Part shown: piece by piece, positions 1 to 64,000 of the stretch
Numbering within the stretch: the stretch's first letter is position 1
How the letters are laid out: each line of letters opens with the position of its first letter
Assembly (NCBI GenBank): GCA_965222225.1
Contig: CBDCTK010000002.1
Span: 1,088,001-1,152,000 of the forward strand
Length of the DNA: 64,000 nucleotides
Direction of reading: 5' to 3'
Source: Candidatus Poribacteria bacterium
GTDB taxonomy: Bacteria; Poribacteria; WGA-4E; JAJDTR01
Notes under the pieces: model-generated
Database searches by the model: none
The model's input: only the letters and a program-made list of their open reading frames with translations
What the model was told of the DNA's origin: nothing
Program-made: the position numbers and the translations under genes

Positions 1-224
1 GCTTAGAAACCGATGATCGATCGAATATGAAAGCGGAATACGGAAGATTCGCTACCAGCGTTGAAGGCATTTTCGCTGCTGGAGATTGCCGACGAGGCCA
101 ATCGCTAGTCGTCTGGGCAATTGCCGAAGGCCGCGGTGCGGCGCACGCTGTGGATAAATACTTGATGGGCTCTTCTGACCTACCGATTCCCGGTGTATCG
201 CTTTCGGACATAAGCAGAATGTAA
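1..224 (+). CDS. gltD: Glutamate synthase small subunit, C-terminal end (truncated by window edge)
   Basis: [39 protein letters not shown] is the characteristic GltD C-terminus. Confidence 0.9.
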
Positions 225-287
225 GTCAATCTTCTCCCTTGATTCCCGTCTCAAACTCCTTTCACAACTCACAACTGTATGTAAGCG

Positions 288-327
288 GGCACAAAAAAAG
301 GCAGCCTTAAGCTGCCTTTTTTGTGCC
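288..327. terminator. Bidirectional intrinsic terminator between convergent gltD and exbD
   Basis: GGCACAAAAAAAGGCAGC-CTTAA-GCTGCCTTTTTTGTGCC hairpin with A/T tracts on both sides. Confidence 0.85.
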
Positions 328-348
328 TATGTGTGGTTTAAGGTAGAA

Positions 349-768
349 TCAAGTCTCCTCTGAAACCGCTAGAGCGATTTCCTGCCCTTCTGGTTTACTG
401 AAACGCTGCTTCGCACGTTCCATAACATCTATCACGACTCCGTGTTCCGCCCGTCTGTCCGCCTTAATTATCAGTGTACTAATTTTATTTTCGTTCGCTG
501 CCAAGAACAAATCAAGATCTTCAAGAGATAGCATTTCCTGATCGTCTACGGACAAACGACCATCTTGACTAATGAAAACGTTGAATTTCTTCCTTGGGAA
601 TTCATGCTGAGTAGCTGAATCAGGCAAACTCACTGAAAACGGCGGCGGGATACGCATAATTGCCGAAACCATAAAGAAGATTAAGAGCAGAAACACGCAA
701 TCAATCATCGGAGCCATCGGTATATCTTCATCTCTATCTTTCTGTTTCCGACGTCCACTTCCAGCCAT
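349..768 (-). CDS. exbD: ExbD/TolR family biopolymer transport protein
   Basis: MAPMIDCVFLLLIFFMVS TM motif with conserved Asp; IIKADR..HGVVIDVME periplasmic motif. Confidence 0.9.
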   Translation of the reverse strand: MAGSGRRKQKDRDEDIPMAPMIDCVFLLLIFFMVSAIMRIPPPFSVSLPDSATQHEFPRKKFNVFISQDGRLSVDDQEMLSLEDLDLFLAANENKISTLIIKADRRAEHGVVIDVMERAKQRFSKPEGQEIALAVSEET

Positions 769-798
769 ATTGAAATCTCCTTTCCTAATTGCTCGCGA

Positions 799-1254
799 CT
801 ATTCTCTCGCTACAACCGCAAAACCTACCTTATCAATACCTGCTTGCTTCGCCCTATCCATGATCTGAACAATTTGTTCGTGCAATACTTTTCGCTCCGA
901 TTGAATAATCAGCATGTTCTTCGCTTCTTCAGTCGCGTTGATTAATAGACTAAACATCTGTTCAATCTCGACGATTTCGTCGTTCAGAACCATGATTCCC
1001 TCTCGCTGACCGGCTGTCGGGTTAGCAATTCGCACAATGAGCCCTTTGGGTTTTTCAGTATTCGGCTTACCTGGCGGAGGAAGCTGTACCCGAATTCCCG
1101 GCATTGGCGAGAAAGTGGTCGAAACCATGAAGAAAATTAAAAGCAGAAACACACAATCAATCATCGGTGCCATACTGAGAGTTGGCGCTTTTCTCTCTCT
1201 AAGTCTTGTGGAAAGCACTGTTTGTTTCTTCACGCTGCTCGCTACCTGTTGCAT
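799..1254 (-). CDS. exbD: ExbD/TolR family protein (second copy)
   Basis: MAPMIDCVFLLLIFFMVSTTF; IVQIMDRAKQAGIDKVGFA; AAAGGAGG RBS favours ATG at 1254. Confidence 0.9.
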   Translation of the reverse strand: MQQVASSVKKQTVLSTRLRERKAPTLSMAPMIDCVFLLLIFFMVSTTFSPMPGIRVQLPPPGKPNTEKPKGLIVRIANPTAGQREGIMVLNDEIVEIEQMFSLLINATEEAKNMLIIQSERKVLHEQIVQIMDRAKQAGIDKVGFAVVARE

Positions 1255-1385
1255 ATTGACACCTCCTTTCATTCAGATGACAATCCAAGACCGGAAACTT
1301 CTGAAACGTTGTCCGATGTAAAGTTTGTTGGGAATCTATTGTTTTTTTGACAACGAGAGATTCCCAACAAGGCAATGGCGTAATA

Positions 1386-2393
1386 CTATGCGGCGCCCTC
1401 TTGGCCAAGAACAAGCTGGTTAACGATTTCTGTTGAAACCTGACCAATCTCAAGAACATACCTGTTGACCCAACTATCAAATAGCTGATAGAAGATCAAG
1501 CAAGGAATCGCGATGGTGAGACCTGCCGCGGTTGTTAACAAAGCCTGAGAAATACCCCCTGCCAACTGTTGCGGATCGCCAGTACCCTCCAAAGCAATTG
1601 TCGTAAACGCGTTGATCATACCGGTAACGGTTCCCAAGAGACCAAATAGTGGTGAAACGACTGCGATTGTTCCAAGCACCGGAAGATTCTTTTCCAATTC
1701 CGGAGTCTCAAGCAATTCGGCTTCCTCAATGGCTTCCTGTATCTCGTCCTTGGTGATTTCGCGTTCTTCAATTTGTGCCTGACTGAACCTCAACAATCCT
1801 GCCTTTAAGACGTTAGCAAGCGGCCCACCGGCATCCTCGCATGTAGAAACGGCTTCCATTATGTTTTCATTGCGGAGCGAGTCTGTAATGCTAGCCATGA
1901 ATTGTTCCGCACCGATTTTCGACCTGGCCCGGGCAAAAGTAAAGAATCTTTCAATAATAAACGTCAGAGCTGTAACAGAACAGAGCGCTAGTGGCCAGAA
2001 GACAAATCCCATCTTTTGAAAGAAGGTAACTATGTTGTCTTTCTTGGTCATTTTCAGGGGAAAATACCTGTCACCGCCAGCAACCACATTTACAGGTTTA
2101 CCTACTCTGTCTCCGTAGCCGTCTTTAAAAATACTGATAAAGTATCTGCCGGTAGGTAGATTAGTAATTTCGTATTCCCCAGCATCATCTGTCATTCCCT
2201 TGTATTCTGTCCCAGCGACATCTTTTATAATCACCTCAACTCCCGGGATAGGGGCGCGCGCGCTCGTAGTATCTTCAATCGCTCCGCGTACTGTACCACC
2301 CCCACCGGACACATCTGCTTCTTGGGCAACGGAGATAACGCTACCCATCGCTGAGAGAATCGTAATAGTTAAAATTAAACTCAACCGTTTCAT
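1386..2393 (-). CDS. exbB: MotA/TolQ/ExbB proton channel protein with N-terminal signal peptide and carboxypeptidase-regulatory-like beta-sandwich
   Basis: SPLFGLLGTVTGMINAF and LAGGISQALLTTAAGL motifs; N-terminal PIPGVEV..TDDAGEYEITNLPTGRY. Confidence 0.9.
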   Translation of the reverse strand: MKRLSLILTITILSAMGSVISVAQEADVSGGGGTVRGAIEDTTSARAPIPGVEVIIKDVAGTEYKGMTDDAGEYEITNLPTGRYFISIFKDGYGDRVGKPVNVVAGGDRYFPLKMTKKDNIVTFFQKMGFVFWPLALCSVTALTFIIERFFTFARARSKIGAEQFMASITDSLRNENIMEAVSTCEDAGGPLANVLKAGLLRFSQAQIEEREITKDEIQEAIEEAELLETPELEKNLPVLGTIAVVSPLFGLLGTVTGMINAFTTIALEGTGDPQQLAGGISQALLTTAAGLTIAIPCLIFYQLFDSWVNRYVLEIGQVSTEIVNQLVLGQEGAA

Positions 2394-2644
2394 ATTTGCC
2401 TCCTTTTAGTTGAACAAGAACTTTCAGAATATTTATGCAAGTAGTTGGTACTTTATCCTAAGATTCTTTCTAGATTTGGCGGTTTCGCTATTAGATATCG
2501 CTTTTCTAGGCTGAAATCCTCAATCTACCAAGCAAGACGTTGCTATAAACACCTGCATCTTTGAGAAGTTGCGCTTAGTACCAAGAAAAATGCTCTCCCC
2601 TAGCCAGTCATCACCAAGGGGAGAGCGTAGAGAAACAACAGTGT

Positions 2645-5600
2645 TTAGAATCCCATCATGGCACGAACAAATGTCGTGTTGCTTGTTGTATCTTCAAGCA
2701 AAATGGTCGTTCGTCTGTAACCTGCGAGTATTACGATATTAAATCCAAGCCATTCACCGCGGTTGATTGCTTGAATTTCGAAGATTCGTGTCCGTAGGTT
2801 GGGACGAAACAGGATGGGTACTTCCTCATCTGATGGGAAGTTTGTCAAGAACGCCTTGAAGTTGCTATCGCGGTTGGTGAATTTGCGATATTGAAAACCG
2901 CCAAGAACGTTCATTCTCTGCGTGAATTGGTAATCTAGACGAACCCCCAGAACATCTTCGCGACTTCTCTTGTTGAATCGAAGGTACTCTATCGGTTCAA
3001 TGTCTGTGGGAACGTACAGGCGTGGATTGAGCGGTGAGACATATACACCGGCAGCAATTTCATCGGCAGTGTGGTCGAACACTTTCTCCCAGATATATTT
3101 AGCCATCGGTGTGACCGTCAAGTCTTCGCCTATATTTTTCACGAAGTCCAAATCTCCCAACGGGATTTCATATTTCGCCCGCAAGATAGTCACTTGGTTG
3201 CGGATATTTTTTTCATCGTACCGTCGGGGTTTCCAATTGTCCTGATCATAAATCAACCCGGTATCTCCGCCATCCAATGGGTTGATTCCATGGTCGGGAT
3301 AGAACGGGAATTCTCGTTTTTCACCCGAATCACGTACCTGTTCAATCGGTACCATGAAATCAGTGCGCTGATTCCGCTCATTACCGGTTCGGGTCGCTTC
3401 CTCATCATCTACCCGATCTAATGCGATGGCATCTTGATCATCCGGTTGAAATTGCTTCTGCAAGGCAACTAGGAACTTTGCTTCTAGTGTTAAGTTCGGA
3501 ATTGCCGTATAGAGAAATTGGAGAGCGGTAGTGTTCACTCGTGAGTTGTAGAAATCAAGTTCGTCAGATATCTGAACAGGTTCGAGTTCTCCAACACGTA
3601 AGGTAATCGAATAATCCGGAATGTCGTCCTTAACACGGACGAGGCGGTTTTGGAATAAAATTGTTCCAAAGTCCGGAATATCACGCTGGTAGGTGACATG
3701 GAAATACCTTGAGTCGTTTTGACGCCGACTAGAAACCTCACTCTCGTTCAACCATCCGACCTTAAGCGTCATGTTGTCGAGTATGTCATAGCTGGCAACT
3801 AGGTGGTATCCCTCACGATCAATTCCGTACTCGTACTGTGGCTCAAAATCATCTTCTAGCGAATCGATTGTTCCGTTGTTGTTTAGATCGACAAGATCCG
3901 TGAAGACGGGCGGATCCGCTTCAAAGATAAGAAAGTCTTCCTGAAAGTCTAGGATTCCATTCTGGTCGCGATCGTCAGCACGTGGCAGAACGCCATCGAA
4001 ATCAATGTCATCTGGCCAATCATCATCATCATCATCGTCTTCGATAAGCTGATAATCGATTTCATCAAATGGATCGACCTCTGACGAAGATTCGGGAGTA
4101 CGAGGCAAGGAGTACGCCTGATCTCTATCACTATTGGCGCCCCAATTCCGATACGTCGTTGTATATCCGGGGTCAATATGATAGAAAGTTTCCTCTAGGA
4201 ACAGCTTCCCAAAACGTTGTTTAAGATTTACAAACCAAGCAACTTCGCGCCCTAATTCCCCATCTCCATCTTCAGGAGTGCCATCACCGCCTAATTTGGC
4301 TTCGAATTTCTCTCCTTCAGTTTCCGAATAGGTAGCCACGCCATTCGCATCTCCCGGCAGCAGAGTGCGGCGGTCAACACTAATGCCCGTTGACTCCACA
4401 CCATCAGGGGTAGTAATCTCCTCCTTCAGACGGCTAAAGCCAACCTTTTCCTTGGGAACGGTCGGGTACTGCTTATGCTTGCTGTTAATCGAGTAATGCG
4501 CCCGTATGAAAGTGTTGAATAGGGTACCTTCAAGATCGAGCCCGTACAGAATCGCCGCACGGGCGGCACCGTAGCGGTAGTGGATTTTTCGAGGTCTTCC
4601 CTCATCAGTCCATTGGCTTGGGTTATAGGCGAGGCTATCGCGGTTTTCAGCATACTCAGAAGATTGGCCGTAATTTCCAGGGGCTTCGATTACGTCCCGA
4701 AATGGCATCTCAATATGGCCATCCTCGGTTTTAATCCATTCCTGTAATTCCGGATCGTCCTCAGCCTTGTTGGCTTCACTAAAGCCCATAACGACGATGT
4801 TATAATCACCGGCAACCACCAAATCAAACTCGACTGATTTGACTTGTCGCGGATCAATATCGTGATCGGCGAGGACTAGGTCATACTTCATCGCGTGGAA
4901 TCCCTCAACAATCTTCCAAAGACTGTCTTCAGAGTTGCGTGGTGGCCTACTACCCGTAACAGCAGTGATATCCGAATTGAGGTCGAACGATCCATTTGCA
5001 GCACTGATTACAGTAGTCTCCTCGGGCAAAAGTCCCGGCTCGACACCTGCGATACGATCAGTTCGAGAGATTACCTCTTGCGCCTGAGTAACAATCGTCA
5101 CCTTAATATCCTTGACTGCCGCTCCAACACCTCCATGAACTAGGTCGGCATCCCGGGTGGGGCTCAGACCCAAAAACGCCCTCGGGTGGTTATCCTCTGG
5201 CGAATCATCGCGGAAGACTACGGTAATGTGCTCGGGCGGCGTGTTTGGCACCGTACCCAGCAGCGGATTTTCAACTCGTTCCGGGTGTTCCTTGTGCAAA
5301 TTCATGTAGGTAACACCTACGCGGAAAATATCGCCTAGAAGCCCTTGAGCGCGAAAGCCTATTAAACGGGCATTCTCAATATGACGTAACTGTGCATCAT
5401 CGTTTAAGCCATTTCTACGACCAAGTGTCGGTGCAAGGTTGGCTGCCGCGTCTGAAAGTCTAACAGGGTTAGAAATACGTGAATTCAGCAAGGTAAAGAG
5501 GTGTCGTTCCTGTGAAAAAGAAAGATCCCACCTAAACCCATCAAATTCTGTTTTGAATATGATGTATCGGTTAGGGAACAGCGTAGAAGGCTTGATACGC

Positions 5601-5986
5601 ATGTTATCACCGATTGCGAACTCGCTATGCCTGCCTCGGAAGCTATCCGTAGTGAGAATTGTACGGTCCAATTGCGCGGAAAATCTTTCGCTATCAAGCT
5701 GACCAGTCCAACCAACGATTAGCTCACCGTTCTGATCGAATTCTTTCCGTTCTCGGTAATTAAAAACCTCATTACCCTCAAGCAACTCTTTTCCAAACAG
5801 GTCATAGAAGAATTGGGGTTCTTCTTCCAATTGGAAACGATCGGAGAACTTTGACTGTCCTTCAATCGTTGGTAGCAAAGGTTCTTGAGGCCCTAGACTT
5901 GACGCCCCACAACCGTACAAGATGAAACAACTCAAGATACATGCAATAATAGAAACAGCATTTAACCACCGTTTCAACATTTTCAT
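2645..5986 (-). CDS. Large (1113 aa) putative outer-membrane lipoprotein/beta-barrel with acidic Ca-binding-like motifs
   Basis: Lipobox-like ILYGC; DDDDDDDWPDD, DRDQNGILD and DLNNNGTID motifs; amphipathic C-terminal strands ending in Phe; GGAGG RBS. Confidence 0.6.
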   Translation of the reverse strand: MKMLKRWLNAVSIIACILSCFILYGCGASSLGPQEPLLPTIEGQSKFSDRFQLEEEPQFFYDLFGKELLEGNEVFNYRERKEFDQNGELIVGWTGQLDSERFSAQLDRTILTTDSFRGRHSEFAIGDNMRIKPSTLFPNRYIIFKTEFDGFRWDLSFSQERHLFTLLNSRISNPVRLSDAAANLAPTLGRRNGLNDDAQLRHIENARLIGFRAQGLLGDIFRVGVTYMNLHKEHPERVENPLLGTVPNTPPEHITVVFRDDSPEDNHPRAFLGLSPTRDADLVHGGVGAAVKDIKVTIVTQAQEVISRTDRIAGVEPGLLPEETTVISAANGSFDLNSDITAVTGSRPPRNSEDSLWKIVEGFHAMKYDLVLADHDIDPRQVKSVEFDLVVAGDYNIVVMGFSEANKAEDDPELQEWIKTEDGHIEMPFRDVIEAPGNYGQSSEYAENRDSLAYNPSQWTDEGRPRKIHYRYGAARAAILYGLDLEGTLFNTFIRAHYSINSKHKQYPTVPKEKVGFSRLKEEITTPDGVESTGISVDRRTLLPGDANGVATYSETEGEKFEAKLGGDGTPEDGDGELGREVAWFVNLKQRFGKLFLEETFYHIDPGYTTTYRNWGANSDRDQAYSLPRTPESSSEVDPFDEIDYQLIEDDDDDDDWPDDIDFDGVLPRADDRDQNGILDFQEDFLIFEADPPVFTDLVDLNNNGTIDSLEDDFEPQYEYGIDREGYHLVASYDILDNMTLKVGWLNESEVSSRRQNDSRYFHVTYQRDIPDFGTILFQNRLVRVKDDIPDYSITLRVGELEPVQISDELDFYNSRVNTTALQFLYTAIPNLTLEAKFLVALQKQFQPDDQDAIALDRVDDEEATRTGNERNQRTDFMVPIEQVRDSGEKREFPFYPDHGINPLDGGDTGLIYDQDNWKPRRYDEKNIRNQVTILRAKYEIPLGDLDFVKNIGEDLTVTPMAKYIWEKVFDHTADEIAAGVYVSPLNPRLYVPTDIEPIEYLRFNKRSREDVLGVRLDYQFTQRMNVLGGFQYRKFTNRDSNFKAFLTNFPSDEEVPILFRPNLRTRIFEIQAINRGEWLGFNIVILAGYRRTTILLEDTTSNTTFVRAMMGF

Positions 5987-6291
5987 TTTTTCTTGCCTCC
6001 ATGAAGTAAATTGGATTTATTTTGAAACCGACGAAAATAAGTGATAAGAAGAGTAAACAACAGAAAGCAGATACCTGTTAATTAATACAAGACCAATCTT
6101 TGCAATAATCGCCTGACTCCATAAGCACTATATTCCATCCCAAACTACACCGAGAAAACAGTATCCGCGAAACCTACTGTTGGCTAACTTTTGATTCCTC
6201 CATATAGGGGGAGCAATGCCTACCTGCGGTGCCCTCAAAGTTCGCTGTCAATTACAGGAGAACATAAGTGAGTTTCAACAAATGGACTTTT

Positions 6292-6320
6292 AAGATATCA
6301 CTTCTGGTAATATCTGTCAA
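6292..6320 (-). promoter_or_regulatory. Sigma70-type promoter for the OM-protein/exbBDD operon
   Basis: Minus strand TTGACA-17 bp-TATCTT. Confidence 0.55.
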
Positions 6321-6557
6321 GACTTTTTTTTGACTAAAAGAAGTTTAACCGTTTGTATCGGATTGTATCGGATTTGTGCGAAGAACCCTCAATTATGAGA
6401 TTGAAAATCCGATGACCACTCGCGTTGATTGTAGAGAATCATGAACATACACCTACTTACACCAAGGCAACATTTCAATGCGAGTTTGAGTTCCCTTGGC
6501 GAGGCCGTTGGACACCGGGAAGCCATCAGTGGTCCAGAGATAACCCCTGAGTGTTGG

Positions 6558-8666
6558 TTAAGTCGTTATAAACCCATGAAGGGAAAGATTACCGCGAGTT
6601 ATTCGATCGCGAGTTGTCCTCAAGGATTGGCGTGAGTTCGCGGCGAGATTAAGGATTAATACAATTGCATCGGCGTGAATGCCTAGAGCGAGTCCATCAA
6701 CCGACGAAAGAAGTGGCGACGCATCAAGTAATATCAGTTCATAATGTTCACGGAACTGCTCAAAGAGTGCTTGTAGGCGGGGTGAGTCAAGCAATTCGAT
6801 TGGAGTAGACGCAACACTTCTGATACTGAATAAATCGACATTCGCGATTTCAGTCTTCTGAATAGCTCGCTGCCAATCTGTAAGCGCATTAATCGGTGCA
6901 GATTGTCGGACAGAATCAGATGGTACACCGAATATCTCATGCTGCTTTGGTGCGATTACACTGCAGTCAACGACTAGGACAGGGGCTTTCACCAAAGCCA
7001 GTGTAACTCCTAGATTAGCCGTAATTACAGAAACGTGGTCGTTGTAATCACATCCTGCGAACATTAATACTTGCTTACTGATCTCGGGATTTGTCAGATT
7101 GATGTATGCAGCGATTTCTTGATAAACTCCCGGAACAGCGTGAGATACTAGATCTGTTTCTTGCCGCTTCGGCACGTGCCCCAAATGCATTATGCCTATG
7201 TCAGATTCCACTTCTTTTGGCGAGCTATAGGTCGTACTGAAATACTCCATGAGTATGGCAATAGAAACTCCCAGCGTCAAACCAACGATACCGGCTATCG
7301 CTACGATTGCCTTGACACGGGGACTCGTGGGAATCTTCCGAGGCACCGCGCCGTCAACGACTCCAAGACCTCCTATGGTATTTCCAGCATTTGATGTAGC
7401 ATGCGACGGATCCGATTCGGCGATTAAGATCCGTGTCTGCAGAATTCGTGTGAAGGTCTCTTTTGTCAACTCGTGCTTGAACTCGATCTCCCGCTTCATT
7501 TTGTCAAGCGACAGCTCATTCTCGGGTATGCTGCCAAGCAGTTGTTCCAACTCAGTTTCGACTGCTTCGAGTTGAGTTTTGACCAGTGGAAGGTTATGTT
7601 GTGCTCGGAGAATGCTTGCTTGTAGATTTATTAAGCCCTGCTGAACAGTATAATATAGCGGATCTGCTCCATGAGTCGTCGCGGTAACGGATTCAGCCGA
7701 TAGACTGAAGGACAATCTGTTCTTGACATCTTCAATTTGGGCTTTGATGGACTTCAATCCGGGCGCGTTCTCACCCACATCAGAAGCAATCAGCCCGATT
7801 TTTTGACTCTCAAGAGCGATTAGTCTCTCCATTTGAGACAACCAGATAGGATTAGCGCCTACCATCTCCGTGAGTTGCGTATGTACTGGGTGCTGCTTAA
7901 TCTCTGCTCGCAAGTGTTCCAATACCTTTTGAGAGGCGCCAATTGCCAATTCGAGCTCTTCTAGTTTCCCTTGGAGTTGCGCACGTCGCGAGGACGCACT
8001 AGAGAGTCTTTCTCGCCAGGTTCCAGGACCGCCATTTTTCCGAACAAACTCGGACGCTTCGTGTTCTTTTTTCTCTACCTCATCCTGCAATTCTTTCATT
8101 GTATCTCGTAGTAATTGGTGGCGTTGCTTCAAATTGGCAGAGTCCTGCTTTCGGCGGTACTCTTGCATCTCAGCGACTAACTGATTGGTCAGGAGAGCCG
8201 CATTGCGCTCGCCGCCTTCCTCTTCGGAAAGATACAGCGAGAGCTCAATATACTGCGAGTCTGAGCGGCTCTTTGATTTGAGATTTCGCCTCAATTTCCC
8301 GACTGGGGGCAAGTAGCGAGCACCGCCGACTTCCGATTCCTCTAGCTGTTCAATAGCCGCCGTTATCATAGACTCCGAAAGAAAGCGTTGACCGACAGTT
8401 TCCATCTCGCTTCGGTCAACTCCACCGGAAAGGACACTTTGAACAACATTGGCGGATGGTATTGGTGTGCTTGATGCTGGTTGGTCAAATTCCAGTAGCG
8501 TAGAAGCTACGTACGTTTTAGGCAGGTGTAAACTAACTACGAGAGCAGTACCTACAAGCAACAGAAAACACAAGCATATAATAAAATCGTACTTCCGTAT
8601 TACAGAGAGGTAATCCCGTAAGTGGACCTCTTTTTGAGGCATCGAAATCGTATTTCCTTCCTCCAT
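6558..8666 (-). CDS. Wzc/GumC-like polysaccharide co-polymerase with degenerate BY-kinase domain
   Basis: N-terminal EVHLRDYL + TM + PKTYVAST; coiled coil; VVDGAVP..PTSPR + second TM; YELILLDASPLL. Confidence 0.8.
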   Translation of the reverse strand: MEEGNTISMPQKEVHLRDYLSVIRKYDFIICLCFLLLVGTALVVSLHLPKTYVASTLLEFDQPASSTPIPSANVVQSVLSGGVDRSEMETVGQRFLSESMITAAIEQLEESEVGGARYLPPVGKLRRNLKSKSRSDSQYIELSLYLSEEEGGERNAALLTNQLVAEMQEYRRKQDSANLKQRHQLLRDTMKELQDEVEKKEHEASEFVRKNGGPGTWRERLSSASSRRAQLQGKLEELELAIGASQKVLEHLRAEIKQHPVHTQLTEMVGANPIWLSQMERLIALESQKIGLIASDVGENAPGLKSIKAQIEDVKNRLSFSLSAESVTATTHGADPLYYTVQQGLINLQASILRAQHNLPLVKTQLEAVETELEQLLGSIPENELSLDKMKREIEFKHELTKETFTRILQTRILIAESDPSHATSNAGNTIGGLGVVDGAVPRKIPTSPRVKAIVAIAGIVGLTLGVSIAILMEYFSTTYSSPKEVESDIGIMHLGHVPKRQETDLVSHAVPGVYQEIAAYINLTNPEISKQVLMFAGCDYNDHVSVITANLGVTLALVKAPVLVVDCSVIAPKQHEIFGVPSDSVRQSAPINALTDWQRAIQKTEIANVDLFSIRSVASTPIELLDSPRLQALFEQFREHYELILLDASPLLSSVDGLALGIHADAIVLILNLAANSRQSLRTTRDRITRGNLSLHGFITT

Positions 8667-8814
8667 TGATGAGCGAAGAACTCTTGCTCCCTTCGTTGTC
8701 TTAAGCTGAATTCAATTGTCATCCCGGTTAACGATTGTACAGCACTTATGCTAATTGGCAGAGTTTTAGCCGGATACCAACGATTATTGGACACGGCGGA
8801 GAACCATTTGTCAT

Positions 8815-9378
8815 CTAGCGCGCCACCTCAATCTGTTCTTCGCTATATGCTTCATCAATCCACTCCGTAATACGCCATTCACTGTCTCTCAGTTCAAAGA
8901 TAAACAGATTATCCCCTTCGGCATACCATCCCGTATATCCACCTTCAAGAGATTCACCGTCGGCGACAAATCCTTGAATCCTATAATGAACTCTCACTTC
9001 GGCTCTGTTACGCTCCGCGTTTAACTCCATCTCGGGGGGCTCTTCCAACTCAATCTCAATGTCTTGGTACAAGCGGAACACTCGAACTGCTGAATCTCTT
9101 TCATCTCGAATGTCGTCAAAAATCACATCATCCGTTGCATCGTCAGGTGTTCCCATATCCGATACATAACGAAACTTGTCCGCCCAAAAAACATCTATGT
9201 ATGCACTTACATCTTCAGTTTCATACCCGGTACGCCACGCTTTCAACACCGCTTCAATCGCACCCAGCTCTTGAGACCGGGGTGCACCGATCTTCTCAAC
9301 ATCACCGCAACTCAAAAAACCTAACGTCACAGCCATCGTGAGTATTAAACTACCTGCTTTGGAAAATATCTTAAACAT
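8815..9378 (-). CDS. Lipoprotein, NTF2/SnoaL-like fold
   Basis: Lipobox LGFLSC; WRTGYETEDVSAY and FELRDSEWRITEW; GGAGG RBS before ATG 9378. Confidence 0.6.
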   Translation of the reverse strand: MFKIFSKAGSLILTMAVTLGFLSCGDVEKIGAPRSQELGAIEAVLKAWRTGYETEDVSAYIDVFWADKFRYVSDMGTPDDATDDVIFDDIRDERDSAVRVFRLYQDIEIELEEPPEMELNAERNRAEVRVHYRIQGFVADGESLEGGYTGWYAEGDNLFIFELRDSEWRITEWIDEAYSEEQIEVAR

Positions 9379-9518
9379 TACTGACAACCTCCACAACACG
9401 TTTTCATCCGAGGACAATTGAACTTCAACTAGCAATAACGGTTAGACAAACTCGCTCTCTCCACTAACAATCTGCCTAATATTTCCTGGCAATGCCATTG
9501 ACTAAAACCGCTCTTCTT

Positions 9519-10037
9519 TCAAAAAGTCTTTCTTAGATTCAAATATAATTTTGTCGGTGTTACACCGACACTCACGCCTAAATTCTCAATTTCCTTAGCT
9601 TCATCAATGAGTAAATTGACTTTTGCATTTGCGTTATAGAACTTGGCGCCAACGTACGAATCAATAACGCTATACGCCCATACACCGATAGCAGTGTACA
9701 AGAAGAACTGTCTAATTTTGTAGCGCTCGTTTGAGCTCTTGTATTGTGCAATTGCTTCCTCGGATTTCGGGTCTATAGTTGCGGCGGGAATGTACCGATT
9801 TGTATGGATGTTCTGAAAGGACTGATGTGCCGCTAAGGCGCCCGCAAGAGATGCCCCCACTCCTATCACCGAAAATGTTCCTCGAATCGGACTGCGCGAA
9901 TAATACTGTCCCCATCCAGGCATGATCGCCGATCGAACAATGGAACCAACTGGAGATATGAGGCGGAGTTCCTCTGATTGGGCGAAGCAAACCTGCGCGA
10001 AAGCCGAAAAGAAAAGAGTAATCGTCAGAATCTTCAC
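9519..10037 (-). CDS. DUF5683-like membrane protein
   Basis: SP..SIVRSAIMPGWGQYY and VWAYSVIDSYVGA motifs. Confidence 0.7.
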   Translation of the reverse strand: MKILTITLFFSAFAQVCFAQSEELRLISPVGSIVRSAIMPGWGQYYSRSPIRGTFSVIGVGASLAGALAAHQSFQNIHTNRYIPAATIDPKSEEAIAQYKSSNERYKIRQFFLYTAIGVWAYSVIDSYVGAKFYNANAKVNLLIDEAKEIENLGVSVGVTPTKLYLNLRKTF

Positions 10038-10197
10038 TTAGCACTACCCAGTAATTCCCTGTATAACTTAATCGCTGCAACCTTCGCAACTATACAATGA
10101 TAACGAATGTCGAATCTGCTGTCAACAAAAAAAATCTGCAAACAACCCATGGGACACGCTATGTGTTTGCATGAATACCTCAAAAACAATAATGATG

Positions 10198-11766
10198 CTA
10201 TCTTCTTCGACGGCTTGATGTGCGTTCTGTGTTACGCGTACGATCGTTCGAACGATTCTCCTGATCGTCATCATCACTACTACTACTTGCGCTTGACGAC
10301 TGGCGACTTGGAGCCGCTGATACTCTTGGGCGTGATGGGGTTGAAGAGGTACTCGACTTAGTCGAGCGGGTGCGAGAAGGTACTGAAGATGCGGTTTGCT
10401 TTCGTTCCGACCTTGAGCGGAAGTTGGACTCTCTTGGTGATGATGCGCGAGCCTGACCGGAGTAAGTTTTCGAACGATTATACAGTTGCGTGCGTCGTTC
10501 CGCATTCGAGCGTACGCGACTATTTTTCTTACTGTCTTGCAGAGCGGTCCCGCGAGAATCTGTTGACCTTCGGTTATCGGGCGACCTACGGTAAGAACCT
10601 ATGGAATTGAATCGATCTCCCAGTGTGTTTGACCTAGTACGATAACTCGTTCGCTTTCGCTTAGTCGAAATGGTTGCACTTTGCTCTACTTGATCGCTCA
10701 AGACCGGTTGCTGAGCACGATGCTTTTCAATAACCGAACGGACTCTAGGTTGGACATTTACCTGCTTAGTCGCTTTACGCGCTACCGATAATCGACTCCT
10801 ACTGTATTGGCGACGGACATTTTCGTGCTCCTGACTCCATTGATTTAGTTGTGTCCGCCTCTTTTTTACCGAGGACTTGGGCCCAACATAAACGTATCTC
10901 GGGTTTGAATATGACCGATAAGAGTATGTTGGATAATACGTGTAGTAACGATGGAGGTAATTACCGTAGGAATAGCGAACGGCGTAGTAGTGGCGATCGT
11001 AGATTGGGTAACTCCACCGGATATAGTAGTCATGGTCTGTTGCATAGTAGCACGGACCGTCGTAAAAATACAGGTAGGTGTAGTGGTGCCAAGGACGCCA
11101 TTCATAGCTCCTTGCGTATCGGTGATACCTTTGAATATGACGCTGTTGTCGGTAAGTAACAACATCAATGTACTCTATATCAAGTTGCTCGCCATCTTGG
11201 GCGACAACATGCATCTCAAGAAAGCCGTTACCAACGTGGCCTGCAGCGGGAATCTTAATCGTTTCCGAGCGGCGCTTTGCTCTTAACGCGAACGTATCAC
11301 CGTAGCGTGTTTCATCAGCATGTTTGTCATCATAACCGCGTCGTGTGTATTCACGTTTAGTATTACGAATCCAAACACGTCCGGCAATCGATTCGTAATC
11401 CTCAATGTAGGGCTCGTTGGGATCTCCCCGGTAACGCACCAATATCTCAATGTATTGAGCTTGTGCAGGAATCTCAAAGAAGTATACTGCGCTGGCTATA
11501 GCAAATTCGTAATCATCCTCTTGAAAATTCTGGCTTGCCCAAGCCGTCAAGCGGGCACCTTCTTCAAAGTGAGGACTTGCGTTAATTGTTGCGTTGCCTC
11601 GTTCAATCCACTCATCCACATCGTTGCCTGCCCGATGTTCGCGGCTTAGCCGATTCGAATAGTCACTGTAGTCATAGTCAACTTGGCTTACCGCCGGTAT
11701 AGCAAGCATAAAGAGGCAACTTAACAGCGCCAACGGACCCAAAATGTTAATTCGGACGCTCATCAT
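10198..11766 (-). CDS. Secreted hypothetical protein with Tyr-rich middle and Arg/Ser-rich tail
   Basis: Long ORF, signal peptide, AGGAGA RBS before ATG 11766; strong compositional bias. Confidence 0.65.
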   Translation of the reverse strand: MMSVRINILGPLALLSCLFMLAIPAVSQVDYDYSDYSNRLSREHRAGNDVDEWIERGNATINASPHFEEGARLTAWASQNFQEDDYEFAIASAVYFFEIPAQAQYIEILVRYRGDPNEPYIEDYESIAGRVWIRNTKREYTRRGYDDKHADETRYGDTFALRAKRRSETIKIPAAGHVGNGFLEMHVVAQDGEQLDIEYIDVVTYRQQRHIQRYHRYARSYEWRPWHHYTYLYFYDGPCYYATDHDYYIRWSYPIYDRHYYAVRYSYGNYLHRYYTYYPTYSYRSYSNPRYVYVGPKSSVKKRRTQLNQWSQEHENVRRQYSRSRLSVARKATKQVNVQPRVRSVIEKHRAQQPVLSDQVEQSATISTKRKRTSYRTRSNTLGDRFNSIGSYRRSPDNRRSTDSRGTALQDSKKNSRVRSNAERRTQLYNRSKTYSGQARASSPRESNFRSRSERKQTASSVPSRTRSTKSSTSSTPSRPRVSAAPSRQSSSASSSSDDDDQENRSNDRTRNTERTSSRRRR

Positions 11767-11990
11767 AATCTCTCCTAAAACGGAATGGGCTTTATATACC
11801 CAAAGAAATAATCTAGATGCCATAGCCGCCATGAACAATTACCAAAGAACTACATGGTTATAGAAGCGAGTTCGGTCCGCCTCCAATCTCTGTTTTCAAC
11901 CTGTAGTAATAGTGGTACAAACTGTCGCAAAACTGATACTTTTTCCCGAATTATGCATTATTTGAAGAAGGAATTGTCATATTAGATTTG

Positions 11991-12510
11991 TTATTTGGCT
12001 TTGGCATCAAGCTTAAGGCCTTTCCAATCTGCTACGTCCTTGTCCTGTGGTGTAATAATCGCAGGCTTATCAACCATCAACTCCCGGATAATCGGAATAA
12101 GGCCGGTAAGAACCAGTGTGCAAATCATTGTCTCGTCTTGTCTAGTGTCACTACATACCACGACTCAAAGATACTTCGTCGCCCAAAAACACGTGAGCAC
12201 ACTTACAGTCCTTACAATTTCAATGCCAAGTTTCAGTAGAGTCTTGACGAAATCCTTCCTAGTTGAAAATATCACTGATGGATTCTCTAGCACTCAAGGC
12301 TCTTCGCGAAAATCATCGGATGCGGCAACTACAATCTCATTGGCGAGAATCGCCTAGATTAGCGCTTTCACAATATCACGTTCTCCAACACACTTTTCAA
12401 GCTGATAAAGCGAAGCGCTAGATTCACTTAAGCCGCATCAAATATTGCTAACGCCAGCTTATCCGCTGCGAATGCAGGTGGATATTTAGGGCTGCCGTAA
12501 GGTTTCTTCC
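11991..12510 (-). pseudogene. Decayed BMC-associated flavoprotein-like gene (5' limit approximate)
   Basis: Manual translation: AADKLALAIFD ... ALI*AILANEIVVAASD ... KTLLKLGIEIV ... PAIITPQDKDVADWKGLKL*; three internal stops plus a frameshift; directly downstream of pduL. Confidence 0.5.
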
Positions 12511-12565
12511 ACGACGCTTTCGGCATGTAGGGAAAGATTGCGAGCCTTGATGATGGAAGACACGT

Positions 12566-13273
12566 TTAATCTCGCAATAGCTCAACCGCTTCACCGCCAC
12601 GTAATCCCGCGGCATTTGAATCGTCAGTGTCTAAATGCATCTGCAGGACGTAGGAGGAGGAAATTTTTGGTCGGATGTTTTCAAGCGTTAAAGCACGTTC
12701 ACCAGAAATTCGCACCTTTAACAAATCGCCTTCTTCTACCCCGAAAGATGTTGCAATTTGGGGAGTCATATGAACGTGCCGAGTCGCGCATATCGCGCCT
12801 TCGTTCAAGTAGACCGATCCTGCTGGTCCGATCAGGCTTATTGGTTCTGAGCCCGTGAGATCGCCTGAATCGCGAATAGGTGGATCCAGCCCCAATCGAA
12901 TGGCATCCGTGCGTGCAAGTTCTACCTGTGTATAGTCTCTCGCCGGGCCCAAGATTCGCACACCCTCAATTGACCGCATCCGTCGTCCAACCACGGTCAA
13001 CGTCTCCTTTGCGGCAAACGCTCCCGGTTGATACAACGGTGCAAGAGTGGTTAATTGATGTCCCTTCCCGTAAAGAACGTCTAGGTGCTCTTGGGAAACA
13101 TGGGCGTGCCTCGCCGAAACGCCAACAGGAATCTTCTTTTGGGAGATTGCGGCATCGCAGGCGCGTTGGCCCGCATCACAAACTCGCAAGGCACAACCGC
13201 TACAGGATTGTTCGCCGCCAATCTGCTCTAATACCTTGCGCGAAATTGTTTCAATTAACGCCTGGTCTCGCAT
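12566..13273 (-). CDS. pduL: Phosphate propanoyltransferase PduL
   Basis: IPVGVSARHAHVS, VRILGPARDYTQVELARTDA, RHVHMTP and MHLDTDDSNAAGL motifs. Confidence 0.95.
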   Translation of the reverse strand: MRDQALIETISRKVLEQIGGEQSCSGCALRVCDAGQRACDAAISQKKIPVGVSARHAHVSQEHLDVLYGKGHQLTTLAPLYQPGAFAAKETLTVVGRRMRSIEGVRILGPARDYTQVELARTDAIRLGLDPPIRDSGDLTGSEPISLIGPAGSVYLNEGAICATRHVHMTPQIATSFGVEEGDLLKVRISGERALTLENIRPKISSSYVLQMHLDTDDSNAAGLRGGEAVELLRD

Positions 13274-13291
13274 GCGTGATGGACCCTAGTT

Positions 13292-13621
13292 TCAACTTGA
13301 TGAATCTTCGCCATTCAGGCCAAGGGGCAACGCAGGCTCATTCTCCGAGAACGAAGGTAGAATCGATTCAACTTCCGCATGCGGTCTCGGGATTACGTGG
13401 ACTGAAACAACTTCACCGATCTTTGCAGCTGCTTCCGCTCCGACATCGGTCGCGGCTTTTACCGCTCCAACATCGCCGCGTACCATAACGGTCACATAAC
13501 CGCCGCCAATCTTTTCATATCCGACAAGCTGTACATTTGCGGCTTTTACCATCGCGTCCGCGGCTTCTACACTTCCCACCAAACCTCTCGTTTCAACTAA
13601 GCCCAATGCATCTCCAGCCAT
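13292..13621 (-). CDS. Bacterial microcompartment hexameric shell protein (EutM/PduA type)
   Basis: [26 protein letters not shown] ... [11 protein letters not shown] ... VHVIPRPH. Confidence 0.95.
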
Positions 13622-13812
13622 ACTTTATCGTTGCCTCCTCAAACTCCCATATCTAATCTGAAAGGTTTTGTGTCAATAAATCCTTAAAAACCCAATTGCA
13701 TGCCAGTATATCACAATGTTCTTGGTGATTCAACCGAAACTGCGTTACACCATCTTCAGTTATAATTCCCCTGAATCCTTCCGCTTAGACTTGTTGCAAC
13801 GCGCATAAACTA

Positions 13813-14632
13813 GGTTCTGTTGACATTTGGTCATAAGGTTGTGGCATGATATAAGCATTATGCAAATAACTTTGCCTGATGACCAATGGGAAAAAATCTA
13901 CCAGTTTCTTTTAAGCCGTTCCAACATCTATGTCCGCAACGAAGCGGCAACCTGACGATTCGTCGAAGCTGTGCTGTGGGTGGCTCGTAGCGGTGCCCAA
14001 TGGAGACTTTTGCCTATCGCCTATGGCAATTGGAACTCCATCCACAAGCGGTTTGGCCGGTGGTGCGACAAAGGCGGCTTCACACAGATGCACAATCACT
14101 TCGATTCTGAGCCAGATATGGAGTGGCTTATTGTTGACAGTACCGTTTGCCGGGCTCATCCATGTGCGGTTGGTGCCTCAAAAAAAACGGTGGTACTGAA
14201 GACCAAGCGCTAGGCCGCTCTCAAGGCGGCTTCAGTACAAAAATCCACACCACAGCTGACGGATTGGGTAATGCTCTTAGAATCCATCTAACACCCGGTC
14301 AGAGACACAACATAATTGAGGCAGAAGCGTTAATAGTCGGATATAACTGCGAGTATGTTATTGGAGACAAAGAGTACAACTCGCACGATTTTATCGACGC
14401 TATTGAGGCGAATGGTGCAACGGCGGTGATACCTTCTCGACGTAATCGTGACAGCCAAAGAACATATGACAAACATCTATACAAAGAGAGACATCTGGTT
14501 GAATGTTTCTTCAACCAGATAAAATGGTATCGTCGTATCTTTTCTCGTTTCGAGAAGCGGGCTGTTCGTTATTTTGGATTTCTAAGTTTTGTCTCTACTC
14601 TCATCTGGCTCCGTTGAAATGTCAACAGATCC
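13813..14632 (+). mobile_element. IS5-family (IS427-group-like) insertion sequence, 820 bp
   Basis: 16-bp TIRs GGTTCTGTTGACATTT / AAATGTCAACAGATCC (1 mismatch) in CTAG context (TA duplication); two-ORF transposase. Confidence 0.9.
13860..14617 (+). pseudogene. IS5 transposase orfA/orfB with A8 slippery site and premature stop
   Basis: ATG 13860; TGA at 13953 interrupts orfA; A8 at 14180-14187; [26 protein letters not shown] and YKERHLVECFF motifs. Confidence 0.85.
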
Positions 14633-14637
14633 TAGTA

Positions 14638-14902
14638 ATACCATTTCGCTTGAATAATAGTGCATATGATATCTGAATTATATCGCTCACTTTCTCCGTA
14701 GGCGGGAATCAAGCGAACGAATAGATCAAGTGGCCGACTAGGATCAAACGAGTGAATAACGAGTGCGATAGTAAATCCCGTGCGATAGGGATCCCCTTGC
14801 CCCGCCTATTTTGCGCGGAGATAAGGCTTTTTACTCCGCCCCACACAAGTTTCTTTACTTAATCCGCGTAATCAATACACTTGAATTTTAGAGAAATGGT
14901 AT
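14638..14902. mobile_element. MITE family A, copy 1 (IS630-like ends)
   Basis: TIRs ATACCATTTC / GAAATGGTAT; no ORF; colinear second copy at 56722-56911. Confidence 0.7.
14707..14793 (+). repeat. Nested 35-bp GATC-ended units (two complete, one 5' half)
   Basis: 36-bp unit 14742-14777 inside a 34-bp unit (14724-14741 + 14778-14793), preceded by half unit AATCAAGCGAACGAATA. Confidence 0.8.
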
Positions 14903-15060
14903 AACATGATAACTACAGTCAAGTATTACACCTGGCTTAAAGCGCCGTGCCCAAGGTTTAGTCTCCTCGTACCTGTTATAGCTCTCACACAAGACACACT
15001 TGCCTGTCTTGACATCCTCACTTTCAGCAGCGATTAAGGAAGCCTGCCGACCTCGGGTGC

Positions 15061-17259
15061 CTACTCCGGTTGACTCGAAGAAGTATCGATTCCATTTGCC
15101 ACCTTGACTTGCCTGCGCCGAGAATGGAGCACGGGCTCGGTGTATCCGTTTGAAACTGCTCTACCGTTAAATACTAAGTCAAGTGCCGCCTCAAAAGCAA
15201 TACTCTCGTCGAATTGAGATGACATCTTTCGATAATTTTCATCTGTCGCATTCTGCTTGTCAACAACCTCTGCCATACGCTTGAATGTCTCGACAACTTG
15301 CTCCCTAGTTACAATCTGGTGATGCAACCAATTGGCGATGTGTTGACTTGATATACGCAACGTCGCACGATCTTCCATCAATGCTACTCCATGAATATCC
15401 GACACCTTAGAGCAACCAACCCCTTGGTCCACCCAGCGCACAACGTAACCTAGTATGCCCTGAGCATTATTGTTCAACTCCTGTTGGATTTCAGACTCCG
15501 ACAATTCTCTGTCCAAGATGGGTGGTGTCAAGATATGATCTAGATTCGCACGTCCTCTGCTTGCGAGGTCATTCTGTCTCGTCACCACACTTACTTTATG
15601 GTAATGGATAGCATGGAGCACGGCAGCCATCGGGGACGGGACCCAAGCTGTACTAGCTCCTGCCTGCGGATGATTTATCTTGGATTTAAACATATCTCGC
15701 ATCAAGTCCGGCATCGCCCACATTCCTTTGCCAATTTGCGCCTTGCCCACAAGCCCGGTTTCAATCCCGATATCTACATTCCAATCCTCATAGGCGTTCA
15801 TCCACGGCTGGTTTTTAATCTCCATTTTAGGGAGCATCGGCCCTAGTTCCATGCTAGTGTGAATTTCATCTCCCGTCCTGTCCAAGAATCCCGTATTAAT
15901 GAACACAACGCGTTCCTTCGCAACACGCAGCACTTCCTTCAGATTAATGGTAGTACGTCGTTCCTCGTCCATGATTCCGATTTTGATCGTATTTCTTTCA
16001 AGTCCCAGCGCGTCTTCAACCCTTTCAAAAAGTTCAACCGTCGCTTCTACTTCCTCTCGTCCATGCAATTTCGGCTTAACAATGTAAATGCTGCCAATTC
16101 GGCTATTGCTGTATTTTCCATTTCCCTTCAAATCGTGCATGGCTGCCAGAGATGTGACCATGACATCAAGGAAGGCTTCCGGAATCTGTTCTCCATCTGA
16201 TGTAACCACTGCATCAGTATACATATGGATTCCGACATTGCGTATAAGAAGCAAACTTCGTCCCGGTAAGGTGAGGATATCTCCCTCGGGCGTCAGAAAT
16301 GTCTTATCGGGATTTAGTCGACGGATTATCGACTCTCCATTTTTCTCAAGAGAGGCTTCAAGTGTTCCTTTCATTATACCGGTCCAATTCCCGTAGACCC
16401 TAATTTTGTCAGCGGCATCAACGGTAGCGACAGAGTCTTCACAGTCTTGGATGGTAGTAATAGCGGCTTCTAGCAAGACGTCTTTTATTCCTGCAGGATG
16501 AGTCTTCCCTACCGGACTCTCACGATCTAGCAGAATTTCGATATGCAGTCCGTTGTTTCTCAGCAATATACTGCTTAATTCATCTCCTGCCTTCGTAAAC
16601 CCAACAAATTTGCTTGGATCCGCCAAACCCACCTTGCGATCTTTATCATGCCTCGCGACTAGTTGTTGTCCTTTGAGTTCGAATTGCGTGACTTCGGAAT
16701 ACGTCCCATCTTCAAGAGCGACAGTCTCGTCCAGAAATGCTGATGCCTCGGCAATTACAAGCGCGCCACGAACAGGATTATAGGTCGATCTCCGTCCTGC
16801 ACCGTCCTCTTCTGAAATCACATCGGTGCCATACAATGCGTCATATAGGCTTCCCCAACGTGCGTTTGCAGCATTTAGTGCATAACGGGCATTATCAACA
16901 GGTACAACCAATTGGGGGCCCGCAATAGTCGCAATTTCCGGATCGACATTTGTTGTCGTTACGCAAAAATCTTCACCTTCAGGAAGAAGATAGCCAATTT
17001 CGCTCAGAAATTCTTTATACTTTTCCATTTCAATTGGCTGACCCTTTTGTGCCAAATGCCACTCGTCAATCTGTTTCTGTAGTGCATCGCGCTTCTCCAA
17101 CAGTGCCCGGTTCTTTTCGCCCAAGTCTCTAACAATTTTGCCGAACTCGGACCAAAAAATATCGCCGTTCACGCCTGTACCCGGCGCAATCTCGTCCTGC
17201 ACCAGTTGATACAAACATTGGTCAACCTTGAGTCCACCGACTTCTACTACATCTGCCAT
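15061..17259 (-). CDS. glcB: Malate synthase G
   Basis: [35 protein letters not shown]; [18 protein letters not shown]; [14 protein letters not shown]. Confidence 0.97.
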
Positions 17260-17433
17260 AAATAATCCTTTCGCTTTTCTGGCACGTTAAGTGATCTGTC
17301 CCTGTGAACCGAACATAATGGGAGTTTTCCCGTGTGGATTATCACCATAATGAATCGCATTATCTAGTTGGCTGGGTTGAATAATCCAATAACCGGATGT
17401 TGGCTGAAATCTCGGTACTGATGTATGTCAGAG

Positions 17434-17958
17434 TTATCCATTATTAGAACCTAGTTCAAATTTCTTTCGCAACATCTTGACGACAATTGGCGGCACCATT
17501 TCAAGCAACTTTTTATCGCTCATCTTCGTACTGCCCATTTGGAAAATCTCTACGACTAGCGTTGAGCTGAGGTAAGCGTATTTGGCGTTTGCCATCATGA
17601 ACAGCGTGTCAACCCCCGGAGCAATCTGGTGGTTCATCCGTGCCATCTGAAATTCATATTCAAAGTCAGACATCTCTCGCAGTCCACGAACAACGACACA
17701 CGCTCCACGCTCGTGTGCATACTGCGCCGTGAGGCCCGAATACTGTTCAATTGTGATATGGTCATAACCCTCGGTCACCGATTCCAACATCTCTATTCGA
17801 TCCTCAAGTGTAAAGCGCGGTGGTTTGGCGATGTTAATGCCGATAGCAATTACAATCTCGTCGAAGAGAGAAAGCCTAGAGATTCTATCTATCAAATCCA
17901 CGTGACCGTTGGTAACAGGGTCGAAACTAGCAGGGAAAATAGCAACCTTTCGTGACAA
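17434..17958 (-). CDS. coaD: Phosphopantetheine adenylyltransferase
   Basis: FPASFDPVTNGHVDLI; VRGLREMSDFEYEFQMA; LSSTLV; probable TTG start after AAGGGAG. Confidence 0.95.
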   Translation of the reverse strand: MSRKVAIFPASFDPVTNGHVDLIDRISRLSLFDEIVIAIGINIAKPPRFTLEDRIEMLESVTEGYDHITIEQYSGLTAQYAHERGACVVVRGLREMSDFEYEFQMARMNHQIAPGVDTLFMMANAKYAYLSSTLVVEIFQMGSTKMSDKKLLEMVPPIVVKMLRKKFELGSNNG

Positions 17959-18500
17959 GGATGACTCCCTTCTTAGATGATGTTTCGTCGAAAAAATGTT
18001 GTGGTTCAATTCCGATTCTCGCAGTCACGGGGCATTTACAATTCCTGTGCTATTGTGCCGTTGAACAGTGGGTATCGCCGTCCTTCAATGTCGTCGGCCG
18101 AGTTTCGTGATTGCTTCAAGCGCAAAAAAGTGTAGCATAGGTCAATTTCAATCTCAAGGAAAAAGGGGAAAGCTGTCGAGAACGTTGCATAAAAGAGCAA
18201 ATCCTTCCATTTCTGGCAACTTCCGATAATAAATATTGCATTTTGACAAGGTACTGCGCGCCAGGTCCCCGGCCGCTCCTGCTAGATTGGCAAATCCAGC
18301 AAATCTAATCTGCTAAACGTGTATATATTTTATATTTAAACCTGCTCTGCAGGTATGCTATTGTCATTAACACAACAAATTTAAGATTCTTTCTATTGAA
18401 GTCGCCGAGGAATATTGTTAGAATTTCGCACCTTCTTATCTCTGTATAGAAAACTCCGGAGGGAAAGCTCTTGATTGTATCTGAATATTAAGCTTGGAGG

Positions 18501-20045
18501 GTGATAATATCCATGCGCAGATTAAAAGCAGGTTCCGAAGGGACGCGCTGGTGGCTTCTCATAGCGATAATTGCAATGGTGGTCTTGGCAAGTATTTGGA
18601 TCTGGATTTCCGATGCCGGACAGCGCCAAGAGAAGGTTTTTCAAGCTGTAATTGTGGCGATAATCTCTCTCTTCCTGATTCTTTGCTGGTTGTTAATCTT
18701 CTCGCGCCTAAAATGGCGAATTCGGATTATCTCTCTTGGGGCAATTATCTTGGTAATCCTACTTAGCATCGCCTTCTTTCGTATTCGCGGTTTCACAGGT
18801 GACTTGGTGCCAATTCTAGAATGGCGTTGGACACGAACACTCAGCGAGTCAACAATGCCAGACCATGAGGTAACTTCACAACTCCTGGTTAGCGACTATC
18901 CGCAGTTCCAGGGTCCAAACCGCAACGCCACACTTAACGGAATAAGGTTAGCGCGAGATTGGACGGTCCGACCGCCGAGATTGGTGTGGCGTCAGCCAAT
19001 CGGCGAAGGCTGGTCGGCATTCGCAGTAGTCGGGGATTCGGCGATTACACAAGCACAAGAAGGAGAAATGGAGAAGGTCGTCTGCTACGAGTTAAAGACA
19101 GGTGAGTTGAAATGGAGTCATAGCGATCATGCAAGGTTTGAAGTAGCTCCTGCGGGGATTGGTCCTCGTGCCACTCCAACAATTGCCGGTAATCGCGTAT
19201 ACACACTCGGAGCAACCGGACTACTGAATTGTCTTGATTTTGCAACTGGAAGATCCATTTGGTCGACAGATATCATTCACGACAATACGTCTAAGGTTGC
19301 TGACTGGGGCTTGAGCGGTTCGCCGCTAGTTATCAATGACTCGGTCGTCGTGAGCGCGGGTGGGATGGAAAGCAAATCTCTGGTAGCGTATCACAAGGAT
19401 ACCGGGGAAATCATGTGGAGTGGCGGAAACGATTCGGCGGGTTACAGTTCACCACAACTAAGAACGCTTGCCAGAATCCCTCAAATTCTAATATTCAACT
19501 ATAAGAGCGTCGTATCGCACGATCCCAATACGGGACACGTTCTTTGGCGCTACGCATGGCCTAGTGCAGAATCAGTCGCACAGCCGGTTCCACTGCCTAA
19601 CGACCAACTCCTCGTATCCAGCGGCTACGGGATCGGATCAAAACTTTTCCGAATCCAGCGTGATATAGGCGGAAAACTACAAGCGAACCTTGTCTGGGAA
19701 AGCCTAGGCTTAAAGGCGAAATTCACAAATGTTGTCTACAGAGATGGATATGTCTATGGGCTTGACGATGGAATTCTCGTATGCTTAGACATTTCTAACG
19801 GCAAACGGACATGGAAGAAAGGGAGGTATGGGCATGGTCAAATGATTCTGGTCGATGATTTATTGCTTGTACAAGCCGAATCTGGAGATGTCGTCTTGTT
19901 AGAAGCCAACCCAACTTCCCATGTGGAACTTGGGCGATTTAGTGCTCTGATGGGAAGAACGTGGAATAACCCTACACTTGCGGTTCCTTATCTGCTTGTT
20001 CGAAATGACCGTGAGGCCGCGTGCTACGAACTGCCACTGGAATAA
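18501..20045 (+). CDS. Membrane-anchored PQQ-like beta-propeller protein (BamB-like repeats)
   Basis: Three N-terminal TMs; DYPQFQGPNRN, GEGWSAFAV, GPRATPTI and TWNNPTL motifs. Confidence 0.85.
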   Translation: MIISMRRLKAGSEGTRWWLLIAIIAMVVLASIWIWISDAGQRQEKVFQAVIVAIISLFLILCWLLIFSRLKWRIRIISLGAIILVILLSIAFFRIRGFTGDLVPILEWRWTRTLSESTMPDHEVTSQLLVSDYPQFQGPNRNATLNGIRLARDWTVRPPRLVWRQPIGEGWSAFAVVGDSAITQAQEGEMEKVVCYELKTGELKWSHSDHARFEVAPAGIGPRATPTIAGNRVYTLGATGLLNCLDFATGRSIWSTDIIHDNTSKVADWGLSGSPLVINDSVVVSAGGMESKSLVAYHKDTGEIMWSGGNDSAGYSSPQLRTLARIPQILIFNYKSVVSHDPNTGHVLWRYAWPSAESVAQPVPLPNDQLLVSSGYGIGSKLFRIQRDIGGKLQANLVWESLGLKAKFTNVVYRDGYVYGLDDGILVCLDISNGKRTWKKGRYGHGQMILVDDLLLVQAESGDVVLLEANPTSHVELGRFSALMGRTWNNPTLAVPYLLVRNDREAACYELPLE

Positions 20046-20334
20046 TCGGTTTTTCTATTTTAATCGAATCTTCGCACGACGGCAAAGTTCGATGCGTGCA
20101 AATCCGATTTGGTGTCAGGGCAATCTCACCTGATTCTGTAGAATCGAAAATCACCAAATTCATTGATAATCTTCAAATCAGTGATTTTCTTTCTTCGCTT
20201 CCCCATTCACGCCCGATTCAGCACGAGGCAACGGGCAACTCTAAAACCAAAACAGTAGATGTAATTGCCCTGACGAACCTCAATTCAAGCATTGCTTAGA
20301 AATCGTAGCCATGCTAAAATTCGCTCGCTACATT

Positions 20335-20374
20335 TTAGCGTTTAGTAATTCGACTTAGCGTTTAGTAATTCGAC
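20335..20374. repeat. Perfect 20-bp tandem duplication
   Basis: TTAGCGTTTAGTAATTCGAC x2. Confidence 0.95.
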
Positions 20375-20408
20375 GGACTTCTAAATACAACAGAGCGGAG
20401 GTAACACT

Positions 20409-21395
20409 ATGCGATTTGGAGCAACAGCGGTTCTGATACTTTTCCTAACTGGCGTGCATGTTTGGGGAGAGGGACAAGAATGGACGATTCTGCGACACGA
20501 TGACTTCGTTCGTAACGATGGCGTGGAAGGTATTCTTCAGGACGTGCATTTTGCAAACACTCAGAACGGATGGGCTATTGGTTTAGGGAATCTCGTACTG
20601 CACACCGTGGACGGGGGCAATACGTGGACAAAACTAGAATTCGACTTAGAACGGCCCATCGACTTCTGGAATCTCTATTTCTACGATGAAAAAGTAGGAT
20701 TTATTACGGGGGTTGGGGGCACTATCCTCAAAACTACGGACGGCGGTGCGACGTGGGAGCGTAAGAAATGGGAAGTTGAAGAGGGAGTGAGTGGTCGAAG
20801 ACGCTTGACGGACACATGGCTAGTAGACGGGAAAATGGGATTCATGGTCGGCGAAAACAATACTCTCCTTACAACCACGGACAGCGGTGAAACTTGGAGC
20901 GGCGAAGGGAGAGGAGTCGCGGTAGGTCAAACTCGTAACAATCTCGAACGCATCTTTTTTGGATCGCCTACTCACGGTTGGATTGTTGGCTCATTTGGAA
21001 CGTTGCTCCACACCTCGGATGGCGGCGCAACATGGGAATCGCAGAATCCCGGCACGGACAGTAACCTACACGGAGTACATTTCCTCGATTCAACGACTGG
21101 GTGGATATCGGGACAGGAAGGCTTTATTGCCCATACAACCGATGGCGGTAAGACATGGACACAGCAGGAAACTGATGCATACGACAACTTTTACGATATC
21201 GTCTTTGTCGATGACAGCAAGGGTTGGGCGGTTGGCGACTATGGCGCTGTCGCACACACAAACGATGGCGGCACTACTTGGACGCTTGGAACAGCGGGAC
21301 CTTCAACGACGTTATGGGCAGTCCATGCCGTAGACAAGAATCACTGCTGGGCAGTTGGAGAATGGGGACTCATTGTGGCTTATAAACCACAATGA
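20409..21395 (+). CDS. YCF48/BNR (Asp-box) repeat beta-propeller, secreted
   Basis: Repeated GWxxG..LHTxDGGxTW motifs; signal peptide. Confidence 0.9.
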   Translation: MRFGATAVLILFLTGVHVWGEGQEWTILRHDDFVRNDGVEGILQDVHFANTQNGWAIGLGNLVLHTVDGGNTWTKLEFDLERPIDFWNLYFYDEKVGFITGVGGTILKTTDGGATWERKKWEVEEGVSGRRRLTDTWLVDGKMGFMVGENNTLLTTTDSGETWSGEGRGVAVGQTRNNLERIFFGSPTHGWIVGSFGTLLHTSDGGATWESQNPGTDSNLHGVHFLDSTTGWISGQEGFIAHTTDGGKTWTQQETDAYDNFYDIVFVDDSKGWAVGDYGAVAHTNDGGTTWTLGTAGPSTTLWAVHAVDKNHCWAVGEWGLIVAYKPQ

Positions 21396-21512
21396 GCGCT
21401 AATGCAACGTAGCATCATACTGCCATAACAGATAATCTTACTCCAAATTAATTCTTCTACTTCTACAGCTCTTGACTGTAAACCTACAGCCCTGCGATCT
21501 ACGTGCTATCTA

Positions 21513-22286
21513 TCAGTTCAGAACTGGCGGAGGCGAAGTTTCGAATTGAGCAGCCTTTTGCAATAGATTACCGTCCTCTGCTAATGATGAAAGAAAGAGC
21601 GCAGGGCGTGAGGTATTGTAATCACAGATCAAATCAATCAACAAATCCAACTGACCATCTCTGTCAATGTCTCCTGCCCAAAGCAAGTACGATACAGTCG
21701 CATTCTTCGTGTCGAAAGAGCAAATCACCTGAGAACGGTTGCCCTTAACCAGTTCAACTTTGCGATCGACGCTTCCGGAGTTGGATTTCAGCCCCCCAAA
21801 CGCCGTAATGGAATACGTGATTTCGTTGTCGAGAGTAAACTCCAAGGAACTTTCCAACGGCAACGGGAGTCGACCCGAGAACAGAGTTTTAACCATGCCA
21901 GCCTTTAATGAATCCAAACCTGTTATCAGAAAAAGCGGTGCATTTTGTCCCTGAACTGAGACACGAGTTGCGCCGGTTACGTTCTCGTCATCACCCATCG
22001 CCGGATCATAAAATGCGTCTACACGAACCGTTGAAGGCATCAAGGAATATCCATCTTTCGTAGGATACAAACCCAACCAGACCTCATTCGATTCGGCAGC
22101 GATTTCACAGAAACATTCCCCAACCTGCAAAATCTGAACTTGCGATAGTCCCAATTCTGTTAAGGCAGATTTTTCCCGCGATTCAACTTCCCCCTGTACG
22201 AAATCGACGTTACCAAACATCAATAAATAGGCAATGCCAGCGATAAAAATAGGCATTGTAGTCGTAAATGGTGTGCGAGCTAACAT
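21513..22286 (-). CDS. Secreted hypothetical protein with FG-GAP-like motif
   Basis: Hydrophobic N-terminus; LLWAGDIDRDGQLDLLID; AGGAG RBS. Confidence 0.6.
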   Translation of the reverse strand: MLARTPFTTTMPIFIAGIAYLLMFGNVDFVQGEVESREKSALTELGLSQVQILQVGECFCEIAAESNEVWLGLYPTKDGYSLMPSTVRVDAFYDPAMGDDENVTGATRVSVQGQNAPLFLITGLDSLKAGMVKTLFSGRLPLPLESSLEFTLDNEITYSITAFGGLKSNSGSVDRKVELVKGNRSQVICSFDTKNATVSYLLWAGDIDRDGQLDLLIDLICDYNTSRPALFLSSLAEDGNLLQKAAQFETSPPPVLN

Positions 22287-22638
22287 TTTGAGTTCTCCTT
22301 ATAATTTGAGACTGCACCTGCCAGATGCCCATGCGTTTGCGCAAATTACATGCCAAAACGAATCATTGGCGGAAAATCCGTGAAAACAGTGGGGTTCTCT
22401 AAGAGATAGGGGTATCGGAGGGATGTAGCAGACTTACTGCATACTGGGGGTGGAGTAGATTAGATGTGTTCGCGGTGACACACTGTAGTGTGAGTCACAC
22501 GGGTAGGAAGATTAGTAGGAAAAACGAAGGGCGCTTTACCCCGGTGGAACTCGAGACAGTGTCTTGGCGATCGCAACAGACAGTACCATTCACAATGCCT
22601 AACGATTGTCCATCTTACGTTAGCACCCCCTTGGCAGT

Positions 22639-23385
22639 TTACCATTTCGGGATTTCTCCGAGTAGTAACTTCCGTTCGGGCGATCCTTCCTCGCGAAGTT
22701 TGGTTACCAGAGGCCCATCAAATGGTTCACGCGATTTCATCCTCGCATTCTGATAGCACATCAAGCAAACGCGTCTGCGGTGCGGCGAACTGTTTGCCGC
22801 TCCCCGGTGGTAGAGCCATCCATCAAACAGTACCGCTTGACGTGGTTTAGCCAAGACAACCTTTTGATCCGGAAACACCGGATGTCCCTCCGGTGGCTTG
22901 AAAAGCGCACGGTGGCTACCGGGAACAATCACAATGGGGCCATTTTCCATCGTCAATTCATCAAGAAAATATCCACAGTTGATTTGGCCCGGCAAACTCC
23001 CATACGGTGTGTTATCTGGGTCCATTGGCCATGGACCATCGCGGTGCCAATTCTGATCCGGCTGATTTGGATGGGTTACGCGTGCGGTAGCGCTGTGCAA
23101 TTGTACACAGTTGCCCAAGATTGCTTTCATCCGCTCCATGACCGGCGGATTGTCAATCAAAAAACTAAACCTGTCGTCCTGCTCCAACAGCTGATGGGTA
23201 AACTCCGAATTGAGCCGATTGAATGTTTCATCAAGGGTGACTCGAAGAATCGTCACCTGCTCATCGGTCAAGGCATTTTCAACAACCAAATATCCCCATT
23301 TCAAGAAGAAATTTACCTCAAGCTGGAGTTCAATTGAGAGGTCAGGGTTTAGGCGAGTCGGCACAACCGGAGTATCGGCGGGCAT
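22639..23385 (-). CDS. Phytanoyl-CoA dioxygenase (PhyH) family Fe(II)/2OG oxygenase
   Basis: GYLVVENAL, WHRD, ENGPIVIVPGSH and LYHRG..N.S..RR motifs. Confidence 0.9.
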   Translation of the reverse strand: MPADTPVVPTRLNPDLSIELQLEVNFFLKWGYLVVENALTDEQVTILRVTLDETFNRLNSEFTHQLLEQDDRFSFLIDNPPVMERMKAILGNCVQLHSATARVTHPNQPDQNWHRDGPWPMDPDNTPYGSLPGQINCGYFLDELTMENGPIVIVPGSHRALFKPPEGHPVFPDQKVVLAKPRQAVLFDGWLYHRGAANSSPHRRRVCLMCYQNARMKSREPFDGPLVTKLREEGSPERKLLLGEIPKW

Positions 23386-23449
23386 TGCAATCTCCTATCA
23401 ATTCTGAGCCGGCACGTTTGCATTTGGGACTGCGCTAGTGCTCGCGAAC

Positions 23450-24208
23450 TTAGGAAGGTTCCTGAATTTCTAACGTAACGAGGTTGGATTTCAACGTAAC
23501 AATCCCGCGGACGGAATCCAATGGAAGGTAAATTTCATCCAGTTCCTCTGCTTGAATTTCCAAGGCATTAATTGCGCCCTTTAAACCGGCAGTATGTTTC
23601 TCTCTCGTATGTGCGGCGATTTTAGATTTTGCTTCGACCCTTGCAACTCGCTGTTGTGCATCATGAATTAGTATCGATTCAAGGGGCAACGTTTCTCTGT
23701 AGATGCTCAGGTCTAGTGCAATCTGCAGAGTGTAAACGCCGGGTACTAACGCGTAATAATTTTGAATATCCTCAATGACAACCATTTGCCCGGTCCCGGA
23801 AAACAATCTCGCTCCCTTAACGCAATCGACTTTCTTTCCATCGCGCACTAATTTTCTCATTTCGCTTTCGTAAGCAATCTGCCTCTTGGGATCAACAACT
23901 GTTCCGTTTTCGTCCGTGATAACTAGCGTGGGAAGTAACCCTTCACTCTCAACGGTTGCATGAGAAACGAGAAGGTCGAATCCGCCGGTCTCAATGGATA
24001 CTTCAACAGGAATTGAATCATCAAAACGATATGTCGCCTGTGGGGATGATACATGAAGGCGAGCGACAAAAGACTCTTCTACAGGTACAGGCGGCATGGA
24101 GGGTGTCTGGACAGGAGTCTCTTCAGGCCCTACCAATAATGGTGAGGTGAGGCATCCAATAGCGTAACAACTACAAACCAGAAGAATAGTTGGCACAAGA
24201 TTTTTCAA
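23450..24208 (-). CDS. Hypothetical lipoprotein
   Basis: Lipobox YAIGC; AGGAGG RBS; 252-aa ORF. Confidence 0.6.
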   Translation of the reverse strand: MKNLVPTILLVCSCYAIGCLTSPLLVGPEETPVQTPSMPPVPVEESFVARLHVSSPQATYRFDDSIPVEVSIETGGFDLLVSHATVESEGLLPTLVITDENGTVVDPKRQIAYESEMRKLVRDGKKVDCVKGARLFSGTGQMVVIEDIQNYYALVPGVYTLQIALDLSIYRETLPLESILIHDAQQRVARVEAKSKIAAHTREKHTAGLKGAINALEIQAEELDEIYLPLDSVRGIVTLKSNLVTLEIQEPS

Positions 24209-24639
24209 ATTATCCTCCTAATTAGTGCGCAAGCTGTGGCCGGATTCAAGGTTAAATCTGCCCAATTTGAGCTGCACGGACATGCACCTACAATGTCACT
24301 ACAATCCTATCAATAGGACGCTTTAGGTTACTTATTTTGTCGGAAGGGATAGTATCACGCCCATCCTTTTGTGTCAAGTAGAACTGCACGTTATCACAGG
24401 TCAATCGCGCCTGAATCAAGGAAATTTTCAATCATCAAACGGTTGGCAAACTTGATTGGTCAATTGTTGTCTGTTTTCACTATCGGGCGAGTTACAACCC
24501 AAGGCGGTTAACGACACAGCACGTGCCCGGGCAAACCCATCTTCACAACAATTGCAGAGCATTCCTTGGAAACCCAAACCATTGGCGAACGGTATTTACG
24601 GACTCCAACATCGTCCAATCCAATCAACGAACTAGCTAC

Positions 24640-26288
24640 TAATCGCCTATTTCGACATCCCACAAATAGATGCCGTTAGATGCCGTCGTCATAGCCGCCG
24701 CTGGCAAGTAGACTGCCATCCGGCGAAAAGGCGACAGATTGAACGCCTCTAGTATGCCCGGAAAGTTCAGCGATATGTCGTCCCATATCCGCACTACAGA
24801 TTTGAATTATCGGCTCGGGACTTGTACCTCCAATCGCAAGTCGGGTGCTGTCGGACGAGAAGGCAAGGGATTCAACCTCCACTGTATTGAGCATCTTGAT
24901 GGATTTCCACGTCTTTGTACACCATATGTTGACCTGATTCCCCAAAAGCGGTTGCGACGCGACTGCCATCCGGTGAGAACGCAATCTCTGTAACTTTCTG
25001 TTGATGTCCAAGAGTGGCAATATTTTTTCCAGTTTTTACCTCTCAGACCTTGGCGGTTGTATCGGACTGGCTATCATTAGCCGCATAAAAACGGATTGAG
25101 CCATCGCTATCTCCACGGAACGCGTAAGTACCGCCACCTAGTGTGCCCCAATCTTCACCCTCCTGATATTCCCATTTGTATGCCCCGTTACTTACCAGAA
25201 GTCGTCCATCGGGCGAAAAGGCAAGTGCATGAATTTCTCCCGTATGTCCAGTTAGGACGCGAATCGGCTTTTCAGTTTCTAAACTCCATAGTGTGATTGA
25301 CCTGTTCCAACCACCGGTTGCCAGAAACTCTTCATCCGGCGATACCGCGGCGGAGACAACTGTCGTCTCATGGCTGAAACTAGCCGTTGTTTCTCCATTC
25401 CACAACGTCACAAGGTCGCTCCCCGTACTGTCATCCGTAGAGCCAAATGTGGAACTAATTACAAGGTAGCTTCCTTCAGATGAAACCTTCAGGGTTCGCC
25501 CTCGGAATAGAGAAACAGTTCCACCGTGCCCCGTAACCGTTTCAAAAGCTCGGAACTTAGTGCCGTTTTTAATGTCCCACACCCTCAGTGAATTGTCGCC
25601 ATTCAGACCTGCTAGGTATTTTCCATCGGGCGAAAAAGTGACGAGCCAGCCGCGGCTATCTTGTCGATGCTTCATCAGTCTGATATTCATAACTGTAGGT
25701 CCTCCTGATTCGCTAATTCGTGTTGTTGTTGGAGGAACGATTACGCCGGTGCGCAGATGTTGTAATCGGTTGGTGAGCCTCCGTTTCGAACGCGAAAGCC
25801 GAAACGAAATCGCCTTGTATGACAACCCATGTGTATGGATGAGTTCGTCGTAGCTCGCACCTTCAAGATAGTACGCCAAGGCAATTTTTCGATCTTTCTC
25901 GGGCAAAACCTTCATTGCCTGGCTAATCAACTCAATACTGTTCGTTACGTATCAACCGCCTGCCCGGTGATTCCGATGTCCGTAGAGTGTCCGCACTCAC
26001 TTCGTCAATCGGTACTGTATCTACTCTCTGTTTACGCAGCCAATTTCGCGCGCAATTTCGAGCAATCTTTGCAAGCCAGCTCTTGAATTTGGTAGGGTCT
26101 TCAAGCCGAGGTAAACCCCGATAGGCGTTGATGAAGGCTTCTTGCACAAAATCTTCCGCATCATGCGAATTGTTCACGATTCCAACGACAATCGCGTAAA
26201 CGAAGGCATGATAAGCGCGCATTAGGTCTACGTACGTTTGCTCGTCAGCAGATTGTGCACGAAAAATAAGTACATTGTCCTCAACCAC
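24640..26288 (-). pseudogene. ECF sigma factor fused to WD40 repeats, pseudogene
   Basis: Sigma2 (DAEDFVQEAF, FKSWL) and sigma4 regions; WD40 FSPDG repeats; +1 frameshift near 25937, TGG>TGA at 25043-25045, frameshift near 24945, 10-bp duplication at 24667-24686. Confidence 0.85.
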
Positions 26289-26809
26289 AGCTATCCTGTC
26301 CTCCCCTTCATCCCATCAGGACACCGTTCCTAGAATTTTTCTAGCACTTTTCTACGGATTTTTATGCGCCAAGTGAATGTCGCATTACCCTCCTTTGTCA
26401 TTTCATTGGAGAAATCACAAGCCGAGTATGGACCGCCGCGGAGAACTTGAAACTTGAGGCATTTTAACAACCATCTCGCGAGTTGAAAACAAAAGAGGCG
26501 AATGGATTGAACCATTCGCCTCTTTTTGTCTTTTGTCGAATAAAATTGAAAACGAGTCTAACGTGGTGACATCATCTATACGATGCTCCCTTATCTCTAC
26601 GCAATCAACAGAGTTCCTCCGATGACCCTGCTCTTGCGATGTCTATCTCTGGAATCTTCAGCGGCGGGCCCCCTAGCGGAAAGTAGAATCTAGAGCCAAA
26701 ATCCTGAGGCACCAGAATAAATTCCAAACCGTAACTGGGGCGACGCTACGGGGTCTTTGGATTGAAAACCCACTGTCGCAGCCCTGAAAGACGTTGTCGG
26801 TCAAAAGGA

Positions 26810-27379
26810 TTATTGCCCTAATAAAACAGCACGAGGCAGGTGAAATTTCATTGATTTCCCGTCTATCAATAACGTTACACTCCTGCGTTCTATGCGTTCA
26901 ACCTTGACGCCATTGAACACATCCCCAATCCCAACATAATGCGTGCGACCACCCTTATTCCATCGAAGAAGTGCCCTGTTGTTCCCATGTTCACGATCAA
27001 TAACAGTGGCGATGAGTTGATACGGCGGGGGAGTACTGGGTTTCCTATATCCAAGAGACCGAAATAGATTATTGGTGATGATAACTTGATAGAAATCATC
27101 TCGCGTTCCTGCTGATTTTCCCGGCTCCACGCCACCCAAAACTCGAAGTCGCCCCAACCATCTCCGGCGAAGATCGCTGTCGTTTTTCAAGTCCGTGATG
27201 GTCACACCCTCTTTCCGAAGTAAGTCCATCACCTTGGGGGGCAGCTTAAACTCGCTGTATTCGTAAATTTGCGCCGGTTGTTGAGTCCCATCATTGCCCG
27301 CATCAATTCGGGAAACTCCAATTTCAAGGATGGTTATTATGGAAACGACACTAAGTATTTTAAGCATTTGGGTTCGCAT
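26810..27379 (-). CDS. Hypothetical protein with GspC/PilP-like C-terminal domain (start uncertain)
   Basis: PYQLIATVI..RALL..YVGIGDVFNGVKVERIERRSVTL pattern; N-terminal hydrophobic segment. Confidence 0.55.
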   Translation of the reverse strand: MRTQMLKILSVVSIITILEIGVSRIDAGNDGTQQPAQIYEYSEFKLPPKVMDLLRKEGVTITDLKNDSDLRRRWLGRLRVLGGVEPGKSAGTRDDFYQVIITNNLFRSLGYRKPSTPPPYQLIATVIDREHGNNRALLRWNKGGRTHYVGIGDVFNGVKVERIERRSVTLLIDGKSMKFHLPRAVLLGQ

Positions 27380-27577
27380 CCCCGGGTTTGCCGCTCTTTT
27401 TCTGGGGTTGCTTGAATAGCCCGAGCGTTTATTCGCTGTGACTCCCACTCCATGGAATTCGGATAGGATTGCGAGCTAATCCAATGTCTCACTCTCGTAA
27501 ATTCGCCAAACACCACCTTCTTTTCGCATTTTGTAGAGTTCGTTGGGTGCGCGTACCTCTGAGATAACTATTCCTGG

Positions 27578-28621
27578 TAGGAGTTACGCAGTTGAGTGAA
27601 AATAGGTTATAATTTGAGTATGAATCCCCCTAAATATACTGACACTGACTATATTGATTTCTTGGTAGCCGCTCAGAAAAGTTACAGTTGTCTTGAATCG
27701 GAAAAAGTTCAACCCCAAGCTGATAATCCTCCGGCTCACGATTCGATAACACGGCTCTTGCATCGAGAGGAACCCGATACTGGCAAACTGTGGCAAGAAT
27801 CGAGAAATCAGGTGAAATTAGAATCCGGAATTTTAGTTATAGATGACTCGACTCTGGATAAACCTTATTCACAAAAGATTGAACTCGTGACAAAACACTG
27901 GTCAGGGAAACACCACCGAGTTGTGAATGGGATTAACTTGGTCACTTTGCTCTGGACGGATGGCGATAGACATATTCCGTGTGATTATCGAATCTATGAT
28001 AAAGCCAAAGACGGCTTGACGAAGAATGAGCATTTCCGCGCCATGCTTGAAGAAGCGAAAACACGCGGTTTTGCTCCTGAATGTGTGTGTTTTGATAGTT
28101 GGTATGCCAGTCTAAAGAATCTAAAAGCGGTGCGAGGTCATGGTTGGAAGTGGCTTACTCGTCTAGCTGCCAACCGACTTGTCAGTAAAGATTATTCCGG
28201 TAACCGTCCGGTGAGTACGCTTCCGAGTGAATCAACAGGTACAATTGTCCATCTCAAAGGCTATGGATTGATTCGAGTATTTAAGGTTGACACTCCAGAA
28301 GGTGACATTGAATATTGGGCAACGAATGATTTACAGATGGACGAATTGACGCGTCTCAAATATGCCGAATGGTCTTGGACAATAGAAGAATATCATCGCG
28401 GGATTAAGCAATTTGTTGGCATTGAACGCGCACAAGTGCGCTCTGCTCGCACTCAAAGAAATCATATCGGTTTAGCGCTGAGAGCCTTTCTGAGAATTGA
28501 GCACTATTGCTATCATACCGGTATCAGTTGGTTTGATGCAAAACTCTCTATTGTCAGAGATGCGGTACGGGCTTATTTGGCACAACCTCTTTATACGCTT
28601 CAGCCAACTGCGTAACTCCTA
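27578..28621 (+). mobile_element. IS701-family insertion sequence, 1044 bp
   Basis: Perfect 17-bp TIRs TAGGAGTTACGCAGTTG / CAACTGCGTAACTCCTA; 5-bp TSD CCTGG at 27573-27577 and 28622-28626. Confidence 0.93.
27620..28615 (+). CDS. IS701-family DDE transposase (intact ORF)
   Basis: LVIDDSTLDKPY, FDSWYAS and WTIEEYHRGIKQ motifs. Confidence 0.92.
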   Translation: MNPPKYTDTDYIDFLVAAQKSYSCLESEKVQPQADNPPAHDSITRLLHREEPDTGKLWQESRNQVKLESGILVIDDSTLDKPYSQKIELVTKHWSGKHHRVVNGINLVTLLWTDGDRHIPCDYRIYDKAKDGLTKNEHFRAMLEEAKTRGFAPECVCFDSWYASLKNLKAVRGHGWKWLTRLAANRLVSKDYSGNRPVSTLPSESTGTIVHLKGYGLIRVFKVDTPEGDIEYWATNDLQMDELTRLKYAEWSWTIEEYHRGIKQFVGIERAQVRSARTQRNHIGLALRAFLRIEHYCYHTGISWFDAKLSIVRDAVRAYLAQPLYTLQPTA

Positions 28622-30291
28622 CCTGGAATCTTAATTTCGGGCGGCGGACCTCCTAATTCAAAATGGAATTCGTCACCAACATATTCGCTGTTCACAACTC
28701 TTACGCGGCTGAGAAACTCAATCATCATCTGCTCAACCATCTGACGCGCCTCAGTCGGTAAATCTTTGGTCTCTTCTGGGGTCATGAGCGGGAACCCCTT
28801 TGCCGCAGCCTTGTTCATCCCTTCTTTGGCCGAGCCAGTCATTAGCAAGCTCATTCCCTCAAAGTCAAGATTCTTAAACGCCTCCACATAAGCATCCATC
28901 ACCTCTTCGGCAGATTGCTCCATATCCTCACCGCCTTCGCCGAAGAAATCGGTGTTGATTGTAACATGTTCGTCTGCATCTTGCTGAATTTCGGTCCCTG
29001 CAAGTTCTGCAGTATTTGATTGCGCATCGTCTGCCTCGAGTTGAGCGAAGAAGTCCTCAATCTGATCCATTTCCTCTGCGGAATATTGTTGTTCATCTGC
29101 ACGCGAAGGCGCCGTGACTACATTCCTACGAGTGGTGTCATTTTCCGGGACCAATAGCTCGGGTTTTTTGGCTGTTGACGCCGTGACTTCAGTGGATGGT
29201 GATGAATCTCCTTCTGGTGATAGTAGTTGGCGCAAACCGATGAAGACAAGTGCAATGATTACTATTACCCCGACAGTGATTTTGGGAGCCGTTCCGATTT
29301 TCATGGCTGTGAGTCCTCCTGACGAAATCTTTTTGAGTGTTGTTGCCGTAGGAACGAATACCCCACTGAGCAGATGTCTCAAACGTTTCCTGAGCGTCCG
29401 CTTTGCGCGGGACAAGCGAAACGAGATTGCCTTATATGACAACCCGTGCGTGCGAATGAGTTCGTTGTAGCTCGCGCCATCAAGATAGTACGCCCTAGCA
29501 ATTTCTCTATCTTTCTGCGACAACGTCTCCATTGCGCGGCGAATTAACTCTATCTGCTCGTCGCGTATCAAATGTGCGTCGGCCGAGTCGGATGTCTCAA
29601 GTGTGTGTGCTCCCACTTCATCAATCGGCACGGTTTCCAGTCTATGTTTTCGCAGTCGGTCTCGTGCACAATTGCGGGCAATCTCGGCAAACCACCCGTT
29701 AAAACTGGCTGTATCCTTGAGCTGAGGCAAACCGTGGTAGGCATTAATGAAAGCATCTTGCACTACTTCCTCGACATCGCCCAGATCGTCCAACACTCCG
29801 CTAACGATTGCGTCAACAAAAGTATGATAACTCTTGACGAGGTCGGTGAATGCCTGTTCATCCCCTGCCTGTGCGCGTGAAATGAGTACGTCATCCTTAG
29901 CCATGACCGTGAGTTTCTCCTCCGTGCGTTAAATAAGACGTTGTCGCACGTCTTTTTTCTAGCACTTTTTTCGCCGTTTCACGTGATAGAAGGGAAATTT
30001 TAGGTTCCTGCTGTATTCCTACTCGACAAAACTTCCTACTTCCGAGATGAATATTCAAAGAATGAGCGGTCTAAGTCTGGTGTAAAGGTTTCCATCTCTC
30101 TTAAATATTGCTATGACCATGTTAAAACTGCCATGTCTTTTTTGAAGAAAATGTACTGGTCTACGAGATGGTTTTCACTGTTTCCTGTTCCTAACGACAG
30201 AACGCTGACGCAACCGCCTTACAGAGATGACGGTCACATGAACCGATCCGGACCATCAAATCGAAGTTAGAATCGGACCCAGTTTGCGAAA

Positions 30292-30589
30292 AAAGCCCCA
30301 GCGGGGATCAAACGAACGATCAACTGAGTGGATAACGAAGGCGATAGAAGATCTCATAGTGAGTGCGATAGCAATCCCATAGGTATGTAGCAGCCAACAA
30401 TGAAAACATGAAAACACTTTCTACAAATGACCAAAAATGGCTTTGCCACCGATTATTCAAACAGGTTCTTAATGACCGCAAAACACGCGAAGAAATTTTC
30501 CAAAGCTACCTATAAACCTTTCGCCCCTCTGGGGGCTTTATTACATTGCTGCTTTTGCGGCTATACACCTATCGCGCCGCTGGCGCTTT
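30292..30589. repeat. REP-like repeat cluster: one copy plus two inverted copies
   Basis: AAAGCCCCAGCGGG[insert]CCATAGGTATGTAGC versus CTATAAACCTTTCGCCCCTCTGGGGGCTTT and GCTATACACCTATCGCGCCGCTGGCGCTTT. Confidence 0.6.
30306..30376 (+). repeat. Two nested 35/36-bp GATC-ended units
   Basis: Inner 36-bp unit at 30318-30353; outer 35-bp unit at 30306-30317 + 30354-30376. Confidence 0.85.
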
Positions 30590-30739
30590 GGCGTGTACGG
30601 ACGCGGTTACCCTATCTAGAACTCGAGTTTTCAAAAAAAGTGAAGGTTCCAGCTGCGATTTGGCGTTGGAATATCTTCGCTGGAGTGCAAGGGCGAAAAA
30701 CTGCAAGTGTCTACTATCTATCTGACGAATACAATTCAT

Positions 30740-31988
30740 CGGAATTAGTAGCTTGTAGCTTTTAGACTGACGACAAACATAAAACTTGGTACCCTGTCGT
30801 AAATCTTTTCGTCACACGTAGATGTCCATAGTGACTATTCTTCTCGTAGGAGTTTGCTATGGACATTTTGAATCTTATGAAAGAGTTTCCAAATCAAGAA
30901 TCTTGTCTCAGATTTATAGAGGAAAAACGTTGGAAGGACGGTGTTTGCTGTATCCACTGTGGCAGTGAAAAAGTTGGACGCAAGAACAAAAACGACATTA
31001 CTACTGGTTGGAATTGCTACGATTGTGAATCTAGCTTTTCGGCTACAGCAGGAACCATCTTCCATGGTACCAAGATACCTCTCCAGAAATGGTTTTTGGC
31101 TATCTCAATTCTTTCCAATGCCAAGAAAAGCATATCGAGTTGTCAGCTTGCTCGTGACTTGGACATGAATCAAAAGTCCGCTTGGTATATGGCAATGCGC
31201 CTCCGTGAGAAAATGAGTGATAGTGATGAATTGCTGAAAGGGATAGTTGAAGCGGACGAAACCTATGTCGGCGGCAAACCCAGAGCAAAATCTAAGAGAG
31301 GTAGAGGCACAAATAAATCTCCCGTCATCGGCGTAGTCGAGAGAGGCGGTCGGGTGGTTGCTAAATTCATGAAGGTTCTATCTGGTGAAAATATCAGAGA
31401 ATTCATCCTTAGCAATGTCTCACCCGATGAGTCTATTCTTATGACTGATGAATTTCGCTCTTACAATAGTCTGGACGAAGATATCGAAAGACATGTTATC
31501 CATCACCAAGAGAGATATGTTTCTGAGGACGGCGTAACTCACACCAACACCATCGAGTCGTTTTGGGCTTGTGTCAAGAGGTCATTCTACGGAACGCATC
31601 ATCACTACAGCAAGAAGTGGCTGCCACTGTATATCATGGAGTCTTGCTGGAAATATAATCGCAGAAAAGATGATGAGATTTTCATAAGATTTTTTGATGA
31701 ATGCTTCACCTGAGCCACATGAATTGTTTGGCTATCGGTATATTCTGTCAACGACAACATCATGGTGTGCTGAAAATCCCATAGTGTTGGAAATTAAAAT
31801 CCCGCAGATAACCCGCAATGCTCCCGCGAGCATGTACAAACGCTTGGTCAACATGATATGCCTCCATTTCTCTCTTATAGAGATGTATTTTAGTGTGAAT
31901 CAAGATTCCGAACACTGTCTAAAATGATTGTACATTAAGAAGAGAAAAGCAAGCAAATCGACCAAAAAGCAGTTAACTACTAAGTCCC
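30740..31988 (+). mobile_element. IS1595-family insertion sequence, 1249 bp
   Basis: 8-bp TSD CAATTCAT at 30732-30739 and 31989-31996; imperfect TIRs CGGAATTAGTAG / CTACTAAGTCCC. Confidence 0.85.
30859..31713 (+). CDS. IS1595-family transposase
   Basis: Zn ribbon CIHC..CYDC; VEADETYVGGK, LMTDE and HTNTIESFW motifs. Confidence 0.95.
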   Translation: MDILNLMKEFPNQESCLRFIEEKRWKDGVCCIHCGSEKVGRKNKNDITTGWNCYDCESSFSATAGTIFHGTKIPLQKWFLAISILSNAKKSISSCQLARDLDMNQKSAWYMAMRLREKMSDSDELLKGIVEADETYVGGKPRAKSKRGRGTNKSPVIGVVERGGRVVAKFMKVLSGENIREFILSNVSPDESILMTDEFRSYNSLDEDIERHVIHHQERYVSEDGVTHTNTIESFWACVKRSFYGTHHHYSKKWLPLYIMESCWKYNRRKDDEIFIRFFDECFT

Positions 31989-32039
31989 CAATTCATTGAA
32001 GAAATTTAACTTTCATAATTACCATGGACCTGATACAAA

Positions 32040-32070
32040 GAGAGCGCATCCGTCCAACGATGCGCTCTCT
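32040..32070. terminator. Hairpin/terminator downstream of the 32101-32592 gene
   Basis: GAGAGCGCATC-CGTCCAAC-GATGCGCTCTC followed by TTT on the minus strand. Confidence 0.6.
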
Positions 32071-32100
32071 CGTATTGCGAAATCTATCTTTGTGTATGGT

Positions 32101-32592
32101 CTAACCCCGCGGACTGCCTCCTCCTCGTCTGCCTGGTCCGCCGCCACGACGCATCATCTGCTCTATTCGCGTCGCTTCTAATTTCTCAAGTTGGCTGATT
32201 TGTTCCTCGGTCAAGACAGCATCTCGTTCTGTAGCGAATGCCTCGCGAAGCTGCGCCATCTCAGCGCGCATGGACTGAAAGTCACCCGAATCCCTAGCCT
32301 CTTTGACGGCTTTTTCAAGCTTCTCTCGGTGTTTTTGGAAAACTGGCCGCGCTTTCAGAAGTGTCTCATCGTCGACCTTAACAACAAAGGTTAAGTCGGT
32401 CCATGAACTGTCAATTATACTGGTTGGTGAAAATCCGCGCATGCCGCCAGGGCCACCGCGTCCTCCGCCGCGCCCTCTCTCGCGCATTTCGCTCCTGTCC
32501 GGACGTTGGGCTTGAGTAATTTGATTTGAAACAAAAATCACTACTAACACAATCGCGAGCACGGAAACAATGCCAAAACTTTTACGTGTCAT
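32101..32592 (-). CDS. Secreted Spy/CpxP-like helical protein with Gly/Arg-rich ends
   Basis: Signal peptide; VLTEEQ motif; RGG-rich termini. Confidence 0.55.
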   Translation of the reverse strand: MTRKSFGIVSVLAIVLVVIFVSNQITQAQRPDRSEMRERGRGGGRGGPGGMRGFSPTSIIDSSWTDLTFVVKVDDETLLKARPVFQKHREKLEKAVKEARDSGDFQSMRAEMAQLREAFATERDAVLTEEQISQLEKLEATRIEQMMRRGGGPGRRGGGSPRG

Positions 32593-32868
32593 GATAGTAT
32601 CTCCTTAAATAGTTGAATTTAGCCGAACCACGCGAACATCCCTATAGAATGTGAGGTTAGGCAAGAATTTTCGGGGCTATTGGTTAGACAAATAACAAGA
32701 AGAAAAATTCGCTCTGTTGAACAGAAAAATGGTTAAACGCTTCGCCCAATAGGTTACCATCAATCCGACTCATAAGGCATTGAGAGTAGTGTGGAATGAA
32801 ATCTTCCATCCTTCCAATCATATCCCTCACAGTCGCTTCAGAAGATGAACATTCAAATTGAAACTTGT

Positions 32869-33681
32869 CTAATCTTCCAGTAGATATTGTAACATTGAGA
32901 GTGGCGTTGCCACTATTGCGCCACCATCAACCGGCAAGACCACACCAGAAATCCAGCGGGCTTCCTCACTCGCCAAGAACACGCCAGTCCACGCCACATC
33001 CCAAGCCGTCCCTTCTGTGCCTAATGGATTGGCGCGACGACGGAGATCTCGCGATTTCGCCGGAATTGGCCCAACGAAAGACCCCCAGAGTTGACCGGGG
33101 GCAATCGAATTGACTCGAATGTTATCGCGACCGTGATGCACTGCCATATTCTGAGTCATAGCTATGACGCCCCCCTTAGCCGCGGCATAAGGGACATTAG
33201 GTCGCCACCCCGTGCGCATACCGTCAATAGAAGAGATATTGATAATCGACCCGCCGCCATTCCGAATCATCGCCGGGATGGCGAATTTGCATGACAGCAT
33301 CGTACCCTTTAGGTTGACCTCTACCACAAGATCCCAACTGTCCTCTTCCACTTCAACCACCGTTTTCCTATCGGTGAACCCCGCATTGTTGAAAAGGATG
33401 TGTAATCCTCCGTAACGTGACACCGCGTCTTCAATCATTCTTTGACACGCGCTACTTTGTGTCACATCGGCAACGCACAGCGACGCCCTGCCGCCCTCCA
33501 CCTCAATTTGCGACAGCGTTTTCTTGGCGTTCCGTTCGTCCTTGTCCACCACCAAGACGCTTGCCCCTTGCCTTGCAAACAGAATAGCAGTAGCCTGACC
33601 AATGCCTACGACCTCGCCACGTGAACCAGCTCCGGTAACGATAGCGACTTTCTCTTTTAACCTACCTCCGGTCCGTTGCAT
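32869..33681 (-). CDS. Short-chain dehydrogenase/reductase
   Basis: VTGAGS..GIG, NNAG, YAAAK and IRVNSIAPG motifs. Confidence 0.95.
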   Translation of the reverse strand: MQRTGGRLKEKVAIVTGAGSRGEVVGIGQATAILFARQGASVLVVDKDERNAKKTLSQIEVEGGRASLCVADVTQSSACQRMIEDAVSRYGGLHILFNNAGFTDRKTVVEVEEDSWDLVVEVNLKGTMLSCKFAIPAMIRNGGGSIINISSIDGMRTGWRPNVPYAAAKGGVIAMTQNMAVHHGRDNIRVNSIAPGQLWGSFVGPIPAKSRDLRRRANPLGTEGTAWDVAWTGVFLASEEARWISGVVLPVDGGAIVATPLSMLQYLLED

Positions 33682-33710
33682 TGGATTCTATCCTTTGAGA
33701 GAAGTTGGAG

Positions 33711-34616
33711 TCAACCCAGTCTCGACAAATACTGGCCGACAACATCTATACCCACCAGCTCGCTGTACGCCGTCTGGAGGCGATGTGTAACGTGACCGGG
33801 CACACTACCATCACCGATAGTGATTCCGTTGACCAACGACACGGGACAGATGCAGTAGCTGGTCGAGGTGATAAAGGCTTCATCAGCGGTATAAGCGTCA
33901 AAGAGATCAATGTCTTCTTCACACACCTCGATTCCCAGCTTTGCAGCGAGTTCCATAGTAGTTTGACGGCTGATGCCAGCCAAGATATATTGGTCTTTCG
34001 GCGTGATTACTACACCATTCTTTACAATGAGAATATTGGCGCCGGCTCCTTCGCAAATGTTGCCATTAATGTCCAGCAGAATCGGAATCGCATCCGGGTT
34101 CTGAGCTTTGACTTCCTGCTCACCGAGAAACAGATTGATGTAATTGTGTAACTTTGCTCTAGGACTCATACACTCGGGCGGCGTTCGCCTCGTTGCAGGA
34201 GTTACCACCGAATGACCGTCGCGAAAATACCTCGCCCTGGCAGCGAATGGTATTGGCATAGTTTCGATAATAACGGTGGGATTGAACGTACCGTCTGTAG
34301 TAGGTGTCCCTCTACTGATTCGTTGATTCGCCCAAGTGTCATCATTTTCGCCTAGCAGAGGAAGATTTGCGTTGACCACTTGGCGAGTCAGCTCCGCCAT
34401 GTAATCTTGTGTCATTCCCGGATCTATGCGCATGTATTTTAGAGAATTATACAATCGGTCGAGGTGTTCTTTCAGCTTGAAGATTGTCCCGCCAAATGTT
34501 CGGGTCGCATCGAACACGGCATCTCCAAACATAAATCCTCGGTCACGGAAAGGAACCCTTGCCTCGCTCTCCGGTATTATCTCTCCATTGAAATATACGA
34601 CACGTTCTTGAGCCAT
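33711..34616 (-). CDS. Aminotransferase class IV (BCAT/D-amino-acid aminotransferase-like)
   Basis: DRGFMFGDAVFD, HLDRL, catalytic K in AKLHNY, EGAGAN, LAGISR and ADEAFITST. Confidence 0.92.
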   Translation of the reverse strand: MAQERVVYFNGEIIPESEARVPFRDRGFMFGDAVFDATRTFGGTIFKLKEHLDRLYNSLKYMRIDPGMTQDYMAELTRQVVNANLPLLGENDDTWANQRISRGTPTTDGTFNPTVIIETMPIPFAARARYFRDGHSVVTPATRRTPPECMSPRAKLHNYINLFLGEQEVKAQNPDAIPILLDINGNICEGAGANILIVKNGVVITPKDQYILAGISRQTTMELAAKLGIEVCEEDIDLFDAYTADEAFITSTSYCICPVSLVNGITIGDGSVPGHVTHRLQTAYSELVGIDVVGQYLSRLG

Positions 34617-34805
34617 TTTCATACCCCGTGGTATAGATGTGTTTGTGTGTAACCGGGTCATTGCAACCACTCGGTTGAATGCTGATGACTTGGCGTAAAA
34701 AATCCATTAATTCCGCTTAATAATTCCTGAAGTTGGTCGGCATTGTAGCACAATTGTATCCAAAATCACAGGAATTCCAACCACTACGGTGGCTTCGCAA
34801 AATGC

Positions 34806-34833
34806 TTGACTTTTCACCGGCTCAATGTATAAT
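34806..34833 (+). promoter_or_regulatory. Sigma70-type promoter upstream of sppA
   Basis: TTGACT-16 bp-TATAAT. Confidence 0.55.
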
Positions 34834-35019
34834 CCTCGTTGCATGTCCATGCAAATTAACCGCTTCTACCACCGATACCTCACCGATCCCAGTTTGGGCA
34901 GGGCATTTCAAAGAATTACCGAATAATACGCATCGGACATCCGCTCGTCGAAAGTAATAAATGGATGTACATCCACCTTCGCGTTCTTTATTTTATTTTG
35001 TGCTAGAAAGGAAATTGGA

Positions 35020-36855
35020 ATGACAATTCAGCTAAAGCGCTATTGGATACTTGTAATAGCATTGCTAATCTTCACTTCGTCCAACCCCGTGCACGCCGCG
35101 TCTAGTTCCGAACCTGCCGACAAAGCGTTAAATGCTGATGTCGCTGAAGCGGATGAAGAGCAATCACCAAGTCAGTACATTGAGGTATCGATCCGCGGTC
35201 CGTACGCAGAGGTTAAATCCCCTTTCACATTCGGTCAAACGTTCAAGACAGTGCGAAGTTTGACATCTGAACTTGAGTTCATTCGGAAAAATGAGAAGGC
35301 AATTGGCGTGCTTTTGAAGATTGACAACCTTGGCGCCGGATGGGCAAAGCTACAAGAGATTCGAGACAAGATTATTCAACTCCGCCTGTCGGGAAAAGTG
35401 GTAATTAGCCATCTCAACAGTGGAGGGAACATGGAATATCTGATCGCTTGCGCCGGCGATCAGATATTCCTTAGTCCCTCCGGCACCGTTGGCTTAACAG
35501 GGCTTCGCGCAGAGGTGATGTTCTACGCCGGATTGTTTGAAAAACTGGATATCGAAGCAGAAATGATCGCTATGGGTAAATATAAATCCGCAATCGAGCC
35601 ATTCATGCAAGAGCGTATGTCCGAACCCTTTCGTGAAGCTGTTAATACCATCCTTGATGACCTGCATATTCAACAAATTGAGATGATTGCAGATGGAGGT
35701 GCACACCTTGATGCTGTAGCCGTAGAGAAACTTATTGACGAAGGGCCATTCACTGCACAGGAAGCACTTGAAAAGGGGTTAGTGGACGGTCTCCTATACT
35801 ACGACGAACTACTCTCTTCAATTCAAACTGAATCGGCTAAACCAATTGAGATAGTCTCAGACTACCGCAAGAAGTCCAAGGAGGTGCAGGATTTAACCGG
35901 AATTGCCGGATTAATGCGCCTGTTTTCTATGTTGTCGCCACCCAAGAAACACATTAAACCTTTGGGCACCCCACGAATTGCGCTCATTTATGCAACAGGT
36001 CCCATCTTATCGGATGTGCCGGATGGCCCTTTCAATATTGGACAGGTTATCACCTCTCGCGAAATCAGTGAGGCACTCCGTCAGGTACGCGCGGACGATT
36101 CTACCAAAGCCGCCGTAATTCGCATCGACAGTCCCGGAGGTTCAGCACTTGCTTCAGACCTCATCTGGCGCGAAGTTCTCTGGACCCAGCGCGAAAAACC
36201 TGTTGTCGTATCCATGTCGGATGTTGCCGGATCAGGCGGTTACTATATTGCAATGGCGGCAGGAACGATTGTCGCTCAACCGGCGACAATTACCGGATCG
36301 ATTGGAGTCTTTGGCGGAAAGTTCAATCTGAAAGGACTCTACAATAAGCTTGGGTTGACGAAGGAAGTTGTTACCCGCGGCAAGAATGCGAATATTTACT
36401 CCGATTATGGAAGTTTCACCCCAACCGAACGTGAACGGGTAGAAAAACTGATGAAAACGGTTTACGAGGATTTCGTTCGGAAAGCCGCTGAAGGCAGGCG
36501 TAAGACGAAAGAGGAAATTCATGAAATCGCGCAAGGACGCGTTTGGACAGGCAAACAAGCAAAAAACATCGGGCTTGTGGATGTGCTTGGAGGGCTCGAC
36601 ACAGCCCTTTCTCTTGCAAAAGCTAATGCCGGATTAAGGGACGATGATGAAGTCCAGATATTCGTGCTGCCTAAGCCGAAGACGTTCGTTGAGTTTCTTG
36701 TGGAAGATATGGAAAAAAACCTTAGAATTCCGCTAACTCCGGATTTGTCCGTCCCTGTCTCGCTCGCAACGTCACTATCGGCACTGTACCGACTTCTGTC
36801 ATTCGCAAACGGACCGGTCGCTACGGTCTTACCGGTTGATATCGTAATTAGATGA
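35020..36855 (+). CDS. sppA: Signal peptide peptidase SppA (67K type)
   Basis: GKYKSAIEP, RIDSPGGSA, SMSDVAGSGGYYIA, TITGSIGV and AQGRVWTG motifs. Confidence 0.95.
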   Translation: MTIQLKRYWILVIALLIFTSSNPVHAASSSEPADKALNADVAEADEEQSPSQYIEVSIRGPYAEVKSPFTFGQTFKTVRSLTSELEFIRKNEKAIGVLLKIDNLGAGWAKLQEIRDKIIQLRLSGKVVISHLNSGGNMEYLIACAGDQIFLSPSGTVGLTGLRAEVMFYAGLFEKLDIEAEMIAMGKYKSAIEPFMQERMSEPFREAVNTILDDLHIQQIEMIADGGAHLDAVAVEKLIDEGPFTAQEALEKGLVDGLLYYDELLSSIQTESAKPIEIVSDYRKKSKEVQDLTGIAGLMRLFSMLSPPKKHIKPLGTPRIALIYATGPILSDVPDGPFNIGQVITSREISEALRQVRADDSTKAAVIRIDSPGGSALASDLIWREVLWTQREKPVVVSMSDVAGSGGYYIAMAAGTIVAQPATITGSIGVFGGKFNLKGLYNKLGLTKEVVTRGKNANIYSDYGSFTPTERERVEKLMKTVYEDFVRKAAEGRRKTKEEIHEIAQGRVWTGKQAKNIGLVDVLGGLDTALSLAKANAGLRDDDEVQIFVLPKPKTFVEFLVEDMEKNLRIPLTPDLSVPVSLATSLSALYRLLSFANGPVATVLPVDIVIR

Positions 36856-36935
36856 AAACACCCGTACCGACATGTTTGGATTCTGTCTTTCAGGCGCCAT
36901 CCTTCAAAGATATTTGCAGTCGGCATCTCAGTTTA

Positions 36936-38018
36936 TCAGGCGCTCATCTGTAGCATCCGTTCAATGGGCGCCCGTGCCCGCTCAATCACGTCGGGACAGA
37001 GGGTCACTTCATAATCACTTAGACTGTTACCCGTATCTATGGCTTCAAGGATATCAAGTACTTTAGCGAGGCTGACTTTCGCCATGTGCGAACAGCGAAC
37101 CGAGCATGCAGTCCAAAACTGTACAGATGGAAACTCTTGTGAAAGGTTGGATGTAAGCTCACATTCTGACGCCACGAAAGCGCGGTCCAAACGCTTTTCC
37201 TCTACCCGTTTTGCGATATCTCGCATAATCTGACTTGTACTCCCGTAAAAGTCGGCTTCTCTGAGAACTTCACGTCGACATTCCCAATGCGCATACAAGG
37301 CGCGGCGCGTGTGCCCTTTGGGAATCTCAAAGGATTCTCGCACGGCTAGCAAATCCGAAAGCTTGAATTCTTCATGCACCTCGCACACCGCACCCTTTTC
37401 GTGGTTTCCCTTGCCCGGGTAGATAACAGTTTTCTCGCCAGCTAGTTCATCCTCCAAGTTCTGAGCAAAGAAGATGTCCGGCACAAACACAATCCGATCG
37501 CCCGGCATTTCCTTAGCTATCTTGGCGGCGTTTGCCGACGTGCAACAAACGTCCGATTCCGCCTTTGCATCCGCATAACTATTGATGTAAATCATAACCG
37601 GTACATTTGGATACATGGCTTTCAGTTTCTTCACATCTTCCGCACCAAAGTTATCAGCTAGCGAGCACCCTGCCGTCTTATCGGCGACAAGAACCGTCTT
37701 TGACGGGTTGAGAATCTTGGCTGTTTCCGCCATGAACGGAACCCCATTAAAGATGATATATGGCCCAGTTGTTTTGGCGGCGTGCATACTTAAGCCTAGG
37801 GAGTCGCCCTGTTCCTCTTTCGTGGACACTCCAAACACGAGCGGCTCCATGTAATTGTGACCAAGCATGACAACGTTGTGTTTTTTCTTGAGCGTAAGTA
37901 TTCTGTACAAGGTTTTGGCATGCGCTTCAATGTCCACCGGTGTTAAGCCCGGATGATCCCTTTCGTACAGTTCCGCTTTCACACTCTCAAGATTTAAATC
38001 CCCTGCCTGTATGCTCAT
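36936..38018 (-). CDS. nadA: Quinolinate synthase
   Basis: HNYM, GDSLGLS, FMAETAKILNP, GCSLA, YINS, CTSANA, CEVHE and CSHM motifs. Confidence 0.95.
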   Translation of the reverse strand: MSIQAGDLNLESVKAELYERDHPGLTPVDIEAHAKTLYRILTLKKKHNVVMLGHNYMEPLVFGVSTKEEQGDSLGLSMHAAKTTGPYIIFNGVPFMAETAKILNPSKTVLVADKTAGCSLADNFGAEDVKKLKAMYPNVPVMIYINSYADAKAESDVCCTSANAAKIAKEMPGDRIVFVPDIFFAQNLEDELAGEKTVIYPGKGNHEKGAVCEVHEEFKLSDLLAVRESFEIPKGHTRRALYAHWECRREVLREADFYGSTSQIMRDIAKRVEEKRLDRAFVASECELTSNLSQEFPSVQFWTACSVRCSHMAKVSLAKVLDILEAIDTGNSLSDYEVTLCPDVIERARAPIERMLQMSA

Positions 38019-38150
38019 GTGCTGCTACCTTTGGATTCTCTCGTCGCCGCTAAACCACGTTAGCTGCTAGTCTACGGCTGTCGTTACCATGCACCTTGAA
38101 CCTGCCAAAATAAGTAGATGCTTCAAGTTTATGAACGGAATTAAGGGAGA

Positions 38151-38179
38151 GTGTACATCAGGTCTCAGTTTTTGTCAAG
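38151..38179 (-). promoter_or_regulatory. Sigma70-type promoter for nadA
   Basis: Minus strand TTGACA-17 bp-TACACT. Confidence 0.55.
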
Positions 38180-38735
38180 CATGTTTCCACTAGCGCACAC
38201 AGCCACTAAACCTAAGCTCGCTAGCGCTAATTCCATTTAGGCATTGGTATATGACTCCTTGTTAATCCTATTCGACGACCTGTTTTCACACTGTTTTCAC
38301 ATGGGTGCCCGGACGCCGATATTAGTCTCGCAATTTGAGATTTACAGGACTTGGATTCTGGTACTTGAATGCGAGGATTTTCTGGCTAGTTCTGGATTTT
38401 TTGTTCGGCGGAGAATGCCGCTCAACCACGCGAATCACCAAAGTGAGGATTTCGACGAAATCATTGTGCCCGTCATTGAATCTAACACACATTGCTGATT
38501 CTCTGCGCATGATTGGCTTATGCTGACGCCGCACCTCCCTATTTTTGCGTGTCATTTTTCTACGACTCGTGCTATAATTATGCAGAATTTTGAGAAGCAA
38601 TGAAGATTCAGATTCCGGGCAGGTAGGCCCCCTCCACTGCAACTTGACGCATGGATCTAATTGAAATCTTTGAATTTCTAGCCTCCCGCTTCACCCGCCC
38701 GCCAAGAAAACTGTTAGGAAAGAGAAGAGGAAAAT

Positions 38736-41267
38736 ATGGCAGATAGTGTAAACGCGAACCCGTTACTATCACCGGTTCAGCCGCTGACGGTCGATTACAA
38801 TCGAGAACGCATAGAAGACATTGGATACATGACATGTATGACGTTAGTGTTGCTCGGCAATTACGCTCAAACTGGCCATTTCGGCGGCCCATTAGCATAC
38901 ACGCCCTATAACGTAGCTCTCCATCTAGCCGGCCCAGAACTAGGTGGGCTTCGCTATGACTACCGGAAGCCAAAGCATCCATTCTGTGACAAATTCATGC
39001 TCGCGGGGGGACATAACATTCCGACCGCATACGCCTTGTGGATGATTATGGGCGAGGCTATGGCACGTAAGCACTCTGCTACAGCCGATGCGCGCCATTA
39101 TGTGGATCCAGAAATCGCTATGCTCCCAATTGATGCCCTCGGTTTCCGTCGTGGGGCTGGCGCATTGAGAACTCTTCTTGAAAATCATGGTCTCGAAGAC
39201 CATCCGCTTTTTGCCCAAGCGAGAATACGGGGCATTCGTTCTCTCGCGGGTCACGCGGAAACGACTGATTTGACCAACGATGTCAATGGCGGTCCCTCCG
39301 GGATTGGTGTAGCAACGGCTGCAGGAAAAGCTGCTTTTTGGAATTTTGTAGGTGCTCCAGATTCCCTCAAGGTTTTTGCTCTCGAGGGCGAATTTGCCAT
39401 GACGGAGGGACATGCTCAGGAACTGAAAACGCAAGGTCTCGCCATGCAGGTGGGCAAACGCCTACGTATCCTGATTTCATACAATAACGCAGGAATTGAC
39501 GACACCTTGGTCGGCGGTGTTGTAGACGCCAAATATAAGCAATACCAACTCGAGGACCAGTGGACCTCCTACGCATGGAATGTATTTGCTCTTGAGAATG
39601 GCAATGATTATGACCAGATTTTGGCGGCTCTTCACACCATGGAGAATTGGGGTGCAGATGACCGACGACCAATGGTTGTCATCGGAAACACGATAAAAGG
39701 ATATTGGCCGGCAGCCGTCAATGGGAAGATTGAGGGCTATGGCGATCAACTCATCAGCTATCCAAGCCATCCCTATTCCTTAAAGATGAATTCGGAGTAC
39801 TTTGTGGCACTCGCCACAACCTTTGAACAACAGTACGGTGTCGAATTTCAAGGCATCCACGACGGACCGGTGACTGACGAGCGCGAGCGTTTGATTCAAT
39901 TCAAAACAAACATTGACGTGGTGATGTCGGTACTAGATCGCAATGGACTCGGAGACTGGTTGGCGCATCGACTCGTAGAGATTGGTGATTCGGTGCAGGA
40001 TGACTTGCCGCTGCGAGTTGATGTCACCCGCGACCCCTTCCTAGATAATCGGCTCCGCGTTGAGAATCTCCCGGTTGAACCACAGCACCTCTCGGTTACA
40101 AATCCCGTATCTGGTGAGGAGCAGGAAGTAGATATTTCGCTATTTAAGAAACCGGGGGAAGTCGCTGGAACGCGCCGCGCTATTTCTGAATTCATCAAGT
40201 GGGTCAACTACGTGACGGACAACCGCTTTATCACGCTTGCTGCCGACCTTTCCGAGTCTATCAACATAGAACACGGAAGCCTTTGGGGACACTACAATCC
40301 GGACACCAACCCTGCCGCCACTCGGTTCAAAGCTCCCATCCAAGAAGCGGGCAACGCCTCAAGTGCAATCGGGCTGGTGGGACAGAGTGCGTCGCTTGAC
40401 CCGGCGAAGTTTGCCGGCGTCTGGGCATTAAGCGGCACCTACGGCGCCTTCACACCGTTGATGTATTTGCCTGCCCGAGTATGGAGTCAGCAGAGCCAAG
40501 ACAGCCGTTTTCGTATGGGAATTTTGCACATTCTCGCCGGTCATTCAGGCCCGGAAACCGCCGCCGATGCTCGCACACATTTTGGCATTTTTGCACCTCA
40601 GGTGTGGAAACTGTTTCCGCGCGGACAAGCGATTCATGTCAGCTTCTGGGATTATAATGATGTTGCCCCTGGATACTTTGCCGCGGCCGAAATTGCAGCT
40701 CGAGACCCCAAGGTTAGTGTGATTATCATCGAAGTTGCGCGTCCGGATTTTCCGGTAGCAGATCGAAATACGTTTGCCGATAAAGACCTCAAGGCGGCTG
40801 CCAAAGGATTATATGTTATCCGAGACTTCCGCCCGAACCAACCCAAACACGGTTATGTAATCGTCCAAGGATCTAATTCTACTGTTAATCTCGTAAAGAT
40901 AATTCCACGCCTGGAAGCACAGGGCATCAATGTGAAGATTATTGCCGCTGTCAGCGAAGATCTTTTTGATCGCCAATCGGCTGATTATCGCCAATCGGTG
41001 TTGCCCCCGGAGGCAAAGTATGACATGATGGTAGTCAGCACGGGCACGCAGAGAGTCTGGCCAATCAGGGATGTTGGTCCGTTGACGGACGAATATTCAT
41101 TGACCGCCGACTGGGACAATCAGTGGCTCACCGGCGGCACAGAATCGGATGTCATCGCAGAAGCTCATCTTGATGCCGAATCTATCTTTGCTGGAATACA
41201 ACGATTCGCCGAGATGCGCGAAAACCGTATAAATCGGCAGCGTGACTTTCTCGAAAACTTGGCGTAA
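38736..41267 (+). CDS. Divergent transketolase-like TPP enzyme
   Basis: TGHFGG, DKFMLAGGH, LAGHAE, GPSGIG, AADLSES, TYGAF and HSGPETAADARTH motifs. Confidence 0.75.
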   Translation: MADSVNANPLLSPVQPLTVDYNRERIEDIGYMTCMTLVLLGNYAQTGHFGGPLAYTPYNVALHLAGPELGGLRYDYRKPKHPFCDKFMLAGGHNIPTAYALWMIMGEAMARKHSATADARHYVDPEIAMLPIDALGFRRGAGALRTLLENHGLEDHPLFAQARIRGIRSLAGHAETTDLTNDVNGGPSGIGVATAAGKAAFWNFVGAPDSLKVFALEGEFAMTEGHAQELKTQGLAMQVGKRLRILISYNNAGIDDTLVGGVVDAKYKQYQLEDQWTSYAWNVFALENGNDYDQILAALHTMENWGADDRRPMVVIGNTIKGYWPAAVNGKIEGYGDQLISYPSHPYSLKMNSEYFVALATTFEQQYGVEFQGIHDGPVTDERERLIQFKTNIDVVMSVLDRNGLGDWLAHRLVEIGDSVQDDLPLRVDVTRDPFLDNRLRVENLPVEPQHLSVTNPVSGEEQEVDISLFKKPGEVAGTRRAISEFIKWVNYVTDNRFITLAADLSESINIEHGSLWGHYNPDTNPAATRFKAPIQEAGNASSAIGLVGQSASLDPAKFAGVWALSGTYGAFTPLMYLPARVWSQQSQDSRFRMGILHILAGHSGPETAADARTHFGIFAPQVWKLFPRGQAIHVSFWDYNDVAPGYFAAAEIAARDPKVSVIIIEVARPDFPVADRNTFADKDLKAAAKGLYVIRDFRPNQPKHGYVIVQGSNSTVNLVKIIPRLEAQGINVKIIAAVSEDLFDRQSADYRQSVLPPEAKYDMMVVSTGTQRVWPIRDVGPLTDEYSLTADWDNQWLTGGTESDVIAEAHLDAESIFAGIQRFAEMRENRINRQRDFLENLA

Positions 41268-41369
41268 GTTGCACACTCTTCTCAGATGGCGAGGACAGGA
41301 TTGAATATGAGAAGTTGTCTAATGAATCATACGCACTTCAAAATGTAGGATTGAGGAAGGTTGGATTTC

Positions 41370-43118
41370 ATGGATTTGAGACCTATCACGGCGAATCCTT
41401 CCCAAATAATGGTGGAGCAACTCGCGACGCTAGGAGTCAAATATGTATTCAACAACTCTGGCTCCCGAGAGGCGCATTTCTTCGACGCTCTGAATTCACA
41501 TCCCAAAATACACGGTATTCTCGGTCTACATGAAGGCAGCGTTGCAGCAATGGCTGGAGGTTACGCGCAAGTAAATCTGGACCCGGCTGTAATGCTCGTG
41601 CACCTCGGCGCAGGATTGGCTCAGTGTCTTGGCCAATTCTATAACGTATGGTACGGGGGGCTCCCTGTCGTGGTCATTACATTCGCAGGAGACACAGGAA
41701 GCTACACCGACAGGGTTAGTTTAGACCTCGGCCATAGTTTTGCGCCAACCTCAATTGCTGCGCCCATGGCAAAGGCTACTTGGACAATCATCGAACCGGA
41801 AGGACTACCTCAAGCCATTTATAGAGCCATTCACATTGCCAAGACGCCTCCGGTTGGGCCAGTGCATCTGGCTGTTTACGATCGGGCTTTGGACAATCAT
41901 CAGGTCTCGACGAACATCATCGAAACTGACATTGTAGACCTGCACCTAGGGCACCCAGACGATGATGACGTAGAAAAAATGGCACGTCTCCTACACGATG
42001 CCGAGCGTCCGGTGGTATATATTGGTGATGGAATCTGGAAGAGCGGGGCAGAGCCAGAAGCCACTGCGTTGGTTGAGCATTATGGACTTCCTGTTGTCCA
42101 CGTGTGGGGCGATCTGCGAAGCATCCCGATTAGGCACAGATTCCGTTGTGGACAGATGGCAGCCATAGAAACTCTTAATCCGGATCTTATTCTCTGCCTT
42201 GGTGTTCGGCACGCCGGGCTTGGTAAGCCTTACGATTACCACGCGTTTACCGACGGGCGTAAGGTAGTTGCCATTGGATCGGATCCCGCAAACATCAAGA
42301 ATATCCCGGGAGTTGATTTCGCGATTTTAGCGGATGAGAAGCGAACCTTGGCACGCTTGAACGAATTGGCGGAGAATCATTCTACATCAACTCGATTGGA
42401 GCTACGACGAACATGGGCACAAACACAAGCGGCATCGCTCCATGCACAACGTACCAAAGCCGAGCGCAGTTCCAAACCACAATCCGGTCGAGTTCGTCCT
42501 TGGCTGTTACGAGATGCGCTTGATGAGGCATTAAACAGTCGTGACGGAGGCACGGTTATGATTGAACAGTATGTCGTACCCGTGGAAAACCTCGCTAAAT
42601 CCGAAGATGTAGGGAACAACTTGTATATGATCGCTGCTGGCGGATCGGAAGGTTACGGAGTTGGCGCAGCCATCGGCGCCAAGCTAGCGGCTCTTGATCG
42701 GCCTGTTGTTGGGCTGGTCGGAGATGGTTCGCTGTGTTATGCCGATTCAGGGCTATGGACAGCGGTTCATCACGGAATTCCGTTGCTCTATGTGATTTCC
42801 AACAATCAATCTTACGGCATCGTTGCGTATCACTTTGGTCGAGCCAAAGGTTCGACAATGGAGGAAACCGATGAGTACCCCGGCGTCGTTTTGAGCGGCA
42901 TAGACCCTGTGAAGATTGCCGAGGGATTCGGAGTGGAGGCCATGTGCATAAAGGATGAGTCTTGCGTCGCAGATTCAATCGAACGTGGATTGGAAGTAGT
43001 GGAACACGAAGGGCGACCATTCCTTCTGGATGTGCATCTACCGCTAGATCTTCCAAACAACGGGAGAGGTGTAGAACCATTTCGCGCTACAGACATTGGA
43101 TACAAAGAAGAGTTTTGA
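41370..43118 (+). CDS. TPP-dependent decarboxylase family (benzoylformate decarboxylase-like)
   Basis: LGLHEGSVAAMAGGYA; GDGSLCY..NNQSYG TPP motif. Confidence 0.85.
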   Translation: MDLRPITANPSQIMVEQLATLGVKYVFNNSGSREAHFFDALNSHPKIHGILGLHEGSVAAMAGGYAQVNLDPAVMLVHLGAGLAQCLGQFYNVWYGGLPVVVITFAGDTGSYTDRVSLDLGHSFAPTSIAAPMAKATWTIIEPEGLPQAIYRAIHIAKTPPVGPVHLAVYDRALDNHQVSTNIIETDIVDLHLGHPDDDDVEKMARLLHDAERPVVYIGDGIWKSGAEPEATALVEHYGLPVVHVWGDLRSIPIRHRFRCGQMAAIETLNPDLILCLGVRHAGLGKPYDYHAFTDGRKVVAIGSDPANIKNIPGVDFAILADEKRTLARLNELAENHSTSTRLELRRTWAQTQAASLHAQRTKAERSSKPQSGRVRPWLLRDALDEALNSRDGGTVMIEQYVVPVENLAKSEDVGNNLYMIAAGGSEGYGVGAAIGAKLAALDRPVVGLVGDGSLCYADSGLWTAVHHGIPLLYVISNNQSYGIVAYHFGRAKGSTMEETDEYPGVVLSGIDPVKIAEGFGVEAMCIKDESCVADSIERGLEVVEHEGRPFLLDVHLPLDLPNNGRGVEPFRATDIGYKEEF

Positions 43119-43187
43119 CGTGACTTCAACAGGGGCAACAAAACCTTCGCCCTCGGATCCCATGGTGTTGCGTCAAAGTTATTATCT

Positions 43188-43835
43188 ATGAAACAGGTCC
43201 TTGTCTACTCCGATTCGCTTACATGGGGCATCATTCCGAATACCAGAAAACGTCTGCAATTTGACGCACGTTGGCCCGGCGTCTTGGAAAATACGCTGAT
43301 TCGTGAAGGTATACCGACGCGCGTGATTGAGGACTGCCTCAACGGACGTAGGACGGTGTGGGGCGATCCGTTCAAAGCTGGGCGTAACGGAGTGGAAGGA
43401 TTAGCTCAACGAATCGAAGTCCATTCTCCCCTCGATCTAGTTATCTTGATGCTCGGCACGAACGACTTTCAATCCGTGCACTCGTACACTGCTTGGCATT
43501 CGGCGCAAGGAATTCGTGCATTGATCGCCGAGATTAGAGGCGCGCCTATAGAACCGGGAATGCCAATCCCTGAGATATTGGTCATCGCACCACCAGAACT
43601 CCGCACACCGAAAGGCCTCATGGCTCCAAAGTTCGCCGGCGCAGATGTCAAGTGCACTGGACTTGCTACCGAATTCCGCAAAACAACTGAAGAACTCGGC
43701 TGTCACTTCTTTGATGCCGGGTCGGCGACAACAACTAGCAAAATTGATGGAGTTCATCTAGACGAAGATCAGCATAGTGTCCTTGGCGTCGCAGTAGGAG
43801 AAATCGTTGCTGGACTTCTCGGAGATACGTGTTGA
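43188..43835 (+). CDS. SGNH/GDSL hydrolase (arylesterase-like)
   Basis: YSDSLTWG, LNGRRT, MLGTND and DGVH motifs. Confidence 0.92.
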   Translation: MKQVLVYSDSLTWGIIPNTRKRLQFDARWPGVLENTLIREGIPTRVIEDCLNGRRTVWGDPFKAGRNGVEGLAQRIEVHSPLDLVILMLGTNDFQSVHSYTAWHSAQGIRALIAEIRGAPIEPGMPIPEILVIAPPELRTPKGLMAPKFAGADVKCTGLATEFRKTTEELGCHFFDAGSATTTSKIDGVHLDEDQHSVLGVAVGEIVAGLLGDTC

Positions 43836-43880
43836 GCCGTACCTATACCTGTGAACGAAATAGAAACATTGGGAGGTTAT

Positions 43881-44921
43881 ATGCCGGAACGGAAAGGATA
43901 TCGTTTTTCATTTGGTCCTTGGAACATACACGAAGGCGAGGATCCATTTGGTCCCCCCGTCCGTAATTCGTATTCATTTGATGAGAAAATCAGCTTTTAC
44001 CGCGATCTCGGATTCATTGGTATTCAGTTTCATGACGATGACATTGTACCTGACATTGATGACAAGACGCATGAGCAAATCATACAGAAAACCAGAGACG
44101 TTAAACGACTCATTGAGAATCTGGGCTTAACACCCGAAATCGTGGCACCACGTTTGTGGTTTGCACCACAAACCATTGACGGTGGTTATACCTCCAATCT
44201 GTCATCTGATCGCGACTATGCCCTTGAACGGTCAAAACGCTGTGTGGACATCGCCAACGAAATTGGGTGTCGGAATATTGTTCTCTGGCTTGCCCGCGAG
44301 GGCACGTATCTCCGAGAAGCAAAAGATTCAGCGGGGGCAGTGGGCCGCATCGTTGATGCCATTAACACCATGCTTGACTACGACCCGCGCATCCGCGTGT
44401 TGGTTGAACCCAAACCGAATGAGCCAATGGATCAGGCTTATATTCCGACAATCGGACATGCACTAGGGCTTGCTTACATCAGCAATGACCCAGACCGAGT
44501 CGGCGGTCTAATTGAGAGCGCACACGCCATTCTTGCAGGACTGGATCCTTCGGATGAAATGGGATATGCGCTACATCACAAAAAGCTGTGGAGTGTCCAC
44601 CTAAACGATCAAAACGGGTTGAAATTCGATGAGGACAAGGCGTTCGGATCAGTGGATCTCCGACGTGCTTTTAATCAGGTTCGCATTTTGGAGGAACACG
44701 GTTACGGCAAGAATGGTGAATTTGTGGGTTTGGACGTGAAAGTCATGCGAACACAACCGCGCGCGATCTCGACCAAACACCTCCTCAACAGCCGCAAGAC
44801 CTTCTTCCGCTTGCTGGAGAAAGTGCGCACGCTTGACCGCGCAGTCGAACGAGAGTTGATCGACGCACGCGATTACGAGGAATTGGATCTCTACATTCTT
44901 AACCACCTTCTCGGGCAGTAG
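43881..44921 (+). CDS. xylA: Xylose isomerase (class I-like)
   Basis: FHDDD, WLAREG, EPKPNEP, ESAH and HLNDQNGLKFDED metal-binding motifs; GGAGG RBS before ATG 43881; substrate not certain. Confidence 0.8.
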   Translation: MPERKGYRFSFGPWNIHEGEDPFGPPVRNSYSFDEKISFYRDLGFIGIQFHDDDIVPDIDDKTHEQIIQKTRDVKRLIENLGLTPEIVAPRLWFAPQTIDGGYTSNLSSDRDYALERSKRCVDIANEIGCRNIVLWLAREGTYLREAKDSAGAVGRIVDAINTMLDYDPRIRVLVEPKPNEPMDQAYIPTIGHALGLAYISNDPDRVGGLIESAHAILAGLDPSDEMGYALHHKKLWSVHLNDQNGLKFDEDKAFGSVDLRRAFNQVRILEEHGYGKNGEFVGLDVKVMRTQPRAISTKHLLNSRKTFFRLLEKVRTLDRAVERELIDARDYEELDLYILNHLLGQ

Positions 44922-45396
44922 GGCGGGCTACCAACCGGTCCAGATTCGCGTCAAGGATTATTTGGCTAAGGAATGCTTACCGTACTCCATATATGCCATG
45001 TTAGCAGCTGTGAAATTAGGGCGCTACGAGAATAACAGGCAGCGAGTCTTACCTCAGATACGCGGCCCCCAATTCTCTTTCTACCGCCAAAAAGAAATGA
45101 GACAGTAACGGCACGCGAGTTAATATCCGGAAAATAATCGCACCGATGACATTCCACTTCTAGCAAGCTATTCATCGACAGTGCTAACATTCTACTCCGC
45201 CTACACCCCATCAATGTCCTAAACTGCTGGTCTCTTTTCGTAGGAAGCCGCGCGGCATCAGAGTTTGCTGCACAGATTTTTCTGATTCAAATCGCAACCA
45301 ACCAAGATTTCTTGGTTCTAGCACTACACGAAGTAATATAATACTTCACTCATCACTTTACACAGTGATGCATTACAATTAGCAAGGAGAATTCCG

Positions 45397-47031
45397 ATGA
45401 TTGTTTCCGATGCTATCGGCGAGATTCTGAAGGCTGAAGGCACAGAGTATTTATTCACTTACCCAGTTAATCCTATCACCGAAGGTGCAGCCAAAGCGGG
45501 AATCCGCCCCATTGTAGTCCGCCAAGAAAGAATCGGGCTGCACATGGCGGATGCACTTAGTCGGATGAACTCGGGCGAGAAGATTGGCGTGTTTTGTATG
45601 CAACATGGGCCCGGAGCGGAAAACGCATTCGGAGGCGTCGCCCAAGCCTATGGAGACTCCGCACCAATCGTGGTATTGCCGGCAGGTTATAGTCGAGACA
45701 AAACAAACGTCGATCCCAACTTCAGTTCGCTGATAAATTACCGTAATGTCACTAAATCTTGCGAGCAAGTTACGATGCCGGCCTCCGTTCCGGCGGCGCT
45801 TAGACGCGCGTTCATGCAGGCGAAAAACGGGCGTCCGCGTCCGACGCTAGTAGAGATACCCCAGGATATATTCAGTGCGGAATTGCCTGGGGAGTTGAAT
45901 TACCGACCCGTTCCAAAACTGCGTCGCGCACCTGATCCGAACGAAATACCAAGGATTGCCAAAATTCTGATTGAGGCCAAGCGACCAGTTATTTATGCAG
46001 GACAGGGTGTCCACTACGCTAAGGGGTGGGAAGAGTTGAAGGAGTTGGCAGAATTGTTGGAAGCTCCAGTTACCACAAGCCTACAAGGCAAGAGCGCGTT
46101 TCCGGAGAACCACCCTTTGTCCCTCGGCTCTGGTGGGCTTGCCATTCCAAAGATGGTGCACGATTTCTTGCAAACTTCAGACGTTATTTTCGGCATTGGG
46201 TGCAGCTTCAGCAGCACCGGCTTCGGGGTAGCCATGCCGAAGGGCAAAACCATTATTCACGCCACGCTCGATGAAGCAGACATCAACAAAGACCTAGAGG
46301 CAGACTATGCCTTGGTTGGCGATGCGCGCCTGACGTTGCAAGCACTTATTGATGAAATCCACGATCGGTTGGGTGGTAAACTTCGAGGCCATGGTAATGG
46401 GGTGGCTCAAGAAATCAGTCAGATTAAGGCAGGATGGCTGGGTGAGTGGAACCCAAAATTGACATCGGATGAAGTTCCTCTTTGTCCCTACCGCGTGATC
46501 TGGGATCTGTTGCATACCGTGGACGTGGCGAATACGATCATTACTCACGATGCCGGTAGTCCACGCGACCAACTCTCACCTTTCTGGCAACCCACGACTC
46601 CGCTTTCGTATATCGGCTGGGGAAAAACCACGCAATTGGGTTATGGGCTTGGCTTAGCAATGGGGGCAAAGTTGGCGCGACCGGACAAACTATGTATCAA
46701 CGTCTGGGGCGACGCAGCTATCGGCTTCACGGGCATGGATTTTGAGACAGCCGCTAGAGCCGAGATTCCTATCCTTTCCATACTGTTCAACAATTTCTGT
46801 ATGGCTATTGAGTTAAGAATTATGGCGCTTTCGACCGAGAAATTTCGTAGCACGGACATATCCGGCAACTACGCTGACATGGCAAAGGCTTTCGGCGGGT
46901 ACGGGGAACGGGTCGAAACTCCAAACGAAATAATCCCCGCCATCAAGCGGGGTATTGAGCAGACAAAGGAAGGTCGCCCCGCCTTATTGGAATTCATTAC
47001 ATGTAAAGAAACCGAGATTTCACGGTTCTAG
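45397..47031 (+). CDS. TPP-requiring enzyme, acetolactate synthase-like family
   Basis: RQERIGLHMADA, QHGPGAEN, GRPRPTLVEIP and GDAAIGF..NN motifs. Confidence 0.88.
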   Translation: MIVSDAIGEILKAEGTEYLFTYPVNPITEGAAKAGIRPIVVRQERIGLHMADALSRMNSGEKIGVFCMQHGPGAENAFGGVAQAYGDSAPIVVLPAGYSRDKTNVDPNFSSLINYRNVTKSCEQVTMPASVPAALRRAFMQAKNGRPRPTLVEIPQDIFSAELPGELNYRPVPKLRRAPDPNEIPRIAKILIEAKRPVIYAGQGVHYAKGWEELKELAELLEAPVTTSLQGKSAFPENHPLSLGSGGLAIPKMVHDFLQTSDVIFGIGCSFSSTGFGVAMPKGKTIIHATLDEADINKDLEADYALVGDARLTLQALIDEIHDRLGGKLRGHGNGVAQEISQIKAGWLGEWNPKLTSDEVPLCPYRVIWDLLHTVDVANTIITHDAGSPRDQLSPFWQPTTPLSYIGWGKTTQLGYGLGLAMGAKLARPDKLCINVWGDAAIGFTGMDFETAARAEIPILSILFNNFCMAIELRIMALSTEKFRSTDISGNYADMAKAFGGYGERVETPNEIIPAIKRGIEQTKEGRPALLEFITCKETEISRF

Positions 47032-47266
47032 ATACAGACGTTGATAGGGTGGATTTTTCGGTCTTTCGTAGCCACCCAAGGACGTGGTATGGCTAGGAGA
47101 AACTGATTTTAGCAAAGAACTAATGAGCGTGGAACAATTACTTTTCTCAAACCCAGTGACATCTGACGGCAGACATTGTGCATCAGAGACTTTGATTTAT
47201 GGTCTAACATCTTGGGCAATCTGGGTAGTCGCCTATTCTATTCCTTGGAGGTTCTGATTAGGTACT

Positions 47267-48277
47267 ATGGCTGATTTGGATCGAGACGAGGTTTGGAACA
47301 ATCGTGCTGCTCAAATACGACATTTCTGCGTCGAACGCGGCATTACGAAGCTCCTTCATTTTACACGAATTGAGAACCTACGTAGCATTCTGCGAGAAGG
47401 CTTATTGAGTCGTGAGACACTGGATTCACGCGGGCAACAATACTGTTTCAACGACCAGGACCGCGTTGACGGTTATAAAAATGCGGTTTGCCTTAGCATA
47501 AGTTTTCCAAACTACAGAATGTTCTACTCAATTAGGGAAGAGAAGAAAGGTGAGGAGGTTAATGATGCCTATTGGACTGTTCTGCTCCTTGACGCTGAAG
47601 TCTTATGGGAATTGGATTGTGCTTTTTGTCACACAAACGCCGCTGCTAGTGCCATGACATCCATTTCATTGGATGAGCACAAGGAATTCAATGCTCTAGA
47701 GGCAATGTTCTTGAATGCTCCCGAGAAGCGCCGGGCACTTGATAATAATGAGCCGACAGACCCACAAGCGGAAATACTAGTGTTTAGCCCAATTCCGCAA
47801 AATCATATCAGAGAAGTCCATTTTTGGGATGGAAGCATCTTGAGACAGTGGTTGTCTGACCATCACCCATCTTTTGATGAACGGCTTGACGAAAATCAGA
47901 AATTTTTTCGACCGAGGCACGACTGGGAGATATGGAAGAGCGATGATTTGAAGAACGATGATACATCTGAGGTGCAAGAGCATCGGAACTTTTTTGAGAA
48001 TCCTGAACCACGGATAAACGACGATACATATGATTCCCAATTGAAAACTCTACCACTTTTTGTGCCATATTTAATGAGATTTCCATACGTCAAAGCCATT
48101 GACCTAGAGGTCCATTGGTACTCTGGACAGCCACAAAAGTCCATCAACTCTTTTCACCAAGCTGCCAAGAAGAATGGTGTCTCTCCCGTACTTGAGATTT
48201 CAAGAGAATCAACGTCGCCACTTGGGGTTTCATTGTGTGCGTTCAATCTGAAATTTCGAGCACCAAGTGGTCAATAG
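47267..48277 (+). CDS. darT: DarT1-type DNA ADP-ribosyltransferase toxin with C-terminal NADAR-derived extension (frame continues past TAG to 48643)
   Basis: LLHFTRIENLRSILREGLLSR, FNDQDRVDG, CLSISFPNYRMF, TNAA and PTDPQAEILV motifs. Confidence 0.85.
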   Translation: MADLDRDEVWNNRAAQIRHFCVERGITKLLHFTRIENLRSILREGLLSRETLDSRGQQYCFNDQDRVDGYKNAVCLSISFPNYRMFYSIREEKKGEEVNDAYWTVLLLDAEVLWELDCAFCHTNAAASAMTSISLDEHKEFNALEAMFLNAPEKRRALDNNEPTDPQAEILVFSPIPQNHIREVHFWDGSILRQWLSDHHPSFDERLDENQKFFRPRHDWEIWKSDDLKNDDTSEVQEHRNFFENPEPRINDDTYDSQLKTLPLFVPYLMRFPYVKAIDLEVHWYSGQPQKSINSFHQAAKKNGVSPVLEISRESTSPLGVSLCAFNLKFRAPSGQ

Positions 48278-48643
48278 GTAACCGTCGAATGCGCTTTTGA
48301 AGGAAGTAAAGTGTTTGAAAATGGCGGACCGTATCATGAATTGTACTCAGTTCCTCCTAGCGAGGCGAACAACGACAGTCGTTTACGGTATTCAGGAAGG
48401 GTGATTGCCTTTAACTTTTTCGGTAAAGAGTACCCGATTGAATCCAAAGATGAGTTCTACAACCGACTGTACATAACAGCACTGAAACAGGAAGGACGGC
48501 ATTTCGCTCGAAGACTTCAAAAGTTCGAGGGTTTTTCAGACATAGGTTTTAATCCACAGCGCGCTAACAATTGTCCTGCCCGCGCCACTGCACTATTTGT
48601 AGCATTGTGCCGAATCCAATGGTCTGATGAGTTCAAACTCTAA
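48041..48643 (+). pseudogene. Degenerate NADAR copy in frame with darT, interrupted by one TAG (48275-48277)
   Basis: LEISRES..LGVSLCAFNLKFRAPSGQ*VTVECAFEGSKVFENGGPY..FSDIGFNP..NCPARA aligns over most of 48807-49481. Confidence 0.8.
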
Positions 48644-48806
48644 AACCGATTATATCACGTAAGCAGTCCGCAAGGAGTTTTTCTATTTTCCACGTTCCAG
48701 GAAGAGTTGCTGTGTGGGCAGGTTACACTATGCTTTATCTCGTGTTTCGAAGGATTTTGCAGAACCCTGACTAGATTTTATAACTACTTGAAGGACGTTG
48801 AAAACA

Positions 48807-49481
48807 ATGGCGAAACGACCTGTTTTTGCACCGAATCCGAGCGAATTTCCTTATGTCGAAGTCATTGATGTAGAATTTCAATGGTATCCCGGATTTGCGA
48901 AATCACAGCTACAGAAATCTATAGATTCATTACACCTAGCCGCTAAAAGCCGGGGCATTAACCCCATTTTGGAGATATCGGGAAAATCGGCATTTGCACT
49001 TGGGGTTTCACTGAGTGCGTTCAATCTGAAACTTCAAGCACTAAGCGGCCAGACGATGAGTGTTGAATGCGCATACCAAGGGAGCAAGGTATTCGAAAAA
49101 GGCGGGCCATATCACGACCTGTACACGGTGTCAAGTAGAGAGGCGAAAACCGACGAACGTATTCAGAATTCGGGGGAGTTAATTAGTTTTATCTTTTGCG
49201 GTAAAGAATTTCCAACTGAGCCCAAAACGGCTTTCTACGATTCTTTATATATAACAGCACTATGGCAAAATAAGCAGAATCTAGCGCCTGAACTCGTAAA
49301 GTTTCAAGGTTTTTCAGATATAGTTTTTAATCCGCAACGTTCTTTCAATTGTCAAGCGCGCGCCGCTGCAATATTTGTGTCGCTGTCTCAAAATCAGTTG
49401 CTCAATGAAGTAGCAATGCAAGATCTGGATGGCTGTATGCGACTCCTGACAGATCAAAAACCACTCCTCCAATTTTCGTAA
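48807..49481 (+). CDS. darG: DarT1-associated NADAR antitoxin (DarG1)
   Basis: MAKRPVF, QKSIDSLH, LGVSLSAFNL, SVECAYQGSKVF, REAK.D.R, PKTAFYD, FSDI.FNP and NCQARAAA motifs. Confidence 0.88.
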   Translation: MAKRPVFAPNPSEFPYVEVIDVEFQWYPGFAKSQLQKSIDSLHLAAKSRGINPILEISGKSAFALGVSLSAFNLKLQALSGQTMSVECAYQGSKVFEKGGPYHDLYTVSSREAKTDERIQNSGELISFIFCGKEFPTEPKTAFYDSLYITALWQNKQNLAPELVKFQGFSDIVFNPQRSFNCQARAAAIFVSLSQNQLLNEVAMQDLDGCMRLLTDQKPLLQFS

Positions 49482-49650
49482 ACTGACGCTTTAAACGCGA
49501 GTTAGCAAACCTCGCCCAATTGTTTTCTGAGCATATGGGGCTTGAACGGCGAATGCCTGAAAAGGTAGTGACCAATACGGGTGGGAACAAACGGTTTTTC
49601 GATTTGGCAACTGATATTCCTAGTTACTTTAGTCCAAATTGCCACCTAAT

Positions 49651-50514
49651 TCAACTGGCTTTCTTCGCAAAGACAGGATTTTCTAGCAAACTCTGGACTT
49701 CATAGATGGAGCCCTTGCGTGCTGCGTGCGGAAGCGGCATTCGAACTGGAATTGATTCGATACGCGGTTGGTTCGTCGGCTCGCCGCGTAGAACAAACGA
49801 GTTAAACGTTTCCAAGTCAGGAATCCCTGATAAAGGCCACGCATCAATAGCACAATACTGGCTAAGCAGCAGACGACGTGGGTTGCTAGACGTGTTTGGC
49901 GCCGAACCGTGCACCGTGCGCACATGATGAATTGAAATCCCACCGGCTTTAACTTCAACAGGTACCGCGCCATCCGAACTGAAGTTGGAATCGGTAACGG
50001 CACCGACAAATTCTCCATTCTGATGGTGATTGTAGGTAGGCCCCTTATGTGATCCCGGAATGACCATCAGGGCACCATTTTCAACCGTCATGTCATCGAA
50101 CGACACACCAACAGCCAACAGATCGTCGTTAGTGTGCGGATAGAACGCCCAATCCTGATGCCATTCTACCGGACTTCCGTACTCCGCATACTTCATATTG
50201 AGTTTCTGACCGTTGAAACGAAGACCGTTACCGATTAACTGCGAGACAATGTCAAGAATTTTTTCATGTCGCAGTGCCCTGTCGTAGACGATGTGTTCCA
50301 TATGGGGGTTTTTGAGACGCCGCACGCGAGGATCTACTGGTGAATGACTAGGCTCAAGGTCAAAGACGCTCGTGTGTTCGGTTAACGCTCGAGACTTCTC
50401 AACAAACTCATCGGTTACCCCTCGCAGGTCCGCGACCTCGTCGGCAGTCAGTACGTCTTCAACGCCGATATAGCCATTCCTATGGTAGAAATCAATCTGT
50501 TCTTGCGTTAACAT
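49651..50514 (-). CDS. Phytanoyl-CoA dioxygenase (PhyH) family oxygenase
   Basis: LTQEQIDFYHRNGY, WHQD, ENGALMVIPGSH and HGSAPNTSSNPRR motifs. Confidence 0.92.
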   Translation of the reverse strand: MLTQEQIDFYHRNGYIGVEDVLTADEVADLRGVTDEFVEKSRALTEHTSVFDLEPSHSPVDPRVRRLKNPHMEHIVYDRALRHEKILDIVSQLIGNGLRFNGQKLNMKYAEYGSPVEWHQDWAFYPHTNDDLLAVGVSFDDMTVENGALMVIPGSHKGPTYNHHQNGEFVGAVTDSNFSSDGAVPVEVKAGGISIHHVRTVHGSAPNTSSNPRRLLLSQYCAIDAWPLSGIPDLETFNSFVLRGEPTNQPRIESIPVRMPLPHAARKGSIYEVQSLLENPVFAKKAS

Positions 50515-50872
50515 AAGTGACTCCTTTTGAGCCTTTGAATCCCCAAACTTGCGTAACGAAATGTACCTTTATCTATCACTACGGTGCGCAACACTGTTGG
50601 ACATTTTAAATCTCACGCCGACGGCGAGTTCCCCTCCTGGGACCATCCAAGAAGTGTAGCAATCTTCACCATGCGAGCTGTAACCCACTTTCAGTTGCAG
50701 AAGCCAGAGCCCCACGTCCTAACATCAAGTATTATTTATAACCGAAGAGTCTTCGATTGTCAAGTTTAATCCGTTCACGTTGAACTGCCGGGCACTGAAG
50801 GTGTATACTATAATGTGTGGAACTCCGACATTTCAGCGCGAACATTCAACTCCCCTCAGACGAGGTTTTCCA

Positions 50873-52600
50873 TTGTCATTTGATAGCTTGTCTCTGCGAC
50901 ATGTGGTTCACGACTTACGCGACACGCTTTTGCACGGTAGCATTCGTCATGTTGCGCAGCTAGATGCAACTTCCATCGCGGTCAAGATTACTAAAGCCGG
51001 TAAGACCCAATTTCTAATGATGTCAGCCCATGCGCGCCATGCTCGGACACATCTGATTGAACGCCCATCTGCAGAAATGAGGCAGTCATATTTTGCAGAT
51101 TTCCTCATGACCCACATTGGTCGCGGCACAATCTCGGGAATTGAGCAACTCGGTTGGGACCGCGTGCTGAAAATCACCATAAAACCACAAACGGACATGC
51201 CAATTGAATCCCAATCACGAATACTCATTGGGGAGTTCATGGGCAAGCACAGCAATATCATTCTTGTCGATGAGTCAACAGGGAAGATTCTTCAAAGTAT
51301 TAAACATATTGATGAAACTCTGAGCCGTCATCGTGAAATCCTGCCGGGCGTTATCTACACACCACCTCCAAAGCCTGCAAAACTAGACCCGTTAAAGCTG
51401 GATTACGAGACGTTTGTTACCCTCGTCGAAAACAACTCGGAGGTAGACTGGCTATGTCTATTTAATCAGGTTGACGGTCTTAGTCCAACACTTGCCAAAG
51501 AGCTCCTCTTCCGCGCAGATAAACCAAATTGTGCCGAAAAGTTATGGACAGCTTATAAAGAGATTAGAGCGTATTTCAATCCACCTCACGGCAATCCGCT
51601 AGTGCTTGTCAGCCCGAAAGATCGCAGTGACGCCATTGCCGTTTCTCCATTACCTCTCCACCAATTCCACGGAATGGACAGCCTGACATTCAACACAATG
51701 AGCGAAGCACTGGAATCCTTTTGCGAAATGGTCGTTATTAGAGAAACGATTCAATCGGAACAGCGCACACTCAGCCAAGTGTTAGAAAAACTGCTGGACG
51801 CTCGTGACCGGAAAATCGTGCGCCTGAAACAGGATCTAGCCAATGCCGAGCAAGCTGAAGATTACCGGATAAAGGGGGAGCTGTTAACAGGAAACCTACA
51901 CCGAATCCAGCGAGGCACCGTGTCCGTTGAGGCACAGAACTACTACACGCAAGAACTGAAGCAAATTGAAATTGAACTCGACCCTCAACGCAGTCCATCC
52001 GAGAATGCCCAAGGGTATTTCAAGAGATATACAAAAGCGAAACGCGGACGATCCGTCATCAGTCAGCTACTCGCTGAGAGTCATGCTGAACAGAAGGTAT
52101 TGCAAAGTTATGTGTCAGAGGTACGGCAGGCAGAAACAGTAGATAAATTTGACGCCATTCGCGAACAATTCGTCAAAAAGGGCTGGATTAAAGAGAGGAA
52201 GAATGGGCGGCCGAAACAGCGAACTGCAAGCAGTACGTTTCAAAAATTCACCTCGCCCGACGGTTTCCAAATTTATGTTGGCAGGAACAGCAAGGAGAAC
52301 GATCTCTTACTTCGTCGTATCGCCTCGGGGCGCGACATGTGGCTCCACACCAAGCAGATACACGGCTCACATGTTCTTATCCGAAACCCCGAGAATAAAC
52401 CGGGAATCCCAATGCCAACGCTTTTACAAGCCGCACAGATAGCCGCTCTCTTCAGCAAAGGAAAACATGCTAGTCACGTGCCCGTAGATTATACATGGGC
52501 GCGATATGTGGTCAAACCGAAAGGTTCCGCTCCTGGGTATGTACATTATTCTCGCGAAAAGACACTGTATGTCGAGCCGGGACTTCCTGACACGCGTTAA
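50873..52600 (+). CDS. rqcH: RqcH/Rqc2 (NFACT, FbpA-like) ribosome quality-control factor
   Basis: MSFDS start, QLGWDRV, EFMGKHSNIILVD, SPSENAQGYFKRYTKAK, VGRNSKEND, GSHV and VPVDYT motifs. Confidence 0.92.
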   Translation: MSFDSLSLRHVVHDLRDTLLHGSIRHVAQLDATSIAVKITKAGKTQFLMMSAHARHARTHLIERPSAEMRQSYFADFLMTHIGRGTISGIEQLGWDRVLKITIKPQTDMPIESQSRILIGEFMGKHSNIILVDESTGKILQSIKHIDETLSRHREILPGVIYTPPPKPAKLDPLKLDYETFVTLVENNSEVDWLCLFNQVDGLSPTLAKELLFRADKPNCAEKLWTAYKEIRAYFNPPHGNPLVLVSPKDRSDAIAVSPLPLHQFHGMDSLTFNTMSEALESFCEMVVIRETIQSEQRTLSQVLEKLLDARDRKIVRLKQDLANAEQAEDYRIKGELLTGNLHRIQRGTVSVEAQNYYTQELKQIEIELDPQRSPSENAQGYFKRYTKAKRGRSVISQLLAESHAEQKVLQSYVSEVRQAETVDKFDAIREQFVKKGWIKERKNGRPKQRTASSTFQKFTSPDGFQIYVGRNSKENDLLLRRIASGRDMWLHTKQIHGSHVLIRNPENKPGIPMPTLLQAAQIAALFSKGKHASHVPVDYTWARYVVKPKGSAPGYVHYSREKTLYVEPGLPDTR

Positions 52601-52861
52601 GTTGGGGGCTAAGATGCGCTATGTCAACATGCCCAAGTTTTGGTACGTTGAGATGTGTCGGTTCTGAAAGCATGGCGAACAAAAGTCAAATCATCCGTGC
52701 AAAGCTGTCAGACATCCTCGCATCTTCCGTGGACGTTTGAACAACACAAGCCGAACCGAGATTACTAAGTCAAAAAGCTACTCTTACTCTTCGAGTTTCT
52801 TGAAATAGGCCAATGTCAATCTCATGTTGGACTACCTAGAACCCAAATCACAGGTTGAGAT

Positions 52862-54295
52862 ATGAATCTAATCGGGACAGGTCCAAAAAACCTGTCGTTG
52901 ATCGTCTTGGTCGGGGTATTCTGCGTCGTGTTCGGCACAATCTTGGCGATATACTCGGAGACACCCATTCCTATCTTGAGCGCATTGGTGGTAACAGGTG
53001 TGCTCGTGTTTTTGGCTCCTGATCTTGTGCTTTACGTGTTGTTGATCTGTCTGCCGTTTTCTTTCCGCTACATTCTCCCCTCCCAAGTGGAAATCCAAAC
53101 ACCGACAGAGCCGTTATTGGGGCTGTTAATAGCTATTTACTGTCTTAAAAAAATCATCAACCGAGCAATCAATCGACAACCTAAACCGCGGGAAGAAGGT
53201 CGGTTTCCACTTGCTCTACCACTAATCGTCTATATTGCAGCGACATTTTTGCCAACTATCAACTCGCCGGACCTCTTTGTGACCCTTAAGGGAGCCTTCC
53301 GGGCTACAGTGTATATGATGTCCGGTTTTCTCGCTTATGAACTCATCCGTAATCACCAAGGTCTGTACCGGCTCTTCGTCTCTACATTTCCTTCCGCTTT
53401 GGTAGCGGTAGTTTGGACAAGCTGTGTGTTAGTCTATCAAATCGATCAATGGCAATGGCGAAGCGCATACGAAGGGACGCCGTTTACAAACCACTCCAGT
53501 TACGGTGCATTCGCCGGTGTCTTCTTTCTCATCGTGCTTAGCCGCTTGATGTTTGATCGAAGTAGCTACGATCGCGTATTCTGGACGATACTACTGTTTA
53601 TCTTTGGAATCGGACTCTTGGTTTGTTTTTCGCGAGGTGTATGGCTTTCGCTAATCGTCGCCGTCGGATTTCTTCTAATGCAAATCAAAACAGGCGAACA
53701 ACACAGAAAAGTCATGTTCGTCGGCGCCTTCACTGTCTTGCTCCTGTTGATTGTTAGTCTTCCGGGGGCATCCAATATCGCACAAGAACGGATTTCCTCT
53801 GTTTTTAACTTCCAATTTGCCTCAAATCAAGCCCGGCTTCTGCGGTGGGGACAAGCGTTGCTAATGTTCCTCGAAAGTCCAATTATTGGAAAAGGGTATG
53901 GCGCATTTGCTATTCTATACGAAGAAGATGCCTCACTGGTCGGCGAATATACCTCACAATTTCAGTTAGGTGCACATAGTGAATATCTGCAAGTCCTGGC
54001 AGAACTTGGAATCGTTGGATTCGCCGCTTGGATGTGGTTGGTCATTACATTTTTTCGTTATGGGTTTCGCGCGTTAAGGGATATTGAGGATGGTTTCTAT
54101 CGTTCGCTTATCATAGGGTTGCTTTCCGTCGAGATTTCATTGCTTGTGCACTTCGTCGTAAATAACCTGCTTAATGGAGATGCGATTGCTATCCCATTCT
54201 GGTTGACTTACGGGTTACTCCCAGCAGTCGTAAACATCGCAAAGCGTAAGAGTAAGCCCGAAATCTCCACAAATTTGAACGAAGCCGTGGCTTAA
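52862..54295 (+). CDS. O-antigen ligase/Wzy-family membrane protein
   Basis: Multiple TMs; FSRGVWL, SNQARLLRW..PIIGKGYGAF and AHSEYLQVLAELGIVG motifs. Confidence 0.9.
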   Translation: MNLIGTGPKNLSLIVLVGVFCVVFGTILAIYSETPIPILSALVVTGVLVFLAPDLVLYVLLICLPFSFRYILPSQVEIQTPTEPLLGLLIAIYCLKKIINRAINRQPKPREEGRFPLALPLIVYIAATFLPTINSPDLFVTLKGAFRATVYMMSGFLAYELIRNHQGLYRLFVSTFPSALVAVVWTSCVLVYQIDQWQWRSAYEGTPFTNHSSYGAFAGVFFLIVLSRLMFDRSSYDRVFWTILLFIFGIGLLVCFSRGVWLSLIVAVGFLLMQIKTGEQHRKVMFVGAFTVLLLLIVSLPGASNIAQERISSVFNFQFASNQARLLRWGQALLMFLESPIIGKGYGAFAILYEEDASLVGEYTSQFQLGAHSEYLQVLAELGIVGFAAWMWLVITFFRYGFRALRDIEDGFYRSLIIGLLSVEISLLVHFVVNNLLNGDAIAIPFWLTYGLLPAVVNIAKRKSKPEISTNLNEAVA

Positions 54296-54340
54296 TCAGA
54301 GGGTTTGGGTAAACTTCTATACTGACAGTTGAAATCTACT

Positions 54341-55774
54341 ATGACAAGAACAATGTCCGCTGAACAGCAACACCGAATTCGACACAGAGTTCGACGAAGA
54401 TCTGCTGCATTATTTTCACTCATTATACACATGTTAGTCGCCATCATTTATCTATATATTCACCAAGGTGAAGTGACAAAAGACACCGATAGTATAGCGA
54501 TTAGCTGGGTGAAAGATGTCCCACCTCCACAACTTCGGAAACTGAAGATGAAACCGCCATTAAAGACAGAAGTCTACAAACCGGAAAATCGTCTGGCGCG
54601 AGAAGCAGAGAACAAACTGGCAGAATCATCCCCCAACAAAATTACTGAAGTTGCGCGACTCAGTGAACGGATTGTTGTTGAAAACGTAGAAGTTCATGAG
54701 GCGCCTCCTAGTGATAAAATTCCTGAACTGATGACTGATGCCAATCTGCGGCCCGCAGAAGCGTCTAACCTGAATCGCTTGGTGTCGCACCCTGGACGGT
54801 CAGATGGTAGTGGCGTAGTTACGGGACGCGCGCGCGTACGCGGACGTGGAATGGGGCGTTTCCTAACCGATTCGTATGGTGACTCAGAAGACGGACTATT
54901 GGGTGGAGGCGGCAGCCCCGGAATGATGGATCCGTTAGGCATTGTCGATTTCATCAAGGAAAAGGAATTTGGCGATCGCCAACAGGTCGTCTATTGTCTT
55001 GATGTCTCAGCAAGTATGCAAATCCCGGGACTGCGAAAACTCGAATTGGCGATTCAATCCATCAAGGAATCGCTACGCGCCCTTAGTGTTGATAGCTACT
55101 TCGATATCATTACCTTTTCTGCCGAAGCCAAGTCTCGAAAGCCGGAGCTCGTTCCTGCCACGGTGGAAAACATTACAGAAGCGTCGAGATACCTCGATAG
55201 ATTTAAGTCTGATCGACTCCTTGAGAATCGGGGTACGAACCTCCTAGGCGCAATTGAGAAAGCTCTTGAACGGAAACCGACAGTTATCGTCTTGGTGACA
55301 GATGGCCTTCCGACTGCAGGTGCGAATAAACAAAGGCACTTGTTCAGTCTCGATTTAAAGTACCAAACTCATCTAAACAAAAATCGTATTGCTGTGTTGA
55401 ATGGGATGTTCCAGAATCACGGTATTTCCATCGCTTCGGACGCCGTTCTAATCGCGGAGACGAAAGACCTTCAGTGGAAAGTAATGAGTGGAGAACAGAC
55501 ATTTTACATACATAAAGAACTCAGTCAACTTAATGTATACAGAAAGGGCAAGATGACAATCGAAACAGACAGCCAGAGGATTCTTGAAGCAGTAAGAACA
55601 AAAAACGTAAATGACACTAGCATCTATATTGTGGGGCTTGAGATTGTCCTGGCACAATCGCTAGGTGCAGATCTTCTTGTCCATCTCGCAGAGCAAAACA
55701 ATGGCAAACTCAAACTCTTGGGTTATGAGCAACTGTTGAAATATGCCGCTCAAGACAGTCGAGGTGCGAACTGA
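54341..55774 (+). CDS. Membrane-anchored vWA domain protein
   Basis: TM SLIIH; MIDAS DVSASM, FDIITFS, GTNL..A and VLVTDG motifs. Confidence 0.85.
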   Translation: MTRTMSAEQQHRIRHRVRRRSAALFSLIIHMLVAIIYLYIHQGEVTKDTDSIAISWVKDVPPPQLRKLKMKPPLKTEVYKPENRLAREAENKLAESSPNKITEVARLSERIVVENVEVHEAPPSDKIPELMTDANLRPAEASNLNRLVSHPGRSDGSGVVTGRARVRGRGMGRFLTDSYGDSEDGLLGGGGSPGMMDPLGIVDFIKEKEFGDRQQVVYCLDVSASMQIPGLRKLELAIQSIKESLRALSVDSYFDIITFSAEAKSRKPELVPATVENITEASRYLDRFKSDRLLENRGTNLLGAIEKALERKPTVIVLVTDGLPTAGANKQRHLFSLDLKYQTHLNKNRIAVLNGMFQNHGISIASDAVLIAETKDLQWKVMSGEQTFYIHKELSQLNVYRKGKMTIETDSQRILEAVRTKNVNDTSIYIVGLEIVLAQSLGADLLVHLAEQNNGKLKLLGYEQLLKYAAQDSRGAN

Positions 55775-56003
55775 TACAGGACTCATCTCACCGCTAGTAA
55801 TCAAGTTTATTTGACCTCAGGGATTATCATGTCGTAACCTAGTTTCATCAATCCGGCGCCCAGAACGTATTGGGGGAAAGATTTGCCGCACAATTGGACT
55901 TGGAATGTCCGAAAAATTGGATGAACTGCAGTCGGCAGTGTCCGTAGGACAAAGAATCTGAATATTGTATCTGACTCATCCTCACTACAAGCAAAAATTC
56001 GCC

Positions 56004-56411
56004 ATGCAATTTCAACACGGAAATCTTATCATTGTATTCGTAATGGCTAGTTTAGGGGCAACGATTGGTTGTGCTAAGATACTCGAAGATCAGGGAGAAT
56101 TAGAACGCGTTGATGCGACGTTCTTTTACGATTCAACGTCGTCATCCATCCCCAGCGCGTATGCCGTCGAGTTGCCCGAGCAGCGTACCATCCGAAGAAT
56201 TATCGTTCATTCGGTTGACCGAATTCGAAACACTGATATCTATGTTCGATCTGGGAAAAACAGGTGGATTCATGCCAAGCAAATCAAGGGCTGGATTGAA
56301 GGGGCTACCGACATTGATATTCGAGCTAGAGGAGATGCCGTTCGAGTAATTCCCAAAACCGATGCGTTGCGCGTCATTCAAGATGTTGAGGTGTTTGTCG
56401 TACCCAAGTAA
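56004..56411 (+). CDS. Small lipoprotein, beta-sandwich (discoidin-like)
   Basis: Lipobox TIGC; VELPEQRTIRRIIVH pattern. Confidence 0.55.
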   Translation: MQFQHGNLIIVFVMASLGATIGCAKILEDQGELERVDATFFYDSTSSSIPSAYAVELPEQRTIRRIIVHSVDRIRNTDIYVRSGKNRWIHAKQIKGWIEGATDIDIRARGDAVRVIPKTDALRVIQDVEVFVVPK

Positions 56412-56489
56412 AATTGAGTCTAGCGAACCTTAGCAGGAAAGAGATAGAGTTTTGAGATTGGGCTAACCTTCAGGCACAGGGGTATCACG

Positions 56490-56721
56490 ATGTCATTACA
56501 GCACAGAAAAGTTATCATGTTAATTATAATATTCGCCTGCGTTCAAATGTGCGGTTGCGCACAGTTAAAAGCCGTTGGCGGAGGTGGACTTGAGCGAGCA
56601 GAAGGAAGGTTTTATAATGGCCAATGGGAGATTTTGGCGGCGCGATGGGATACTTTTTTACACTGAATGAACCTCGCTTTGTTCGCCGCATAATACTGCA
56701 TTGCGCTTCCCCTGTCAAGAA
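56490..56721 (+). pseudogene. Frameshifted, truncated paralogue of the 56004-56411 lipoprotein
   Basis: MSLQHRKVIMLIIIFACVQMCGC..GLERAEGRFY then shifted YFFTLNEPRFVRRIILHCASPVKN; ends at the MITE copy. Confidence 0.65.
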
Positions 56722-56911
56722 TGTATATGATGTCTGAATTATATCGTTCACTTTCTCCGTAGGCGGAGATCAACCGGGTGGATAGCGAGGGCGATAGGGA
56801 TCGCGTTGCCCCTCCGACTTTGCGTGGATACAAGGCTTCTTACTCCGCTCCACGCAAGTTTCTTTACTTAATCCACGTAATCAATGCACTTGCATTTTAG
56901 AGAAATGGTAT
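56722..56911. mobile_element. MITE family A, copy 2 (left end missing)
   Basis: Colinear with 14661-14902 including right TIR GAAATGGTAT. Confidence 0.75.
56768..56802 (+). repeat. 35-bp GATC-ended unit
   Basis: GATCAACCGGGTGGATAGCGAGGGCGATAGGGATC. Confidence 0.85.
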
Positions 56912-57714
56912 AAGCACCTATTGTCCTGGATACGCTAGCGATCTGACTACGAACTGTTCAGCGCTCACAACCACGAGTCAATTAAGACGTACGTCAGATT
57001 GTAGCAATTGAATCCATCGGATGTCGGGAGCTATGTATTCGAAGGAGAAGCGTCGAACCATGAAGTTGTGAGCGATCGTCTACGTAAACACAATCAATTG
57101 GAATCATTCGGTGGGATTTACGAGAACTGGATAATCAAATCAGATTGGAGGGTGTAACTTTAAACTACGTCAAAGACTGGCAGGGAGGGGAGAAAAATCT
57201 TGTCATTTTTCAAGCAGCTCGAAAATATGCTGCTGTTGTCACATATCTAGTCTTAAACCTAACAAACAAAACTTATTTGGGCAGAAAGAATGCGATTTCA
57301 ATATACTCTCCTACTTCGTCTCAAAATCTCTCATTTTTTGAGCAACAAGGATGCCGTATCCCACATTATAGATTTTCGTTTTCCATTCCGGCGATGCTTC
57401 TAGGTACGGCTTAATGACCCTACCCTTGTCTCCCCACAAGACATCATCAATAATAACGATAGAGTTCGCTCTGAAAACCTTCTCACAAGTCTTGAACTTT
57501 TTCCAAATGCGATCTGCATCATTCACGGAATCAAATAAGGCGAGATGGATTGTGTCCAAGACATCGGCGTCGACCATTTTCCTTAAATTATCAATCGCGT
57601 CACCTTCAACATAGTTAATATACCCAAGTTGCTACCTAATTGAATTGAAAATCCCCGGGGTTTTCGTTAGAGTTGAGGAGTTCACTATTACCTCAATACC
57701 CTAAAGGAGAACCC

Positions 57715-58589
57715 ATGGACATTCAAATTGTAACTGTTTTCTGTTTGTGTGACGCTCTCTTAAAAGCATTCAACCATCAACCAGACCCACAATCTCGGAT
57801 GTCTGATGCCGAAGTTATGACGACTGCACTGGTTGCAACACTCTTTTTCGGTGCCAACTTCCAAACCGCTCGTGACTTTCTCCAAACTCACGGCTATATT
57901 CCAAACATGCTCTCAAAGAGCCGGTTCAATCGACGGCTTCACCGAATTAAACCCATGTTCATCACACTGTTCGAAATCTTAGGCGAAAGTTTTGTACAAC
58001 TCAACAAGCAGAAACGCTATGCCGTAGATACTATACCAATTGTTGTTTGTGACAATTTCCGCATTCGTCGCTCAAAAATCTACACCAATGAAACATTTCG
58101 AGGCTATCAGTCGTCCAAACGTCGGTATTTCTACGGCTTAAAGATTCATCTACTGGTTACCGCTCAACGACAGCCGGTTGAATTCTTTTTGACCCCGGGT
58201 AACACCGGTGATGTTGAAGGCTTACAATACTTTGACTTCGACTTACCACCGGGCAGCCGTGTCTATGGAGACAAAGCGTACAATAACTACGATTAACTGA
58301 GCGAATAGCGAAGGCGATAGAAATTCCTATAGAAGACAGTATTGCCGAAGTTGGGGTGGAGTTGAAACCGATACGCAAGAAGAATTCAAAGCGGCAATAT
58401 CCACCATGGGAAGCCTATCTAGTCAATTATTATCGCAAGTCTGTTGAGACGACTGCGAGCTTGATTGAGAGGTTGTTGCCGCCTTCAATTCATGCGGTGA
58501 CACCACAGGGATTTGAACTGAAAGTCGTCTTGTTTGTAGTGGCTACCAGTATCAACCAATATGAACCCACTCAGAATTCACCCATATAG
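57715..58589 (+). pseudogene. IS982 transposase disrupted by a 35-bp insertion
   Basis: MSDAEVMT, SRFNRRL, VDT, YFYGLKIH, GDKAY and RKSVET motifs; single lesion at 58291-58325. Confidence 0.9.
58291..58325 (+). repeat. 35-bp unit inserted in the IS982 transposase
   Basis: GATTAACTGAGCGAATAGCGAAGGCGATAGAAATT. Confidence 0.88.
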
Positions 58590-59409
58590 CCAATACCCGA
58601 TGAATAGGTAGCAACTTGGGTTAATATATTCGTTATAGTCACGGCATAGAGATTGATAGATGCGGATATTTTCTTTGCAAATCTCAAATTTATAGAACAT
58701 TCCACGGCTATTCAGCGTTGACGCGATTGTCAAGGTACTTTCGGTTCCTTCATTGGCATCCCGAATACAACCAGTTTCGATGACAGTTGGGTGCGATGTT
58801 GTTTTGAACACCTCAGCAGGCATTTCCTGATGATTGGCTTGTGCGCCCTCCGATAATCCCGCAATCCAAGTTTGTACAAAACCAAGTGTTGCGCTTTCCA
58901 AATCTTATTGACCAATCGGCTTTCTTTAATCGACATTGTAAAGGTTCCCTAAAACCGAAATACGTAAAAGCCTGAAAAGTATCCGGGACATTTGCAATAG
59001 CCGCACTCGGATGATAATCTACGAACTGGCCATTGCAAAACGTCATCAGGCTCAAAAAACTTCACGGGAATTGAACCGCAATTTATCTCTTACAATTACT
59101 ACATAATACCAATACGTCATCTCTGACTGTCAAGACAAAATTGGGGCGTAGTAGCACGCTTCTTCGGTCTTGATTCCATTACTACCTCTCGTCATAACTC
59201 AGACAGCCTAACTCGTAGGTGTTAATTGTTCTCCGGATTCTTACACCAGTCTCAAGTAACCTCGGACACTGATGCCTAATCTCCTTCCACGTGGCGGCGG
59301 AGAAAGCCGCCGTCCATCTAACTTGGTTTACACTTCCTTGCGCGACTTGTCGCTGACTCGCGAGGTTATTAACATACATTTGCTGAAACTATGAAAAATG
59401 GCTGAAAAT

Positions 59410-61161
59410 CTAGTCAATGGGAACAATCGGCAGGAGTATGTGTGATGGGTGCTCCGCATCATGGTAAATCGTCTGATTTGCCATCTGAATGTCTGAGTCT
59501 AGCCCGAAAGGCTGTCCCGTGTTTGGGTTGCGATCAAACTGAGGAAAGTTGCTACTTGATACTTCAACACGAATTCGATGATTCTTCAGAAAGCGATTAC
59601 TAGTGGACCACAAATCAATGGTATATTTATAAATCTTCCCGGGGGTCAGTAACGTCGGTTCCTCCCAAGAATCCCGATACCTGGCACGGATAATTCCCTG
59701 TGTCACATTGATCGCGCGTCCGTCAGGAAAGACATCCACAAGTTTCGCGGTAAAGTCGGTGTCCTTCGCATGGGAAGCGGCATATAACACCATTGATACC
59801 GGACCGGACACTTCAACATCTGATTCGAGTACCGGTGAGTCATAAACAAGGACATCCGGCCGCCACTCCACAGGTTGTTGATCTCGCGGGCCCATAGGAA
59901 CCGGTGTCACATTTTCCGCACAACAGGTGCTCCCACCAATTGTCATGACAGGGTTACTCGGATCATAGACGAAGTGGTCTGAATTCTCCACTTCTGGTTT
60001 GTGTGGATTAAGACTACCGTCACCGAATAACGAATTAGCAGTGCCTCCACTGTGGAGATAGTAAGGAACATAAACTGTACCCGGGATTGGCCAGTCTGAG
60101 GCAGTACGCCATTCATTCGCGCCCATAACGAATACTTTGACCGGCGGATCTTCAGCAATCCTATTATTGATTCCTTTTAGCCAATAGTCAAACCAACGAA
60201 GGCACTCGTTTCGCAAATTGATCAGGACTGCATGCCCGAAATCAATGTCGCCTACTTTAGTTTCAGTGCCGTGACCGCCGAGATTGTGTATCCACGGCCC
60301 GATAATGACCTTCTGGTTACTCTTTCCAGGCTCACGTCCCTCCCTTTTGACCCCCATAAAGTTGTTGAGTGTGCCTTGCAAAAACACGTCAAACCACCCG
60401 CCCATTCCGTATATAGGCACCTCTATATCCGCGTAGCAATCTTCGACTGGCTGCATGTCTTGCCAATACTCGTCGCAACTTGGATGGTCTATCCAATCCT
60501 TCCAAATCTTGTTGTTGCGACCAGCAGCTTCATCCATGGTTCTCAAGGGGAGATGCCAATGAAGGTCTGAAAGGTGATTGCCTTCGGGAAACCATAGATA
60601 CTGCACTTGGTTCGTGCGAGTGTGCATCTTCACTGCAGCCCAGCGAAGGTTGAATCCAAGCTGAAAAGCACCGCCAGTGTAAGCCCAGTTATGATAAGCG
60701 TGCGAATAGCCGACGCGTGGGATCAGCGCTTTCAAATATTTGCTACGCATCGGCGCAGCTTGCAGTTGCACTAAAGCCACATACGAATCGCCTAGCATCC
60801 CGACGTTTCCACTGCACCAAGGTTGAACCCCTAGCCATTCGTGTGTATCAAATCCATCCTCCGCCTCATGCTTAAAGGGATACCATTCACCATCGGAATC
60901 GTGTCGTCCACGCACATCTTGGACAGCGACCGCGTAGCCACAAGAAGCAAAATAGAAGGCTTGTGCAACCTCACTCTCGCTGTTGTTATCGTAAGGCGTT
61001 CTGACCAAAATCGCGGGGACGGGGTAACCCACATCAGGCATGAAGAGATCCGTGGAAAGGGCTATTCCATCTCTCATGGGCACTTTGATGTCGCATTGCA
61101 TCTTCACTTTGTGTACGGGACTCGATCCTTCACTTTCCGGTTGTGTCATTGCTACTCCCAT
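59410..61161 (-). CDS. CocE/NonD family hydrolase
   Basis: VPMRDG, RTPY, QDVRGRHDSDG, GDSY nucleophile, GGWFD, IGPWIH and SSSNFPQFDRNPNTG motifs. Confidence 0.95.
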   Translation of the reverse strand: MGVAMTQPESEGSSPVHKVKMQCDIKVPMRDGIALSTDLFMPDVGYPVPAILVRTPYDNNSESEVAQAFYFASCGYAVAVQDVRGRHDSDGEWYPFKHEAEDGFDTHEWLGVQPWCSGNVGMLGDSYVALVQLQAAPMRSKYLKALIPRVGYSHAYHNWAYTGGAFQLGFNLRWAAVKMHTRTNQVQYLWFPEGNHLSDLHWHLPLRTMDEAAGRNNKIWKDWIDHPSCDEYWQDMQPVEDCYADIEVPIYGMGGWFDVFLQGTLNNFMGVKREGREPGKSNQKVIIGPWIHNLGGHGTETKVGDIDFGHAVLINLRNECLRWFDYWLKGINNRIAEDPPVKVFVMGANEWRTASDWPIPGTVYVPYYLHSGGTANSLFGDGSLNPHKPEVENSDHFVYDPSNPVMTIGGSTCCAENVTPVPMGPRDQQPVEWRPDVLVYDSPVLESDVEVSGPVSMVLYAASHAKDTDFTAKLVDVFPDGRAINVTQGIIRARYRDSWEEPTLLTPGKIYKYTIDLWSTSNRFLKNHRIRVEVSSSNFPQFDRNPNTGQPFGLDSDIQMANQTIYHDAEHPSHILLPIVPID

Positions 61162-61574
61162 AAGTGTTTATCTCCTTCTCGGATGTATCAAAAATACATC
61201 AAGCAGACACCGATTGCCACTAATCTGATATTTCGTGTGTCGCCGGAGTAACGTCGAAGTCTAGTGCATCTCTTTACGATAAGACAGGGGTTGTTTGGGC
61301 AGGAAACATCGTAATACTGTGGAATGATGGGAACATGTCTGACAGAGAGTTAATCGTGAGAATATATACCACGGAAAATGCGTGAGGATCCCGATTGAAT
61401 ATCTTGAAGCATCTCCAAACTCCTCGCTGCCTTTGCCCGTATGGTGGAGATTGTCTTCACCTGTTGTCGAGGGAAATAAATAAGAACAATGGAAACCTGC
61501 CGCATGGTATCGTACCAAATTTAGTATCTAGCGCTAAAATGGTGCATTTGTGTTAATCAACTCGACTTTCCACA

Positions 61575-62588
61575 TCATACATTCACCACTTGCCCTGTCT
61601 GATTAGATTGGATTGCCGCTTCCACAATCTCCAAACCACGCAAACCGTCCTGTCCCGTGACTAGTGGGATTTTGCCCTCTGCCAGTCGTTCTAGGAAGCA
61701 GTGGACATGATTTGTCAGAGAATCGTAAAAAGTGGTTTGGCCTTTGAAAAAGTTGGGACAAAAACGTTCAATGTGGTCGGGGTCTACCGACCAGAATTTT
61801 ACGGCTCTCATCACATCTTCAATTACTACTGTTCCCTTAGTACCACCAATCTCGGTCCATTCAGATGTCCGTGTCCAGCGCGGCACTTCCTGCCATCCCC
61901 CGATTAACGTGCCTAGAGCGTCTCCCTCAAATCGAAATGAAAAAGCAACGTCATGTGCTAGATCCGTTTCACCCCGCGGGCTAAAAGAGGCATGTATCGA
62001 ACGAATTTCGCCACAGAAGAAGCGCATCAAATCTATATGATGGATTAGGACGTTCCTTATTATTGAATGAGCCTTCAGGTCATTCTTCGATCCGGTAAGC
62101 GGTTCGGTCACGCGAATTACGATATACCGAATATCGCCGACTGCTCCTTCAGCACAGAGTTCTTTCGCTTTCAAATACCCAAATCCGAATCGACGGTTGT
62201 AATCAATCGCCAGATGTCGATTGTGTCGTGCGGCGGCATCGGCCATTCGTTGTGCATCTGTCAAAGTCGACGCCATCGGCTTTTCACAGAATACGTGACA
62301 ACCAGCTTCAACTGACTTGACTACGGGGGTCATGTGTAGGTGTTCTGGGGTTGCCACTGTGACAACGTCCAACCGTTCAGCTAACAATAATTCTTCCAAA
62401 TCATCATATACGTTTGCCCGGACCGGTGCAGCGACAATTTCTGCGCGTTTCGGTTCAACGTCACAAGCTGCTGCCAACTGGGCATGCTGAGATTGAACGA
62501 CTGCCTGCGCATGGAGTAATCCGATGGCACCGCAACCGACTACGGCTACGCGCAATTTTTCGTTCTGTAATCTCTCTGATTTCCCCAC
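61575..62588 (-). CDS. Gfo/Idh/MocA family oxidoreductase
   Basis: VGCGAIG, VATPEHLH, HVFCEKPMA, YNRRF and IHHIDL motifs. Confidence 0.93.
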   Translation of the reverse strand: MGKSERLQNEKLRVAVVGCGAIGLLHAQAVVQSQHAQLAAACDVEPKRAEIVAAPVRANVYDDLEELLLAERLDVVTVATPEHLHMTPVVKSVEAGCHVFCEKPMASTLTDAQRMADAAARHNRHLAIDYNRRFGFGYLKAKELCAEGAVGDIRYIVIRVTEPLTGSKNDLKAHSIIRNVLIHHIDLMRFFCGEIRSIHASFSPRGETDLAHDVAFSFRFEGDALGTLIGGWQEVPRWTRTSEWTEIGGTKGTVVIEDVMRAVKFWSVDPDHIERFCPNFFKGQTTFYDSLTNHVHCFLERLAEGKIPLVTGQDGLRGLEIVEAAIQSNQTGQVVNV

Positions 62589-62756
62589 TGATTTAATCCT
62601 CTTTGACGAACGTCCATCCCTTACCTAAACTTAGCTATGGCACGATTCGCCGAAAATATACATGCTGAACCATGAACTCGGAAAGAATATACTAACGCGA
62701 ACTCGCTGTCAAGAATAATACCCCATGTTTCTCCTAGGGATTAAGCTTGATACACT

Positions 62757-63036
62757 CATAAGGATCAAGTTAAGCGTTTTAGGGCACAATTCACTTGGTT
62801 TCAATGTCTTAAACTGTTAGTCTCCATGCTAACTTGGAGAGGGAATTCTACCAATTCATTGATCTGCCCGCCTAAGAAGATCTTTCACAGCGCCCGTTTT
62901 CGTAGGGGCGGGGATCAAGCGACTGAACAAGGAGCGCGATAGAGATCCTTTCCCCGCTCAATAGGGACTGAGTAAGGGGTTTGTGGCGGAAAACCCGACC
63001 AAATACTAAACAAACTCTCTTAAGTTGATCCTTATG
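62757..63036. mobile_element. MITE family B, 280 bp, with 20-bp target-site duplication
   Basis: 18-bp TIRs CATAAGGATCAAGTTAAG / CTTAAGTTGATCCTTATG (1 mismatch); flanking GGGATTAAGCTTGATACACT at 62737-62756 and 63037-63056. Confidence 0.88.
62913..62947 (+). repeat. 35-bp GATC-ended unit inside a GTAG-type REP-like hairpin
   Basis: CGTAGGGGCGGG[GATCAAGCGACTGAACAAGGAGCGCGATAGAGATC]CTTTCCCCGCTC. Confidence 0.85.
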
Positions 63037-63046
63037 GGGATTAAGC

Positions 63047-63076
63047 TTGATACACTTCCTTCATCTCTGATATAGT
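63047..63076 (+). promoter_or_regulatory. Sigma70-type promoter with extended -10
   Basis: TTGATA-18 bp-TATAGT with TGn extension. Confidence 0.5.
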
Positions 63077-63361
63077 ATCATCATCATAGACGCTAGCGTC
63101 TGGCAACCGTCCTAGTTGGACACGAATACTAGCAATCGTTAATTCGGAGGAACGCTTGGATTCTGTAAATCCAAATCAAGAAAGCAAGTTGGCAGGCTTT
63201 CGGTAACGCTCTCCACGCTGATTTCGTTTCTTGCAATTCCCATCATTTTCTTAACGATGCTAGTTTTTATTTCTGTGACGCGCGAATTGCTTATAAGATG
63301 CTCGGCACTGAGTCCGATTGGAATTAGCGTGTGACAAAATTACGTCATACCTGCGGACAAG

Positions 63362-64000
63362 ATGATGACCAATCTAAAGAATATTAACGAAGATTTCGTT
63401 CAGAACATCTGGAATGATCAACGTTTTTTTGATATCGACCTCCGGGCGACAGATGGTAGGTCTATCAGCATATTGAAGGCTGGTATTTGGAATAGTGACG
63501 AAGGACCGGATTTTGTTCGCGCGGAAGTCATTATTGACGGACAACTTCAGGTTGGCGATATTGAGATTCACGTCAAATCGTCAGACTGGTATGCCCACGA
63601 GCATCATCTTAACCCGAGATACAATCGCGTTGTTCTGCATGTTGTCCACTGGGACGATGATTTGAACTTGCGCACACGTCTTCAGGACGGGCAAAGAATC
63701 CCAACCCTTGAACTCTTGAATCGGCTCAACACACCAATCGGAGATTTATTTGACGAAACAGAGGCGGCAAAAACGAGAACGGTCGACTTTTGCCGAGTGG
63801 CGGGGAAAATTCTCAAGATTGGACCGCTCAAATCAATCTTTGACGACCTAGGTCAGGAGCGGTTGATGGAGAAGGCCGACGCCATGAAGCATCTCCGCAT
63901 TCGGATGGACTTTGAACAATTGCTGTATGAGGGGATTATGGAAGCGTTGGGATACGCCAAGAATCGTGAACCCTTCCGGGAATTAGCCAGACGCGTTCCC
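63362..64000 (+). CDS. DUF2851 family protein (runs off window; absent from the ORF track)
   Basis: Manual translation INEDFVQNIW ... N.DEGPDF ... GDIEIHVKSSDWYAHEHH.NPRYNRVVLHVV. Confidence 0.88.
   Translation, partial: MMTNLKNINEDFVQNIWNDQRFFDIDLRATDGRSISILKAGIWNSDEGPDFVRAEVIIDGQLQVGDIEIHVKSSDWYAHEHHLNPRYNRVVLHVVHWDDDLNLRTRLQDGQRIPTLELLNRLNTPIGDLFDETEAAKTRTVDFCRVAGKILKIGPLKSIFDDLGQERLMEKADAMKHLRIRMDFEQLLYEGIMEALGYAKNREPFRELARRVP

What the first reader, a model, noticed from the sequence alone, without database searches (positions are those of the whole stretch)
47267..49481. DarT1 toxin fused to a degenerate copy of its own NADAR antitoxin via one in-frame amber codon, followed by an intact NADAR
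Seen: the darT frame stays open through an acidic linker into a NADAR paralogue, hits TAG at 48275-48277 at a variable position (SGQ*VTVEC versus SGQTMSVEC), then continues in frame to 48643 (458 codons). Both copies share DNA tracts (CACTTGGGGTTTCA.TG.GTGCGTTCAATCTGAAA; TTGAAAAC at their starts), indicating local duplication. The fused copy differs at conserved positions (YQGSK>FEGSK, REAK>SEAN, CQAR>CPAR, 4-aa in-frame deletion) yet has no frameshift. Known: DarT1 ADP-ribosylates guanine in ssDNA, NADAR reverses it, and DarTG1 is a two-gene anti-phage system. Inference: a variant with a tethered pseudo-enzyme acting as autoinhibitor, reader or decoy, either recently truncated or regulated by readthrough.
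Basis: partly seen in the sequence, partly recalled or inferred. Interest (0 to 1): 0.75.

Follow-up and report, generated by a model that had tools for sequence, protein, structure and literature searches.

The report
Broken toxin-antitoxin fusion with spare antitoxin
A sponge-symbiont bacterium carries a DNA-modifying toxin gene that long ago fused to one copy of its antidote gene and kept a second free antidote next door; in this strain a single-letter change has cut the fused antidote short, an ordinary loss that circulates in the wild population.

Summary
ORF 47267-48277 holds DarT1, an acidic linker and the first 75 residues of a NADAR domain. It stops at TAG 48275-48277, and the same frame stays open to TAA 48641-48643 (458 codons). 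A complete free NADAR gene follows at 48807-48481+1000 (48807-49481).

The fusion is a real, old architecture. Fourteen uninterrupted DarT1-NADAR proteins turned up, from at least four independent origins. In relatives the NADAR gene often starts in frame right after the darT stop, so one stop loss makes a fusion.

The layout "fusion plus free NADAR" is syntenic in three species of this Candidatus Poribacteria genus. The two NADAR copies are only 56% identical. The fused copy is under purifying selection (pN/pS 0.27-0.39). It keeps the catalytic Glu, Lys and Asp but has lost 11 of 65 family-conserved residues, including the rescue-essential lysine.

The TAG is one base from AAG. It is a genuine segregating nonsense allele, seen in two protein variants and in contigs of three runs, alongside an intact allele in two of them. 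Other broken alleles also exist. The genome has no amber suppressor tRNA and TAG is a common stop, so readthrough is unsupported.

Verdict: a new variant of DarTG1, and in this strain an ordinary loss-of-function allele of a semi-redundant domain.

The parts
47267..48277 (+). Truncated darT1-NADAR' gene as it stands in this strain (336 codons plus TAG)
   Evidence: ORF list and sequence. Pfam DarT plus the N-terminal part of NADAR-DarT1. The exact 336-aa protein is on record as P0121, on a contig of 5,635,097 bases, which is contig C2 of this genome.
47267..47941 (+). DarT1 ADP-ribosyltransferase domain (residues 1-225)
   Evidence: PF14487 at residues 31-185. E. coli C7 DarT1 structure 8baq aligns at E 8.3e-33. 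H31, F32, T33, N62, D63, R66, D68, S77, M85, F86, N124, Q167 and E169 are present. The AF2 model of intact allele P0124 is confident over residues 5-224.
47939..48031 (+). Acidic linker (residues 225-255), the former C-terminal tail of DarT1
   Evidence: pLDDT is below 50 over residues 225-255. It is homologous to the free acidic tail of unfused relatives that ends ...DIPF before the stop.
48038..48274 (+). First part of the fused NADAR' domain (residues 258-336), still translated
   Evidence: PF22397 profile positions 4-79. This part contains none of the catalytic residues.
48275..48277 (+). In-frame amber codon (codon 337), a segregating nonsense allele
   Evidence: Sister alleles have Lys (6 of 15) or Thr (7 of 15) here, and 2 of 15 stop. 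Contigs of runs X3 and X7 hold both T and A at 48275, X1 holds T only, and X15 holds A only.
48278..48643 (+). Remainder of NADAR' (codons 338-458 plus TAA), cut off from translation in this strain
   Evidence: PF22397 positions 85-196, E 3e-40. It holds E341 (48287-48289), K348 (48308-48310), N368 in place of the rescue lysine (48368-48370) and D425 (48539-48541).
48644..48806 (.). Spacer of 163 bases between the fusion and the free NADAR gene
   Evidence: Sequence. GAAGGA lies 11 bases before ATG 48807. Promoter-like and terminator-like sites are no more frequent than in shuffles.
48807..49481 (+). Free-standing NADAR antitoxin gene (224 codons plus TAA)
   Evidence: PF22397 at 276 bits. G. 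lovleyi NADAR structure 8bat matches at E 2.4e-57. E87, K94, K114 and D171 are present. All 15 of 15 listed sister alleles are full-length and 97-100% identical.

Best explanation
This is a DarTG1 toxin-antitoxin (anti-phage) module of a Candidatus Poribacteria genome, in a three-part layout.

Origin (inferred from relatives). The darT1 stop codon was lost long ago. In relatives the NADAR gene begins in the same frame a few codons after that stop. The toxin therefore now reads through its acidic tail into a first NADAR copy (NADAR'). A second, canonical NADAR gene lies 163 bases downstream.

History (shown). The layout is inherited vertically in at least three species of the genus. NADAR' has been kept open and under purifying selection. 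It is nevertheless strongly derived, and it has lost the lysine that E. coli C7 NADAR needs for rescue.

Roles (inferred). The free NADAR is the working antitoxin, and NADAR' is an accessory that can be lost.

This strain (shown). A single base change from AAG to TAG at codon 337 truncates the fusion before all three NADAR' catalytic residues. It is a genuine nonsense allele that circulates in the natural population beside intact alleles, and it is one of several independent disruptions of this gene.

Consequence (inferred). The strain makes a catalytically competent DarT1 with a useless C-terminal appendage, and the free NADAR neutralises it in trans. Functionally it has reverted to an ordinary two-gene DarTG1. 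The stop is not a regulatory readthrough signal.
For: Architecture
- Both domains are confirmed.
- 14 of the 120 listed homologues are uninterrupted DarT+NADAR proteins.
- 5 of 76 genome loci hold an uninterrupted fusion (L014, L018, L022, L026, L030), and 3 of those 5 also have a second NADAR in the locus.
- On the tree of 92 NADAR domains, the fused state needs 7 changes, of which at least 4 are forced by well-supported branches.
- In 15 of 47 unfused loci with a downstream NADAR, the NADAR frame opens directly after the darT stop in the same frame.

Age and constraint
- The locus is syntenic in G000, G005 and G002, with flanks 83-88% identical.
- The fused copies form one clade (support 100) on a stem of 0.55, against 0.15 for the free copies.
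- pN/pS of NADAR' is 0.39, 0.36 and 0.27 in the three pairs, with binomial p of 0.0011, 0.00022 and 8.6e-07 against neutrality.
- NG86 dN/dS is 0.23-0.36 for NADAR' against 0.17-0.20 for the free NADAR.

Derived state
- At 11 of 65 columns that are at least 90% conserved in 74 free NADARs, all fused copies of the genus differ. These include K60E and K114N.
- K115 of E. coli C7 NADAR is dispensable for catalysis but essential for rescue (paper passages).

The stop is real and recent
- The 90% cluster lists 10 of 15 members at 454-458 aa and 5 of 15 shortened: 336 aa twice, 410 aa twice and 263 aa once.
- P0124 and P0126 are 99% identical to the window and intact.
- Contigs of X3 and X7, which come from other studies, carry both the TAG form and an alternative form at similar depth. 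X1 carries TAG only.

Free NADAR
- All 15 of 15 listed alleles are intact, with E87, K94, K114 and D171 invariant.

DarT1
- Every residue reported as essential is present.

No recoding
- No CUA-anticodon tRNA is found among 52 tRNAs, and TAG ends 704 of 2330 long frames.
Against: - Purifying selection on NADAR' (dN/dS about 0.3) shows it is not simply dispensable over long times, so 'accessory that can be lost' may understate its role.
- In two samples the TAG allele sits at roughly half the depth. That pattern could also reflect selection rather than drift.
- All read evidence comes from assembled contigs, not raw reads, so allele frequencies are rough. X1 may be the window's own source.
- Nothing here shows that DarT1 is active, that the free NADAR rescues it, or that the locus defends against phage.
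- The guanine-contact residues K74 and Y75 of E. coli C7 DarT1 are S88 and I89 here.
- Low-level spontaneous readthrough of TAG cannot be excluded by sequence analysis.
- The three dN/dS pairs share branches and are not independent.
Confidence: 0.68

Rival explanations
1. The tethered NADAR' is a selected regulator of the toxin. It could be a cis 'eraser' that removes ADP-ribose from the cell's own DNA next to the enzyme. It could also be an autoinhibitory or sensing module, as in single-chain toxin-antitoxin defence proteins. On this reading the free NADAR is the bulk antitoxin, and the TAG and other null alleles change toxin potency and are kept as a polymorphism.
For: - NADAR' is under purifying selection across three species.
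- It keeps catalytic E341, K348 and D425 while changing surface-type residues such as K60E, K114N, D145N and W146R.
- The pattern of a long stem followed by short branches fits a change of function followed by conservation.
- The combination of fusion plus free NADAR arose three times in Poribacteria (the genus clade, L022 and L018), and in the two older cases the fused copy is the diverged one.
- A Selenomonadaceae genome has the fused NADAR as its only PF22397 hit, so a fused NADAR can be the sole antitoxin.
- The TAG allele is at intermediate depth in two samples from other studies.
Against: - 5 of 15 listed alleles are shortened by at least three different lesions. A sister species has a TAA after the DarT core. 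Loss is therefore tolerated repeatedly.
- Q345E replaces a residue that is 100% conserved in the 74 free NADARs. It is present in 10 of the 13 listed alleles that cover the site, which looks like stepwise decay.
- The AF2 model gives no confident arrangement between the domains (pTM 0.48, linker pLDDT below 50).
- No functional test was possible.
Confidence: 0.2
2. The whole module is decaying. DarT1 is already inactive or unexpressed in this lineage, so lesions anywhere in the gene are neutral, and the free NADAR persists only by inertia or for another role.
For: - Disrupted darT1 genes are common among relatives: frameshifted DarT in L021 and L008, and TAA plus loss of F120 and N124 in G002.
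- P0128 lacks the DarT part, and P0123 and P0130 carry T33K in the invariant HFT motif.
- The DarT part is a mosaic, with dS of 0.7-0.8 against 0.19 for NADAR'.
Against: - In the window every DarT1 residue reported as essential is intact.
- DarT dN/dS is 0.26-0.33.
- The free NADAR is invariant at its catalytic residues in 15 of 15 listed alleles and has the lowest dN/dS, as expected if a live toxin must be neutralised.
- Metatranscriptome assemblies hold the locus. This is only a weak hint, because contigs in an RNA library do not prove transcription.
Confidence: 0.08
3. The TAG is decoded part of the time (programmed readthrough or suppression), so the cell makes both a short DarT1 and a long DarT1-NADAR'.
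For: The frame stays open for 121 more codons after the stop, and those codons still encode a well-formed NADAR part.
Against: - The genome has no amber suppressor tRNA, and TAG is a frequent stop.
- The site is Lys or Thr in 13 of 15 listed sister alleles, so the stop is a recent mutation and not a conserved signal.
- The other shortened alleles end at different places.
- The open frame after the stop is explained by the allele's youth, since P0124 and P0126 are 99% identical to the window.
Confidence: 0.03
4. The stop is a sequencing or assembly error.
For: It is a single-base difference from sister alleles.
Against: - The TAG form is assembled independently in contigs of X1, X3 and X7, which come from three studies.
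- A second 336-aa protein variant (P0125, which differs by Y83H) comes from two other contigs.
Confidence: 0.01

Closest known systems
DarTG1 (DarT1 with NADAR antitoxin; E. coli C7 and Geobacter lovleyi systems, Schuller et al. 2023, PMC11543638)
   Same: - The same two protein families in the same gene order.
- DarT1 aligns to structure 8baq (E 8.3e-33) with the essential residues present.
- The free NADAR aligns to structure 8bat (E 2.4e-57) with E88, K95, K115 and D171 equivalents present.
   Different: - Here the toxin is fused through its tail to an extra, diverged NADAR copy, and the module has two NADARs.
- The paper describes DarT1-associated NADARs as mostly single free-standing domains (passage read).
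- The guanine-contact residues K74 and Y75 are S88 and I89 in the window.
Single-chain DarT1-NADAR fusions without a second NADAR nearby (Selenomonadaceae P0016/L030; Poribacteria P0006/L026)
   Same: The same domain order, and probably the same origin by loss of the darT stop.
   Different: - Their fused NADAR keeps the family consensus, including the rescue lysine, and sits on short branches.
- In the Selenomonadaceae genome it is the only PF22397 hit, so there it must be the antitoxin.
- In the window's genus the fused copy is derived and a free copy is present.
DarTG2 (DarT2 with the macrodomain antitoxin DarG)
   Same: The same logic of a DNA ADP-ribosyltransferase toxin with an enzymatic eraser as antitoxin (introduction passage). 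One relative, P0005/L018, even carries a Macro domain in front of DarT1-NADAR.
   Different: - A different antitoxin fold and a different target base (thymidine).
- The NCBIfam DarT equivalog scores 26.8 bits against a cut-off of 150.
Fused toxin-antitoxin defence proteins such as CapRel SJ46
   Same: Toxin and antitoxin domains in one polypeptide, where the antitoxin part can gate the toxin.
   Different: - That antitoxin domain is a non-enzymatic inhibitor and phage sensor.
- Here the fused part is an enzyme fold, a second free antitoxin exists, and no gating has been shown.

Membership tests
DarT1 (guanine-specific ssDNA ADP-ribosyltransferase) | Sequence membership: Pfam DarT above its cut-off and similarity to a solved DarT1 | tested here: met
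   PF14487 scores 67.8 bits against a cut-off of 22.5. Structure 8baq, E. coli C7 DarT1, matches at E 8.3e-33.
DarT1 (guanine-specific ssDNA ADP-ribosyltransferase) | Essential catalytic residues R52, D54, M71, N104 and E152 (E. coli C7 numbering) | tested here: met
   R66, D68, M85, N124 and E169 align to them.
DarT1 (guanine-specific ssDNA ADP-ribosyltransferase) | Guanine-contact residues K74 and Y75 | tested here: not met
   The window has S88 and I89. Sister alleles of the same 90% cluster have K and Y. The S-I form is also seen in other Poribacteria DarT1 sequences.
DarT1 (guanine-specific ssDNA ADP-ribosyltransferase) | Toxicity and guanine ADP-ribosylation of ssDNA | not testable with these tools
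   This needs expression and biochemical assays.
NADAR-DarT1 antitoxin: free copy 48807-49481 | Pfam NADAR-DarT1 above its cut-off, plus equivalents of E88, K95, D171 and K115 | tested here: met
   PF22397 scores 276.2 bits against a cut-off of 27. E87, K94, D171 and K114 are present and invariant in 15 of 15 listed alleles.
NADAR-DarT1 antitoxin: fused copy 48038-48640 | Uninterrupted reading frame | tested here: not met
   TAG at 48275-48277. The frame is intact in 10 of 15 listed sister alleles.
NADAR-DarT1 antitoxin: fused copy 48038-48640 | Catalytic equivalents of E88, K95 and D171 | tested here: met
   E341, K348 and D425 are encoded, but all lie after the stop in this strain.
NADAR-DarT1 antitoxin: fused copy 48038-48640 | Rescue-essential lysine (K115 of E. 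coli C7 NADAR) | tested here: not met
   N368 is found in all 7 fused copies of the genus clade. Lys is found in 97% of the 74 free NADARs and in 12 of 12 other fused copies.
Toxin-antitoxin / anti-phage defence system DarTG1 | Toxin neutralised by the neighbouring antitoxin, and protection against phage | not testable with these tools
   Only gene linkage is shown. PADLOC recognises DarT (E 8.3e-09) but has no hit for either NADAR copy.

The most novel reading that the evidence does not exclude
The genus carries a three-part DarTG1 in which the toxin is covalently tethered to a re-purposed NADAR. That NADAR is catalytic but lacks the rescue lysine and other basic surface residues, and it acts in cis as a local eraser or gate. 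A canonical free NADAR serves as the bulk antitoxin. Natural null alleles of the tethered domain (TAG337, the end after residue 414) would then tune toxin potency and be maintained as a polymorphism in sponge-symbiont populations. The fusion also buries the SSB-tip-like ...DDIPF tail that half of the related DarT1 toxins carry, so fused and unfused forms could be directed differently to single-stranded DNA.
Probability: 0.2. Interest if true: 0.65.

Novelty: new variant of a known kind. Interest (0 to 1): 0.42.

Why it matters
DarTG1 is described as a two-gene system with a free-standing NADAR antitoxin. This locus and its relatives show three further things:
- The toxin and the eraser fuse repeatedly, and easily, because the two genes lie in frame.
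- A fused eraser can be the only one in a genome.
- When a second free eraser is present, the fused one diverges and can be lost.

The wild population supplies ready-made alleles: the intact fusion, a form truncated before the catalytic residues, and a form truncated before the catalytic Asp. With these one could test whether NADAR works in cis and what the rescue lysine does.

For this particular window the amber codon itself is ordinary. It is a young loss-of-function allele, not a recoding signal.

Tried and rejected
- Programmed readthrough or recoding: rejected. There is no CUA-anticodon tRNA, TAG is a common stop, and the site is not conserved.
- Sequencing error: rejected.
- Recent duplication or gene conversion as the source of the shared DNA tracts: not supported. 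Overall identity is 65%. The best 36-base window has 33 matches and lies on the most conserved motif.
- Promoter and terminator scan of 46900-49700: 4 promoter-like and 3 terminator-like sites, against 4.3 and 2.7 expected from shuffles. This is uninformative.
- Defence island or mobile context: the neighbours are housekeeping genes.
- Metagenome scan for DNA of the closest alleles: 14 loci, none closer than 57% identity, so no low-divergence codon analysis was possible.
- The 8 substitutions of the X15 contigs in the free NADAR (3 non-synonymous) and the 5 after the stop in NADAR' (2 non-synonymous) are too few to compare.
- RNA-library contigs cover the locus, but contigs cannot show transcription.
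- The AF2 model gives folded domains but no arrangement between them (pTM 0.48).
- Complex prediction for DarT against NADAR' was not available.
- Literature: I found no mention of natural DarT1-NADAR fusions in the passages read from PMC11543638, PMC11125620, PMC11825919 and PMC9503650. I did not read their supplements or the full texts.
Full report
**1. What is there**

- The ORF 47267-48277 (336 aa) ends at TAG 48275-48277. The same frame runs on to TAA 48641-48643, 458 codons in all.
- Pfam finds DarT (PF14487, residues 31-185). It finds NADAR-DarT1 (PF22397) split by the stop into profile positions 4-79 and 85-196. Read through with X, this becomes a single hit at 4-196 of 212 (E 1.1e-59).
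- A complete NADAR-DarT1 gene follows at 48807-49481 (276 bits). ATG 48807 gives the conserved start MAKRP, and that exact protein is on record as P0135.
- The DarT part aligns to the E. coli C7 DarT1 structure 8baq (E 8.3e-33). The free NADAR aligns to the G. lovleyi NADAR structure 8bat (E 2.4e-57).
- The two NADAR copies are 56% identical in protein and 65% identical in DNA. They are old paralogues, not a fresh duplication.

**2. Organism and context**

- Related loci carry titles of Candidatus Poribacteria MAGs.
- The window is part of a 5.70 Mb genome in two contigs, 94.9% complete, and it holds this one DarT locus only.
- The neighbours are housekeeping genes: thiamine-diphosphate enzymes, PhyH, NFACT and Wzy. 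This is not a defence island.

**3. The fusion is a real and recurrent architecture**

- Among the 120 listed homologues of the read-through protein, 14 are uninterrupted proteins with both Pfam domains. They come from Poribacteria, Anaerolineae and Selenomonadaceae, and one has an added Macro domain.
- In a profile search of 1.84 billion cluster representatives, 4 of the best 150 span both halves (617-678 bits). The next hit scores 319 bits. A total of 5216 proteins match at E up to 0.001, so the fusion is rare.
- In 76 genome loci I scored stop-to-stop frames with my own DarT and NADAR profiles. Five hold an uninterrupted fusion: L014, L018, L022, L026 and L030.
- On a tree of 92 NADAR domains (74 free, 18 fused), the fused state needs 7 changes, at least 4 of them forced by well-supported branches.
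- The reason is visible in unfused relatives. DarT ends, for example...DDIPF, stop, then 3-4 codons, then MAKRP of NADAR in the same frame. In 15 of 47 unfused loci with a downstream NADAR, the NADAR frame opens directly after the darT stop in frame. One substitution in the stop therefore makes a fusion.
- The window's linker (residues 225-262) is the homologue of that tail. TTGAAAAC in front of both NADAR copies is the remnant of the short leader.

**4. Fusion plus free NADAR**

- Three of the five genomic fusions have a second NADAR in the locus.
  - L018: the fused and free copies are nearly identical (branches of 0.017).
  - The window's genus: 56% identity, with a stem of 0.55 for the fused clade against 0.15 for the free clade.
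  - L022: the fused copy sits on a branch of 1.69, next to its own free copy at 0.09.
- In the Selenomonadaceae genome the fused NADAR is the only PF22397 hit. The L026 genome has one further free copy on a small contig.
- Where it stands alone, the fused NADAR looks like a normal antitoxin. Where a free copy exists, the fused copy drifts away.

**5. History in this genus**

- The locus is syntenic in G000, G005 and G002, with flanks 83-88% identical.
- G005 has an intact 466-aa fusion plus a free NADAR.
- G002 has a TAA after the DarT core (about residue 212). It has also lost invariant F120 and N124, and it holds a second canonical pair elsewhere.
- NADAR' evolves under constraint.
  - NG86 dN/dS is 0.36, 0.33 and 0.23 in the three pairs, against 0.17-0.20 for the free NADAR.
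  - The share of non-synonymous differences is below the neutral expectation in each pair (p = 0.0011, 0.00022 and 8.6e-07; the pairs are not independent).
- The part after the stop has pN/pS of 0.43-0.44 in the window's two pairs and 0.26 in the pair without the window. This is a small rise based on few changes.
- The DarT part has a much higher dS (0.7-0.8 against 0.19). One stretch (47643-47933) has no blastn match, so it is a recombining mosaic.

**6. Is the fused copy a pseudo-enzyme?**

- Schuller et al. 2023 report E88, K95 and D171 of E. coli C7 NADAR as catalytic. They report K115 as dispensable for catalysis but essential for rescue. I read passages for this and section 10 in full for the DarT1 residues.
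- By spacing and alignment, the free copy has E87, K94, K114 and D171. The fused copy has E341, K348 and D425, but N368 in place of the rescue lysine.
- Of 65 columns that are at least 90% conserved among 74 free NADARs, the seven fused copies of this genus all differ at 11: R4L, L42F, K60E, S70C, K114N, P139S, T141D/G, D145N, W146R, S179A/V and Q183P/S. The 12 other fused NADARs keep the consensus at almost all of these columns.
- Within the window's own species, Q345E replaces a residue that is 100% conserved. It is present in 10 of the 13 listed alleles that cover the site.
- The AF2 model of the intact allele P0124 gives two confident domains (residues 5-224 and 258-452). The linker between them is disordered (pLDDT below 50 over 225-255), and there is no confident mutual arrangement (pTM 0.48).

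**7. The amber codon**

- The 90% cluster of the fusion has 17 members, of which 15 are listed. Seven are 458 aa, three are 454, two are 410, two are 336 and one is 263.
- The two 336-aa forms are the window's own protein (P0121) and P0125, which differs by Y83H and lies on two other contigs.
- At codon 337, seven alleles have Thr, six have Lys and two stop.
- P0124 and P0126 are 99% identical to the window. Apart from one further change in P0126 (D109N), they differ from it only in a small patch: K329T, S334N, stop337T and T339S.
- Reads were available only as assembled contigs.
  - X1 is possibly the source and has the TAG form only (depth 126).
  - X3 and X7 come from two other studies. Each holds a 110-base contig identical to the window and another with seven differences. 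Those seven match the P0124-type patch by kind and number of changes. The depths are similar (32 against 28.6 in X3; 15.9 of 32.6 in X7).
  - X15 is an RNA library from a more distant strain and has A at 48275.
- TAG is one base from the AAG of the Lys alleles.
- The 410-aa alleles end after residue 414, where the window has CGA. That codon is one step from TGA (inference). These alleles also carry T33K.
- The 263-aa form starts at the TTG of codon 196, so it lacks the DarT part.
- At least three kinds of lesion therefore circulate, besides the TAA in G002.
- The free NADAR is full-length and 97-100% identical in 15 of 15 listed alleles.

**8. No recoding**

- ARAGORN finds 52 tRNAs. None has a CUA anticodon, and one is tRNA-Sec (UCA).
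- TAG ends 704 of 2330 open frames of 300 codons or more.
- A GTG at 48311 behind an AGGAAG could restart translation. That product would begin after K348, so it would lack two catalytic residues.

**9. Reading**

- The window's strain most likely makes an active-looking DarT1, since all essential residues are present. The protein carries a disordered tail and a non-functional NADAR stub, and the free NADAR neutralises it in trans.
- The stop is a young, real, segregating loss-of-function allele of a domain that selection has kept over long times but that can be lost in the short term.
- The main rival cannot be excluded without experiments. In that reading the tethered NADAR' has a regulatory role in cis, and its null alleles matter for defence.
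- I found no description of natural DarT1-NADAR fusions in the passages I read. Schuller et al. state that DarT1-associated NADARs are mostly free-standing.

**10. Side observation**

- This genome's own SSB ends ...DDDIPF.
- Of 138 fetched DarT-only relatives in which DarT is the last domain, 71 end in an acidic stretch followed by [IVM]PF. The same holds for 15 of 48 unfused DarT1 frames in the genome loci.
- The fusion has buried and degraded this tail.

Noticed in passing
L020, L024, L027, L033, L034, L049 and other loci (DarT1 C-termini); own SSB at G000:C2:2882417-2882866; window 47939-48052 (degraded homologue): Many DarT1 toxins related to the window's end in an acidic tail that finishes ...DDIPF. 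This is the same tip as this genome's own SSB (...PATDDDIPF). It is found in 71 of 138 fetched DarT-only proteins and in 15 of 48 unfused genomic DarT1 frames, and some carry the motif twice. It is also seen outside Poribacteria, in L056 (Campylobacterota) and L057 (Synergistota). It suggests recruitment to partners of SSB, or tail-mediated self-inhibition. No paper on this was found in one search, of which only the listing was read.
   Followed up: partly
window 47510-47580 (codons 82-105) and sister alleles P0123, P0130-P0132, P0134: Within a single 90% protein cluster, the DarT substrate-binding loop exists in two forms...RMFYSIREEKKGEEVNDAYW... and ...KLFYKYRVESG----NHVQW.... The positions that contact guanine in E. 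coli C7 DarT1 (K74, Y75) are S and I in the window but K and Y in sister alleles. A further segment (47643-47933) is replaced in other haplotypes and species. This is a recombining, possibly specificity-changing mosaic.
   Followed up: partly
window 49470-49481: The window's free NADAR lacks the 11-residue tail PQEARQLDLPF that 14 of 15 listed sister alleles have. This is a 33-base in-frame deletion. The contig of run X15 carries the extra bases. The X3 contig across this place is identical to the window, so the deletion is not private to this assembly.
   Followed up: partly
L018:1652-7060 (and protein P0005): Two DarTG1 systems stand in tandem in another Poribacteria genome. The first is a DarT1 with a long N-terminal extension plus a free NADAR. 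The second is a triple fusion of Macro, DarT1 and NADAR. Its NADAR is nearly identical to the free one upstream.
   Followed up: no
proteins P0017, P0020, P0022, P0024 and many others; L047, L048: Many Poribacteria DarT1 proteins carry long N-terminal WD40-repeat regions. Two Latescibacterota DarT1 proteins have tails that look like ankyrin repeats by eye.
   Followed up: no
L021 (same genome as L007) and L008: In these relatives, DarT1 matches are split over two reading frames. These are frameshifted toxin genes beside intact NADAR genes.
   Followed up: no
window 57673-58296: A 207-aa ORF matches only part of a DDE transposase domain (profile positions 8-91 of 155). It is probably a transposase fragment.
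   Followed up: no
G000:C2:1593669-1593762 (contig not verified; coordinates as printed by ARAGORN): A tRNA-Sec gene (anticodon UCA) is present in the genome.
   Followed up: no

Follow-up and report, generated by a model that had tools for sequence, protein, structure and literature searches.

A short hairpin repeat inserted in an IS982-family transposase gene and present at many other sites in Candidatus Poribacteria

Bacterial genomes commonly contain repeats of less than 40 nt, but their mobility has rarely been proved cleanly, and a mechanism is mostly lacking. The closest known parallels of the unit described here are the SDRs of cyanobacteria and the REPs. SDR1-8 of Nostoc punctiforme and its relatives are reportedly 21-27 nt long and confined to the Nostocaceae, and an RNA route is said to have been suggested for their spread. 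A REP is defined by a tetranucleotide head of the GTAG/CTAC type beside an imperfect palindrome, and REP loops are reportedly the targets of the insertion sequences IS1397 and ISKpn1. The miniature elements of the IS200/IS605 type (PATE) carry a hairpin at each end and have a fixed target of 4-5 nt immediately 5′ of their left end. HUH enzymes, such as those of IS608 and the RAYTs, exploit hairpins on one strand and a replication-strand bias. In Bertels and Rainey 2011 (PMC3116915), REPs and REPINs are short, mostly intergenic hairpin repeats with hundreds of copies, a structure under selection and RAYT transposases.

With the REPs and REPINs of that paper the unit has in common its shortness, a mostly intergenic position, a hairpin, hundreds of copies and selection on structure. 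It differs in starting with GATCAA and having no GTAG head, and neighbouring units no more than 150 nt apart are mostly direct (205 against 40 inverted), unlike the inverted doublets of REPINs. As for a cognate RAYT, units flank two of the five Y1 genes of the host genome on both sides and do not share their distribution. The initial annotation held that the unit is not simply part of a REP, which agrees with the 532 of 948 hits (E ≤ 0.01) that have no other unit within 150 nt. Units insert into REP loops and so form a further layer on top of the REPs. The host genome also holds classical GTAG-headed REPs and RAYT-like genes.

Like the SDRs as reported, the unit is very short, dispersed and noncoding, has a secondary structure with compensatory changes, is nested in its own copies and in other small repeats, and belongs to a narrow lineage with no enzyme assigned. 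Compared by description only, it differs from the SDRs in its length of 35-38 nt and in its occurrence in Candidatus Poribacteria. Like IS1397 and ISKpn1, the unit prefers to land within the hairpins of other repeats, at the loop or centre; those two are complete insertion sequences, which encode a transposase, have inverted ends and duplicate their target, whereas none of this holds for the unit. Unlike MITEs, the unit makes no target duplication, and its GATCAA and ATCC ends are not inverted repeats beyond GAT(C). Unlike PATE, it has left flanks with only G or GA in common and one hairpin per unit. A literature search on repeats, transposases and intergenic sequence of Poribacteria, covering main texts, found no relevant report.

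One copy of the unit lies in the window, the whole stretch of 64,000 nt that was analysed, within the transposase gene of an insertion sequence (IS) of the IS982 family that itself interrupts a class-I methyltransferase gene (Table 1).

Table 1. Features of the nested insertion, with positions counted from the first base of the window
Feature	Position	Strand	Evidence
Class-I methyltransferase gene, 3′ part	57311..57621	-	Orthologue comparison
Left 8-bp target-site duplication, TTAATATA	57615..57622	.	Sequence; site single in the G009 and G006 orthologues
Left terminal inverted repeat, first base overlapping the A/T of the duplication	57622..57638	+	17 nt, 100% complementary to 58605-58621
IS982-family insertion sequence, only full copy in the genome	57623..58620	+	Genome match, Pfam, NCBIfam, copies in congeners
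Transposase, N-terminal part, 192 codons, ending GDKAYNNY	57715..58290	+	ORF, profile, alignment
Inserted unit, GATTAACTGAGCGAATAGCGAAGGCGATAGAAATTCCT, net +35 nt	58291..58328	+	Junction of intact copies, family edges, nhmmer
Transposase, C-terminal part, 87 codons and stop, out of frame with the N-terminal part, translated as PIEDSIAEVGVELKPIRKKN...	58326..58589	+	Profile, alignment
Right terminal inverted repeat	58605..58621	+	Inverted-repeat search
Right target-site duplication, TTAATATA	58621..58628	.	Sequence; orthologue comparison
Methyltransferase gene, 5′ part, with a 1-nt deletion near 58815/58816	58629..58936	-	Orthologue comparison

The carrier resembles other members of the IS982 family in its profile match, its DDE_Tnp_1_3 domain, inverted ends of about 17 bp, a target duplication of 8 bp and a total length near 965 bp, and differs in being broken by the unit and in being the sole full copy of its genome, where a search returns one full-length match. 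With the unit it measures about 998-1000 bp and without it about 963-966 bp; intact copies of 966 bp, about 87-90% identical, are present in the congeners G003, G006 and G007. The N-terminal half of the transposase matches positions 1-162 of the NCBIfam IS982 transposase profile NF033520 and the C-terminal half positions 167-242, with positions 163-166 filled by four residues at the joint, which gives a coverage of 1-242 of 243. The halves score 120.8 and 35.3 bits (simple sum 156 bits), and either alone falls below the cut-off of 130 bits. The Pfam domain DDE_Tnp_1_3 scores 45.1 bits (cut-off 27). GDKAY presumably holds the catalytic Asp, in a D-x-(G/A)-(Y/F) motif as in IS4/IS5-like DDE transposases, and the C-terminal part that the truncated transposase would lack presumably holds the catalytic Glu.

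Several claims of the initial annotation about this carrier are borne out. The terminal inverted repeats are perfect over 17 nt, and the duplicated target TTAATATA occurs once in uninterrupted orthologues. The host gene does encode a methyltransferase, since the intact G009 orthologue (200 aa) scores above both relevant cut-offs, with 27.8 bits for Methyltransf_24 (cut-off 26.3) and 22.9 bits for Methyltransf_3 (cut-off 22). Three layers are indeed nested, with the unit in an otherwise uninterrupted IS and the IS in the methyltransferase gene. The same arrangement of IS and unit is found in contigs of three further studies. Among the contigs of four runs there is no record of this IS copy without the unit; because contigs drop rare variants, this absence says little about polymorphism. 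The suggested recent activity does not find support, in view of the recurrence in those three studies, the additional deletion in the methyltransferase gene and a C>T change in the unit.

The junction can be read from intact relatives. Eighty related loci were fetched, of which six had no colinear pair under the criteria used and were left unevaluated; in all 74 evaluable loci the N- and C-terminal halves are colinear and abut with zero indel, in line with the single continuous reading frame proposed earlier. Intact IS982 copies have TAT-GAG-ATA at the junction, and all 29 Poribacteria copies whose protein identity to the N-terminal half is at least 73% read AA(C/T) TAT GA(G/A) ATA GA(A/G), or NYEIE. 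Alignment of the window IS to the intact 966-bp copies leaves a gap of 35 columns, and a contig of run X16, about 90% similar, lacks 58290-58328 and reads TGAG in their place. In the best placement, 58293-58327 is inserted after GA and the next base is changed from G to T. The event can equally be described as the replacement of G by 36 nt (TTAAC...ATTCCT) or of GAG by 38 nt (58291-58328); the net gain within the gene is 35 bases. The unit overlaps the target in GA and ATAG, and the GA at 58291-58292 may derive from either. Since intact copies read TAT-GAG-ATA, the event amounts to some 36 nt in place of one G after GA. The dozens of intact IS copies in relatives fix the ancestral sequence, so that the junction is exactly readable and the direction of change is, by this comparison, a gain of the unit and not a loss.

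The two halves align to the intact G003 copy without gaps or stops, and the insert is therefore the sole frame-breaking lesion of the ORF, as had been proposed; the absence of duplicated target bases is likewise confirmed by alignment to intact copies. Read past 58290, the frame meets a TAA at 58294-58296, which arises from a C>T private to this unit copy (position 4, relative to its commonest relatives). The initial annotation described the bases at 58291-58325 correctly, and a member of the repeat family has indeed been inserted into ordinary coding DNA, but the exact ends and the junction were not as it described. It expected TAC-CCT in intact copies, and none of the 74 evaluable loci has a Pro at this position; the insertion is not precise at those coordinates, because GAG, or its last G, has been exchanged and the ends are displaced by 2-3 nt. 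A different junction in intact copies, which is what is found, was the outcome that the annotation itself had named as counting against it. Translational bypass of the 35 nt was considered and rejected, as the take-off and landing pairs GAT...GAT and TAC...TAT, inspected by eye, give the wrong frame.

The unit belongs to a family of repeats, 35-38 nt long, with the consensus GATCAA-NN-GA-NN-GRATA-NN-GA-NN-GCGATAG-NNATCC. The host genome has 817 nhmmer matches at E ≤ 1e-3, the IS-borne copy scoring 3.4e-12, and 957 near-full-length matches; exact copies of the core pattern number 489 there and 280-761 per genome in nine congeners, and a reversed control pattern has 0 copies. The 5′ edge of the family is sharp, at the G of GATCAA, while the 3′ edge is graded. 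Since conservation extends through position ~37-38, the unit as first delimited was 2-3 nt short at its 3′ end. Stem signatures are diverse, 227 distinct ones being present among 768 units. An Rfam search of 221 nt gave no family at the unit and three chance-level matches elsewhere. A cyanobacterial origin or a link to HIP1 was also rejected, as GCGATCGC is not enriched (117 occurrences, about 86 expected) and Photo_RC is absent from the genome.

The conserved feature of the unit is, judging from its pattern of substitutions, a single-strand hairpin. In this hairpin, positions 2-4 (ATC) pair with 26-28 (GAT), 7-8 with 22-23, and 11-12 with 18-19. The internal loops between these short helices are invariant and rich in purines (AA/GC and tandem G.A/A.G); the GRATA loop forms the cap. 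Two of the stems covary among 621 distinct units, with Watson-Crick fractions of 0.71 for 7-23, 0.91 for 8-22, 0.93 for 11-19 and 0.83 for 12-18, compared with 0.30-0.54 for shuffled columns and 0.12-0.41 for partners slid by one column. Each of these four pairs occurs as three to four canonical or wobble pair types that are seen in at least 20 units. At two of these positions G.T makes up as much as 24% and 14%, whereas A.C pairs stay at 1-2%, which indicates that the hairpin is kept on one strand only. The same pairing is found in other genomes. Pairing from 1-35 to 4-32 equals the shuffled values. The fold energy of a single unit, -5.0 kcal/mol, is no better than that of shuffles (z = -1.0; 27 of 200 shuffles equal it), so that it is the covariation that argues for the structure. 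Covarying stems together with invariant unpaired bases imply selection on a structure that is recognised.

Elsewhere in the genome, too, sites with and without a unit can be compared. A paralogous site without the unit exists for 167 of 768 units, and 131 filled/empty pairs were evaluated, of which 45 are of high quality and have a net length of 33-36 nt. Because many of these pairs derive from a small number of composite repeats present in several copies, independent events are far fewer than pairs; 40 distinct 16-mers surround 58 sites. Clean pairs have no target duplication. The junctions are not uniform, with a variation of 1-3 nt in the unit ends and a loss of 0-4 target bases. Units land within the loops of REPs, in CRISPR repeats, in coding genes and also in other units, where the junction is GA|ATAG (units 87 and 122 are nested examples). 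ATAG lies within 18 nt after position 31 in 261 of 768 units, compared with 38 of 768 control windows, and follows directly after 20% of units. The idea that units land in hairpin loops came from REP loops, the unit loop, a CRISPR repeat and the CTAT-GAG-ATAG of the IS; on minimum-energy folds, 11 of 40 distinct empty sites fall in loops, compared with 5-14 at shifted points, a negative result that lends the idea no support. Two cases in coding genes are complicated, either by additional sequence without a match or by a loss of about 135 nt. A 2419-aa ORF has 72 extra nt, the unit included, relative to G005, with flanks that are 99% identical; GATCAAG is common to target and unit, and only the unit part of the 81-nt insert is matched elsewhere, 45 extra nt having no donor in the genome. 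At a 639-aa ORF, relatives have GGATAGCGAG and GGGATC at the converted site. Transfer of a restriction fragment from GATC to GATC was rejected, as the target sites are not GATC.

ORF proxies make up 81% of the contig but contain only 91 of 767 units, a distribution of the selfish type. The strand of the units is unbiased with respect to neighbouring genes (228 same, 203 opposite; rho = -0.06 with gene direction) and anticorrelates with local GC skew, with counts of 274 and 232 as against 137 and 124. The Fisher odds ratio is 0.27 with p = 1e-18, a value that overstates the association because units are clustered; over 50 bins of 100 kb, rho is -0.51 (p = 1.6e-4). The GC skew of this assembly is weak and patchy. 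Biased loss, instead of biased insertion, could be the source of the strand bias.

More than 100 copies occur only in two genera of Candidatus Poribacteria, in 14 of the 176 genomes of the phylum. These are all ten genomes of the host genus (g1) and all four of a second genus (g4); 157 genomes of the phylum have no unit. Such confinement points to a lineage-specific factor rather than a general error of replication, and it makes a search for genes with the same phyletic profile feasible.

The best explanation, with a probability of roughly 0.55, is that the unit is a very small non-autonomous mobile hairpin, copied into new sites at the DNA level by a putative factor. The copying would be linked to replication. 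Either a single-stranded copy of the hairpin strand would be joined to the target, or a nascent strand would switch onto a unit, in both cases through overlaps of 1-4 nt, with no target duplication and with the loss of 0-4 target bases. In the IS, a copy has entered CTAT-GA-G-ATAG, joined after GA and before ATAG in place of the intervening G; this site resembles the GRATAG loop of the units, where they land most often. The transposase frame is shifted, with a TAA at once after the junction. Copies would come to lie mostly on the strand that is rich in C (the lagging-sequence strand) and in the orientation of their neighbours, and a trans-acting factor would read the invariant unpaired bases. 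A stronger version, which is possible and put forward tentatively, makes the unit a new class of smallest mobile DNA: a hairpin of about 36 nt, confined to two genera of uncultivated sponge symbionts, that would enter the nascent lagging strand at replication forks as ssDNA, home to the loops of its own copies and to look-alike sites, and depend on a protein other than a RAYT or a reverse transcriptase. If so, such an element erodes other repeats and mobile or defence loci of the cell, namely REPs, an IS982 and CRISPR-array repeats.

The ragged junctions of the units fit an enzyme-free template switch as well as they fit a mobile element. An explanation with no dedicated element or enzyme, in which template switching in replication or repair, or short-patch gene conversion, acts between hairpin-prone sequences that share a few bases and so copies units into places that are already unit-like, is the strongest of the alternatives and still unlikely. 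It would account for the overlaps at the junctions (GA and ATAG in the IS, GATCAAG in the 2419-aa ORF), for the sequences that relatives have at the converted site of the 639-aa ORF, for variable ends with at most four target bases lost and for a unit strand that tracks GC skew, and no mobilising gene has been found, the four Y1 subfamilies, RVT_1 and the CRISPR repeat type having been compared with the distribution of units. It fits poorly with the sharp 5′ edge of the family, with the narrow net length of the insert in the 45 high-quality pairs, with the absence of the donor flank from most pairs and with the donorless 45 nt of the 2419-aa ORF. The restriction to so few genomes of the phylum and the covariation of stems around invariant unpaired bases also speak against it.

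A mobile hairpin needs a mover, and the five Y1_Tnp matches of the host genome are candidates. The units could be an unusual REP that a genomic Y1 (HUH) REP-associated tyrosine transposase moves on ssDNA hairpins, an explanation rather less likely again than template switching. Units lie within 1.5 kb of four of the five Y1 genes and flank two of them in inverted orientation; the orthologues of one Y1 in four congeners have a unit within about 50 bp, and a one-strand hairpin with a replication-strand bias is what HUH enzymes use. Against this, none of the four Y1 subfamilies tracks the distribution of units in 61 genomes. The first is present in 9/9 genomes of g1, 2/4 of g4, 13/16 of g6 and 9/19 of g3, and among 20 of its loci outside the genus only that of G012 has a unit hit, about 660 bp away, by a unit model built on the host genome that may miss diverged units. 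The second is present in 2/9 of g1 and 0/4 of g4, the third in 6/9 of g1 and not found in three congeners with 280-622 units, and the fourth in 2/9 of g1 and 1/4 of g4. Beside the RAYT pseudogene lies another kind of REP, one with a GTAG head, on both flanks; units sit inside such REPs, and the unit has no such head. The mostly direct arrangement of neighbours, left flanks with only G or GA in common and a hairpin on the C-rich strand, the opposite of IS608-type elements, are further points against a Y1 enzyme.

Spread through RNA, in which the unit would be transcribed, folded, reverse-transcribed and integrated as suggested for the cyanobacterial SDRs, is improbable. The asymmetry of wobble pairs, of the G.U type, suits RNA, and contigs from metatranscriptome libraries cover the stretch, which does not itself show transcription. 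However, the only RVT_1 match in the genome, which is 94.9% complete, is a defence reverse transcriptase of the AbiA type, whose relatives are present in only 5/9 genomes of g1 and 1/4 of g4. The orientation of units ignores gene direction and follows GC skew, and no Rfam family is found at the unit. Orientation by replication strand together with the lack of a suitable reverse transcriptase argues against an RNA route of the SDR kind. Capture of units as pseudo-spacers by Cas1-Cas2-Cas4 and integration at hairpin-like off-target sites can be dismissed almost entirely: the unit is about as long as the spacers (~36-38 nt) of the resident array at C2:2705500-2707980, which is riddled with units (24 nhmmer hits at E ≤ 1 in the surrounding 4.4 kb), but the repeat type was not found in the four g4 genomes or in 4/9 congeners that hold hundreds of units and is present in the unit-free genomes G041, G047 and G053, no unit is bordered by a repeat-length duplication, and a fixed sequence is unlike what spacer capture yields.

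With the mobile hairpin as the preferred reading, a sponge-symbiont genome holds hundreds of copies of a repeat of about 36 nt, among the smallest known, that was still movable when it broke a transposase. The family constrains the mechanism through its one-strand hairpin, its replication-strand orientation, the absence of duplication and the targeting of its own loop, and distribution excludes the four Y1 subfamilies and the only reverse transcriptase as movers. Because units disrupt genes, lengthen proteins by 12-24 codons and have left a CRISPR array scrambled, they are relevant to the annotation of sponge-symbiont genomes and to the assessment of their defence systems. The window also contains a nested unit at 30318; the unit that hosts it begins about 12 nt upstream of that position and extends to near 30380.

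The IS982-family transposase gene is interrupted because it has gained a copy of a very small hairpin-forming repeat, here called a unit, whose family is structured and lineage-restricted. The extra bases at 58291-58325 are GATTAACTGAGCGAATAGCGAAGGCGATAGAAATT. The upstream frame runs from the ATG at 57715 through GDKAYNNY and GAT to a TAA stop at 58294-58296, and the downstream frame, which starts at 58326 with PIEDSIAEVGVELKPIRKKN, ends with a stop at 58587-58589. Residues 30-190 of the N-terminal half (192 aa, Pfam match DDE_Tnp_1_3) match positions 1-162 of the IS982 transposase profile NF033520, and the C-terminal half, from its residue 3, matches positions 167-242; positions 163-166 are filled exactly by the four residues at the joint. 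Since both halves align to one intact copy without gaps or stops, the insert is the sole frame-breaking lesion, as the initial annotation had held. The inverted ends of the element are perfect over 17 nt, and TTAATATA borders it on the left and on the right and occurs once in the uninterrupted orthologue of the flanking methyltransferase gene, so that the nesting read from the window stands. This is the sole full-length copy found by searching the 5.70-Mb genome. An 86-bp piece elsewhere, 86% identical to the left end, with a unit in the loop of a REP (a separate GTAG-headed palindromic repeat) about 300 bp downstream, may be what remains of an older copy.

Full 966-bp copies of about 87-90% identity are found by DNA search of 60 relatives in three congeners (four in G003, six and further pieces in G006, one in G007), and alignment with them leaves one 35-column block that is present in the window alone. 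A protein-seeded search fetched 80 loci, six of which were left out because they have no colinear pair; in all 74 evaluated loci the halves are colinear with zero indel at the joint. The initial annotation had predicted TAC-CCT across this site in other copies. Instead, all 29 Poribacteria copies with at least 73% protein identity to the N-terminal half read TAT GA(G/A) ATA GA(A/G), and Pro occurs at the joint in 0 of the 74 loci. The window reads AACTAC-GA-TTAACTGAGCGAATAGCGAAGGCGATAGAAATTCC-T-ATAGAAGAC, for which the most economical account would be replacement of the G of GAG by 36 nt, where target and unit share GA at the left edge and ATAG at the right. No target bases are duplicated, and this part of the earlier description agrees with the intact copies. 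A public-run contig of about 90% similarity also has the intact form, skipping 58290-58328 with TGAG joining both sides.

In the same genome, the unit core has 155 blastn-short matches (E<=0.01) and the unit 817 nhmmer matches (E<=1e-3), of which 768 near-full-length units are the set for later counts. The conserved stretch has a sharp start, the G of GATCAA, and tapers off past GATAG-NNATC-CC, about position 37-38. The 768 units comprise 423 different 30-mers and carry 227 stem signatures. Of 767 units, 91 lie inside ORF proxies, which make up 81% of the contig, and orientation shows no preference relative to neighbouring genes (228 against 203). Isolated units account for 532 of 948 matches; close neighbours are chiefly co-oriented (205 direct, 40 inverted). 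Two of the five units of the window sit in loops of REP hairpins, and another is nested at GA|ATAG in a host unit that begins some 12 nt further upstream and has its end near 30380.

Positions of units and other features, and occurrence of candidate mobilisers (plain numbers, window positions; G000:C2, contig of the window's own genome; g1, the window's genus; g4, the other unit-rich genus; g3 and g6, further groups of phylum genomes)
Feature	Position	Strand	g1	g4	Other
Unit in IS982 element	58291-58328	+
Unit	14742-14781	+
Unit, nested in another unit	30318-30356	+
Unit	56768-56804	+
Unit	62912-62951	+
IS982 left-end piece	G000:C2:4823543-4823628
Site in 2419-aa ORF (L172)	G000:C2:2921264-2921373
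Unit in 639-aa ORF (L173)	G000:C2:2965617-2965653
CRISPR-Cas locus	G000:C2:2704260-2707980
RAYT-like Y1 gene	G000:C2:3088750-3089550
AbiA-type defence RT (L195)	G000:C2:4499563-4501572		5/9	1/4	sole RVT_1 match in genome
Y1 no.1			9/9	2/4	g6 13/16, g3 9/19
Y1 no.2			2/9	0/4
Y1 no.3			6/9		widespread elsewhere
Y1 no.4			2/9	1/4
Resident CRISPR repeat type			5/9	0/4	also unit-free genomes

The fold of the unit is supported by covariation. Among 621 distinct units, Watson-Crick pairing is 71% at 7-23, 91% at 8-22, 93% at 11-19 and 83% at 12-18, against 30-54% for shuffled columns and 12-41% for partners slid by one column; each pair has three to four canonical or wobble types, every type in at least 20 units. 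G.T reaches 24% and 14% at two pairs and A.C only 1-2%, so the fold is maintained on the strand as written. Invariant G.A/A.G lie between the stems, and the loop has the sequence G-R-A-T-A. Units of other genomes keep the same pairing. A further pairing, ATC(2-4):GAT(26-28), is predicted by RNAfold; its bases are invariant and therefore do not covary. The fold energy of the unit alone is not significant (z=-1.0), and no Rfam family matches.

In evolutionary terms, the family has moved recently. For 167 of the 768 units there is at least one paralogous site without the unit, and in 45 of 131 evaluated filled/empty pairs the flanks are at least 90% identical, with net differences of 33 (5 pairs), 34 (20), 35 (11) and 36 nt (9); many pairs represent copies of the same few composite repeats, and 40 distinct 16-mers surround 58 sites. 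Clean insertion of 35 nt between G and C is seen in some pairs; in others, 1-4 target bases are missing. Units land in the loops of several REP types and, within other units, in the GRATA loop (GA|ATAG) or the GCG|CG|ATAG part. ATAG follows position 31 within 18 nt in 261 of 768 units and 38 of 768 control windows, with peaks at 38-40 and 44 that correspond to the two nested sites; the IS site GA-G-ATAG mimics the first. The reading frame of the 2419-aa ORF is unbroken by 72 additional in-frame nt, which consist of a unit and 45 nt that have no match elsewhere in the genome; congener G005 has flanks 99% identical without the 72 nt, and the target natively contained GATCAAG. In the 639-aa ORF, the unit takes the place of some 135 nt that in three congeners belong to a variable linker; there, parts of this stretch are already unit-like (GGATAGCGAG, GGGATC). 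The CRISPR-Cas locus contains cas2- and cas4-like ORFs and has 37-nt repeats starting GTAGCAACCATTGCC, with spacers about 36-38 nt long. It retains only eight intact repeats, in two groups; units joined to repeat fragments at ...GATGAAAAG| fill the stretch between them. The arrays of congeners are regular, with 14-49 repeats.

Each of the ten g1 genomes has 280-761 exact unit cores, each of the four g4 genomes, which belong to a different family, has 111-126, and five further phylum genomes have 1-13; the other 157 of 176 have none. In a scan of all species' genomes, 80 of 80 loci among the matches listed are Poribacteria records. Unit strand opposes local GC skew: where skew is negative, 274 units lie on the plus strand and 124 on the minus strand, and where it is positive, 137 and 232 (Fisher odds ratio 0.27, p=1e-18, overstated since units are clustered). 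In a binned comparison (50 bins, 100 kb each), rho is -0.51 (p=1.6e-4), with skew weak and patchy in the assembly; against gene-strand bias, the correlation amounts to -0.06. Biased insertion or biased survival may underlie this.

We favour, at a probability of roughly 0.55, a non-autonomous hairpin element. The unit would be copied in as DNA, in step with replication, its copy would be joined to the target through overlaps of a few bases, and a postulated factor would read the invariant unpaired bases. Template switching without an enzyme accounts for the ragged junctions, but it hardly explains the sharp 5' edge, narrow length range, covariation and lineage restriction, and is unlikely. Spread driven by a RAYT (REP-associated tyrosine transposase) is somewhat more doubtful still: units flank some Y1 genes, but the distributions of the four Y1 subfamilies weaken this route, and the RAYT-like gene, a pseudogene with an in-frame TAG, has its own inverted GTAG-headed REPs (CTGTAGGAGCGATCTCC...GTCGCGA), with units inside such REPs. 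The arrangement is that of a classical REP-RAYT locus and stands apart from the unit family; a further REP copy beside it has a unit in its loop. An RNA-mediated route is improbable given the distribution of the only RVT_1 match, the 670-aa AbiA-type RT (PADLOC AbiA, 254.8 bits), and Cas1-mediated capture is very improbable given that of the resident CRISPR repeat type. None of these candidates matches the unit distribution. In several congeners, the AbiA-type RT copies contain stop codons.

Nearest to the unit among known repeats are the SDRs of Nostocaceae and REP/REPIN elements. As described, SDRs have small size, covarying structure and self-nesting in common with the unit. Their length and host phylum are different, as probably is the route. 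The unit lacks three of the features that define REPINs. Full-text literature searches found no description of repeats of this type in Poribacteria.

The uninterrupted congener orthologue of the methyltransferase gene encodes a 200-aa protein that scores above the cut-offs of Methyltransf_24 (27.8 against 26.3 bits) and Methyltransf_3 (22.9 against 22 bits); the halves in the window alone have no Pfam match. Relative to G009 and G006, the window's copy has a further 1-nt deletion near 58815/58816 that leaves its 5' part in two frames; the gene has thus decayed further. Three other studies have contigs with the IS-plus-unit arrangement, which show 3-8 differences relative to the window, and the IS-borne unit has one C>T relative to the 13 copies of its nearest subfamily. 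Together with the frameshift, this makes the recent activity proposed earlier recent only in a relative sense: the unit came after the IS insertion, yet it is fixed in the sampled populations. A 1091-nt contig from a metatranscriptome library (run X17, record 19) begins at the IS left end (57622), preceded by 152 loose letters that differ from the left flank of the window, and has the same right flank; it may reflect another location, a rearrangement or chimerism of the contig.
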